Positions 1 through 64,000 of a stretch of DNA of 64,000 bases are shown one piece after another. How positions within the stretch are numbered: position 1 is the first letter of the stretch; every line of letters begins with the position of its first letter. The DNA comes from the human T2T-CHM13v2.0 reference genome, Homo sapiens. The position numbers and the translations under genes were made by a program. Location: the NCBI RefSeq assembly GCF_009914755.1, contig NC_060936.1. One strand, 5' to 3'. The notes below the pieces were generated by a model, which saw only the letters and a program-made list of their open reading frames with translations, made no database searches and was not told the DNA's origin.

Positions 1-280
1 TTATGCCTGTATTCCCAGCACTTTGGGAGGCTGAGGCGGGTGGATCACCTGAGGTCGGGAGTTTGAGATCAGCTTGACCAACATGCACAAAGCCTGTCTC
101 TGTTAAAAATACAAAATTAGCCAGGCATGGTGACACATGCCTGTAATCTCAGCTACTTGCGAGGCTGAGGCAGGAGAATCGCTTGAACCCAGGAGTCAGA
201 GGTTGCAGTGAGCCAAGATCATGTCATTGCACTCCAGCCTGGGCAACAAGAGCAAAACTCCATCTCAAAAAAAAAAAAAA
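1..280 (+). mobile_element. Alu (AluSp/Sq-like), 5' end cut by window edge
   Basis: Alu dimer with linker and A-tail at 267-280; 'aacaagagcaaaactccatctc' end. Confidence 0.95.
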
Positions 281-394
281 TGTGGGAAGGAATATATTAT
301 GGAAAAGCAGGGGTGGCTCACAATGCGTGGTAGTAGAAACGGAGCCCAAACTCAAAGGAGAAGCTTAGGAATTTCCCTTTCTCATCTTGATTGC

Positions 395-743
395 TATCTT
401 AGTCCATTCAGGCTGCTATGACAAAATACCACAGACTGGGTGGCTTATAAACAACAGTAATTTATTTCTCACAGTTCTGGAGGTTAAGAATCCCAGGTCA
501 AGGCATTGCAGATTTGATGTCTGGTGAGCACTCCCTTTTTCATAGATAGCTGTAATTTCACATGGGGTAAGGGACAAGGGGTTTCTCTGGGGTCCCTTTT
601 ATAAGGGCACTTATCCCATTAGGGAGGGCTCCACTGTAATGACATAATCATATCCCAGAGGCCCCACCTTCAAATAACATCATCTTGAGGTTACGATTTT
701 AACATATGAATTTTAGGAGGACATAAACATTCAGTCCATTGCA
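395..743 (-). mobile_element. MaLR solo LTR (MLT1A/A0-like)
   Basis: 'tcttagtccattcaggctgctat...aatttatttctcacagttctggagg' and 'aaacattcagtccat' are the reverse-complemented MLT1A termini. Confidence 0.8.
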
Positions 744-869
744 GCTCCTCTATATATTTAAACGTCAATTCATTCTTTGCTCTCTGTTCACGTGGTGGAC
801 AAAAGACAGTGATCCCACAGTTTCCAAGTTTATATCTCCTTTCTTCAAAAGAGGCACTATTACATGAGG

Positions 870-1070
870 CTAAGAACAGGCTCCAGAGTCAGACAGAGGT
901 GAGTTTAAATCCTAATTCTACCATCTACAGGCTGTGTGACACTGGGAAAGTCATTTAACCTCTTGGGCCTCAGTTTCCTCTTCAATAATAATACTGATTT
1001 CATAAGGTTCTTAAAAATTTAGTTGGAAAACACATATAAAGATCAATGTTCACCACATAAATCTTCAACA
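870..1070 (+). mobile_element. MIR SINE (approximate bounds)
   Basis: MIR core 'tgtgacactgggaaagtcatttaacctcttgggcctcagtttcctc'. Confidence 0.75.
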
Positions 1071-1645
1071 AATATTAATTATTTAATATTATGATTAAAG
1101 AGGCCATCCCTAAATGAGTGAGTCTTGATAACAAATCCAGATTTCAAAAAAGAGACTCTGATTGATCCAACTTGGGCCAAGTGCTTCCCTCTCCTCTATC
1201 AGTAACAGCCAGAGGGTAGAGTCACAGCTGAGAAAGATGGCTAGCACAGACATTCCTGTGGTAGAGACTCAGGAGCCTGTCTGCAACTGAACCCAGGAGA
1301 GAAGATACCAGAATCAGAGAGAAGAGGTGCGGAGTGAAAGTCAGGCCCCTAACCTGCTGAGGGGACAGCTGCCCGTGGATCCCAGGCCACAGAAGAAAAA
1401 ACTTATTTGCGGCTTTTGGGCCTTAGCTAAAGAGACTCTCTCAGTTGATCTTTGGAACTTGTGCTACTGATTTTTAATTTAGTCAATATTGACTAGTTAA
1501 CCTCCTGGACTTTGAAATCATTGTTTACTCTCTTTTCTATCACTTTAGCTTGTTTGGATTATTCTTTTATTCTCTCTGACCTTTAGTTTCAGATTTTCCT
1601 TTATCTTAGTTGTTCTTACCTCATGGTTTGCTTGCTGCCTTCTGC

Positions 1646-1674
1646 TTTTTTTTTTTTTTTTTTTTTTTTTTTTT
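1646..1674. repeat. poly(T)29 tract
   Basis: Direct count. Confidence 0.95.
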
Positions 1675-2199
1675 GGTGGCAGGGAGGGGTTGGGTTCATT
1701 TATGTAACCTAGTTTCTTGTATCATTTTATCTTTATTTAACTGTTCTTTTTTATTGTTTTATTGCTACTTTTAAACCTTTTTATTATCTACAATTTTTAG
1801 TTTTCTGAAATTCTACCAGTGAAAAGTGAAGAGGAAGGAGTTCAGCTGACAGGATGACCCCTTTGACCCCAAAAGACGGATCGGGGCTCATTTCCATTTC
1901 AACCATCCTGTAGGGGCCCCCAGACCCTGATGCTGATCTACAGAAATCTCACAGAAACTCTGCATAATTTAGTTTAGAAAGGTGTTTACAGATCCCCTCG
2001 GTTAAGGATTACACATCAGGCTGCTTCTCACCATACTTTGTTTCTGCTTTTCTAGGATAAAGTGCCTCCCTTCAGCAGATTGAGTAGGCGGTGAGTCCTA
2101 TTCTGGAGAAAAAAGGTTTGTAGCTCTGCCAAAGAATCAGTGAAACAGGATGCAGCATTCCAGATGAAAGAGGCCTTCTCATCACTGTGGAGCTGCAGA

Positions 2200-3160
2200 G
2201 CTCAGCCCTAGGACCTTCTCTTCTCTGTCTTCATTCAGTTATTGATTTCTTAGGTACTATCCACATACTGATGACTCCCAAATCTATATTTTCAGAACAC
2301 AACCTCTCTCCTGAACTCTATAGTGCTAACCTCCCACTTGACATCTCAATTTCAATGTTCAATAGGCATCTCAAACTTAGCATATCCAAAACTAAATTAC
2401 TGATCTTTCCCCCTGCTGAACCAGCTCCTCCCAAAGTCTTTCCCATCTCAGATAATAGTAACATCATCTTTCTCTTACAGCCCATATCCAATCAGTCAAC
2501 AAATTCTATTGGTTCTACTTCAAACCTTGATCACCTCTAACCTGGAATAGTGCAGTAGCTTACTTACTGGTCTCTCTGCTTATATCCCTGCCTCCTACAG
2601 TCTACTTATTATACAACAGCTGCAGTGATCCTTTAGAAATATTTATCAGACTGTATTATTCTGCTGAGAACTTTCAATGGTTCCTCATCAGCTGGTTTCC
2701 TCATTCCTCCAACACAATCACGCTCCCTCTATAAAGCCTTTGTATTTGTTCTTCTCTCTTTCTGGAACGCTCTTCTATCAGATATTCACATAGCTTAATC
2801 TCTCACTTCTTCAGGTTCATGCTCAAATACCAGTTCATCATCCTGTACAAAATATTAATAGTACCCACTTCATCATTTTATCCCCTTCCTCACTTTATTT
2901 TTCTTTATAGTACTTATCACTATCTGCCATACTTGCTTATTATCAGTCTCCCCTAACTAAAATATTAGGTTGGTGCAAAGTAATTGCAGTTTTTCCCACT
3001 ACTTTCCATGGCAAGAACCACAGTTACCTCTGCACCAACCTAATACAAGCTCCAATAGAAGAAAAGTTACTTTTTTCAATTTTTTTCTTGCTGTATCTCT
3101 AATGTCTGTGTCTGTAATGGCATTAGAAAATACTCAATAATTGTTTGAATACACTAAATA
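2200..3160 (+). mobile_element. L2 (L2a-like) 3' fragment, interrupted by MADE1
   Basis: 'ctgatgactcccaaatctatat', 'aggcatctcaaacttagcatatccaaaactaaa' and 3' end 'tactcaataattgtttgaat'. Confidence 0.75.
2965..3043. mobile_element. MADE1 (Hsmar1 mariner-derived MITE)
   Basis: 79 bp; TIRs ttaggttggtgca...tgcaccaacctaa; TA target duplication at 2963-2964 and 3044-3045. Confidence 0.92.
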
Positions 3161-3204
3161 ATTAAATAAGTGATTTTAATCCTGGTATTATAGTTCAAGC
3201 AGCA

Positions 3205-3532
<328 letters not shown>

Positions 3533-3807
3533 TAAAAAGAGGGTGCTAAGATGCGGGGAAAAGAAAATTTAAAAAGAAGGTGACAACTGCATCAATCCTT
3601 GAATGAACTACCATTGTATGCAGGCACTGTGCCAGATGTCTCTTGTGGGTTATTTCTTTTAATCTTAAATGTTATAAGATAATTGACAATATTGGTTCAG
3701 ATCTAGTAGATTCTTTGAAACTTATCACTCATTATCTATTATCTTTTCACTCAAGCTGTAGTATTATTCATTGTCAAGAGACATAGACTTTAGAAAATAA
3801 ACTTGCT

Positions 3808-4127
3808 GACCAGGAGGGGTGGCTCATGCCTGTAATCCCAACACTTTAGGAGGCTAAGGTGGGTGGATCATTTGAGGTCAGGAGTGTGAGACCAGCCTGG
3901 CCAACAAGGTGAAACCCCGTCTCTACTGAAAATACAAAAAAATTAGCCGGGCGTGGTGGCGCATGCTATAATCCCAGCTACTCAGGAGGCTGAGGCACGA
4001 GAATTCCTTAAACCCAGGAGGTGGAGGTTGCAGTGAGCCGAGATCCTGCCACTACACTCCAGCCTTGGTGACAGAGTGAGACTCTGTCTCAAAAAAAAAA
4101 AAAAAAAGAAAGAAAGAAAGAAAGAAA
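3808..4127 (+). mobile_element. Alu (AluSx-like) with (GAAA)n tail
   Basis: Full-length dimer; A/GAAA tail. Confidence 0.95.
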
Positions 4128-4642
4128 TGTGCTAATCTTAATGTTGTATGCTTTTCCTCCTGCTATAAGGAAAGCAATTATGGCAGGTAAAGGCAAGCTG
4201 ACCATATTTATCCTAAAGAATTCAAAATAAAATCTAATTCATGAAAAAGGGTACAAAGTATTATGGATAATACAATCAAAGGAGAAATTAACCTCAACAT
4301 GTACAATCAAGGAAGATCTTACTAGAAGCTAGCACTTGATCTAAGCCTCAAATAATTGACATGCTTTGTAAACTCAGAAGTTTGATACAAGGCAAGTTAC
4401 AGTGTAAGGAAAGACAAAGAACTCTTAAAAAGCATGGTATGCAAGAAACCTTGTAAGGCAGTCCCCACTGATCTCCACCTCCTCACATTTACGTAGTTGT
4501 GTAATATTCTCCACTTGAATATGAGTAGGACCTATGACTTACTCCTAGCCAACAGAATATGGCAAAGGTAGGTGGGATGTCGCTTCCATAATTAGGTTAC
4601 ATGATTGTGACTTCTGTCTTTTTATTTACTTATTTATTTTGA

Positions 4643-5150
<508 letters not shown>

Positions 5151-5281
5151 TAATTTTTATATTTTTAGTAGAGACGGGGGTTTCACAATATTGGTCAGGC
5201 TGATCTCGAACTCCTGACCTCAGATAATCCACCTGCCTCGGCCTCTGAAAGTGCTGGGATTACAGGTGTGATCCACCGCAC

Positions 5282-5386
5282 CTGGCCAAGTCTGTTAGCA
5301 GACTCCCTATTGCTTTCTGGCCAAGTCTGTCAGCAGACTCCCTATTGCTTTCTGGCCAAGTCTGTTAGCAGACTCCCTATTGCTTT
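5282..5386. repeat. Tandem repeat, 3 x 35 bp
   Basis: Unit ctggccaagtctgt(t/c)agcagactccctattgcttt at 5282, 5317 and 5352. Confidence 0.95.
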
Positions 5387-8300
5387 CTCAGCATGTATGC
5401 TTTGATGAAAAAAGCTGTGATTTTGGAAAAGCCCATGTGTCAAGAAACGGAGACAGTCTCTAGCCAATAGACAGCAAGGAACTCAGGCCCTCAGTCTAAC
5501 AGCCTTTCACACTCAAGCCTTCTGATGAGAGCTCAGTTCTCACCAACACATTGATTCCAGCCTTACGAGGGACTCTATCTCAGAGAATCCAGCTAAGTCG
5601 TGCCAGTATTCCTGATCCACAGAAACAGCGAGATAATAAATGTGTGTTGTTTTAAGCCGCTAAATTTTGTCATAATTTGTTACAAAGCAAGAAATAATTA
5701 CTTTAATTTAGGACCAATGATACATTTGCATTTTCCCCAAAATCTTTTTTGTAACAAACCTTTTAATTTGTAGTTCAAGCATTTATTTAGTAAATATTTA
5801 TTAAGAGTCTGTTTTTTGTAATTATTGTTGTTATAGTAAATATAAAGGCTGGGACTATCAATCAGAGAAAGACCTCTCCTCGAGAAGACTGGTCCAGGTA
5901 GGTAAGATGTGCTCACAAATAATTAAAACAAGGTAGAAGCTACATGCTAAACTACAGGGAATAGCTGGGGATGATCTATCAAGAATGTATGGTGGAAGTG
6001 CACTGAATTGGGTCTTGAAAAGCAGGTTGGGCATATAGAGATACACAATGGAATGTTTATAAGCAAATACATGGAGGTGAGAATTATGGGGCATGTACAA
6101 CAGATGATAAACAATTTCTTTCACTACCGAGTGGGACACATTTAGGGTAGAGGGTACATGCAGGTAGACAGAATTGGAGAAGTAGGTTGGACCATATTGG
6201 GAACCTCCTTGAACTGTGGGCAAAGGGCTAAGAGTTGGTGCTTTTTAAAACCTTATATCATTTTGCCAAAAATAATAGTCCCAATTTCCTTTCTGAAACC
6301 TTCCTCATTCCATACCTAATACTTTTAAATATTGGGCCAACGGTAAAAACTTCCTGTACTTTTATCATCTCCCAGTTCGTTCAAGATTACTTATCCATTG
6401 AGTCTCTCTGAAATGGCTCACTGCATTTTATAACGCAATTTGAAGACCCAAGTATCACTGAAATTGAGAAACTAACACCATCTATAAAGTATTGTATGCA
6501 TTTTTACTACATGTAGATTATTGTGGTGACTCTCTGCGTTTGTTTCCAGTACAGAAAAAATTATTACAGCATTTCCGCCGCCCCAACCCCCCACCACCAA
6601 AATGTCACTTTCTTGAAGTATTCTCATTTATTCATCAGAGTTTGGAGGAAGGCCACATGGCTGCAAAATATGTATTTATGTCTAATTCGTGCACAGCTTC
6701 TGCCTGTAACTTCATTTAAGGTAGCTTAAATGGCACTCGAACAGACAATTTTTACCTGTACATTTGCCAGCATGAAATCACTTTGAAAATCCATTGAAGA
6801 ACATCTTGAAATTAATCTTCACTGGAGGCTTTCTCTACATAATCTCTGCTAGTTACAAAATTCTTCATAGAGATTCTCAGGGAGTTTCAAAAGCTTTCTG
6901 CTCACCCAACAGGATATGGCTCATTTTATAGTCTTTCATATATTACTTTAGAGAAGCACACAAACTTACCATCTTCCTTGCCTAATAGTAAAGGTTGATT
7001 GAGATCCTCTGGATTTGTGTTTTCATAGCTATTTTAATGCCCAAAACAACACATAACCAAGCATCCCTCCAGACTTTCAAAGTATCAACAAATAGTGTTT
7101 TTGAGCTTGTTTCTCTCAATTTTGTACTCTGTATATCTAATTATGCTTATAGCATGCATAATCCTATGACACCGACTGTCAACAATCACATCACCATACC
7201 CATATCTTCCCAGCTAAAAACTGTTTACAATTCAGTGTCACAATTTGATTTTTTTTTTTTTGATTGATGATACTTAAGCAGCTGGGAGAATTAATGGAGT
7301 TTAGCAGAGGCCACAGTCCTAACCAGGGTTTGTAATTGATATCTGGGAGGCTGCAGACTTTCCTTTCTGCAAAAGCAGTCCAATTAGTGAGGCCTGCATG
7401 TCTGTGCAAGGAGAGAGGAGAAGGTGGTGGAAGAGGAAACCTGAGGTCCCCTGAGGGTTTGAAACTGCTTGGCTCTTTCCTATCAGAACAGTTCCACAGA
7501 AGCAAGACAGGCAGAGTGCTTCTAGAAAAGACAGACTCTTCAAACATATTTGCAACATGTATTGCTGCAAATACACATAACATACAGTATTTGCAACTTA
7601 CAGTCATCATTCTCCAATTAATGTTCAAAAGAGTTTAGTGGTTTATTCCTCTAACCCTTAGGTATATAGGACATAAATTTATTCACTTAAAATTTAACTT
7701 GTCAATATAATTCACTCTGGAATATTTTTAAATAGTAAGTTGCTTGATTCACTTAAAATTACTTTATAATGCAATTAACAGAATTGTTTTTAAAGTAAGT
7801 CCCTTTGAGGCCTATTATTTGATTTTTAAAATTATTTTTAAAAATAATTTTGTATATACATAATAAAATGGTACAAAGTCTGAAGAATTCAGGGACCACC
7901 TTTATATCATTCAGCTTATTTGGTGGAGACCAGACTGGGAGAAAGGGGAAGAGTTTTGATAGCTTAAAGAGCTGTATAAAATTGTTTTAATGATTAATAT
8001 TCTTTAACTGCAAATGTATGAAACAACTGAATTTGTGGAATGCTTACTTTATTATAATTTTTTCCTTCATCAAACAGATATTTCCATTCCTTTGTTTTCA
8101 AATATGTTGCTTAAAATGAAAAGATTTACTTTTAGATTCTCTGTGTTCTTGACTACTGAAGTTTTCTTTTAATTTCAGCCTCTTAAGGTCAGAAGAATAT
8201 TTGCTTTTAATTTTGCCATGATAACATAGACCTCAACACTTTTGAATGCTTTCTTCATAATTTTTCTGTATATTAAATTGAAAATTCATCTCACTCATAA

Positions 8301-10286
8301 TACCCCATACAAGTCTCTCTTACATTTTATCTACTCTCCTGCCTATGACATTCATTTCTCTTTCCGTCCTTTGTTTGCTTATTGGTTTGTTTTTATTTAA
8401 TGGCCCACATCATGCTTTGAACTTTGTGTCCTTTTAAATTTAATATTTATACATTATAAATTTCCCAACCCATTGTGTAAATAAATTAGTATATTCATAT
8501 TCATTTAGTCAAATTTGTTATCGATTATCAGAGACTAAATAATTCAACAAATGTAAATTCAGTACTAAATTTAGAATAAAGCCAAGTGAACTGGTAATCA
8601 GAAGACAACATTCCCATGTAAGACTGCAAATCCCAGAAAGGCAGTGACCACGTGGTATTGTTCACTTTTGTATTCTGGGTGGTTAGCAAATTTTCTGACA
8701 CAGGCACACAGAAGGTGTTCAACAAGTGTTTATAGAACAAATGAACTCTGGGAGGTAAGTATTATCATTTTTCCCATTTTATTAATGAGGTCACATCATT
8801 ATTAAGTGGTAAAGCCAATATTCAAACTCCAGTATGGAGTTCACATTCTTAATTACTATGTAATATTGCCTGTCTTGGAAATAAAGGAGAGGTATCAAAA
8901 ATTTCACCACTCTTAGAATTAGGTTTCATCAAATATATGAGACATTAACTAACTTAGCCAAGAACAAAAAGAAATTTTACACTATTACACAAAGATTTTT
9001 AAAAGAAATAGAATATTCTCATGTAATCTCATTCAAGTATAGAAAACCTAGAATATTAAATATTTAAATCATGGGAAACCATTAACATATAATTTCTGCT
9101 GCACCATTTACTTTACCAAATATCAAAGCATTGTAATTATAGGCTTGCAAAAATGGTAAATGAATGGAAGAGTTCACTCCTAGGTGTATAAAAAAAAATG
9201 GAGATCAATATTATGCTATTACTGCTTGGTTTGCACATCAGAAGAAACATGTGAAGCAAATGCCAAGGCACCACAGTGGAGAGCAACGCACTCAGCAAAC
9301 AGATGGATTCATGTCTGAGATGCCAATAAGTAGATCCTAAATACTTTTCTCTCTAGAAAACCTGTGTGCCTAATTTTCATCTTAAAAGCTCAAATTTATA
9401 TTTTGCACTCTGGGCTTCATTGTAGATTGCATAATGATCCATTATGTACTAGAAGTCAAGAGTCTAGTATCAGTTAGTTGCTTCTGAATGTTTAAGGCAA
9501 CCAAGCCCTGGCATTGCTTTGTACAAATGATACATTTGGTTTGCAAAGCCTCAGAAGGTAATGACATAAAGTCGTTCAAAGCTGTCAAGAATCACTGCAG
9601 AGAAGACACGTCATAACCAATTATAGTTCCAGTAGGCAGCATTTAATTTTGTGTGAATTTAGTTCAAACTTTGAAGGTGTTTTGACTGATGAGAAATCCT
9701 AGGGCTCTGACACAGGATCTCTTAAGGCAGAAGAGCCCCCAGGCATCCACTGAAATTCAACCATAAAGGAGTGAAGGGCTGTGGGAATGCATCACTAATT
9801 CATGTCAATAGTCTCATAACTATTCACAATCATAGCAGCTATGGAGCTTAGTTGAGTCTCCCTTAGACACTCTCTGCAAAATATGCATAAAGATCCAATC
9901 TCAAAAAGGGTTCCTTACTAGGAAAAAGGAATAATTTTAACCATTATAGTTACCTGGTGGATTTTTGAAGTGACCAAGAGCAAAAAGTATTCCTAAATAT
10001 TGACTTTGGAAAATCAGACCTTGTTTTTGATGACCTGTATTGCTAGGACTCTAGGAAAAGTCCTGGAAAGTGCTCTTCTCCAGGATCAAGTGCAGTCGGC
10101 ACATAATGGAAAGCCCACTGTGAAATAATGCTGCTGTGAGCTTTTGGAGCTGAAGGTGAACTGGAAAGAATGATGGCTGAGCGCAATCCAGAATGAAGTA
10201 GGCTTTTGAGATGGAAACCTTGAAATCTCAGCTCTGGAAAGACTTTTTCTGAGCTAGTTATTCTGCAAAGATGCAGAGGCCATCTC

Positions 10287-10383
10287 TGTATTACTACTAA
10301 GCAACCTAGTACTAAAATGGTGTCTTATCCAAAATAATCTGTCAAGATATATTTATTGGATTGCTAGAGAAGGATTAGATCTT
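10287..10383 (+). repeat. 97-bp dispersed direct duplication, copy 1
   Basis: 93/97 identical to 11822-11918. Confidence 0.92.
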
Positions 10384-10989
10384 AGCCTTCTCCAGAAATA
10401 GCCTGTCCATGGTCTTTGATCAATCTTTTAATTCATGTTTAAACTTTTATCAAGCATCTTATTTGGTCAAAGATCTGATAATCCTAATGTAGTCCAGATA
10501 TACAAACTAGATGTGTCATTGTACTAAGAAGTGAAAATATGACAATGGCTTCTCTTGATTATCTCTATACTACTATTGAATCTACTTATTTGCACCATGC
10601 TTTTATAGGCCACTGAGTATATATATTAACTCTATTAATCACCACACCTCCATGAGCATTGGTCCCATTTTATAGATAAAGGAATAAAATAGAATGCTAC
10701 CCAAATGTGCATACATTTGAGCAACAGAACCAAGACTTGAACACAGGTTAATCTTACCAGGACCACTCCAGGATCATCTCTGGGAACTGCTTTCCAAAAA
10801 GCCCTTCCAAAATTAAAAGATTACCTTGCTAAGAAGCCAAATGAAACTCTGTCATTCAAAATTTACCTAAACTATTCTTGGAACTGTAAATATCACCTGC
10901 AGTTTCTTGAAAAGAAATGACTCTCTTCTCTGTGTGAGTTAGGTAACATTGCAGCTCATATGATATGCACCCAATGAATGATTTTTCCT

Positions 10990-11210
10990 CTAGAGTAATG
11001 GTTAAGCTATTGGTTCTAGAGTAAGACCATCTAATATCATAATACTGGCTCTAGGTATGTGACTTTGGGCAGGTTACATTACTTCTTTGAGCCTCTGTTT
11101 CCTTATCTATAAAAGATATAATAATAGTATCTATTTGATAGAGTAACTACGATGATTACATGAAAATGTCTATATGAGGTGATTAGCACTATATTAAACC
11201 CTCAATAGAT
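10990..11210 (+). mobile_element. MIR (approximate bounds)
   Basis: 'tgtgactttgggcaggttacattacttctttgagcctctgtttccttatctataaaa'. Confidence 0.75.
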
Positions 11211-11348
11211 GCTATTTTTTTCATATTTCCTCTTTCCTTTTATTCAGGCTACATTATGCAACCAGATATAGATGATCTAGGTATTAAATATAATCAAAGA
11301 GAAATAAGGCTAATATATATCAAGGCTAATTAACACACATATTTATTT

Positions 11349-11918
<570 letters not shown>

Positions 11919-12752
11919 TTATAGACTCTTTCCTTGCTCTGTAGTAAAGCCTGATTTTAAGTATGGACGTATAATTTATTTGCAGTAAGATGTAAATGCA
12001 TTCATTCAATAACAAACATATACTAAATGATCATTTTAACTGATTACAGCCTGAAATAATTCCAGGAGTGCTTTAAAAAAATGTATACTTCAGAATTAAA
12101 GCCACTTTTATAGACTATCTATTCTAAAATGATCAAGTTAAAAGGTAAGGAAATTGAGATCCTGAGAACTTTGTATTTTAATAAGAATCAAAAGAATAAA
12201 GCTTTATTAATGGCATCTTTGGCACGAGTCAACAGATAGGGAATATACTCCAACAGCGTAACATCATTAAATCACTTATTCAGATAGCTGCTCCCTAGTT
12301 CATTCCTAAAGAACAGTCTTATCCATAGGTCCAAGAAAAGCTAGTTGTTTATTTGAAGCAGAGGGTTGCGGGAGATACCAAGTGTTCCCACATGCTTCTA
12401 GGAATGTTCTGGGCTTGCTTTCTCATCACCAGTATGCTTACCATCATCATTTCCAATAGGCTTCCTACCTAGAAAAAGAATTGCCATCTCTCTTTATATG
12501 ATTTTCAAATAATTATAAGTAAATTCTTCAATCTTAATGCCCAATTCTAAGTGTTTCTAGCCAGTCAGAAGGGCATTAAGAAAGCAGATCAAGAACTGGG
12601 AGGTAATTTTATGTGTGAACAGAATGTCATTAATTTGAAGGGTCACCTAACTCTGTATCTCTGAGAAATGATAAATGGTTAATCAAGGACAGTGGGGCAT
12701 GGCATCATTCTCACAGACAGTGAACAGTAAAGCATTACTTTGGAATACTTTA

Positions 12753-13274
<522 letters not shown>

Positions 13275-13984
13275 TCAGTTTACCAAGAAACCCTCTAGCC
13301 ATTCACTTATCACAAGGCAGTGTCTATGACCCTCTTGAAATAGGCCCTTTGCTCCTGTTCCTTGTCTAAATGCACCAAATCACTAGTTGACAGCTGTACT
13401 CTGAGCACAAAGTGATGACCCCTGGAGCCCTGAAAACTGACTACTTCCCACTTTGTCCACTTAAATATCAATCTTACAAGCTTCATGAAAACAACTGTAA
13501 CAGAACTTAAACTGATATTCTTATCGTCTTAGAATTTTAGCAGAGGCCCAAACACTGAGTATAATTATGCCCAAACCAGTACTAAGACCCTATACATCTT
13601 GATATATGGGCCCCTGACACATACAAAGATGGAGTTTTGGTTCATCACTTCTAAGAACCTGAGTGGTGAAGATGTTCTTGGAGACTTGTCAGTGGTTTAT
13701 GCATTCCCTCAACACAGAATAGTGTAGGAGAAGGAAGTGCTTGTGCTCCCCTACCAACCAAACCAAATGAGGAAGGCTTTGGAAACCCACCCAGATCACT
13801 ACACCTGTGTCTCCTGGAAGTTAGGTGGCACAGGCTGTTGTATCTGTGCTTTCTGTTTGCTTTTTAACAAGTCCAATTTATTTAATAAAGTGTTATATTG
13901 TGTTGGTGTTTATGCACGTATTCTGCAATTAGTACTTTGGAGCTAATAATTACATTTCTCCAAATAATTGCAATAATGCCTTAT

Positions 13985-14190
13985 GTTTATATTAACAACT
14001 TATATGTGTCAGACATTGTGCTAAATACTTTTACAAGCATTATTTCATTCGAGCTTAATGATCATCTTAAGAAATTCATTAAAACTATTTTATAGTTAAG
14101 GAAACAAAGCCTAGGTTAAGATCACGCAGAAAATGGTGAAGGCAGAACCTGAACTCAGGTGGCCTGTCTACAAAGCTAAAGTCTTATTCA
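13985..14190 (-). mobile_element. MIR (approximate bounds)
   Basis: 'tgtgtcagacattgtgctaaatacttt...attttatagttaaggaaac'. Confidence 0.7.
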
Positions 14191-14359
14191 ATAGGCTTCC
14201 CTTGTAAAACATTGAACTAGGCATTATACAAAATAATAAAATAGTTAATGCTTTTAATGCCTAGCCTATGCCAATATCCATTTTCATCATATTATTTTCC
14301 ATTTTAAATATTCAGAAATTTTCACATTTTCTACATTTTTATCTAGGTGGCAGGAATGG

Positions 14360-14552
14360 GATTTTCAGCAATGAGGGAAATGATCTATATCTGTGCTGAC
14401 CAATATAGCAGTCACTAGCCACATGTGACTGCTGAGCACTTAAATGTGGCTGGTGCAATGGAGGAACTAAATTTTTACTTGAATTTTATTCAAATGTTTT
14501 TAACTTCAAACGTAAATGGCCATATGGGGCTAGTGGCTATGGCATTGGAATA
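14360..14552. mobile_element. MER3 (hAT-Charlie) fossil
   Basis: 'tctatatctgtgctgaccaatatagcagtcactagccacatgtg...gctagtggctat'; resembles the copy at 61308. Confidence 0.75.
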
Positions 14553-15352
14553 ACCAAAGATAATACTGCAGGCCTATCTTGGCCTGTCTGTCTATCGGCA
14601 GACCCAGGTATACCATATATCACACATATATAATAGAGACTCTAGATTACCTGAAAAAAAAATTCTAGATTAAGGAAGAGGTAAGTGACTCATTTTAGCC
14701 AAAAATCCTCCCAAGAAAATCTACCTAATATCTAGGATGATGCCAAAGTTTCAAAGATTCCTTTGGATACAGAGATTATGGATTTCCAATACATTTTGGG
14801 ATGTTCTCAAAGAATCCAAGCTGATGGACATTTTTATATCACCAAATTAGTTGTCATAAAACACTTTTTCCAAAATTAAAAAAAAAAAAAGGAATCGCTT
14901 CCCAATGGTTAGACTTAGATCAAGCTAAATATCTACTATCTGATAATCAAGGCAATTATTAACAGCTAGAGTATTCATTTGTTCTAGGCAACATTTTAAG
15001 AATGACATTCTGGAAACGATTTAAAAGACAACAATAAAGATAAAGAAGGTTCTGGAAAGATGGTCATATGAGAAGACATGGAATTGTTAGCCAAAAGAGA
15101 AGGCACAAAGGTGGTATAGGTGCTGCCCTTGAGCAATTGAATGCTTGTCACACAGGAAAGAGAATCCTTATTCTATGCTATCCAAAGAGAAGGACTAAGG
15201 TCAAAAGGGAGGACTTAAAGGGAGATAGGATGCCCCAATGTAAGCATGAGCAGGAAGTTGAGCTATTCAGCAGAATTCACTATTTAAGAAGTGATACACT
15301 CCAGCCACTAATTATGTTCAAACCGGTTGCAAAAAATTTTAAATTATAGTTA

Positions 15353-15677
<325 letters not shown>

Positions 15678-16029
15678 ATGCAAGCCCACACATTTCTACG
15701 GTACTTAATGAAAAGTTGTCACAGGACCTTAAGAACGCAAAAGCTTGGTTTAGCCATTACTTTTTGTTTTTGTTTTTTTAAAAGGAAGGTGTTTTGTGAA
15801 TATTTATATGTTATTTATAAAATGTAAGTTATAGCTATATCTATGCTATATCTTGTCATTAAAATTTGGGTATTTATCTAAATATATTTCCTAAAAAGGG
15901 CAAAGAGCTTTCTCAAGAATTTTTTGATGTAACAGTTCTAAAGACTACCGATGTGTAACTTTGAGATGACGAATGTCTATTATAAGACGTTATATTTGTT
16001 GGAATTAGTTGAAAATTCTGAGTGTTCTA

Positions 16030-17371
16030 GAACAGAGGCCTCAGAAATAACACCACACATCTACAACCATCTGATCTTTGACAAACCTGACAAAAACAAG
16101 CAATGGGGAAAAGATTCCCTATTTAATAAATGGTGTTGGGAAAACTGACTAGCCATATGAAGAAAACTGAAACCAAACCCCTTCCTCACACCTTATACAA
16201 AAATTAACTCAAGATGGATTAAAGACATAAACGTAAGACCTAAAACCATAAAAGCCCTAGAAGAAAACCTAGGCAATACCATTCAGGATATAGGCATGGG
16301 CAAAGACTTCATGACTAAAACACCAAAAGCAACGACAACAGAAGTCATAATTTACAAATGGGATCTAATTAAACTAAAGAGCTTCTGCACAGCAAAAGAA
16401 ACTATCATCAGAGTGAGCAGGCAACCTACAGAATATGAGAAAATTTTTGCAATCTTTCCATCTGACAAAGGGCTAATATCTAGAATCTACAAAGAACTTA
16501 AACAAATTTACAAGAAAAAAACAAACAACCCCATCAAAAACTGGGCGAAGGATATGAGCAGACACTTCTCAAAAGAAGACATTTATGCGGCCAACAAACG
16601 TATGAAAAAAACCTCATCATCACTGGTCATTAGATAAATGCAAATCAAAACCACAATGAGATAACATCTCATGCCAGTTAGAATGGTGATCATTAAAAAG
16701 TCAGGAAATAGCAGATGCTGGAGAGGATGTGGAGAAATAGGAATGCTTTTACACTGTTGGTGGGAGTGTAAATTAGTTCAACCATTGTGGAAGACAGTGT
16801 GGCAATTCCTCAAGGATCTAGAACCAGAAATACCATTTGATGCAGCAATCCCATTACTGGGTACATACCCAAAGGATTATAAACCGTTCTACTGTAAAGA
16901 AACATGCACATATATGTTTATTGCAGCATGGTTCACAATAGCAAAGACTTGGAACCAACCCAAATGCCCATCAATGATAGACTGCATAAAGAAAACATGG
17001 CACATATACACCATGGAATACTATGCAGCCATAAAAAAGGATGAGTTCATGTCCTTTGCAGGGACATGGATGAAGCTGGAAACCAACATTCTCAGCAGAC
17101 TAACACAGGAACAGAAAACCAAACACCACATGTTCTCACTCATAAGTGGGAGTTGAACAATGAGAACACATGGACACAGGGAGAGGAACATCACACACTG
17201 GGGCCTGTCTGGGGGTTGGGGGCTAGGGGAGGGATAGCATCAGGATAAATACCTAATGTAGATGACGGGTGATGGGTTCAGCAAACCACCATGGCACGTG
17301 TATGCCTATCTAACAAACCTGCACGTTCTGCACATGTACCCCAGAACTTAAAATATAATAATAAAAAAAAA
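16030..17371 (+). mobile_element. 5'-truncated L1PA (about L1PA7/8): ORF2 C-terminus plus 3'UTR
   Basis: ORF-track peptides [26 protein letters not shown] and CWRGCGEIG...HCWWEC are L1 ORF2p with stops; 19-bp TSD gaaaattctg(a/t)gtgttcta at 16011 and 17514. Confidence 0.95.
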
Positions 17372-17372
17372 G

Positions 17373-17510
17373 TGTGGTCCCAGCTGCTCAGGAGGCTGAG
17401 GCAGGAGAATGGTGTGAACCCAGGAGGCAGAGCTTGCAGTGAGCTGAGATCACACCACTGCACTCCAGCCTGGGCGACAGAGCGAGACGCCATTTCAAAA
17501 AAAAAAAAGG
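17373..17510 (+). mobile_element. 5'-truncated AluY right arm inside the L1 poly(A) tail
   Basis: 'gaatggtgtgaaccc', 'gagcttgcagtgagc'; enclosed by the L1 TSD. Confidence 0.9.
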
Positions 17511-18127
17511 AAAGAAAATTCTGTGTGTTCTAATAAAGTTGTAAATTATGTTTACATAGGAGGCAAAGTTTGCTGATCAATCCTATGGAAATTAGTCCAA
17601 TTTAAGACACCACTGACATAACTCAACCTCTATAAAGTACTAAGTAAATTCTCTTAGAATTAGAAATATATCTAAAAGCATTCTTTCTTGTAAATATTAT
17701 TTTGCAAGACAAATATGACTTTAACAGATTAATTATAAGAGGCAATGCCTAAATCTTTTTTTTTTCCAAAACATTTTTTCACACTTTTGCCAGGAATTCA
17801 TTTTCTCCCTTTTCTATTTATCCGAGTACCACTTATCCAAGGCCCTATGCAAGCCTCTTTACCATGAAGCCTTCCCAGATTGTCTCAGCCTCTTTTAAGT
17901 TTACACCATAGTCCTGCCTGCACTACTCTATGCTACACAGTTCTTACCATAGGATTCCTAAGTATTCTTTATCCTTGTGTATATTTCTGTTTAACTATGT
18001 TGGCTTATCCCTGTTCTAGCACAGTGACTTGCATTAAAAGGCCATGGTAAATGCTAATTACTTGATTGAGAAAAGTTGGAAAATCCATAGATGGGAGAAC
18101 TGGCCAGACCAGGGAGAATTTCTATCC

Positions 18128-18682
18128 CAGGTATTCTTTGCTATGTAACAAATTACCCAAAAGCTTAGTGGCTTCAAACAAGAATTTATTATGTTCAAGG
18201 ATTTATTGGGAATTGGAAAGGAGACATTAGGGCTGGCTTCTCTCTGCCATGAGGTCTGGGGTCTCAGATGAGAAGACTAATCATCAATGGCTGGAGCTGG
18301 AATTATCTGAAGACTTACTCATATCTGGTGTTTGAGAGGAAAAGGCTCAAAGGTTAAGACTGCCAAGCGGAGCACCCATCTGTGGCTTCTCTGTGTGGGT
18401 TGGCTTCTTCATAACATGGCAGCCCCAGGGGAATCAGACAGGACTCCCAGAAGGAGTATTTCAGTGCAACAAATGAAAGCATTTTTGGACCTGGCCTCTG
18501 AAGTCGCATAGTGTCACTTCTACCATACTCTATTGGTTGAAGTAGTCACAAGCCTACCCAGTTTCAAAGGGGAGAAAACATAAACCCCACCTCCTCATGG
18601 AAGGAGTGGCAAGGTCACATTATCACATAGCATGTGGGATAGGAACTATTGTAGCAGCCATCTTTGGAAAGTACAACCTGCA
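18128..18682 (-). mobile_element. MaLR solo LTR (MLT1F/G-like)
   Basis: 'tgctatgtaacaaattacccaaaagcttagtggcttcaaaca' ... 'gccatctttggaaagtacaa'. Confidence 0.75.
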
Positions 18683-18839
18683 ATGTTTAAATTCTTTGGA
18701 AAATGCAATTTCTAACCCAAGTCTAGGCTTTAACAGACTACAGTTTTGGACATGTTCAGTCTGTGACCAAATGTTCTGGAACTACATGGAGTCCACAGCC
18801 AGAATATCTTGTTAATAACAATAGCAATAATAGACATCA

Positions 18840-19065
18840 TTTGTTAACACACACTAGTGAATACTTACCAATGTCTTACAAGCATTTCCTAATTCCTCAA
18901 ATTGATGCTATGATAAAGGGCTAATCATTATTCCATTTCACTAACGAGAAAATTGTGGCACAAAATTGTCAAGTGAGTTGGGCAAGATCAGTGGAAGCAA
19001 GATTTGATATCAGCCATGTCTGTCTGACTCTGGAGTCTAGCTTTTTAATCCTGAAGCTGTACTGA
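18840..19065 (-). mobile_element. MIR (approximate bounds)
   Basis: 'attccatttcactaacgagaaaattgtggcaca', 'tctgtctgactctggagtc'. Confidence 0.65.
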
Positions 19066-19080
19066 CTCTATATATGACAT

Positions 19081-19634
19081 TGTCAGAGGCATGTGAACCA
19101 GAGCAACTCCATCTGGAATAGGAGCTGTGTAAAATAAGGCTGAGGCCTACTGGGCTGCGTTCCCAGAAGGTTAAGGCATTCTAAGTCATAGGATGAGTTA
19201 GGAGGTCAGCACAAGATATAGGTCATAAAGACGTTGCTGATAAAACAGTTTGCAGTAAAGAAGCCAGCCAAAACCCACCAAAACCAAGATGGCCACGAGA
19301 GTGACCTCTGGTTGTCCTCACTGCTACACTCCCACCAGTGCCATGACAGCTTACAAATGCCATGGCAATGACAGGAAGTTACCCTATATGGTCTAAAAAG
19401 GGGAGGCATGAATAATCCACCCCTTGTTTATCATATCATCCAGAAATAACCATAAAAATGGGCACCCAGCAGCCCTCGGGGCTGTTCTGTCTATGGAGTA
19501 GCCATTCTTTTATTCCTCTACTTTCTTAATAAACTTGCTTTCACTTTACTCTATGGGCTCTCCCTGAATTCTTTCTTATGCAACATCCAAGAACCCTCTC
19601 TGGCGGTCTGAATCAGGACCCCTTTCCTGTTACA
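19081..19634 (+). mobile_element. MER41A-like ERV1 solo LTR
   Basis: 554 bp; TG...CA termini; starts tgtcagaggc...gaaccagagcaactccatc; AATAAA near 19528; 4-bp TSD acat. Confidence 0.92.
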
Positions 19635-21111
19635 ACATTGTTCATCTTAAAGGCTTCAGAGCCCTTCGTTCTTACAGCTCTTTGTAAATAACTAGGTCTA
19701 TGTGGGGAATGTCACTTTTATCACTGATTCCTCCTGTAGCATGTTATATTGTTTCTGGTTATGTTTCAGCATGCACAAGCCCTTCTGGAAACTTTGAAAA
19801 ATTATGTTTCATTCTGTTCCTCTAACCACAACTTGGTCATAAATGCTTCTGGAATTTGTTTTCATCAGCTCAGGGCATCATTTCTTCCTTTGCTCTTGCC
19901 TGCCACAGCAATGTCAAAGCGGCAAGCAAAAACACATCCACTGATAATTCTTTTTATCTTCTAACAGCAACTTTTGTTTCTATGTCTGAATCATCCTTTA
20001 GGGCTCATACCCTGTTCTGGAGTGAATGTATTACATCATGTATTTGGAAGGGGTTTTGTTGAGTGCCTGAGTGATGGTTTTCTCCAACTTATGGGGCAGA
20101 AGGTTCTTGTCGCTTACTGCCCGAATTTTTCCAATCTAATTAAACACAAATTAGTGAAACCTGAGATACCCTGAGGACTCATTAAAGAGAAACTGCCAAA
20201 CCTCTGAAAAACAGAATTTCCACATAGATTTCCCTACAGCTATGTTTGTCAATTTGTAGAAAGCTAAGAATACTCCAAGTAGTGATTAACGGTCTGAATG
20301 AAATTGCACACACGCACAAAAGAGCCCATTTAATAAACCAACAATGGAAGGTACAACTGTGGATCAACTGCTCCACATTTCTCTCCTTGGAGGTTCAAAT
20401 GCAGCAATGAAACTAAGCTGGTACTTGAATGAAGTGATTTTCCTCCCTGAAAAGGAATCATGTTTCATCCCTACTTTCTAAATTCTTTTTTGTTTTGCCA
20501 GACATCTATTCCTTGTATTACATAAGAATAGAAAGCCACAAATTGTCTAGGCACAGGTGGTCTAGCTTTGAAAGATGCTAATATCCACCATTCAACTAGA
20601 ATCTCCCAGACTGTTTAATTGGAATTTTGTTTTGTTCTGTTTTGTTTATTTGTGTGTTTAGCATTAGCAGGGGGAACAGAAAACTGTCTCTCCTTTAGGC
20701 TGAGCACTTGGGAATAGACTTCCAAACATCAACTTAAAAGCCAAGAAAGAAAAAAAAATACTCGGGTAACATAACAGCTGCTGAGCTCTACAGAACACAA
20801 TTACTAAAAACATCTTGTATAGCTGTGAAGGGACACTCAAAGAGCTTTTAGCTAGTATAGATTCCTGGGTAGATTTTAAACTTTCTAAGACAATGCATAG
20901 ATATATCAATGGAGAACATGCACATCTGGAAAAAATCACAAAATAACTGGGATAGAAAAAGAAGGGAGACAAATTCCCTACAACAGCCACTGAACTACAG
21001 CAACCCATGAAACGCAAGGATGGATTAAATGGCAACAAATTCTTTAAGAAATTTAATAGGATTATGTACAGAATATAGTACTCATTTCATTTCCTAGAAT
21101 GATAAAGGCTG

Positions 21112-21868
21112 TCATCACTGGTCATTAGAGAAATGCAAATCAAAACCATAATGAGATACCATCTCACACCAGTTAGAATGGTGATCATTAAAAAGTCAGG
21201 AAACAACAGATGCTGGAGAGGGTGTGGAAAAATAGGAATGCTTTTACACTGTTGGTAGGAGTGTAAATTAGTTCAACCATTGTGGAAGACAGTGTGGCAA
21301 TTCCCCAAGGATCTAGAACCAGAAATACCATTTGACCCAGCAATCCCATTACTGGGCACATACCCAAAGGATTATAAATCATTGTACTGTAAAGACACAT
21401 GCACATGTGTTTATTGCAGCACTGTTCACAATAGCAAAGACTTGGAACCAGCGCAAATGCCTATCAATGATAGACTGCATAAACAAAATGTGGAACATAT
21501 ATACCATGGAATACTATGCATCATAAAAAAGGATGAGTTCATGTCCTTTGCAGGGACATGGATGAAGCTGGAAACCATCATTCTCAGCAAACTAACACAA
21601 GAACAGAAAACCAAACACTGCATGTTCTCACTCATAAGCGGAAGTTGAACAATGAGAACACATGGACACAGGGAGGGGAACATCACACACCAGGGCCTGT
21701 CATGGGGTGGGGAGCTAGGGGAGGGATAGCATTAAGAGAAATACCTAATGTAGGTGACGGGTTGATGGGTGCATCAAACCACCATGGCATGTGTATGCCT
21801 ATCTAACAAACCTGCACGTACTGCACATGTATCCCAAAACTTAAAGTATAATAATAATAATTTTAAAA
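21112..21868 (+). mobile_element. 5'-truncated L1PA (about L1PA7/8)
   Basis: ORF2 C-terminal peptide KTVWQFPKDLEPEIPFDPAIPLLG plus 3'UTR; TSD gataaag(g/t)ct at 21101 and 21869. Confidence 0.95.
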
Positions 21869-22654
21869 GATAAAGTCTAAAAGGAATCTCAAAACAACAT
21901 TCTGTGTAACCTTCTTATCTTATGTTTTATTTTGTTTGATAAGAAGACAATAGAGAAAAAGTAGATAATTATCAGTATGAATGGGACTAGCTACTGGCAA
22001 CCTAGCTTCTGGGCCGTTACCCTTCCTATCACACTTCTTGGTACCTATGTTTTACAGAGTAGCTTACAGTATTGTTATATGAGTCATTTCATTATATCTT
22101 CACATGTGAGATATCAGAAAAGGCATCAGTTCATTTTGAAGATGATGCATTTACTTAAATGCAATGAAACATAGAAAGTTTAATGTCCTAATGCTAGTTA
22201 CACAGATAATGATACAAACAAGACCAAACCCCAGGCCTCTAGGTTTCAATATATATGTATATTATCTACTCTGGAGTTTAAGTGATTATATTCACTGAAT
22301 GTTACCATTTACAAATGTCAGGTTCTATACAGTGATACCTTGAATAATGTCCTTTTATAACAAATTCCTTTGTGAAAAAAAAAAAGCCCATGATATTAAT
22401 AGAAAAGAAAACAGAAGCAACAGGCACATAGCAGTAATATTTCATTGGTGGAAAAATTTAAAACTAACCAATCAGCAAACACTTTTCTCAGTGTTTTGTT
22501 TTTGGTTTTTTCCCTATTTTAAGAAAAATATAGCTGGTCAAAGGTAAGAAAAAGTTTATTTGCTTTATTTTTAGCCACTACATTTTTTCCCAACTATTCC
22601 ATTCACCACCTTCTCTTGTCAGAAAAGGAAAACCTTCTTTCATTCATCTGTCTG

Positions 22655-23130
22655 GCCATTCATCAGGTTCTTATTGAGCACCTAATCCCAAGCTAGAACT
22701 ATGCTAGCTGCGGGGATACAATGGTAAACAAGAAAGACCAAGAAACCCCCAATCTAGCAGAAGACGTAGACAACTGAAATGGCTTTTGCAATACAGTGCT
22801 CTAAGGGCTGTGATGAGAACAGCATGCTTTGACCGCCACTAACTCCCATTGGGGAGGCCAGCGGGAAACCTCCTGGAGAAAATTACTCTAAGCTGAAACC
22901 TAAAACAGGGCAGAGTAGGGAATGAGGAAGAGTTTTTAAGGGAGCAACTGATGTAAAGGAGTAAAAACAAAGGGTTTCCTGTTCAAAGAACTGAAAGAAG
23001 TTGGTGAAAGAGGGGACAGAGGAAAAAGATGGGATTGGATTAGGAGACCAGGGCCGTATCTCACTGAGTGTTGTCAGCCATACCAAGGGCTTGAACTCAA
23101 TCTTAAGGGTAACTGGAGTAAAGTTAAAGG
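22655..23130 (-). mobile_element. L2 fragment (approximate bounds)
   Basis: 'ttattgagcacctaa...ggggatacaatggtaaacaagaaagac'. Confidence 0.6.
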
Positions 23131-23260
23131 GTTCATTAGGGAAAACATGAATAAATATCATTCTCCAATAAAATCTCTTTCACCTGGTTTCCAGTAACAA
23201 CCTCCTAACTGGTTCCCTAACTGGCATGAATGATTTTATTGGAGAATGATATTTATTCAT

Positions 23261-23578
23261 GTTTGTTTTTGGGGTTGTTGTCATTGTTGTTGTTGTTTTT
23301 GAGGTGGAGTCTCACTCTGTTGCCCAGGCTGGAGTGTAGTGGCATGATCTTGGCTCACTGCATCTCCGTCTCCCAGGTTCAAGCAATTCTCCTGCCTCAG
23401 CCTCCTGAGTAGCTGGGATTACAGGCATGCACCACCACGTCCGGCTAATTTTTGTATTTTTAGTAGAGACGGGGTTTCACCATATTGGCCAGGATGGTCT
23501 GGATCTCTTGACCTTGTGATCCGCCTACCTCAGCCTCCCAAAGTGCTAGGATTACAGGCATGAGCCACCGTGCCCGGC
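23261..23578 (-). mobile_element. Alu (AluSc-like) with degenerate (CAA)n tail
   Basis: 'ggccaggatggtctggatctcttgaccttgtgatcc'. Confidence 0.93.
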
Positions 23579-23593
23579 TCTACACATTTTCTT

Positions 23594-23706
23594 TTCTTTT
23601 CTTTTTTTTAATATAATAATAATGTTTATGCGAGGGAATCAGGATAAAACTAAAATAACAGACTAAACGTACATAAGAGAGAGGGGTAATTGAAGTTAAA
23701 GCATTC
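23594..23706 (-). other. Putative 3'-transduced segment (97 nt) plus second A-tail of the SNORA70-RPL10 retrocopy
   Basis: Lies between the inner poly(A) (23707-23727) and an outer A-rich tail (about 23587-23609); CATAAA at 23630-23625, 15 nt before the outer tail; inside the 12-bp TSD acacattttctt (23582-23593 and 24238-24249). Confidence 0.65.
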
Positions 23707-24096
23707 TTTTTCTTTTTTTTTTTTTTTAGGTGGACAGGAAGTAGAATTTATTGGTGAGTATTAAGAGGGGGAAGCACAGTGAAAGCCCTCATGAGTGCAG
23801 GGCCCACCACTTCTCTAGAGGGCCACAACTGGGAAGGTACTTGACCCCACAGCCATCTGGGATGAGCCGCTTCTCAGCCACCATGTCTTCAAATTCATTG
23901 GCATTGAACTTGGTGAAGCCCCACTTCTTTGAGATGTGGATCTTCTGGCAGCCAGGAAACTTGAACTTGGCCCTGCCCAGGGCCTCAATCACGTGCTCCT
24001 TGTTCTGCAGCTTGGTGCGGATGGAGATGATAACTTGGCCAACTGGCCACAGTGCCCCGGGGCTTTCCAAAGGCACCTCGCATGCCTGTTTGGAGC
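23707..24096 (-). pseudogene. RPL10P13: RPL10 (uL16/QM) processed pseudogene fragment: last two exons spliced, 3'UTR, AATAAA and poly(A)
   Basis: Translates to RPL10 [16 protein letters not shown] and [42 protein letters not shown]...ALHS*. Stop at 23789-23791, AATAAA at 23752-23747, poly(A) at 23727-23707. 8-nt frameshifting deletion at 24042/24043 and CpG-type R>C/W changes. The RPL10 identity is firm; the paralogue number P13 is from memory and unverified. Confidence 0.93.
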
Positions 24097-24144
24097 CTAC
24101 ACTGGGGTAGTGCAAGGTCAAAAACATGTACATCCATCTGAAAG
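24097..24144 (-). other. Retained 3' end of the RPL10 snoRNA-hosting intron, with acceptor AG
   Basis: ctttcagatggatg...tgaccttgcactaccccagtgtag|GCTCCAAACAGGC joins the snoRNA 3' end to the RPL10 exon. Confidence 0.85.
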
Positions 24145-24237
24145 GACTGTCTCCAAGGCCCTTTAGAGCAACCCGTACAACAAACAGGCTGCATACACTA
24201 CCAAGGAAGCTGCTGTTTGCAGCCATTGCACACTGGG
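24145..24237 (-). ncRNA. SNORA70: SNORA70 (U70) H/ACA snoRNA retrocopy, 5'-truncated and probably non-functional
   Basis: cccagtgtgcaatggctgcaaacagcagcttccttggtagtgtatgcagcctgtttgttgtacgggttgctctaaagggccttggagACAgtc matches the 3' two-thirds of U70. H box ACAGCA at 24216-24211; ACA box at 24150-24148, 3 nt from the end. Confidence 0.9.
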
Positions 24238-26519
24238 ACACATTTTCTTAACACAAGTTTGAATTCCCCAGGACTCATTATTTTGACCTCGGCTTTCTGA
24301 AATGGAAGTTTGACGTAGATATACATTCTTTTCCTTAACAAAGGAGTTACAGATCATGAGTTGGTTAGTGCAATATACTTAAAATTGCTCCTTGCACATA
24401 TGTCCACAAGTTTATCTTCTTCCCCTGGGTTCACAGCTTCCTCTGTTACCCTTACAGGGTCTCCGCATCTGTATTCACATGGGACAGCCTTGAGCAGCAC
24501 AGCTCAGACCTCAGCTCGGCTGGGACGTTGTAGAAGAAAGTAGAGTACCAGGAGGAGAATGAAGTAGATGAATTCTAAGATTCTACGCTCTCTAGTGGAG
24601 TGTTGTTTCCTAAAAAATTATCAGACCACACATTCCACACATGAAAAATTCATCATACTTTGAAGATAATTAAAGTAAATGTCATCCAATTTTAACCAAA
24701 TTTCTATTCTACCACTAAAGGACATGCAAATGGCTTCTTTTAAAAATATATATAGCCAGAATGGTTTTTGGCAATATAACAATGAAAAAACTGAAACATT
24801 TTGGGGGTAATTAACTCATGTTTTAGATATCTACCATTATTAAAGTTTTCATGGGTAAGACTAGATCTTAAAACAGATTGATTTTTTGATGACCAGAAAC
24901 TGAACTGAATTTGAACAAGTCCCATTGGGACTGAATTTTTAGCATCTCAAAAGTGGTGTTTAAAACCACACTACTCTGACAATGGGAAACCAATGAACAT
25001 AGTACAGCCACAGGATCTTTATATACTGCAATGGGTGGAAGTAAAGTTTCCCTAAAATAAAATTGATGTTCCTATTATCAATTATCCCACAAGGAAGTAA
25101 ATCCTGAGACAAGAAAGGAGGGCTTGGGAAATATATGTCAGTTACCGAAGACAAAGAGAACCTCTCCCTTTTCTAGGTGAGGGACTCATCTTAATGAGCA
25201 ATGAAGCCTCAATACTGTAACAGCCAGTGCTAGTGACTGGGCATGGGGTGAGTTGCCCCTATAATCAAGAATAAAGCAAGCACCTGCCTGATGAGGAACC
25301 CCCAAAGGATTTGGAACAGAGGCGGCAATTTTCAGATGTTTTGTATAAGTTGCACTTCCCTTCTATTATCCTCAAACAATATGTTTTAAAATGCTCCAAA
25401 TCCTAAAAATCTGAAAATGATTAAATGTAGTTCCTGGCCTCTCCTTTACTAAGAGAAATTAAAGAAAAAGGAGACGCCCAACTGCTGGAGTGCACATGTC
25501 TAGTGGAGTTGTTTACCCTTTCCCAAGTCCGAGGTGGCTTTGGCAGCAGCAATTATGGTTGGAGAAAACCGTGCCTGCAGTGATGTTCTCACAGACAGTT
25601 CAGTAGAAAAAGGCCAGCTGAAGAGAGATTCTGGAGCAACCAGCACCTGAGCCAGTGGTGTGGATGCCCTGCCATGAGGGCCTGCAGCAGCATGCAGTGA
25701 GAACATTCGGGATTTCCTTTTGAGAATGTCAAGTCATCACGGACAGCGGCTCATGAGTCAGACCTCACCCCGTGTATCATCGTCAGAACACCATCCATGG
25801 TGGTTTGGACCATTACGCAGTTTTAAATTGTTTTTGTTCTTATTCATTGTTTAATTTATATCTGTGGTGGATCATTGGTTAAAGACAGGAAGCAAAAGAA
25901 CACTGATGTTGAAATACAAATTTATACGAAACATAAAAGAGATAATTCTATAAATTCCCTTAAGAGTTTCTTTAACCAAACCTACCAGTTGCATTGAACT
26001 AATCAAAATATTTATATAGCACATCACGCTCTCTCTAGTTCTACTTTTAGAATGTTGAAAGGGAAACTATTTTGCCAATAATATGGAATTTGGGTTTTTT
26101 GTCTAATGGGATTAAATATTATCCATAACAAAATGTTTTATTTGAGCATAGGCTAGGAAAATGACAACTGAAATCTTTTCTCTGAACCCATATTTTAGGA
26201 ACAAAAATATAAAAATTATTTCAATAAAACACTTGTGTTTTTAAAAGTAAAATCCAAGAAATCCAAACATAAAATAAGCAGTTTTGTTGATGTCGCCACA
26301 AGTAGTTACATTTATATCTATATTTTAATATATATTTGGTCCCCAACTAAATATTATAGAAATCATTTTACATTTCAGATCTTTCAATTTTTTAAAACTA
26401 AAAAAAAATTTTAAATAAAATTTTAAAAAATTGATAGCAAATGTTACTTGTTAAGTGGGAAAACGTTAAAATGTATTTTATATAATAATTATTAAGATTA
26501 TATTTAAACAATCAATTAA

Positions 26520-26650
26520 GACAACCATGTAATTTATCATCCAAACTAGAACAGTTTTGAGAATGGAAAGGGCTACTAATAATCATCATCCCAGGAGAAT
26601 ATATAAAATCCAGGCCTATCCTAAGGAAATGGGACTGTCGGTAATACTAC
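26520..26650. mobile_element. MER94-like hAT-Blackjack fossil
   Basis: 'aaccatgtaatttatcatccaaactagaacagttttgagaatggaaaggg...taataat'. Confidence 0.6.
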
Positions 26651-29600
26651 TAAGAATATGATCTGTAATAACATCTTGGCCTTTTCATAAATTTTAAATT
26701 ATTTATTATGCAACACATAAGATGATGAGATGATTTTTACTGTAGAAGGGATATATGCCAGAAAACGAACCTAAACTAGATTGTGCTATTTTAATCCAAT
26801 TCCTTCATTTCACAGATGAAGATCATAAACCTAAATATGCTAAAAGGTATGACCAAGGTATGACACCTAAGCTAGAAGAAACTTTCATGCCTTTAAATTA
26901 TAACTACTTGCTTGATGACAGATGACCGGGAAATTAAAAACATAATTTTAATAACTACTTCCTAAAATTATAACAAGTAATGTGAAATAATTAGCACCTT
27001 TAATAAAAATCTTGAAAAATAATTGTTATTGTCAATATTCTGAGATGTTGTACCATGCCTATTTATAGAAACTCTAATAATCAGTCCCAGTGGCAGAAAA
27101 ACTTACCAAGGTTGTCAGAGGTGAGACAGACAGGTGTGGGCTGGTAACCTGAAGCAGCTGGTGATCTGAGCAGTTCCTCATCTGGAAGGTCATAGGAAAG
27201 GGAAAGTTCTCACACTGACAACTGAGCCTGCAAGCTCATCCCCACCAGTCCCGCAACATGGTGGCCTGCTTAAGTAACAATGACTGAGCCTGAGATGGTA
27301 CAATGAAAGAACGGTAATCTTGTGCCCAGATGTAGAACATTCAGAATCTGGAGAAGTAGTGCCATCTGATTTGTGGAAACAGCCTAAAACAACAATACTG
27401 GGACAGAGGCAGATGCAATGGCCACTAGTAGCCAGATTAGACTTCAGTTCTCATTTCACCTTCCATTTGTAAACGGGTCTAACCTCTCAGAATTCAGCAA
27501 ACCTCAGAATCCGTGGACAATTTGGGGAAGGAGTGCAATGGAGTTTTAATAAAAAGCTACAGAATACTCTGCTGAACAGTAGAAGGGGCATCTTGAGCAA
27601 TTCTTTGGAAAAATTAAACATGACACAAAAGCCATTCACAAGTGGTGTTTCCATTATGCTTAAATTCAAATTGTGTAAAACCCAGTGAAGATAGAAAGGG
27701 AACTGGTAAATTGGACCATTATAGATCATTTTATGTGTATAATTGAATGATTCTTACATAATTTCAGCATATTAGTTGACAAATTAGAAAAAGAAGAAAA
27801 TAAACAATGTTCGGTCTGATTAAAGGAATAAAGGCAAGAAGTAAGTAGAGTAATGAAGAGAAGTGAAATAAGACAATAATGATGAAGACAGATAATAATG
27901 GCACCTTAGCGGGAAAAGTCCTTCCATTGCTACTTAGTGGCAGTTTTTTCAATTTCTTTTTCCACAGTAAACTTTTCACACAGCCCTTTGAGTTCTACAA
28001 AAGAAAGAACACAAGATTTGAAGATGGAAAATTTGAACTTAAATCGTTGCTCCACCATTGACCTTGAGCCAATAACATTGTTTTTTTATCCTTGTTTCCC
28101 TTTACTGCAGAGGAGCAGGAATGCCTTACTCACAGGGCTTGTTGAAAGAAATAAACACAGTAATTATGTGAGCAGGTTCAACATACAGAAGGCCATCAAA
28201 TATGTTAATTTCTTTTCAAGAATATTTAAAATAATCTTGAAGAATACTTTACAAGGAAGAATGTCTAAAAATATAAGAAACATTAAAGAAAAGAAAGAAT
28301 CTGGAGAGTCTTACAGGGAGTTAGCCATTTAAAAGAGCTCATTAGCATTTCATAACCTTTCCAGTTAACAAGGTGCTGTTCTGAAGATTCTATCATTATA
28401 TGATACACAAGTTGCAATTAATGAAATATGGAGAAATGAAAACTCTATTAGAAAATTGCCAGTTAGCAGGACAGGGATTGTAATTATTCCTCAAATAATT
28501 GTAATTTGAGGAAAAGCATTAATAATTAAAAGGTCAAGATGGTCCACCCCTTAGGAACCTAAGTAGCAGGGAGTTTATAATGCAAATTATAGTTTTTATT
28601 AGGTATGTGAGGGGAAAACTTCACCTCTGAGCACAAAAACTCTAAAAGAGGACAGACTATCTTTTTTACTTACCTGAACAGTTTCCTATTCTTCTTTTGT
28701 TTGGTCTAGACATTACCATCACCTTTCTAAGACGTTCATTGAATGTTATAGGTCCCAAGAATAAAAAAAGTGTAACTAATTGTGTAGCTAAAATAAAAAC
28801 AATTTTTAAAGTAAAGAATAAAAAATAGGAATTAACGATGAGATACGACAGAATAAACAATAAAAGCCAAGTTTTCCAGGGTAGATCAGGGTCACCACTG
28901 TCACCATCAGCATTATAATATCTCCTTTATTAGCTGTTACAAAATCTAGAGCATTTCTTAAGATTCCTCCTAGAAAATTCCAGAAGTCCTAGAGATTATT
29001 TTAAATATGCTCATTATTAACCTCCTAGATACCACTTAGCACCTGTCATTTTTCTCTACCCCTGTTTCAACAGCTGTAGTAATGGCTTCTGGAGAAATGG
29101 CAGAATCAATGAGAATTAGCCAAACCAATTCCATGAACAATTCCGGTAAGTCATGTCCTCTCCATTTCTGCAAGTCAGGATTAGGCTGCTTCAGCTCACA
29201 CTCCAGTGCTCCAACAAATAGAGAAAAGAAACATTCCTCATGCCTCTTGAACTGCCCTGCTGTAAAATCCATATGTTGAAAACATCTTAAGGCACTCCAA
29301 TAAAACAATCTTCTTTTTTCAAATGTGTAAGTATTATGTTGAACAACTATGGTCTGTAAGAAATTAGAAAGCCGTTCTGTTTTGTTCTGCTGTCTTTATA
29401 TTTATTCAATATTTGGGGGATTGTCCTTCCTCTGTCCCCTGGATAAAAACTTGGGCAGGCCACGGCATTTTTCAGGTAATTTTTAGGTAACACAAATAGT
29501 CAGTGGTGTACTGAATCTGCTTATACTAACTTGCAAGATTGCATGTATTTCTTCCTAACTCTGCATTTAGTGATATCATGTTGGAGACTTAAAATACTCA

Positions 29601-32600
29601 CCTAGGTTGACAGAGAGAATATATCTTAAGAGGGACAGACCTCTGAATGGTACTGCTCTTCTCCCTCTGCCCAGATGACATCTCCATCCTCCCAACTGGT
29701 GCAAGTGTGTGGAAGGCATGGATGCAGTCAATATTGAAAGAGATCACATTCTAGGAGTGTAGTGATTATAGCCTACAAAGGTCAAGAGAAGACATGGTGT
29801 GAAGATCTGTTTTCTGAATGATAAATTTAACATGATGAGTAAATGAATTATTGCTCACATGTTCCTGCATGCTCTGGGTGAGATTTGCATTTTTGTTCAT
29901 CAACAATGAAGCTCAGTATCATTCTTTGAAAGATTCACTGGACACCACTCTTCAAGGGCAGCAAGAAAGATGATACACTGTCATGAGTAATGAGGTAATC
30001 AATATCAAATAAGTTGTATTAGAGAATTGCAGAAACAAGATCTATACTGTTTCTATACAATTGAGTCCTGAAGAGTCATGGCCGAGTGAGTCATCACAGC
30101 ACTGCTACATTTTTCTCACAGTGGGAGATATAAAATTGACAAGAAGTGGACTACAAAGACTATAAAGAGAGAGTTCCTGGATTTGAACAGGAAGAGACAA
30201 TGCCTTAACACTGCAAGGAATCTTCTTGTGCAGTGACTGGACAATATGCAAACACCTAAGTGCTTCTCTAGATCTTCACCAATCAAGATAAATCACTACG
30301 CCTCACATGAGCCCATACATTTTCCAATACATTTTTTAAAGAATTGCTTTTATAGACAGGAGTCCTGCAAAAAAATATTTGCCAGTGTTTCATATACATT
30401 ATGTGTGGCCAAAGGCTAAAGGATGGCTAAGTGACAAAACTTCTGCTGAACTAAAGATGGCCTCTACACTTGACACAGTCCCATGTTCTTTGGCCAGACT
30501 TCAGATCCCCGACAATCTCCTCTGTTAGGATAACTACTTTTCAGCAGTGGTTCCTTGACCCTTTATGAAATTAAAGCTCTGTTGGAACACCACACCGCCC
30601 CCCACCCCCACCCAAGCTATCCAAGCATGTTTTTACGTAGCTGAACACGCAATAACGTAGTCAACGATCTGCACTAACCTCAGTGACTCCTGCTTTACAA
30701 AGCCTTCCTTATTGATGTGTGTTTGGAATTGAATGAAGGAGAGGGAACAAAGACAAATTATGAGCAAGGAGAAAGGAGAAGGAAGCACAGGAGATTGCAG
30801 ATCTAACACTGCAGAAGTTAGCCTAACAAAATAGAGGGCCCAGTGAATACATTTAGGAAAAGGAATATGGGTCTATGAAACTTTGAATACAGCGCCAATT
30901 CTGTCATTCCTCTGTTCCTCCACATATATAATTCCTCATCATTCTCAGGAAACTCCATTTCTTTCCCAGACAGGAGTGTTGGAATACATCTCCCTCTCCT
31001 ACTAGATAATCCATAGAACACAACATCCTCAGCAGTACATTTCTGAACTTTGAGCTATGCTGACTAGAATACGAGGAGAATGAGTGGAAGACTTCGGTCC
31101 AAGGTGGGGCTTAGCCTCTGAAGTGTGGTATAGCCATGTTTACCATGCTTTCAGACCTTTCGCCATACAGATTAAAAATAGTGTAGTAAGAATGTGCTTA
31201 TTGCCTATTTACAACTATATAACTTGAGGCTAATGACACAACGTGGCACCAGTGATGGAGTAAGAAACTGAAAGCAAAATTTGAATGTTAGATTTAGGTG
31301 ACAAGGTTTGCCAAGCAAGTTTTTGCAATCATTTCAGTAATTATTCTGAAATTTTAGGGTGGCATGATTGAGGTCCAAAAAGTTCAAGATCATGATTGGT
31401 ACTTCCTACAGCATTGCAGGTCCTCATGAGGCTGAGGACATTAGCCAAAGATCAAGCATGCCTTCTTTGAGGGAACCAGAGGAAACTTGATAAGCTGTTG
31501 TCATGGAGCATCTGCTAATTAATGCTACCTTGTCATTTTTGTTGAACGCTATCTCCATCTCTTTTAAGGTAAATGCAATAAAGTGTAATTCACATACAAT
31601 CTATGTGCTTCAGTCTTCATTTTATTCTATTCTCAAGTCCTGTCTTCTGTAGACTTAATTCACACTCCAAGTCCCTACTTATTTTTCTGCATCATCTAGT
31701 GTATTACCATTGAACTCCAATGGGTTTTATACACACACATATGTACATGCACATGTGGATTCACACACATATTCCACGAACAAGAATTGATTTTCACAGT
31801 CAGCACATGATGCACATTTTACATCATGATCTAATAAAAACATACACATGTATAAATATAACTGAATAAATGTTTGACACACAATAATTATCCCAATACA
31901 TATGACATATTCTGCTATTATCTATTTTATTTGTAATGCTAATATTCATGAACTGATTAGTTTATCTAATTATGGGTTTCAGCCTGTAATTTAAATCCAT
32001 TTTGCTCTACATCCAACGTGCAGATTGTACCCTGGAATACATTGGTGAATAACCAATAAAATTCATTATAGAATTATCTGCTCTTCAGGCTCACCCCTCA
32101 GCTTTTTCTTTCTTTACTTTTTGGTCCAAGTGAAATAACTGTGCCAAGCATTTTACAGTATTCCCAACTAATCTCTGAATTCAAAAGGGAGGCATATATC
32201 CTCATTTTCAAGTAAATTTAAGAATTAAACACTTGTTCTGCCAGAAAGATAAACATACATATACCTACCTACACACACACACATACACATGGACAGAAAT
32301 AAAGGCCTGGAAATAGATGCCCAACATTTATAATAGTGATTATCTCAAGATAATAAGACTGAATAAAAAAGGGAAGGGAATGAGGGACTATCACCTTTTA
32401 CATTATGTACTTCCACACTTTTTTACAATAGGCTTGTATTATTATTGTACTTTTTAAGTTAATTAAGATATATTCAGTTGTAGAAATTTGGAAAACATGA
32501 CAATAAATCTCCAAAGTCTCACCACCCAGAAAAAAATCGGTCATAAAAATTGGATACATTTCTTTTCATCTTTTCTTCCATTAACATACACACACAATCA

Positions 32601-34755
32601 CACACATACACACAGAACACTATAATTATAGTAGACATAGATTTTTATCCTTTTTCACTTAGCATTATAATCAAGGATATTTAGCCAAGTTGTTAAAATT
32701 TTTTCAACTACTTAGCATTTCATAATTGCATATAGTTCATCAAATGGGTATTTCAAAAAATAGAAAAGTGGTCATTTATTATTAAAATTATTTCCAGAAT
32801 TCTCAATAAGAATATTTTAATAAATTATAACCCCCAAATGAAATAATAAAATTATTAAATTTCTACCACAATTATGTGTAAAACAGACATACACAGTTGA
32901 ACAAGATTGAAGCCCACAGAATAGTTTAAAAAGGAGTGTGCCTTAGTATCATTAAACATTTCTTACCCAGTCTTCAGGTAAAATAGTTCACATAAGTGTT
33001 CAGCACTTTGAGGATATAATCATTTAAAAATGGCTTAGAAAATTTACAAATAATTAAACTTAATTAACTTTAATAGGGCAGCATGAATAGAGCTACACAG
33101 ATAAAATAAACAATACAAACCATTAAATGGAGGAAAAATCTAGAATGGGCATAGTTTTAAACATATTCCACTTGAAGAACCTGTACAAACCTAGTGGTAA
33201 TAGCTAAATAGGCAGCTACGCTTGTACCGGTCAAGCTCAAAGGAGATAAAGTGGTCAGACTGCATATTTAGCAACAGGGAGCTAAAGCCATGGCCAGTGA
33301 ATGAGCCCAGACAAGTACTGTACATGGGATGAAAGAAGACCATGGTCACACAGATAAACCAGGTCATTCAGCTCACCCCTACTTCTTTCCTCTTTAGCTT
33401 TAGAGATCATATATATGTACCCTCCTCTTAAATCTATATCACATGTTTTGTATCCCTAAACATCTTATGAGCTTTTCAATGACATGTATTTCCTTTTCAA
33501 CCATGTAATACACAGTTGGATGCTAAAAGAACTCTGGACTTTCAATTACAGTAATTATAAAGTCTTTAATTCATATAATCCTATACATAATATAAATAAG
33601 AATCTGCTCTAAAGGCATTGGAAGCTCAGCAAAATAGTGAGTAATTACCAGGCCATGATCCAGAAGAAGAGGGAAATCAATAGAGGCAAGGTCAGGATTT
33701 AGGCTTACTCTTTCCTGGGGCACTGGCTAATACTGGAAGAGGCTGCTTAGGGGCTGAGGGGCTGAGTGGTGCTCTTAACAACATCCCAGGAATAAGCAGA
33801 CAGAAGCTGGAGGCCAGGACCTGCTTGAGAATACAGAGGTGCCGATAAATCTTATGCACTTTGGGTTAGGACACTGAAGAGTTATATCCAAGGAGTAAAT
33901 GTTAACTAGAAGTTGTTCATCACTGGAACTACAGCTAAGCTTTCTTCTTCTTTCATCCCATGTACTGTCTTTAGAGCTCGACAGGTACAGTTTCTCTCAG
34001 TCCCAGAAATTAAATTGAGGTGATCAGATTACTAGTGTACAGAGGCAACTGTTGAAGCAAAAGTAAACAATCTCCAGAGAAAAATATTATACTAGGCCTC
34101 AATTTCTACAAGCAATTTTTAAGTATAATGTCTGCCTCACAATAAAAAACATCCATGCATGTGAAAGGACAAAATACAATAAATGAGAACCAATAGAAAC
34201 AACAGGATAATTAAAAGGCCTGTAGGGCCTGTAGATGCTGACGTTATCAAACACAGACTTAAACTATGCTGACCATGATTAAGGTTATAAAGGTATAATT
34301 AAGAATTTCAATTAGGACAGAACTGAAAACAATTTTAAAAAGACATAGTACATTCTTAAGAACACACAGAATTTCTAGAAATAAAAAATACAGCTAACAA
34401 ATTAGGAACTCAATGATGAGTTTAATACTAGTTTAGATGCAACTGAAGAGAGAATTCATGAAGTGACACGAAAATCAAAAGAAACAATCTAGAATGTAGT
34501 ACAAAGAGAGAAAAAGATAAAAAATACAGAAGCAAGGATAAGAGATGTAGAGAACAGAATAAGAAGCTCTAAACTATGTGTAAATTATAGTCCCAGAAAG
34601 AAAGCAGGGAGTATATGTGGCAGGAGTAATATTTGAATAATGGCTAAGAATATTCCAAAACTGAATGTTCTAGACATAGATTTGAGAAACCCTGTAAACC
34701 CAAGCAGGTTAAATAAAAGCCAGCGATAATGAATATTTAAAGTGCTAAAAGAAAA

Positions 34756-35138
34756 TGTTGTCACTGAATGTTTGTATCCCCCTGAAATTCATATGTTGAA
34801 GCCTTAACCTCTAGTGTGACTGTATTTGCACGTAAGGCCTGTAAGAAGGTAATATGGTTAAATGAGATCATAAGCGTGGGCCCCAATCCAATAGGGCTGG
34901 TGCCCTTGTAAGAAAAGGAAAAGGAAAAGATACGGGAGCTCTCTCTCTCTGCCATGTGAGGTCACAGTGAGAAGGCAGCTATCTGTAAGCCAGGAAGGGA
35001 GCTCTCAGCAGAAACTGAATTGGCCAGCAACTTGATCTTGGACTTCTCAGGTTTCAGAACAATGAGAAAATAATTTTCTATTGTTTAAGTCACCCAGTCT
35101 GTGGAATTTTGTTACGGCAGCCTGATCAGACTAATGTA
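34756..35138 (+). mobile_element. MLT1A0-like MaLR solo LTR
   Basis: 'actgaatgtttgtatccccctgaaattcatatgttgaagcc' ... 'ttgttacggcagcctga'; 5-bp TSD gaaaa. Confidence 0.85.
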
Positions 35139-35294
35139 GAAAATAAGTGCCGATTTATAATTCTAATAAAGTAAAATAAAAACGTTTGGGGATAAATAGT
35201 GAGTGAGAGAATTAATTATCAGTAGGTTAATACTGCTGGAAAGGAAGTATCCAAAGGCATTTTTATGTGGAAGGAAAGGAAACCAGATGAAAGG

Positions 35295-35375
35295 CAAAAG
35301 ATGAAGATGAGGAAGACGAAGAAGAAGAGGAGGAGGAGTAGGAGGAGGGGAAGGAGGAGGAGAGGAATAAGAAGA
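35295..35375. repeat. GA-rich low-complexity tract (GAA/GAG)
   Basis: Direct reading. Confidence 0.8.
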
Positions 35376-37040
35376 AATAGCAAATAAAGTAGTGAATTTG
35401 TGAGTAAATGCATTCAAATATTAATCATATAAAGTAATAACAAAAGTAGCATTTAAGTTTGGGGTGTGGTAAGTGGTGTTAAAATGCTCTAAGATTATTA
35501 AATTTTCTGGGAATAGGTTAAAAGTAACAATTAGTATTAGACTTTGATATGTCAAGGATACATATCTAATCCCTAGGTTGACACTGTAAGAGTATATAAA
35601 TACTAAACTAATGGATGAGGAAAATGAAAAAATAAAAAGTATTAATCCAAAAGGAGAGGACAAGAAATAAACAATAGTCAGGACAACTAAAAGCCCATAA
35701 TAAGATGGTAGATTTAAATCCAAGCAGATCTGAATTATATTAAATATAAATACTAAAGTTCAAATTAAAAGATGGATTGTTACAGTGGACTTAAAAAAAT
35801 GCAACTATATTCTATATATATGAGGTTATCTTAACAAAAGTATAGAAATAAATAAATAAAAGAATGGGGAGGGGGCAAGAAAAAATAAAACAAAAGAATG
35901 AAAAAATATTAACCAAAGAACATCAACCAAAGGAAACAAATTTAGGAAACTAATTAAATAGACTTTTAAGGCAAAATGCATTATAAAAGATAAAAAGACA
36001 CATTTCATAGTAATAACAGTTTCAAAACTACAACTGACCAAGAATGTTTAACAATTCTAAACTGTTATGCACCTAATGACATTGCCTCAAAATAAATAAA
36101 GCATAACTGACAAAATTACAAAGGAAAAAAGTCTAATCTAAAATTACAATAGTGAGACTGGTAGAATAACCATCCAACTGAGTCTAGTCAGCCTTAAGAA
36201 TCATAAGAAAGCTTAAAATGGTTGTTTACTTAGGTCACTGAGTTTTGGGGTAATTTATTAGGGCAGGAATAGATAACTAAAACACCAATCATGTAGCTTA
36301 AAAGTTTCAAGTGTCAAGGTAACCATTCCAGAGCTTGATGTCTGGCCCTTCCTGTTTCCTGTTTCTATGTGCTTCCCTAGGATGTAATGGGCCTGTGGAA
36401 AACTGCCCATCTGTGTACTGTTTTCTCAGTTATTCGCTTTCTGGTATTCCCTTTTGTTGATCAACAACTGTACACACATGCAATGGCTCAAATTAAGAAG
36501 TGAAGTAAAGAAGGATATGGTAAAATGAGAATACTCATGCATTCTGAGTGGGAGTATAAATAAGTACGTTTGGAAGATATTCTGGTGTTATCTACTAAAG
36601 ATAAAGATATATCTCCTTATGATCCAACAAGTTCACTCATAGATGCAGAGAAGTATGTAAATATGCATTGAGATTCATATGATTCATATACAACAATGAT
36701 CATAGTAACACCATTCATAATTGCCCAAAGTTGAGAACTTCAACATTTTTATAAATATTAGAACAAATAAAATAAATTGAGACTATTCATACAACAGAGT
36801 AGCATAAACCAATTAAAATTAACATGTTACATGCAACAACATGAAAATATATGTCCACTAGTACAAGAATGTTCATAATTACTTTATTCATAATAGCCCC
36901 AAACTGGAAACAACACAAATGTACATCAACACAATCCACATGATATATCAATGAACAATTTGTAGTGTACCTATACAAAGAAACGCTACTCAGTAATATA
37001 GAGGATTACACTACTGATTCACCCAACCACATGAATGAAT

Positions 37041-37237
37041 ACAGTGATGTGCCGACAACTGGCTCTTTAGGGTAGGGAAACCCTGATTTGTAGCATTTGC
37101 CAATTTCCATGAGGTAAATAGTCCCACCATGGCCAATTTCAAGCTACCAAACTGAAGTCACTGCACGCAAATTTGGTAATACATGCACACAGTTGGCTCT
37201 CTCAACCTAGTCTGAGCTGGCTCTAGCATGACACTAG
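37041..37237. mobile_element. MER63A-like hAT fossil inserted in L1M
   Basis: 'ccctgatttgtagcatttgccaatttccat..gtaaata.tcccaccatggccaatttcaagctaccaa'; cagtg...cact ends. Confidence 0.75.
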
Positions 37238-37533
37238 ATGAATCTCACAGACAATAAGCTGTGCAAAAAGGCCAGACACAAGGGTACCCATTATGTGACT
37301 TCATTTATATGAAGTCCTAGAAAACTAATTTAAAATGAAAAAGAAAAATCAGAAAAGTGGTCCCATCTGGGGAGCTGGGGTGGGGGATTATCTGGGAAGA
37401 AGCAGGAGGGAATTTTATGGGAAGATGAAAATGTTCTATATGTCGTGATAAGGTTGTGCATTACATAGGTATATCCATTTGTCAAAATTGTACAGCTAAG
37501 ACTCATACCTTTCAAAGCACATAAACTTTACCT

Positions 37534-37638
37534 AAAAAAAAAAAAAAAGAGAAAGGAAGGAAGGGAGGGAGGAAGGGAGGGAGGGCAGGGGAGGGGAGGG
37601 GAATGGAGGGGAGGGGAGGGGAGGAAGGGAGGAAGAAA
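37534..37638. repeat. Polypurine tract (A)n-(GGAA/GGAG/GGGGA)n
   Basis: About 100 nt, nearly pure purine on the + strand. Confidence 0.9.
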
Positions 37639-38731
37639 CTGTAAAAAAGTTGTGAGATTAATTGAGTAGGGGAGTGGGGATAGATGTATAGAAAACAATA
37701 CAGAAAAGGCAGAAAGTTGATAAATCATTGAAGCTGGGTGATGGGTGTATGGAGATTTATTACATCCCCTTTACTTCAGGTATGCTTAAATTTTTGTGCA
37801 GTAAAATGTTTAAAAATAACTCATATATAGATGAACATAGATTCACCAACGTTTTCATTCACCAACCACGGTCTTTTCTTTGATCATAAGTCTTCCGGTT
37901 TCATTTTATCTTTGTTGCATAAACCGCCCCATGCATTTCTAGTCATTTTCCCTTTAAAGTAGAAAGAAAACTTAAAGACACATATAAAGCCATCATTGTG
38001 CAAAACTCTAGACTGTTACAACTTTTTCCATACAGCTTTTCTCTTTAACATGCCTTTTTTCATAACTAATTGGACAGGTTTTGCCAACTAAATTGACTGT
38101 GCCTGTCCATAACATTAAATTTAGTTGATATAAAATCAATAAGCCACTTTCTTTTTGCTCTTATGTTCACCAGTTTATATAATTTTAAAAGTGTATAATT
38201 AAAATACTAATATACCTGATGTTACACATTTGAGAAAAAACTCAAAACAAACTCAAGATCAACTAACCCTCAGTAAGAAAGAACAACTCCACAACTCAAT
38301 TGATATGCAGGGGTGCCACTGTGCACAGGACCTTTCTAACCACTTCCCAGGCATGCTGGATTAGCTGACACTCCCTATTCCCTATATTATAGACACAGGC
38401 CACTGCCTCTTACTATTACAGTCCTAAATTATTTCATAGAAGTCTATTAACCTCTACTTTACCTAAAAACATACTATAGATACACTTCAACTAAAGCTAA
38501 CTAAAATGTAATCAATCATTTTGTCTACTGGAGAATGTATCCTGAGTACTCATTTGCACATATTTCAGTCTTTCAACAGTAGTAGTTCTATCTAGCAATG
38601 ACATTTGAGGAAGAAGGAAAGATATACTAGTAATTTACAAATTTGGTATCTCTGCATAAGTCATGACACAAAATTCCCCCAACAGTCTGAAGAAGGCTAG
38701 ACGTAAAAAAAATCTACTGCATGATTTAATT

Positions 38732-39029
38732 AATTTAGTTATTTATTTATTTGTTTGTTTTATTATACTTTAAGTTCTAGGGTACATGTTCACAACGTGC
38801 AGGTTTGTTACATATGCATACATGTGCCACTTTGGTGTGCTGCACCCATTAACTCATCATTTAGCAGTAGGTATATCTCCTAATGCTATCCCTCCCCACT
38901 CCCCCGACCCCACAACAGGCCCCGGTGTGTGATGTTCCCCTTCCTGTGTCCAAGTGTTCTCACTGTTCAATTCCCACCTATGAGTGAGAACATGCAGTGT
39001 TTGGTTTTTTGTCCTTGCGATAGTTTGCT
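38732..39029 (-). mobile_element. Short 5'-truncated L1PA (about L1PA3-5) 3' end
   Basis: 'ttatactttaagttctagggtacatg...gtccttgcgatagtttgct'; 14-bp TSD tgcat(g/t)atttaatt at 38718 and 39030. Confidence 0.93.
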
Positions 39030-42000
39030 TGCATTATTTAATTTATATGAAGTTCTAGAAAACTAATATAAAATGAAAAACACTCAGAAGACTTTTCTGG
39101 GTAATCGTGAGTGGTTTACTGAGAAGGGACATGAGTGAATTTTACAAATATACAGAGAGCATTTACACTGGGAAACAGGACTCCAGATCCAACAATCTTA
39201 TTACACATTCATAAGAATGGTGGAAAGGAAGAAAAAAAGCCGGCACAGTTCTGTCTGTTTATCTGTTTATCTAGCTTGAACTCACCTTACAAAAAGGTTG
39301 TTGTCTATTGCATTGTTGTACTTCCTGGAGGGGAAGTTAGAATATGAATAAACAATGATTTTTTTTGTTCCATAAGAGGCTATGGTCAGATATACTCTGG
39401 CCAATAAATATCCTTCCGTGAATAACAATAGGCCTTCCTCTTAGTCCTTTGAAAGACAAGAGAACAAGAGAAAACAACAACTCTATGACTGACAGGTCCA
39501 CAGAATAGCTCTGAACACCTGTGCAGGCTGGCCTGGAGGTTCAAAGTTCCATTCAGGTGCACTTTTTGGAAAATCTATGTAATCTGACTCTCTCCGTCTC
39601 TCTCAAGGTTAAAAATACTTAATTTCATATGTAATTTCATATGTAATAATAGTAAATAAATTTTACTATTTATAGAGTTTTTAATTTGTGCCATGAATTA
39701 TCTCATATGACCTTCCCAAAAATCCTATGGTGGATAGGGGTGGGAAATGAGACTCAGATAGTTTGAATAATTAGTTCAAATTTGCCAGGCTAGCAAGATG
39801 TAGAGCCTGATTCCAACCCACGTAATCTGACTCCAGAGTGCACATTATTAACCACTGGCGAGTCAATTGACGCAATGTAGAGACCTAGGGAGGAAATGTC
39901 AGCAAAGCGTGAGTATCCTTCCTTATGGACAGTCTTAGCCAGCAAGCTAAAAGAAATGCAGCCGACGGATTTTGGCCCAAAACTGTTCAGCAATCCAATG
40001 TCTCTAAAAGATAATGAAAACAAAAATGAAGTCTACTTTTGTTAGAATGAAGAATGACTGGCCTGAAAAACTAGTGGAGATATTTTTAAGTCAAAAGATT
40101 CAAAATCAAAATATCAAAGGGAGCTCTGCATGTTTTCAGGCAACGGGAGTAGAGTGAGAGGTGAGGCTTGAATTTTTAAATGGTATTCTCCTTTATTTTA
40201 GAATATTATTATTTTTGCCCCAGTTTTCATGAAGAAAAGAGATAAATGTGTACTATTTCATATTCTTACTGCTTGCATCAGACATGAATTATCGGAATTT
40301 AAATGCCTTATGTAATACACAGTGGATTAGTTTATTTTACTACTTTGATGGTGTTTTTTTAATATAAATTCAGACACATTTATTTCCTATCCCTGAGACA
40401 AAAGAGCTATTGATAGAAGCAGAACACACATGTATGCGGATGACTGTTTATACAGATATGGTATAAATCTATATTTCTATCTTATCAAAATACAGACTTC
40501 TGACAAGGTTAGAAAGAATCGGCCATATTAAAACTATTGCCATCAAACACAATGTTCCAAGACCCCTAGGATAAATAATAACAAGAATAAATATTTTTTT
40601 ATAAAAATGAACCCCTTGTCTATGATTTTGGATTTTTTTTCAAGATCGTATGTATCAAAAGGATTACAAGAGGCTAATGCCATAATCAGCCATATGACCT
40701 TGGGTAAATCACTAAGATTCTTCTTATCTTAGAACAAGGGAGTTGGAGTCAAGGCTGTGACTCTGAATTCTTCAGTCTTGTATATTCCAATATGGCGTGG
40801 TTGGGATGAGAGGTACAATTTAGAGACTTTCCATGTGTTCCTTCAAACTCCTCATTCCACTTCCCCATTCTGCATGGAGGCACCTACAACATGGTAGAGG
40901 TTGAACCAAGTGAGGCAGTTGACATCTCTAATAGTTTGCCACTAGCATAGTATCTGTGTTTTGAAAAGTCATTGGACTTTGGAGGTATGTATTCCAAAGC
41001 ACCATGTAGCTGGAACTGTTTTGATAAATCTTGTAAAAAAAATCCCAATTGAGTAGCAATAGGGAAAAGCATCCAACACTTACAGGAAGCTCCAGCTGAT
41101 TGGGGATAAATGAGCTCTGTACTCAGCAACAGCTGCAACAACAGAGGGCCGAGCCTCGGTAGGTGGACATGCACAGAACGAGCTGAGCTGGGGCCTGGAA
41201 TTTCCCGAAATGAAATCCAAGAACTGTTTAGGTTGACCTTCTCTCTCTTAACACAGTTGACCCTTAAGAAATAAGAGATGACACATCCCAAAGCACACCA
41301 AGTTTTTACAACCGCAGCTTAAAAAAAAAAAGGAAAAGTTGGAAAATGAATGGCAGTCCTCTTGCAATTCTGGAAGAATAAACTGGTTGATTTGACTGCC
41401 TTCTGTTTGGGGAATAAGCAAAGCGATTATTTAAGAATCATATATGCTGGGGCTGCTGCGGAATGCAGAGTTTCTAGAAAACAGATTTATCTGTCAATTA
41501 TAAGCAGGCTTCCTGCACTGCAGGACCTGCTTCCACATAGCAGTCAGGGTTACAGTGACATAAAACAGAACACCATGAACTGTATTTAGAAAGGCTGATG
41601 TAAAAAATGCAGTGGGGAGGAAGATTGAAATGTTTGCAGAAATATAGATAAGCAGGCACAATATAAATGAGGAAATATGTTTTCTTCCCCCAACAGCATG
41701 ACAGCCTCAACAGTATTTTCCAGGGAATTGAAAAAAGAATTTTCTTAGCAGGGAAAAAATAAAAGTGGTCATCTGCTGGCTAAGTATATAAAGACACATC
41801 TTAAGAGCTTTCTCTAAAGTAGGTTTCTCACGTGAAAAATGAGGCTGTTATGAGGTACAGCCCCTCAGTTTACCCATTTCCATATAGCCTAAAATAATGG
41901 GGCTTAGTGTGATAGAAAATAGTGGCAACTAAAAATATCTGTCGCAGATAAGGTTTCTCTTCTAGCCATGACTGTGTCAAGTTACGTGGTCTTTGCTTTG

Positions 42001-42335
42001 CTCTGCTGCATTCTGATAACATACACTTAAGTAATTTTGTAAAAAAGCTATGCCTCACTTTCATAAGCATAAAGGAAATAAGATCAGTCATGAGGAACAT
42101 CTGGCAGGAAGTTCATGGAAAGGGAATTCACCAGAATTATTCAACTGGGAGGGGCCTTGGAAGCCATTTGTTCTAGGTTTCCATATGTTGGCCTGAGGAA
42201 CTATGTACTTTGTTATGTAAAAATCACGGAAAATAGAGGTCAGAGATAAAGTGAGTTCTATTTTCACAAACAGAATGTCTATAGATATAATGATTTTCAT
42301 AAACTACCTTACACTGAGTGTGACAACATAAATAA

Positions 42336-42652
<317 letters not shown>

Positions 42653-42749
42653 AAAACAGTTGTCTATGATCAATATTGTTTTCTCTCTTCAATTCACTCC
42701 AGTGTTTCTCTTGGTCCCCACACTAATAACTGCCTCATCATGGGCTCTG

Positions 42750-42960
42750 ATAGTCATGTTACCAAATGCACACTCAGTTCTCAACCTTCATTTACTTGAC
42801 CTATCAATAGTATCTGGCATAGCTGATCATGGTCTCCTTCCTGAAACTTGTTCTTCATTTGGTTCTGGAATATCACACTCTCTTGGTTCTTCTACTTCCC
42901 TACCCTTTCTTATTGTCTCTTCATTCTTCTTCTTCTATGTAACCTCTAAATATTGAAGTG
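42750..42960 (+). mobile_element. L2 internal fragment (approximate bounds)
   Basis: 'tcatttacttgacctatcaatagtatctggcatagctgatcat..tctccttcctgaaac'. Confidence 0.6.
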
Positions 42961-43401
42961 AATTTATAAGAACTCTAAGTAATTCATCAGCTTAAGGAAA
43001 AACAAAAAGAAAATGACTAATTATGTATAAATTGGATATATTGGGAAAAATATTTTTTAGCAGGGAGTCCTTTTAGTGGCTGTATCTGAAAACAAGGTCA
43101 TGAATAGACTCTGCTCCCACAAACCTCTAGGAAAGCAGACTGTTCTTATAATCATGTGACTTTTGCAATTTGGAAAGCAGAATAAACTTCTCCCTGGAGG
43201 CCCTTTATCTTATTCAAATGTTAGAACTTAACCACAGGGTGGCCTTAAAATTTGGAAACATAGGCACATGTTTGCCATTTTCAAGTGACTAAATCATGTC
43301 GTTAGTTGATGGACTAGGAGAGGCGGTCCAGAGTGATGATTTAAGGCTGGTGCCCTACCTCATTGCACCGCAGTGGCAGGGTTGGATATCTAGGGTGCAC
43401 C

Positions 43402-43730
<329 letters not shown>

Positions 43731-46700
43731 TAGTTTTGCACAGCACATGGAACTACATATTGTGGATGAGGCTAACACAGTGAACACTGTATTAAAAGAG
43801 AATATCCAGAAACTACTTATGTGCATTTTCCTAAGCTTGGAGATTTTATAAGCACCCTGTAGAATCCTCTTCCACTGAGCAATGCAAGTAAATGTGTCAT
43901 GACCTACTCTGGCCTTCCAGCTCAAAAAGCTTATTGACAATATGAGAAGTCCTTGACTCCTGAAAAACAAAGGGATTTTTGACCTCTATAAAACTGCCCA
44001 GAATAAACAAGGAAATTGATATCTGTGTAGTCCTTGCTGAACACTATACATAATACTAGAAACTTATACACATTTACTCCATTAACCCTTATAAATTCAC
44101 AATGCAGAGATGGTGCTTAATCATCATTATCACCATATGGAGTGGGTACTAACTAACGTTTTTAGGCTCCAAGAGGTTAAGGAACTAAGATTTAAACTCA
44201 TTTCTTCTGCTTCTATCTCTTCTCCATGCCACAGCTTTTGTTCCATTTTTACAAATGTGTAAACAGCGGCTCTAAGTGATTGAAATTTTTACCTGAAATT
44301 ATATGGCCAATATATGGCAAAGCTGAAATTCAAACCTGAGCCTTTTTGACTTTGGAGTACCATGTTTTTTCATCTATAGCAAAATTATTATGCATCTTTT
44401 TAAAGGCAGGGGCAAAGAGGGAAGATAGAGGAAAGTCAGGAGGAAATTCTGGGTCTGTGTCTTTATGCTGGACAAGGATGAGCTTGATGTGTTAAAGAAA
44501 ATAGCAGATTTCAGAACATTCATTATTTTGTTTTTCTACAGCCTTGAGTAGCTGAGTTGGAATCATCCCAGAATTAGGACCAAATTAAAGTTGAAATCAC
44601 TGCACAGTTATTTCAATGGACAGGAGCACAGTGCTAATGAGGTCAGGGTCAGGACTCCAGACTGCCCGACTTTTCTCTGTTCTAGCGCCAAAATGCAGAG
44701 TTCCCCCTACACAGCCAACTCAGAAACTCACCCTGTTGGTCACAGGCAGGACCCACTAAGACAGCACAAGTCAGCACACTTGTTATTGCTGCCAGAAAAA
44801 CAAGGTCCAAGCTTATGCCCTATGGCTGGTGGGTCAGAGCCACTAGCTTCATATTCCATTCAAAAGAGAGCCTTTTATATTGGCAGAGTAACAAACAACA
44901 TGAACTTCATCTGTGGATTCTATCAGATGCAAAGTTGCTAGAATGGTTAATAAAACATCAGAGCTCATGAAGAAAACATAATTCTCTGTGCTGCCCCTGC
45001 AGGGATTCTAATCCTCTTTGTGCCCATTCTATTCCTGTAGGTGCACAGAGTTCCCTGCAAAGTGAACTTGATCCAGCTTGAGATACACAACAGAAGATGT
45101 AGGCCACCCAACCATAATATACAGCAGCACTAAAAAAAAAAAAAATGATTAGTATTTACTTCAAAAATATTGAGTTCAGAACAAATTGCATAAGATTTTG
45201 AATTTTTTTAAGTGACAGGTTACTTCAGAGAAGGACTTTTGAAAAAAGAAAAAGGAGCCAAGTCTTTAGATCTAGTAGAATGTCTATTAAATTGGAAATG
45301 TCTGTTTTCTTTTTAGTTTTCCCATTAATGAAAAGAGGTCAAGAGAACAATGTCTTCATAGAATGGAGGGTACAGCAGGGCATTAGCTTTTATTTTCATA
45401 TGTTAATAAAAATCAGAATTGATATTTTTCAGAAAATTACAACAAAACAATGCAGCAAATATACAAAACTGTTTTCCTGTTAGGAAGTGGAGCTAGCAAA
45501 GTAATGCATCTCTTTTGCAAGATTTCAGTTGGGGAACAAAAGCAGCTGTTTGCAGTTTATTTCCAGGTGATTGTAATTATACTGACTCAGTCTTTTGCCC
45601 TAGAAGAGGGCTGAAAATCTCTGAAAGAGACGACTGGCCTTCTAAGATTTTCTGACAATGGGTACAAGAAGAGTTCTGGGTTCTTTTTCACACTCAGGTT
45701 ATATGAGGCCAGTGTCTTTAAACTAAAAAAAAAATAACAACTATTAGTTACCTGCACTGGAAATTACTGTTGAAGCTCTTAGGTTCTATAGCCTAAAACA
45801 TACAGCCCTTACTTCCTGCCTTTCCTGCTTAACACATATATTATATTTGCACATGTACATTTATAGCCAACAGTTGATCTCCAAGGAGCTTGGTTGTCTA
45901 GTTAAGCATTCCCAATACTGATTGGACCGCACATCCTAACTTCCTGTCTTTGGCCCATCTTCCACTGTGGCATGGTTGTTCTAGCTATATTTTTCTACCT
46001 TGAGTTGCTGCCCAAGCAATGATAACTACTAATGCTGAAAAGAGTCATTGATTTCCTGTATATCCACAAGAATAGCTCTTGCCTACACAAAGGGAAGAAG
46101 GCACTAAGAAAGAAGGCACAAAGAATCTCTGATGGGCCAATAGTTCAGTCTAGCAATGGTGTGAATGTCCCAAAGTACATGAGACGTGTCTGTAGACATT
46201 AAGCACTGAGTTCAGTGAATTAGTCCCCTACTTACTAAAGAAACACACCCTGATTTAGGGATTGGCAAATGTATACCTGCTAAATATTTCCTCACTCAGA
46301 TACTCTCTGCTGCCTAGAGGTCAGTTTGACAAATTTATTTGTGTATCGTGCGCATTTGACTCCTTACTCAAGGCTCACTGTCTGGGCCCACAGATTAATT
46401 ACAGAGAAGCAAGTGATGGAACCAGTCAGGACCATAGTCTGTTGTTTTAATGTGAAAAGGGCAACCCCTCCTCCTGGAATGTGGAAACTGAAGTTCGCCC
46501 CATCACTAATTGAATCAAGCCAACCACTAGAGCTGAATTACCTGCTTACTAGAAAGCCTGGCTCTTCTAACTATGTGGAGAGGGAAAAGGAACCTGCTGT
46601 AACATCTCTGACCCAGTCTTATTTCACTGGGGAATAAGAAAGGTATTATTTGCAAAACTAAATGTTTAGAAGCTCGCTTTGAAATCAGTTAGGGAGTCTG

Positions 46701-48379
46701 GGTGCTGATGCATGCTCTGTTCAGAAGGAAAAACTAAGCAGGATGGACTGGAGGCCAAGCACTTCCTACCTATTTTTCCAAATGCCCTACTTTCTCACTC
46801 TGATTGTCCACCAAACCCCCCCGTTTCTTTTGTCTAGTCAACAAAAATAGAACTCAATGCCAAGATTAATGCCAGAAAAATAAAACTGGGAACAAAGGGA
46901 AGATAAAAGTTGGATTGTAGAACTTACATATTTGCCTACATATTCCACCCCCTCAATACTACAGTTATTTGTGTGTTGTAATAATATACCAGCTTCTCAA
47001 AATAGTTACTGTTATAAGTAGATAAATGTCATAAATTAGCCAGGTAATATGCAATTGGTTTTATTTTTAACACCAATAGACTTTGGCCAAAATTAATTAA
47101 TGGGTTATTAATATCTCAGAGATTTTTCTTTAAATACATCAAGACAACTTGCTAGATAATGATCAAAGCGGATACATTTATTGTGTGGGCTATTCCTTTG
47201 TATAAAGGACTAATAGGAAAGGCCAGAGAATTTCAAGTCACAATTCAATTCTAACTTTTGCTTAATTTATCTTTAGAGTTTGTGGTTAACTTCCCTTACA
47301 GTTTCAGCCTTTCTCTATGAGGATTTAACTGGAACCCTGTAATTTCTTTGTACTGTCATTTGTATTTCCTGTCTCAATAGCCTCACCTTGAAACTGGGCA
47401 AGTTCCCAAAGACATCATAAGTCAAAGTCAAGTTGAACTACTTTTCAAAGGCTTTTTTGGTGCCCTTTTCTAACCAGGGAACTTTTATTTACCTTGACTC
47501 ATGGTTCCAGGAGCTTAGAAAAACCTTTGCTGCTGATTCTGCTAATACTCAATAACTCCTTTTCAAATTGCCTAAATGTTAAGTAAATGCCATCTATAAT
47601 TAACTGAAAATTATCAAATGCCATATTTGTAGCACTTGATGCCTTTTTGACTTTTTTTAAGTTGATTTACAATGGCAAACAAAAAAAAAAGCAGTACTTT
47701 TTTCTTTTTTAAAAAAAATCTGTAATATGCCACAGTTATCTGGCATAATTATGATATGAGTTACTCCAGTGATAGTTTCCTGATTTAGCAAGTTGACCAC
47801 CTGAAGCTTCAAGAACTATAACAGGAAGAAATATGCAGAAGATTCTGGAGTCCATCTTTTCTACTTATTTGTTGAGTAACCCTCACCCCTTTAAGCTTTA
47901 GTTTTGGCATCTATAAAATAGAATCCACTTTGTGAACTATGAAAAACACCTGGCTCATAATAAACATGGATTACAAAATCATGTTATTATTACAGAGTTG
48001 TGTTCTACCTCTCCCACCAGATACTGGCCAGCCTTTAGAGTAGAAAACGCCTCATGCCTGTTGCTATAAGGACTGGTGAAGGAGCTGCCAGGCAGAAGCA
48101 CTGCCGGTCATCTTTGCCTTTTTCATTGCTTGTTCCACTCTTCCACCATCAGTGGCCTTCTGCTCGCCATCCAGCGGCCTCTACCCTACCATCCTCAAAG
48201 CTTCTATTTTCCACTGGTTCTTTTTCCCCTTTTCTTCTTTCTTTTGCTTCTTTTTCCTGTTTTCCTTGGCTTCTTTGCATATACACATCACCAATTAGCA
48301 TATCCTTTACCACCTTTTCCTTTTAATCAGAGAACTGACATTGGTTTTCAGTTCTTAAAAGCTTTCTTTCACCCCAGAA

Positions 48380-48497
48380 CTTAAAGCATAATAAATAATA
48401 ATTAAAGCATAATAAAAATAATTAAAGCATAATAAAGTAATTTAAAAATAATTAATTAAACAATAATTAAAGCATAATAAAGCATACTAATAAAATA
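48380..48497. repeat. AT-rich imperfect minisatellite (about 20-bp unit taattaaagcataataaaaa)
   Basis: ttaaagcataataaa recurs four times, plus a partial copy. Confidence 0.85.
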
Positions 48498-49639
48498 GAT
48501 TTAAAATTTTTAAAAAAAGAAAAGAGAAGCTTTTTAGCTTTCTTTCTACCACAATCACTCTTATCTCTCTTTCTATTCAGAACACTTGAGGGTGAAAGTA
48601 GACTTGATCACTACTTGCCTGAGGTTTTGCTATGTCTAATGCCAAAAGTCATAATCAAAGTCAGCTACTCATTTCTATCTTTTCCGCTTATTCTTCAACT
48701 CCATCTATCACATAACTGCTAAAAACATCAACAACTCTTTTGTGTATTAATGATGATTGCTACGTTCACTGAATGTTGAGGAGGTGCCAGTATCAAGCTG
48801 AGCATTTTAATTGTAATATTTCGTTTACTTTTCACCACAATCCCAGGAGATAATAATAATGGTGTTGGTGGAGGGGATGGTGATGATAACTCCCATTTCA
48901 TAGAAAAATAATCTAAGGCTCATAGAGGTTATCCAGCTATTAAGTGATTAGGGGACAATAACTAATAAATCTTGCTTAAGAGTCTTAGCCCTTAACTCCA
49001 TACTCTATACTTTTTCTTATAAATTTGTTAGTAAGAAGTCCTCTGGGCTGATTAAACTTTGAATCAAAGAATTCTCAACTGAGATCTCCTGTTTAAGAAA
49101 AACTTACAGTAACCATCTGAGAAAATGTGTATAAAAGTAAATAAAATCTGCCTTTCCCTTCCTATTGAACTCTGTCATCCATCTCCAGTTTAGAGACAAC
49201 CACAAAAATCCAAGTAGGAGTTTATTTTAAAGATCCCACCTGTGGGTCACAAACCCCTGCGGCACTCTTGATTTACTGCAAAGAGTTCCCAAATCCATAT
49301 GTACACCAAGCAGAGTACAAGTCTGTTTTCCAAGTAACTAAATAGAGGCTGTTGACAGGAATAGTAGTACAAATGAATTTTTTAAATTTACTGATTTTAT
49401 AATCATTTCATCACTTGTAATCATTTTCATTTCCTCTATCAAGGGATGACTAAAGTAAGTCAATTATCATATGAATACATGATAACTTATCTTAAAAGTA
49501 TTTACACTCAGAAAATAGGTATCTAGATATGATTAGATATGAGGCTTCCTTTGTTATTTTGAAAGGCAGAGTTGCCCAAGCAGCCTGAATTTATGTTGAG
49601 ATCTCTACATTCTAACTTCAACTCATGCTTTGTGTGAAT

Positions 49640-49860
49640 GGTATAGGTTAGTGGTAAAGAATGCTGGTGCTGAATCATAGCTCTGATACTGATGAACTGT
49701 GTGACCTTTGGCAATTTACTTAACTCCTCTGTTGTTTAGATCCCTCTTCTGTATGGGGAAAGTAATAACATCTACCTTTTATACATATTTTAAAAGGTTT
49801 TAAACATGACGTCCTTAGAATAGTCCCTGGCACAGAATAAGCTTTCAGTCAATGTTGGGT
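49640..49860 (+). mobile_element. MIR (approximate bounds)
   Basis: 'ctgtgtgacctttggcaatttacttaactcctctg'. Confidence 0.7.
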
Positions 49861-49969
49861 TTTTGTCTGGTGCTCTTAGTATTAATAGAAGCAAATCCAA
49901 TCATTTGAAGGAATCACGGTCTGAATGGCAGGGTTACTCCCACTTTGGTTATGAGAAGAATGGTAGATT

Positions 49970-50240
49970 TAATCTATCCCTGCCCCCTCCTTCCTTGGTG
50001 CTCCTAATTCCTCTTACTTGATTTCACATTTTTTTTCTTTTTTCATAACATTCACACTGTAATGTACTACATAATTTATTTATTGCTTATTAAGTACTCT
50101 GTACCCACCCCCTACCCCAGGTAGAACATAAGCTGTACAAGGGCAGAAATATCTGTTTTGTCCACTACTATATTCCAGACACAAAGAGCAGTGCATAGCA
50201 CAGAGTAATTGCTCAATAAGTATTGGCTAAGAATGAATAT
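49970..50240 (+). mobile_element. L2 3' end (approximate bounds)
   Basis: 'tagaacataagctgtacaagggcaga...gctcaataagtattggctaagaatgaat'. Confidence 0.7.
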
Positions 50241-50437
50241 AAGGATAATTTGTCAAATATCTTTCTCAAAATTTCCTACATATTTCATTTTTCTCCAGCC
50301 TTTTCACTGCCCTTTCAAGTCTGTTCTTCAATGAACAAGAAAAATAATATCAGGACTAATATTTTGGGGGCACTTCCTGAATTCCATGTAATGTACCCAG
50401 CATGAAAAACACGTCATCTCACTTAATCCTATGAAAA

Positions 50438-50883
50438 CAGTTGAGCTTTAAACAACGCGGGTTTGAACTTGCAGGTCCACTTATAAATAGATCTTTTTCT
50501 GCCTCTACCACCCTTGAGAGAGCAAGACCAACCCCTCCTTCTCCTCCTCTTTAGCCCACTCAACCTGAAAACAATGACGATAAAGACCTTTATGATGATC
50601 CACTTCCACTTAATAAATACTAAATTTTTTTTCTTTCTTATGATTTTCTTAATAACTTTTTTCTCTAGCTTACTTTACTGTAAGAATACAGTATATAATA
50701 CATATAACGTACAAATAACGTGTTAATCTATGGTTCTCTGGGACAAACTGCTCATGTTATTAGCAAAGCTTCCGGTCAACAATAGGCTATTGATAGTTAA
50801 GCTTTTGGGGAGTCAAAGTGATACGTGGATTTCCAACTGCACAAGGGTCTGCGCCTTTAACCCCCTAGTTCAAGGGTCAAATA
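50438..50883 (+). mobile_element. Tigger2a (TcMar-Tigger) inserted in a minus-strand MIR
   Basis: TIRs cagttga.c.tt.aacaac / gttcaagggtcaa; internal 'agcaagaccaacccctcct', 'gacctttatgatgatccacttccacttaat'. Confidence 0.85.
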
Positions 50884-52404
50884 TGAGTACAATTGTTCTC
50901 TTCATCTTACAGAGGCTAAGAGAGGTTAAGGCACTTGTCCAAGGTCACACAGATAGTTTAAGTAGGAAAGCAGGTTAGAGCCCCCAGTTAGTCGTACTGT
51001 GGCATCTGAGCTCTCCAAGTATGACTCTTGGCCTGGCACAGTGGCCCTTCCATGGAAGATGGAACCTGAGTCCTAAGGTTAGGACCCAGTCCCAGAGGAG
51101 ATGCTTTATCTGCACACACTGAGAACAGAATCCCCAGAGTCAGTGAAGTGAAACTGAGGCTGTCTGTGTTTGCCAGCATGCTAACATGAATTTTACGGTA
51201 ACAATGTTTCTATCTTCCAGTTCATTGCATTTACTCTGCCATCATGAATAACCTATCCCAGTGCATGCTAATCTAACAGCCTAACCACAGAGTAATGATA
51301 AAATGAAATCCTGCCACATATGAGGCCCTGAATTTTTAGCAGCATTTACCACTCGATATTAATTAACCTAAATGATCCATGAAGATTTGGCTTTGCAAGA
51401 AGTTTGACTATCTGTGTCTGCAAGGTTCTGTAAGATTATGTGTCTGAACGATTGGGATAATTAATTCCACTAGTCATGAAGGAGAAGCTCATGGGATTTG
51501 GAAATGAGATGTGGGATTTAAGCATGTCCCAGTTTCTGTGGCAACTGTGGCTTCAGTGACAACGAGTCAGGGCACGGAGTTACTGAACTGCCATCACCCT
51601 TGTCTAGCCTTGGGCACTTCCAGATCACTCTAAGCAGAATCATTATTATATCTGAGAATATACTCATTTTACAGGCCTGTGTAGGATTCAACAACACAAG
51701 GTGGCATGTATTAGAGTGGTATCCTAGAGCTCCCAGGCAAGGAGATTACTTAAACAAATATTCCAGAGAGGAAGTGATGGAATTGAAGTTGTGTGGCAAA
51801 TATTGAGATGCTTAATGAGCACAACTGTCCCATAGAGACTCAGACACAGCTAGGCTGCGTCTCTCTAATCATTTATGGCATGATAGTGGTGCAATTACAG
51901 AGAGGGAATCCCATCCCCACCGTTGCTACTCAGCAGGCAGGGGAGCCTTGATGAGACTGAACTGAATGAGAGTTCTCCCTATCATTATCTTTCCATTCCC
52001 TCCTTTAATCCAACTGATCTTAAATACTCATTCAATGGAAATGTGGCCTTGTAAGGATGAATGCTCCTGTTCCTCCTTAACTATTTCTATTAGTAAATCA
52101 GATTTAAGTCAGAGGCTTAATATATTTTTTTACATATTTCACACACAAACATACATTAAAAAAATAAGCATTTTTGTACTTTAAAAAATATTTTACATTC
52201 CCCTCAATTATTGAATAAAAATGGATTGGCATTTCCATAAATAAAAGCTGGAATTAAAAGAATAAACTGGAGCTGCTGAGCAAAAGTTTATCAAAAAGTG
52301 TTTTTAGGCAAATAAGCAATAATAAGCAATCGCTTAAATGATCTACATCAGAAGAATAACAATTTCTCTGGGCAGCAGGATGGTAATATATATATTTTTT
52401 TTAA

Positions 52405-52725
<321 letters not shown>

Positions 52726-52864
52726 AGCAGTCTGATATATTTTAGTACTTATTTGAACTAAAGAAGCAGGGAGCTGCTTTCCAGTCATCTTGGAGGAGGC
52801 AGATTATTTTTCTTTCTATGCACTTAAGGATGCAGGTACCTTAGCTGAGGTGGAATGGTAAACA

Positions 52865-53010
52865 ATGGATAGATAGGTAGATGGATGACTGGATGGATGG
52901 ATGGATAAATGAATTCATTCACTATTTATTGAGCACTTTTGTTTTGGATACTAGGGACACAAAGTCATCAAAGATAAAAATCTCTGTACTCATGGAGCAT
53001 GTATCCTAGT
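52865..53010 (-). mobile_element. L2 3' end next to a (GATG)n repeat
   Basis: 'ttcattcactatttattgagcac...ggatactagggacaca'. Confidence 0.6.
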
Positions 53011-53485
53011 GAAATACTAGAGAGATGCTTGAATAAATCCAAAATGGGTATGAGAGCTCTTAAGTCCCTGTTAAGTTGTTTCACAAACCATAGAGTGCAT
53101 TTGCCTTAACCTGAACAGACTCTTAAGCATTAGTATCTGCATGCTGTGGGATTATTGCTGCCATTGAGATCAAACTGCCTTCTATACTGATGAATGACAT
53201 ATCCATGGATGGAGCCAAAAATTAAAACTAAGGGAAAGTATTAAAATGAAAAGTACATTTTGTTCCTTCTCTGTGAGGGATAATACACATATCTAAAAAG
53301 TACCAGGTGTGCTCTGTGCACAATTGTGTCTGCAAAGCTAAGGAAGACTGGTATTGGTCAGGCCATTCATGAGAATATACTTGGATTTTGCTTACTGTAA
53401 ATAAGCAAAAGGAAATGAAATTTTTCATGAATGTAGACTATGGCACCTATCACTCTCATTTCTGAAAGAAATTAGGCCTGCCTAG

Positions 53486-53833
<348 letters not shown>

Positions 53834-55148
53834 TTTTCCACTAAAATTTATGGTACAACCAATAAAACACTGGGACCAGAACTTCAAACACTAATATTCA
53901 CATCATTGTATGTACATCTTCAATGGCAAAGGTAAAGAAATAGTAAATGTTTCTCTTGAACCTACATGCCTTCTTTGGGATTTTTAGGTAAAGTAAGGAA
54001 AATGGAGGGTGTAGCTCCTTTAGGACAGGAACTCTTGTGGGGCTGGAGGGCATGAAGCATGGGGGAGCTGCTTAGGAGATGGAGCTGGGTTTGTTGCTAA
54101 TACCATGGTGAGATTATCTTGAGCCAGTTATTGTCCTCAGGTTTTCAAGTTCTGAAAGTAATTTTTGTCATGGCACATAGAGCTATTCAGGCCTTTCAGG
54201 ACCCAGTTAGAGACTGACCAAACTCACAACATTTGATATATAAACCAGAATGCTATTTTATGAACCTATGTTAGAAGTTATCTCCCAGTAGGAGTTTATG
54301 TCTTCTGATGGGCATGAATATTCAGACCTCCAAATTACACATTAAAAAGCTTAAATGAAAGCCAAGGAAGTTGCATGATCTCAAGACAAGAGGATTCCAC
54401 CAAGCCAAGAAATAAATGAATTGTATTTATCTAGGGAAATATTCCAGCACAGAGCTAAGAGATTAGGATCTAAGTGAGACTAGGGTTGACTTCAAATCTC
54501 ATTTACTACCTCTGGTGACCTTGGGAAAGCTCACTCGTGTAAGGATGAAGGAAAAGAAAGAATTCTTTCAAAGCATTTAGTACAGTGGCGATAGGAAGCA
54601 TTCAATAAATGTTCAGTATTATTATACTCCTATCCAAAGAATTGACACTGGTTTTCTGGAATAAAAATCTACCTTAATAGGGTTGTTATGAGAATTAATT
54701 AGGATACTCAAAGAATATTAACTATGTTTCTAGATTAAAAACTAGGATAGCTTTTATGAAGTCAAAACAACCATGCCTGGGTAGTAGTGCTTTACAGACA
54801 CTAAAACTTCCTACTCTCAAGATTGTTTCCATAAGGAAGTACTGAACACCCTGGCATTACCTGAGAAAGATGCAATCCAACTGAATGGGATTGCTGTTTT
54901 CATCAGACACATTCCAGGCATATTGTTCTGTAGCTGGCAGCCCCTGTAGGTTTGGGGGTTTCCCAAATCTCTCAAGCAGGTTACTTTGACAAGGGTAAGA
55001 ATATCCATTGGAGGCTACTAGTTGCAGCCTCAAAACATGCAGGTGGGTTTTCTCCTGGCCATTGTATTACATCCATTGATTTTCAAAAGATGAAGAACAA
55101 CATCTACATGTGGATCACTTGAGCAGCTGGTTAAAAATGCAGACATCT

Positions 55149-55796
<648 letters not shown>

Positions 55797-57187
55797 TCTA
55801 TAAAAGGACATTTGCAATATCAAAGACTCAGAAAAATAATTTGGAATCAAGACCATCCCAGGAAATGTGAGATGAATGCCACAAATACCAGTATTCATAA
55901 ATTCTGAAGCCTCGGAGATGTGAGGCAACATCTGTTTCTTGTGCTAACAGGTAGGTCTCTGCATGCAGCTCTAACACGAAAATTGGAAATGAGCCACTGG
56001 GAGGTGAGAACCCGCAGAGAGGAGTGCAGCAGGCACTGCTCTCAACATTCACCTTTGCAGCCAAGAGCCTCAGGCAGCAGGACTCCTCTATCCAATCTGA
56101 TAAAGTCAGAGAACTGGTCAAGTTACTGGGGGTTGAATTACAATGCAGCACATTTGGGAAGAGCACTTGTCAAGAACATACCTCCTCTAAAATAAGCAGG
56201 GGTCTGTTCTGAAAAGAAGAAAAAGAATCTGCCTAATGGAGCTTTTTGAAAGCTGAGATAAAAGATTTTCTTCTCTGTAACTGCCTGCAGAGTGTCATGA
56301 TTCTGAATGAAAAGCTCTGCTGGCTCACAAACAGATGCTCTAATGTTTGGGAGAATGAATTGAGAGAATATTCAGGGACGGTCCAAGATTGCTGCAAGGA
56401 TCTGTGTGCTAAAATCTCCTTCTGCGTTGGTGTTATATTATGCTGCCTCCTTTTCTTGGCATTATTCACTGTTGTGTCCATAGGGCTGTATGCAGGAAAA
56501 GGCAAGTACACTTTACTTAGAGGGCATCTTCTGCCTGCATTTTTGCAGACTTGGGGAGGCTATGCCAAGTCCACATGCTGTAGAACAAACCACAGGACTC
56601 TGTTAACCACCTCTGTAGTTTTCCTTTTACAATTCTGAATTCTGGACTTAGGAAGTAGTCTTTGATAAAGGAGGGCTCTAACTGAGCAAATAGAATGAGA
56701 AAATGCAAATCTAGGATCTCCCCATGGACAGAATGGCTAAGGTTACAAGGAACAGGAATCCCCAGCACAACCTTCATTATTAATCTGCCCCAGCTTATAA
56801 AATGCCCTTTTCCCCACTCACAATAATCATTTCCTTCAGCTCATGCTCCACTACCGACAACACACCTGTGATTGCAAATCTATAATAACAGAGTGTAAAT
56901 TTCCCTGGGGTATCTCAAGGTATTCATCTGTTGGCAAAACTGTGCTCTCCTCTGAGACTGTTGTATGTACACAGATATTTCTGCTCACATGAATTACAGC
57001 ATTTTCCATCTGGAAAAGGCCTTGAAGATAAGCTAGGGAAGCTTCTTGTTAATAGATATAGAAACAGGCTCGGAAAGGCAAACTAACCCCAGGTTACAGA
57101 GCCAGTTAGGGATAAAACCTGAACTTCAGTTCACATCCTTTAGCCAAACTAGGATTGCCTTGATCACTGATACTTTGTCAACAAAGC

Positions 57188-57292
57188 ATTTTTTTAAATA
57201 GATTTAATGTTTTAAAGGCAGTTTTAGGTCCACAGCAATATCGAGGAGAAGGTACGGAAATTTCCCATATACTCCGGCCCCTACACAGCCCC
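57188..57292 (-). mobile_element. L1MA-like 3' end fragment
   Basis: 'gcagttttaggtccacagcaa...aaggtac.gaaatttcccatatact'. Confidence 0.7.
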
Positions 57293-58639
57293 TCAGTCCT
57301 TTTAAGTGCTTAGTAACTCTGGGCCAGTTCATGAAGGTTAAACCAAGTTAATACCCCTTCCCTGTCTACCTGTCAGATATTTTTACAGGATTAGATACCA
57401 GACAGGAGATGATATCCTATCAGGGTCACATTAGGAAGGACTTCAGAAATGGCCCATTCTCCTGCAACCAAAACTTACTTGTTTACTTCTCCCTCAGCTA
57501 CTAATCCTATTTTCTCCTTCTTGGGAATAAATCATGTCTCCCATTGGCAATATTAAGTTTCCTTCCTAAATTCTGGAATTTCTCCACCTCTACTTTCCTG
57601 GGATCTGCCGTACACAGTCTCTTTTAGTGCATAGAAAACCTACTGATTATTTTGAAACAGTCCATGTCTTTTTCTTAATATTTATCATTAGTTTTCTCAC
57701 ACAAAAGCATAGGTTACTTCGGGGTTCTTATTAATCTGTAGTTGTATTTCATCAGTCTCCTACAAACAGATGACAAAAATGTCCACACTATTCAGTAAGT
57801 TGAACATTTTCATTGCGCCCCATTGTCCCAGCAACGAAAGCACATGTTCAGGATGAGTCATCCATTTCCTGCCAAGAACAATTGGCAAGCATACTGTGGC
57901 TTCCTTTAGTTTGTCACTTCTTTGTCTCAGCCATTTAATTTTTAAATCTTGAATCACGGTGTATGATTTTAATCAAATCTGTAATTATTATAAGCAAATA
58001 ACTTCTTTAGTTTAAAGACAGAGGTTACATGTGAAACGTATATATAAGCAATTCAGGAATTTAGCATTGCCAAGTAATGATATGTGGCTTAGCCCTGCTT
58101 GTTTTTCAAGAAGCATCAGCATGGTTTGTGGTATTTCCTCACTGCCTAACTTAAGATGGGGCATCTTAAACATTTTTTTGATGTTATATCCCTCCAAAAC
58201 TTTGCAATGTTAGCTAGTTTAGTTTTGATGGATGGAAAAGTCAAAACAGCAAGTCTAAGGTCATGAGGCGTCAATGAGAGAACAAAGAGTATAATCTATG
58301 TGAAGGGCAACTAGCAAGAGACCCAAAATCTAACAACAAGCAGATCTTGACACCTCTCATGATAGATCCTTAAATTGTCACCACAGTGTTCCCTACTTAA
58401 CCCAGTTTCACCTTCATTAATTCCCATGCCCCTTTCCCTAAGTTTTCTCAGACATCAAGCAGAGCCTTCCATCTCACCCGGCCTCTCAAGAACTTCACTC
58501 TCAGCATCTGCCAGAGTCTACCTTCCTCACTTCTACCCTCCATTCCCAAAGAGCAAGAAGGTGGATATGTGCCAGAAAAAGGCTAGAGATCCTTTACCTC
58601 AGTCTTTTAATTTTTAATCATTGGAAAGAGAAGGAATGA

Positions 58640-58830
58640 GTTACAGGAGAAAGAATAATGGATTTGGTGTCAGAAACCAAGATGAAGTCTGATTCTGCCA
58701 CTAATCACTCTGTGACTTTGAACCACTCACCAAAATGGATTAATCTCATAAAACTTCGATATCCTCATCAGTAAAGCAAAATAGCACACTTGTTTACTGT
58801 GAGGTGCAAAATTCGTCAAATGCCTTTATA
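58640..58830 (+). mobile_element. MIR (approximate bounds)
   Basis: 'gattctgccactaatcactctgtgactttg', 'tcctcatcagtaaa'. Confidence 0.55.
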
Positions 58831-59382
58831 AACCACATGGTGCCCTGTGAATGTAAATAGTATGATGTGGATTCCTCTAGCACTGATGGCGAAGTGGCAC
58901 TGAAAGGGCTTCTTAGGCTTCATAAACGCCTACACAAAAACCGGTCATTATGCCCTCACTTTTCCCTAGAAGTCTTCATTAAGAGAAAGGTGAAAGAACC
59001 CGGTATACGTGGGCTAAATAAAAGAAATTTATTGGAAAATTTCTTTCTACTCTGTAATATATATATTTTATTTTAAGATAAATAGTTTAAATGTCCTGTT
59101 AAATAAAACTGATGCTTTGGGAAGCTGTGATATGTTTACCGCATGGCTTTTTGTGCCCCTGGAACTGCGCCCCATGGTATCCTGGGTTGTAGACCTCTCC
59201 TTTCCCCATATGGGTTTCCATAGGAAGCTCTCAAAAGCTGTATTATAATCATCTGATTACTGGTCAGCCTCTTCCTGACAGGCACTTTGCTTTACATCTT
59301 GTTTCTTCCTAGAGCCTAGCATAGTGCATGGTATATTTTAAGCATCCTATAAATATTTGCTAAAAATAATAAATGAATTAAC

Positions 59383-59656
59383 TTTCTCTTTTCTTTTTTT
59401 TTGAGATGGAGTCTCGCTCTGTCCCCCAGGCTGGAGGGCCGTGACATAATCTAGGCTCACTGTAACCTTCACGTCCTGGGTTCAAGCAATTCTCTGCCTC
59501 AGCCTCCTGAGTAGCTGGGATTACAGGCGCCCGCCACCACGCCCGGTTAATTTTTTTGTATTTTTAGTAGAAATGCGGTTTCACTATCTTGGCTAGGCTG
59601 GTCTTGAACTCCTGACCTCGTGATCCGCCTCGGCCTCCCAAAGTGCTGGGATTACA
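59383..59656 (-). mobile_element. Alu (AluS), lacking about 25 nt at its 5' end
   Basis: Ends at 'gctgggattaca', then non-Alu sequence. Confidence 0.93.
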
Positions 59657-61307
59657 TTTTTTGGGAGTAACTGATAAATAATGCCCTAATTACTATTGAC
59701 TTCCACTGATAAAAACTGAAAAGGCAAAGTGAGAGACTGAAGAGTTAAATGGCTGGGCCAAAATTCTAAGTCCAATGCTGGCTTTGAGCTCTTCCATCCA
59801 GTGCCCAGACACCTTTCCCTGATCCTAAAGAGCCTGCCTCTCAGCATAAATATTCACTTTATCACTGGTATGCCTGTCTTAATGTATAAACACTATTGAT
59901 GGTTTACTCTGTGCATTTAATTCCTATAGTCCGCAATTATAAATATAAGAGACTTTGTTCCAGTTTTTGTTCTACATTCCACAGTGTCTGTGTCACACAC
60001 GAATTTCCCTTTGAAACCAATGAGCATTCTATGCCAGAAGATATCCTGGGGATGGAGGAGGAAGGGAGGGAGGGGAGAGAGAGAGAGAATCAGAGTCACC
60101 ATCTGTTGACAATACTCTTGTGCAGAGCCAGTTTTGAAGGTTAATGACATGTCACGCATCCTCCAGCGTCTGGTAACAAAAATAGGCTGCTCTCCCAGAA
60201 TTCGTTAGGGAGTTGTGGCCCCATGGAAGATGTAACTTGTCAGCCAGCACTCCAGTAGGGTCCAGGAAGACAATTTCTGCCAAAAGCTGGATGAAATTTA
60301 ATGGAGATCCAGGAAAAACAACTTTTACTAAAATTCAAATGTGGAAGTGATCATTTTTCCCTGAGGCCAGTAAAAAGGCTATAAATTATTGACTTTCCAA
60401 AATGACCCTGCGTAATGTTTATAAGGAACTCTTGCATTTCATCGCAATTCTTCAATATACATCTACTCCTTTCTCTATTTCTTTTCAGAAAAATTAAGAT
60501 TGTAAGCTTGTAATGCAAACAGGTCCAAGGGTTCACCAAGGATCTGCCCATGGTTTTTTTAGATGGTTAAATTTTTGGCAGTGCAGCTGATCCACGGCAA
60601 ATCTGGGTCTCAGCTTTATTGACAGCCTACTGTTTAATGACTCACTTTGCTGTCTCATCAAGAATGCACCCAGTGGAAAGGCTACACCTTCTCAAGTGTA
60701 ATTGCATGCTTTCTCCACATCTCTTCTGGGCTCTCTTTAATTTTCAAAGCCCCACTGAGCAACCTTTAAAAATCTGAGCCCTTTCCCACCTGGTGCTCGA
60801 TGCTTTAAGAGGAGGTGACTCTGACTGTTTTTCTGTTAACCTAAGAACAAACTGTCTTGTCCCAGCATGGAGTAGAGTGGCTTGAACAAGGACGTGTAAA
60901 AAGAAACAGAGCAAGGAAACTGAAATACTTCCAAGCTCTTCTGCATTCTGTCTTTATAGCATGACATCATTAATATTGTTTGAAGTAAAGTTTTTGGACT
61001 ATAGCTCTGCCTAACTTCAAATATAAATGTAAATTACAAACAAAAAACTAAATGAGTGTTTGATTACTTGCCAGCTTGGAGTATCCAATCCTCTCTTATT
61101 CAAGAGCAGAATTAAAAATAAAAGTTTGGTGGTATGAGGTGCTAAAATGATCACTCATATAGAAGTCAGGAAATTTGGGCCATTTTCAGGTTCTTCTTGG
61201 GTGACTTTGTATAAATCACTAACTTCTGTGGGCCTCAAATTCTCCAGCCCTGAAGTTAAATTCAATTTAAAAGTACATTTTTAGCCACTAAAAATATTTG
61301 TCTAGAT

Positions 61308-61514
61308 CAGCACTGTCCAATAGAACCTTGGCCAATGAAGGAAATGTTCTATATCTGCACTATCCAATATGGTAGCCCTAGCCATATTGAGCACTATTGC
61401 ATGTGTAAATGTAAGTACTACGACTGAAGAACTGGATTTTTACTTTTATTTAATTTTAATCAATTTAAATTTAAAACAAACATGTACCTAGTGGCTACTA
61501 TATTGGACAATGCA
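61308..61514. mobile_element. MER3 (hAT-Charlie)
   Basis: cagcactgtccaatagaac...tagtggctactatattggacaatgc. Confidence 0.85.
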
Positions 61515-61565
61515 AGTTTAATTATTTCTAAGGCTCCTTATTAAAGGTTATGTTTTGATGATTAC

Positions 61566-61861
61566 TTTTTTTTTTTTTTTTAAATATGGAGTCTGGCTCT
61601 ATCACCCAGGCTGGAATGCAATGGCATGATCACTCACTGCAACCTCTGCTTCCCAGTTTCAAGTGATTCTCTTGCCTCAGCCTCCCAAGTAGCTGCAATT
61701 ATAGGCGTGTACCATCACACCTGGCTAATTTTTGTATTTTTAGTAGAGACGGGGTTTTACCATATTGGCCAGGCTGGTCTTGAACTCCTGACCTCAAGTG
61801 ATCCTCCCTCCTCAGCCTCCCAAAGTGCTGGGATTACAGGCGTGAATCACTGTGCCCAGCC
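61566..61861 (-). mobile_element. Alu (AluSz/Sx-like)
   Basis: Full-length; 15-bp TSD tatgttttgatgatt at 61549 and 61862. Confidence 0.95.
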
Positions 61862-63180
61862 TATGTTTTGATGATTTCTCAACCTAGCTAATGACCCAGA
61901 GTGAATCTTTCTTTTTATTCTCACTACTGTAAAATTTACTTTATAAATTATTTGATATAAATAATCTTTAACAGTAATTAATCAGTCTGATTAAAAAATA
62001 GGAACTCCACATGAGAAAGATAAAGCATGTGAAAGAATTTTACAAATTTGAAAATGCAATGTAATTATAAAGCACTCTTAACAAAATCTCTGTTACACCT
62101 AACTGCACACCTTTCTTCAAGTGCCAGCTGATGCACATAGACCAAAAGCTGTTCTATCTCATAGTCCAAACCAATGGAAATACCTTGATGGAACCCTGCC
62201 GAAGGCCAAAAAGCTTAACCTTCTGAGTACTTTTTTTCACTGAGGTTTAAATAAATAGATTTTCAATTTCTTTTCCCCTCCACCACACTTGCCAAGTGTT
62301 TCTAACTAGATGTTACTATAATCTACACAACAAAATCATTCTTATTAATTATGCAATGCCTTATAACTGTTGCATGCATTTCTGTTGCTTCTCAGCTTTG
62401 CTTTGCAGCAGCAGAGCACGTCGAATATTGACCAGAAGAAGTCCAAAGGGATGACTGTTGTTCACCAGAGGCTCCCATTTTGGTCTGAGCCTGCATTTGC
62501 CTTTCTCTACTTCTGTTTAATTCCTTTCAGCCCCTAGACCTCCTCTCACTGACCTTTAGACTCTTCCAGCCCTTTCCACGTGGCATCTTAATTCTACCTT
62601 TTGAGTTCACAACACTATCTTTTTTTCCTCTGGTCTGTGTTTGGCTCCTCCTTCCTGGCACATTTACTTACTTCTGTACCTTCATGACTATCCCTTGTAA
62701 TGTGGCCCTGGGATTTTCTCCTGGTGGGGAGCCTCAGCTGGTACAGCCTAGAGACTATGCCTCTAGCCCCTCCCCAGATTCCTGAGGCCTAGATTCCGGA
62801 GACCAATGGGTTTTAACAGAGAGAAAAGACTTCTCCTACCAACTATTGTGGAACAAAACATTTCCTGCTTTATCTTATTTTTTAAGTGATTCCAGGGTCT
62901 TCTATAAAAGATACATGGCTCATCATTTGGGAAAAGTTATTTCTTTTTTAAAATAACTTTACTATATGCATAACCAGCACAAAATAAATGACATCAACAT
63001 AATCAAGAGAGTGAATATATTAATCACCTCAAAAGTTACTGTGCCCCTTTTTAATCTCTCACTACCTCCCTTACCTGCCTCCCCCATCCTTGCCGTGGGT
63101 CCAGGCAATCCCTGGTCTGCTTCCTGTCACTGTAGATTATTTTGCATCATCTAGCATTTTATATAAATAAAATCATATGG

Positions 63181-63541
<361 letters not shown>

Positions 63542-63802
63542 TCAGCGTAATTATTTTTGACATTCATCCCTACAGTATATATCAATAGTTCATTCCTTTT
63601 TATTGCTAAGTAGTGTTCATTGTATGGATGTACCATACCAATGGATGATATACCATCCATTCGTCATTGATAGGCATTTGGGTTGTTTCTAGTTTTAATA
63701 ATTACAAGATAAAGTTTCTATGAATATCTACAAACAAGTCTTTCTGTGGACATTTGACTTCATTTCTCTTGGAAAAATACTTGGGAATGGAATGGCTAGA
63801 CC

Positions 63803-63830
<28 letters not shown>
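63803..63830. repeat. (AT)14 microsatellite
   Basis: Direct reading. Confidence 0.9.
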
Positions 63831-63838
<8 letters not shown>

Positions 63839-64000
63839 TGGCCAACATTTGGCATACTCAAGTCTTTTTCATTTTAGCTATTCTTATAAGTAAATGATGC
63901 ATATTTTCAGCTGCTTGAAGTTGTCCCACAGTACACTGACACTTAAAAAAATTTTTTTTTATTCCTTTTTGTCTCTATGTTTCATTTTAGATATTTCCTA

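What the first reader, a model, noticed from the sequence alone, without database searches (positions are those of the whole stretch)
23582..24249. Double poly(A) and a 97-nt extra segment inside the TSD: a second-generation snoRNA retroposon with 3' transduction
Seen, on the minus strand: TSD - snoRNA - intron - RPL10 exons - AATAAA - A-tail 1 (23727-23707) - 97 nt of apparently non-RPL10 sequence (23706-23610) - CATAAA 15 nt before A-tail 2 (A8 GAAAA GAAAA GAAAA) - TSD. The 12-bp TSD acacattttctt (23582-23593 and 24238-24249) is a perfect match and sits at an L1-endonuclease-type TCTT/AA site. Inference: the template was not the RPL10 gene but an earlier SNORA70-RPL10 retrocopy that was transcribed, read through its own poly(A), and was remobilised by L1. 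The U70 family would then have had secondary source elements, and the 97-mer is a barcode for the parent locus.
Basis: partly seen in the sequence, partly recalled or inferred. Interest (0 to 1): 0.8.

Follow-up and report, generated by a model that had tools for sequence, protein, structure and literature searches.

The report
SnoRNA retrocopy copied from another retrocopy
This dead, 5'-shortened copy of the SNORA70-RPL10 transcript on chromosome 12 was not copied from the RPL10 gene but from an older retrocopy on chromosome 1, whose neighbouring DNA it still carries as a 97-base tag.

Summary
On the minus strand there is a perfect 12-bp TSD, a 5'-truncated SNORA70, the rest of the RPL10 intron, two spliced RPL10 exons, AATAAA and A-tail 1. 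Then come a 97-nt extra segment, CATAAA, A-tail 2 and the second TSD copy.

The 97-mer has exactly one other place in this genome (chr1:201236708-201236810, 95% identity). It lies directly after the poly(A) of a full-length SNORA70-RPL10 retrocopy.

The first 14 nt of the 97-mer are that chr1 copy's own 3' TSD, which is present on both sides of the chr1 element. So the 97-mer is chr1 target DNA. Homology between the loci starts inside the snoRNA and stops 15 nt after CATAAA. The chr1 flanks beyond both ends are single copy.

The window copy is therefore a second-generation, L1-mobilised Type-3 snoRT with 3' transduction. The 8-nt deletion is private to the window copy. A third copy (chr12:68.6 Mb) groups with the two (support 97/98), which hints at a second daughter without proving it.

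The family and both elements are already catalogued (Weber 2006; Luo and Li 2007, U70n and U70b). I did not find the parent-daughter link in the text I could read. No outgroup genome was available. Interest is modest.

The parts
24238..24249 (-). 5' copy of the 12-bp target-site duplication (aagaaaatgtgt), preceded by tt
   Evidence: (D5)
24145..24237 (-). 5'-truncated SNORA70 (about model nt 43-135). The 5' strand of hairpin 1 is missing; the 3' hairpin and the ACA box are kept.
   Evidence: The local alignment to chr1 starts exactly at 24237.
24097..24144 (-). Unspliced remainder of the RPL10 penultimate intron downstream of the snoRNA, ending in the ag acceptor
   Evidence: collinear with chrX parent L004
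23728..24096 (-). Last two RPL10 exons, spliced (junction 23942|23941; the 74-nt intron of the parent is absent). They include a private 8-nt deletion and the 3' UTR with AATAAA at 23752-23747. Annotated as RPL10P13.
23707..23727 (-). A-tail 1 (A15 G A5): the poly(A) tail of the chr1 parent retrocopy, copied as internal sequence
23610..23706 (-). Transduced chr1 DNA, 97 nt. It consists of the chr1 copy's 3' TSD (23705-23692, with the preceding g at 23706 matching the chr1 5' TSD copy) plus about 81 nt of unique chr1 flank. It is 93/97 identical to chr1:201236714-201236810. It includes CATAAA at 23630-23625.
23594..23609 (-). A-tail 2 (A8 G A4 G A...), not templated at chr1. It starts 15-16 nt after CATAAA, and its last A's overlap the TSD.
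23582..23593 (-). 3' copy of the 12-bp target-site duplication

Best explanation
The element at 23582-24249 (minus strand) is a second-generation Type-3 snoRNA retroposon. The chain of events is as follows.

1. An L1-made retrocopy of a partly processed RPL10 RNA inserted on chr1 at about 201.236 Mb (T2T), making a 14-16-bp TSD. Its content was SNORA70 at the 5' end, the downstream intron, the two spliced last exons and poly(A).

2. That chr1 copy was later transcribed in sense. Its AATAAA was passed over. The retrocopy had lost the GU-rich downstream element of the X-linked gene, because that element lies beyond the cleavage site.

3. The RNA was instead cleaved and polyadenylated 15-16 nt after a CATAAA about 120 nt further on. 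At chr1 this CATAAA is followed by TGTTGTTTT.

4. L1 endonuclease/reverse transcriptase nicked chr12 at TTTTCTT/AA and primed on the new tail. It copied the RNA back through the chr1 flank, the old A-tail, the RPL10 exons and the intron, and stopped inside the snoRNA (5' truncation). This left a 12-bp TSD.

Shown here: the anatomy, the unique chr1 match, the direction of copying, and the bounded homology. Inferred: the use of CATAAA as the signal, the reason for read-through, the L1 machinery, the promoter, and an age of very roughly 15-30 Myr.

The window copy itself is a dead fossil. It has no complete H/ACA snoRNA and a broken RPL10 frame.
For: -: a 107-nt query covering the 97-mer finds 2 places in the 3.1-Gb genome, itself and chr1:201236708-201236810 (95%).
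- at chr1 the match lies directly after the A11 tail of a full-length SNORA70 (160.9 bits) + intron + RPL10 exons + AATAAA.
- the chr1 element is bracketed by AATGCTTTAACTTC (L002 934-947 and 1507-1520); this 14-mer occurs once in the window, at the start of the 97-mer.
- one local alignment joins L002 990-1603 to window 24237-23609. It begins at the base after the 5' TSD and ends where A-tail 2 begins.
- 32/500 mismatches in the element and 4/97 in the flank (Fisher p=0.49), so both parts are of the same age.
- the chr1 5' flank (158 nt) and the chr1 DNA beyond the cleavage point (120 nt) are single copy, so this is not a segmental duplication.
- of the 27 places found with the snoRNA+intron probe, only the window copy extends past the chr1 poly(A) into chr1 flank, apart from the chr1 locus itself.
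- of the 20 flank queries that hit another locus, 17 hit only through Alu-type matches to 15-21 loci. Two hit one locus over only 27 and 39 nt. The best hit of the chr1 3' flank is its first 95 nt matching the window copy.
- the 12-bp TSD is present 2x, against 0.01 expected.
- chr1 and the window copy fall in one clade with support 97/98.
- (read directly): the parent has TGTCTTTGTAT after its cleavage site, and the chr1 copy has A11 + target DNA there instead. TGTTGTTTT follows the CATAAA site at chr1.
- the chr1 copy is on the same strand as the Tim17-domain exons upstream and the M1-peptidase exons downstream.
- Luo and Li Table 1 lists it (U70b) as intronic and without the antisense flag.
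Against: - No outgroup genome could be searched, so the empty chr12 site and the order of insertion among primates are not shown.
- chr1 and the window copy share no derived change that is exclusive to the two of them (0 such sites). Every change they share is also in chr12:68.6 Mb. The 8-nt deletion is private to the window copy.
- By my reading of exon positions, the chr1 copy may lie between two genes rather than in an intron, so the promoter is unknown.
- CATAAA is a weak signal, and its use is inferred only from spacing.
- The genome search skips very common words and scores only the best candidates, so 'two places' is strictly a lower bound.
Confidence: 0.92

Rival explanations
1. The 97-mer is chr12 target DNA. 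On this view a first-generation retrocopy from the X-linked RPL10 gene ended at A-tail 1, and the true TSD is the weaker aaaagaatg-type repeat (23702-23714 and 24324-24336).
For: (D4) finds a 12/13 direct repeat at those places.
Against: The stretch 24250-24323 would then have to be retrocopy, but it has no homology to the chr1 copy or the parent. The 97-mer sits next to another copy of the same element on chr1 and starts with that copy's TSD. Part of the weak repeat is simply the A-tail plus the chr1 TSD.
Confidence: 0.01
2. DNA-level transfer. Either a segmental duplication of the chr1 locus landed on chr12, or gene conversion from chr1 overwrote an independent chr12 retrocopy.
For: The two loci share 614-629 nt at about 94% identity.
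Against: Homology ends at a poly(A) site, with an untemplated A-tail followed at once by a perfect TSD, and it starts inside the snoRNA right after the other TSD copy. The chr1 flanks beyond both ends are single copy. After conversion of a pre-existing copy, the TSD would abut tail 1, not tail 2.
Confidence: 0.02
3. A chimeric retrocopy by template switching. L1 RT started on an unrelated polyadenylated chr1 transcript and jumped to a SNORA70-RPL10 RNA from the X-linked gene.
For: Chimeric retrocopies bracketed by a single TSD exist. Weber 2006 discusses them, including one with a U70 snoRT.
Against: The jump would have to land by chance at the exact junction that already exists in chr1 genomic DNA: retrocopy poly(A) followed by that retrocopy's own TSD. 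The window copy also shares the chr1 clade's derived states, which are absent from the parent (positions 134, 385-386, 444).
Confidence: 0.02
4. The direction is right, but the source was not the present chr1 locus. It was a lost or unassembled duplicate of that locus.
For: This cannot be excluded from one genome. The window and chr1 copies have no exclusive shared changes.
Against: Only one matching locus exists in a telomere-to-telomere assembly. Divergence in flank and element is equal and moderate.
Confidence: 0.03

Closest known systems
Type-3 snoRNA retroposons (snoRTs) of U70/SNORA70 from RPL10 (Weber 2006, PLoS Genet, PMC1687206; passages and sections 8, 11, 13 read)
   Same: The content is the same: a snoRNA at or near the 5' end, the whole downstream intron, the spliced last two RPL10 exons, an A-tail, a 12-16-bp TSD and a ttAAAA-like site. 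Weber counts 30 human U70 Type-3 snoRTs, 12 of them with a partial snoRNA.
   Different: Weber derives Type-3 snoRTs from the host-gene pre-mRNA. Here the template came from a snoRT, so the copy carries an internal A-tail plus 97 nt of the parent snoRT's flank. In the main text the word stem 'transduc' appears only as an analogy. The supplements could not be opened.
U70n, U70b and U70m in Luo and Li 2007 (NAR 35:559, PMC1802619; Table 1 and passages read)
   Same: Three entries match by chromosome and order. U70n (chr12:74369190, 5'-truncated, intronic, with poly(A)) is this element. U70b (chr1:200214211, intronic, full hairpin-hinge-hairpin-tail) is the chr1 parent. U70m (chr12:67307282) is the chr12:68.6 Mb copy.
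   Different: The table lists them as separate retrogenes of U70. No parent-daughter relation is given, and 'transduc' and 'source' each have 0 occurrences in the main text. The coordinate equivalence across assemblies is my inference.
L1 and SVA 3' transduction (Moran 1999 and Szak 2003, as cited by Weber; recalled otherwise)
   Same: Read-through of the element's own poly(A) signal, use of a downstream signal, two A-tails inside one TSD, and unique flank usable as a barcode for the source locus.
   Different: The carrier is neither an autonomous element nor a dedicated SINE. It is a processed-pseudogene-like snoRT with no known promoter of its own.
Secondary retroposition of retrogenes (RNF113B; Mol Biol Evol 2011, PMC3002245; abstract passage only)
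   Same: A retrocopy serves as the template for a further retrocopy.
   Different: That case concerns an expressed protein-coding retrogene. Here the source is a snoRNA/ribosomal-protein pseudogene, and the proof is a transduced flank rather than phylogeny.
SPA lncRNAs (5' snoRNA-capped, 3' polyadenylated; seen in search listing only; original paper recalled, not read)
   Same: Full-length family members start exactly at the snoRNA 5' end and end at a poly(A) site. This is the architecture expected if a snoRNP blocks 5'-3' trimming of a cleaved pre-mRNA, as Weber also proposed.
   Different: No RNA data were examined here. The window copy is 5' truncated, so the 5' end of its template is unknown.

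Membership tests
Type-3 snoRT (Weber 2006) | Contains snoRNA sequence, starting at the mature 5' end or truncated | tested here: met
   SNORA70 homology runs from 24237 to 24145, truncated at about nt 43.
Type-3 snoRT (Weber 2006) | Entire downstream intron of the parental host gene, followed by processed 3' exons | tested here: met
   Collinear with chrX parent L004. The intron remainder is kept and the 74-nt last intron is removed.
Type-3 snoRT (Weber 2006) | A-rich tail and a TSD at an L1-type site | tested here: met
   A-tail 2 plus a 12/12 TSD, with tt before the 5' TSD.
Type-3 snoRT (Weber 2006) | Template is the parental host-gene transcript | tested here: not met
   The template came from the chr1 retrocopy, because chr1 TSD and flank are carried along. 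It is therefore a second-generation variant.
3' transduction event | Extra unique sequence between the element's own poly(A) and a second poly(A), all inside one TSD | tested here: met
3' transduction event | The extra sequence maps immediately 3' of a source copy of the same element | tested here: met
   chr1:201236708-201236810 lies directly after the chr1 copy's A11 tail.
3' transduction event | A poly(A) signal 10-30 nt before the second tail, at a place where the source locus has no A-run | tested here: met
   CATAAA lies 15-16 nt upstream. chr1 continues ...tatattattagtgttg. Use of the signal is inferred.
3' transduction event | Empty target site in an outgroup, and the source locus older than the daughter | not testable with these tools
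   Only the window's own genome is held (header: 'It has no relatives here').
Functional H/ACA snoRNA (SNORA70 paralogue) | Two hairpins with H and ACA boxes | tested here: not met
   The 5' strand of hairpin 1 is absent. The Rfam hit (95.3 bits) is full-length only because 56 nt of flank are placed as an insertion.

The most novel reading that the evidence does not exclude
The chr1 copy (U70b) was not a one-off template but a secondary master copy. Its snoRNA module is almost as good as the parent's (160.9 against 161.8 bits). On this reading it caps the 5' end of a polyadenylated RNA, SPA-like, making a stable L1 substrate. That substrate gave at least two daughters. One is the window copy, tagged by transduction. 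The other is the full-length chr12:68.6 Mb copy (U70m), which again starts exactly at the snoRNA 5' end and uses the RPL10 AATAAA. The SNORA70-RPL10 unit would then be an incipient, self-propagating non-autonomous retrotransposon lineage in primates, rather than a simple series of pseudogenes from one X-linked gene.
Probability: 0.25. Interest if true: 0.55.

Novelty: new variant of a known kind. Interest (0 to 1): 0.35.

Why it matters
Processed pseudogenes and snoRNA retrocopies are usually treated as dead on arrival, all copied from one parental gene. Here a unique 97-nt flank shows, without relying on phylogeny, that one snoRT was transcribed, polyadenylated and retroposed again. That gives a concrete source-daughter pair for three uses:
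- dating the events;
- asking what made the chr1 copy expressible (sense orientation between two genes, an intact snoRNA module, loss of the downstream poly(A) element);
- re-examining family trees of SNORA70 paralogues, some of which are expressed snoRNAs.

It also shows that the model-based snoRNA span for this locus includes about 70 nt of unrelated DNA. The wider significance is modest, because every mechanistic ingredient is already known.

Tried and rejected
1. Shared diagnostic indel. The 8-nt deletion is private to the window copy, and the chr1 3-nt and 7-nt deletions are private to chr1. There is no exclusive chr1+window substitution (0 sites).

2. Family-wide test for further secondary sources, using nonsynonymous states shared by two or more copies. 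There is far too much homoplasy, both at CpG sites and among old copies, so it was not used as evidence.

3. First tree. It gave the window copy a long branch (0.074) because unrelated 5' flank had been aligned to snoRNA columns. I redid it with flanks masked and the two poorest rows, L024 and L029, left out, using 25 of 27 rows. The clade and its support were unchanged and the branch fell to 0.037.

4. Order within the trio. Three sites favour chr1 + chr12:68.6 and two favour window + chr12:68.6. It remains unresolved (support 40.8/74).

5. ORF scan of 80 kb around the chr1 locus to name the host gene. It gave 902 candidate frames, too many to scan. I replaced it with three Pfam searches of the genome.

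6. Alu TSD next to the element. No direct repeat was found, and I did not pursue it.

7. Literature phrases for retrocopies of retrocopies. One search gave 0 papers. One search gave 3 papers, one of them relevant.

8. The search of earlier findings and the supplements of both snoRT papers were closed. Weber's Figure S3 and Luo and Li's supplementary list may show these loci, and I could not see them.
Full report
**1. What is in the sequence**

Reading 24500-23200 on the minus strand gives these features in order.
- The 12-mer aagaaaatgtgt, 24249-24238, preceded by tt.
- SNORA70 sequence from 24237 to 24145.
- 48 nt of intron ending in ag, 24144-24097.
- Two RPL10 exons joined without their intron, 24096-23942 and 23941-23728.
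- AATAAA, 23752-23747.
- A15 G A5, 23727-23707.
- 97 nt that are not RPL10, 23706-23610, holding CATAAA at 23630-23625.
- A second A-rich tail, A8 G A4 G A4 G..., from 23609.
- The same 12-mer again, 23593-23582.

An Alu on the same strand starts three bases further on, at 23579, and runs to about 23290.

The 12-mer pair is exact (family D5). These are its only two occurrences in the 64-kb window. The expected count is 0.01, and 0 of 100 shuffles gave two.

**2. The snoRNA is truncated**

Rfam reports SNORA70 over 24307-24145 at 95.3 bits, as model positions 1-135. But the alignment places 56 nt where the model has 28. Upstream of that it matches little more than AAGCCGA.

The multiple alignment with the chrX parent and the chr1 copy and the local pairwise alignment both start homology at 24237. 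That is the base after the TSD and corresponds to about snoRNA position 43. The copy therefore lacks the 5' strand of hairpin 1 and is not a complete H/ACA snoRNA.

The RefSeq row LOC124900321 (24145..24307, 'cmsearch') has the same overshoot. Another 5'-truncated family member (L019) behaves the same way: its hit starts 52 nt before real homology.

**3.

A 107-nt query (23606-23712) against the window's own genome (3.1 Gb, 24 contigs) found two places. One is itself. The other is chr1:201236708-201236810, plus strand, at 95% identity.

At chr1 (locus L002) the match lies directly behind an A11 tail. That tail ends a full-length unit: SNORA70 (L002 948-1082, 160.9 bits), intron remainder, RPL10 exons, AATAAA.

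The chr1 unit has its own TSD, AATGCTTTAACTTC, at L002 934-947 and 1507-1520. The second copy of that TSD is the beginning of the 97-mer. In the window the 14-mer occurs only once, at 23692-23705.

The g just before it in the window (23706) matches the g before the chr1 5' TSD copy (…ttagaatgc…). The present chr1 3' copy has an a at that position. This is consistent with the window copy preserving an older state of the chr1 junction, but it is not proof.

**4. Extent and direction**

One local alignment joins L002 990-1603 to window 24237-23609.
- In the element part there are 32 mismatches in 500 aligned bases and 3 indel events.
- In the flank part there are 4 mismatches in 97.
- The two rates do not differ (Fisher p=0.49), so element and flank arrived together.

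Beyond L002 1603, chr1 continues as ...attagtgttgttttatac... with no A-run, while the window has its second tail. That tail was therefore added to RNA and was not copied from DNA.

The 158 nt upstream of the chr1 element and the 120 nt beyond the cleavage point are single copy in the genome. The shared block is thus bounded by a point inside the snoRNA and by a poly(A) site. That is the signature of reverse transcription with 5' truncation, not of a segmental duplication.

The direction is chr1 to chr12 for three reasons. chr1 has the snoRNA 5' part that the window copy lacks. The start of the 97-mer is duplicated around the chr1 element as its TSD. Only the window copy has a tail and a TSD after the 97-mer.

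**5. Why read-through is plausible (inference from sequence)**

In the chrX gene the cleavage site is followed by ...tgtctttgtat..., which is GU/U-rich. That element lies beyond the mRNA end, so it is not retroposed. The chr1 copy has A11 plus target DNA there instead.

The chr1 CATAAA, in contrast, is followed 5-13 nt after the inferred cleavage point by tgttgtttt. That CATAAA is a minor but used variant of the signal, and that GU-rich downstream elements matter, is general knowledge recalled and not tested here.

**6. Who transcribed the chr1 copy**

The chr1 copy is on the plus strand at 201236155-201236810.
- Pfam searches of the genome place Tim17-domain exons upstream at 201214982 and 201221311, plus strand.
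- An M1-peptidase N-terminal exon lies downstream at 201246583.
- Leuk-A4-hydro_C exons lie at 201262006-201263354. All are on the plus strand.

From memory these genes are TIMM17A and RNPEP. No tool gave those names.

The copy is therefore co-oriented with both neighbours. Read-through from upstream, or an upstream start of the downstream gene, would transcribe it in sense. Luo and Li list it (U70b) as 'Intronic' without their antisense flag. From the exon positions I cannot confirm that it is intronic. The promoter is unknown, and the 5' truncation of the daughter has erased the template's 5' end.

**7. The family**

The chr1 snoRNA+intron probe (186 nt) found 27 places: the chrX parent, chr1, the window copy and 24 other retrocopies. 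This is a lower bound. Weber counts 30 Type-3 U70 snoRTs.

Eighteen of the 26 retrocopies start within a few bases of the snoRNA 5' end, and most copies end at the RPL10 poly(A) site. Only the window copy runs on into another copy's flank.

In ML trees rooted on the parent, chr1, chr12:68.6 Mb and the window copy form one clade.
- With all 27 rows: SH-aLRT 97.2, UFBoot 98.
- With flanks masked and L024 and L029 left out (25 rows): 97.3/98.
- Stem length is 0.013 and terminal branches are 0.026, 0.028 and 0.037.

The clade rests on states absent from the present parent: position 134 G>T, positions 385-386 to CA (CpG-prone), and position 444 C>T.

Inside the clade the signal conflicts. There are 0 sites exclusive to chr1+window, 3 for chr1+chr12:68.6, and 2 for window+chr12:68.6.

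The chr12:68.6 copy is full length, has its own TSD (AAAAAACACCCTG), ends at the RPL10 site and carries no chr1 flank. It may be a second daughter of chr1. It may also be the mother of chr1, or a product of a lost X-linked allele. None of these is proven.

A family-wide search for shared disabling changes was swamped by homoplasy.

**8. Age (rough, inferred)**

Pairwise divergence is 36/597, or 6.0%, about 3% per lineage. With commonly quoted primate neutral rates (recalled) this is of the order of 15-30 million years, around the time apes and Old World monkeys separated. I could not check presence or absence in other primates.

**9. What is known**

Weber 2006 (PMC1687206; abstract, sections 8, 11, 13 and passages read) defined Type-3 snoRTs. 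The paper found U70/RPL10 to be the commonest case, with 30 of 42 human RPL10 processed pseudogenes of this type and 12 carrying a partial snoRNA. It proposed cleavage of the pre-mRNA followed by 5' trimming to the snoRNA. L1 3' transduction is mentioned only as an analogy.

Luo and Li 2007 (PMC1802619; Table 1 and passages read) list U70n (chr12, 5'-truncated), U70b (chr1) and U70m (chr12) as separate retrogenes. The main text has no occurrence of 'transduc' or 'source'.

Searches for SNORA70 + RPL10 + retrotransposition + transduction and for phrases meaning a retrocopy of a retrocopy turned up no description of this parent-daughter pair. 'Secondary retroposition' of a protein-coding retrogene is in print (PMC3002245, abstract passage).

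**10. Verdict**

The element is a fossil with no evident present function. Its value is as a clean, barcode-proven case that a snoRNA/ribosomal-protein retrocopy served as a source for a further retroposition. It is a new variant of a known kind and of modest interest.

Noticed in passing
window 24238-24307 (minus strand): The RefSeq 'cmsearch' pseudogene LOC124900321 (24145..24307) and the Rfam full-model hit extend about 70 nt past the true 5' end of the truncated snoRNA, through the TSD and into unrelated target DNA. The same overshoot occurs for the 5'-truncated copy in L019, where the hit starts 52 nt before homology.
   Followed up: yes
window 23290-23579 (minus strand): A full-length Alu in the same orientation starts 3 bases after the snoRT's 3' TSD. 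No TSD for it was found, so the order of the two insertions is open. Weber 2006 reports that snoRTs often share insertion hot spots with SINEs.
   Followed up: partly
L007 1114-1691 (chr12:68.6 Mb, minus strand of the locus): A full-length SNORA70-RPL10 retrocopy (142.6 bits) with TSD AAAAAACACCCTG groups with the chr1 and window copies at 97/98 support. It shares three to four derived states that the X-linked parent lacks. It is a possible second daughter of the chr1 copy, without transduction.
   Followed up: partly
L002 948-1082 (chr1:201236155-201236289): The chr1 source copy's snoRNA scores 160.9 bits against 161.8 for the parental SNORA70. That is the highest of the eight retrocopies scored. 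This is compatible with a still-functional or long-constrained snoRNA module.
   Followed up: partly
L003-L029 (27 loci): Eighteen of the 26 retrocopies begin within a few bases of the mature snoRNA 5' end. This is the architecture of a 5' snoRNP-protected, 3' polyadenylated RNA.
   Followed up: partly
L014, L017, L022: Three family members are interrupted by insertions of about 300 nt. These look like Alus from their multi-locus BLAST hits. Weber noted the same for primate U70 snoRTs.
   Followed up: no
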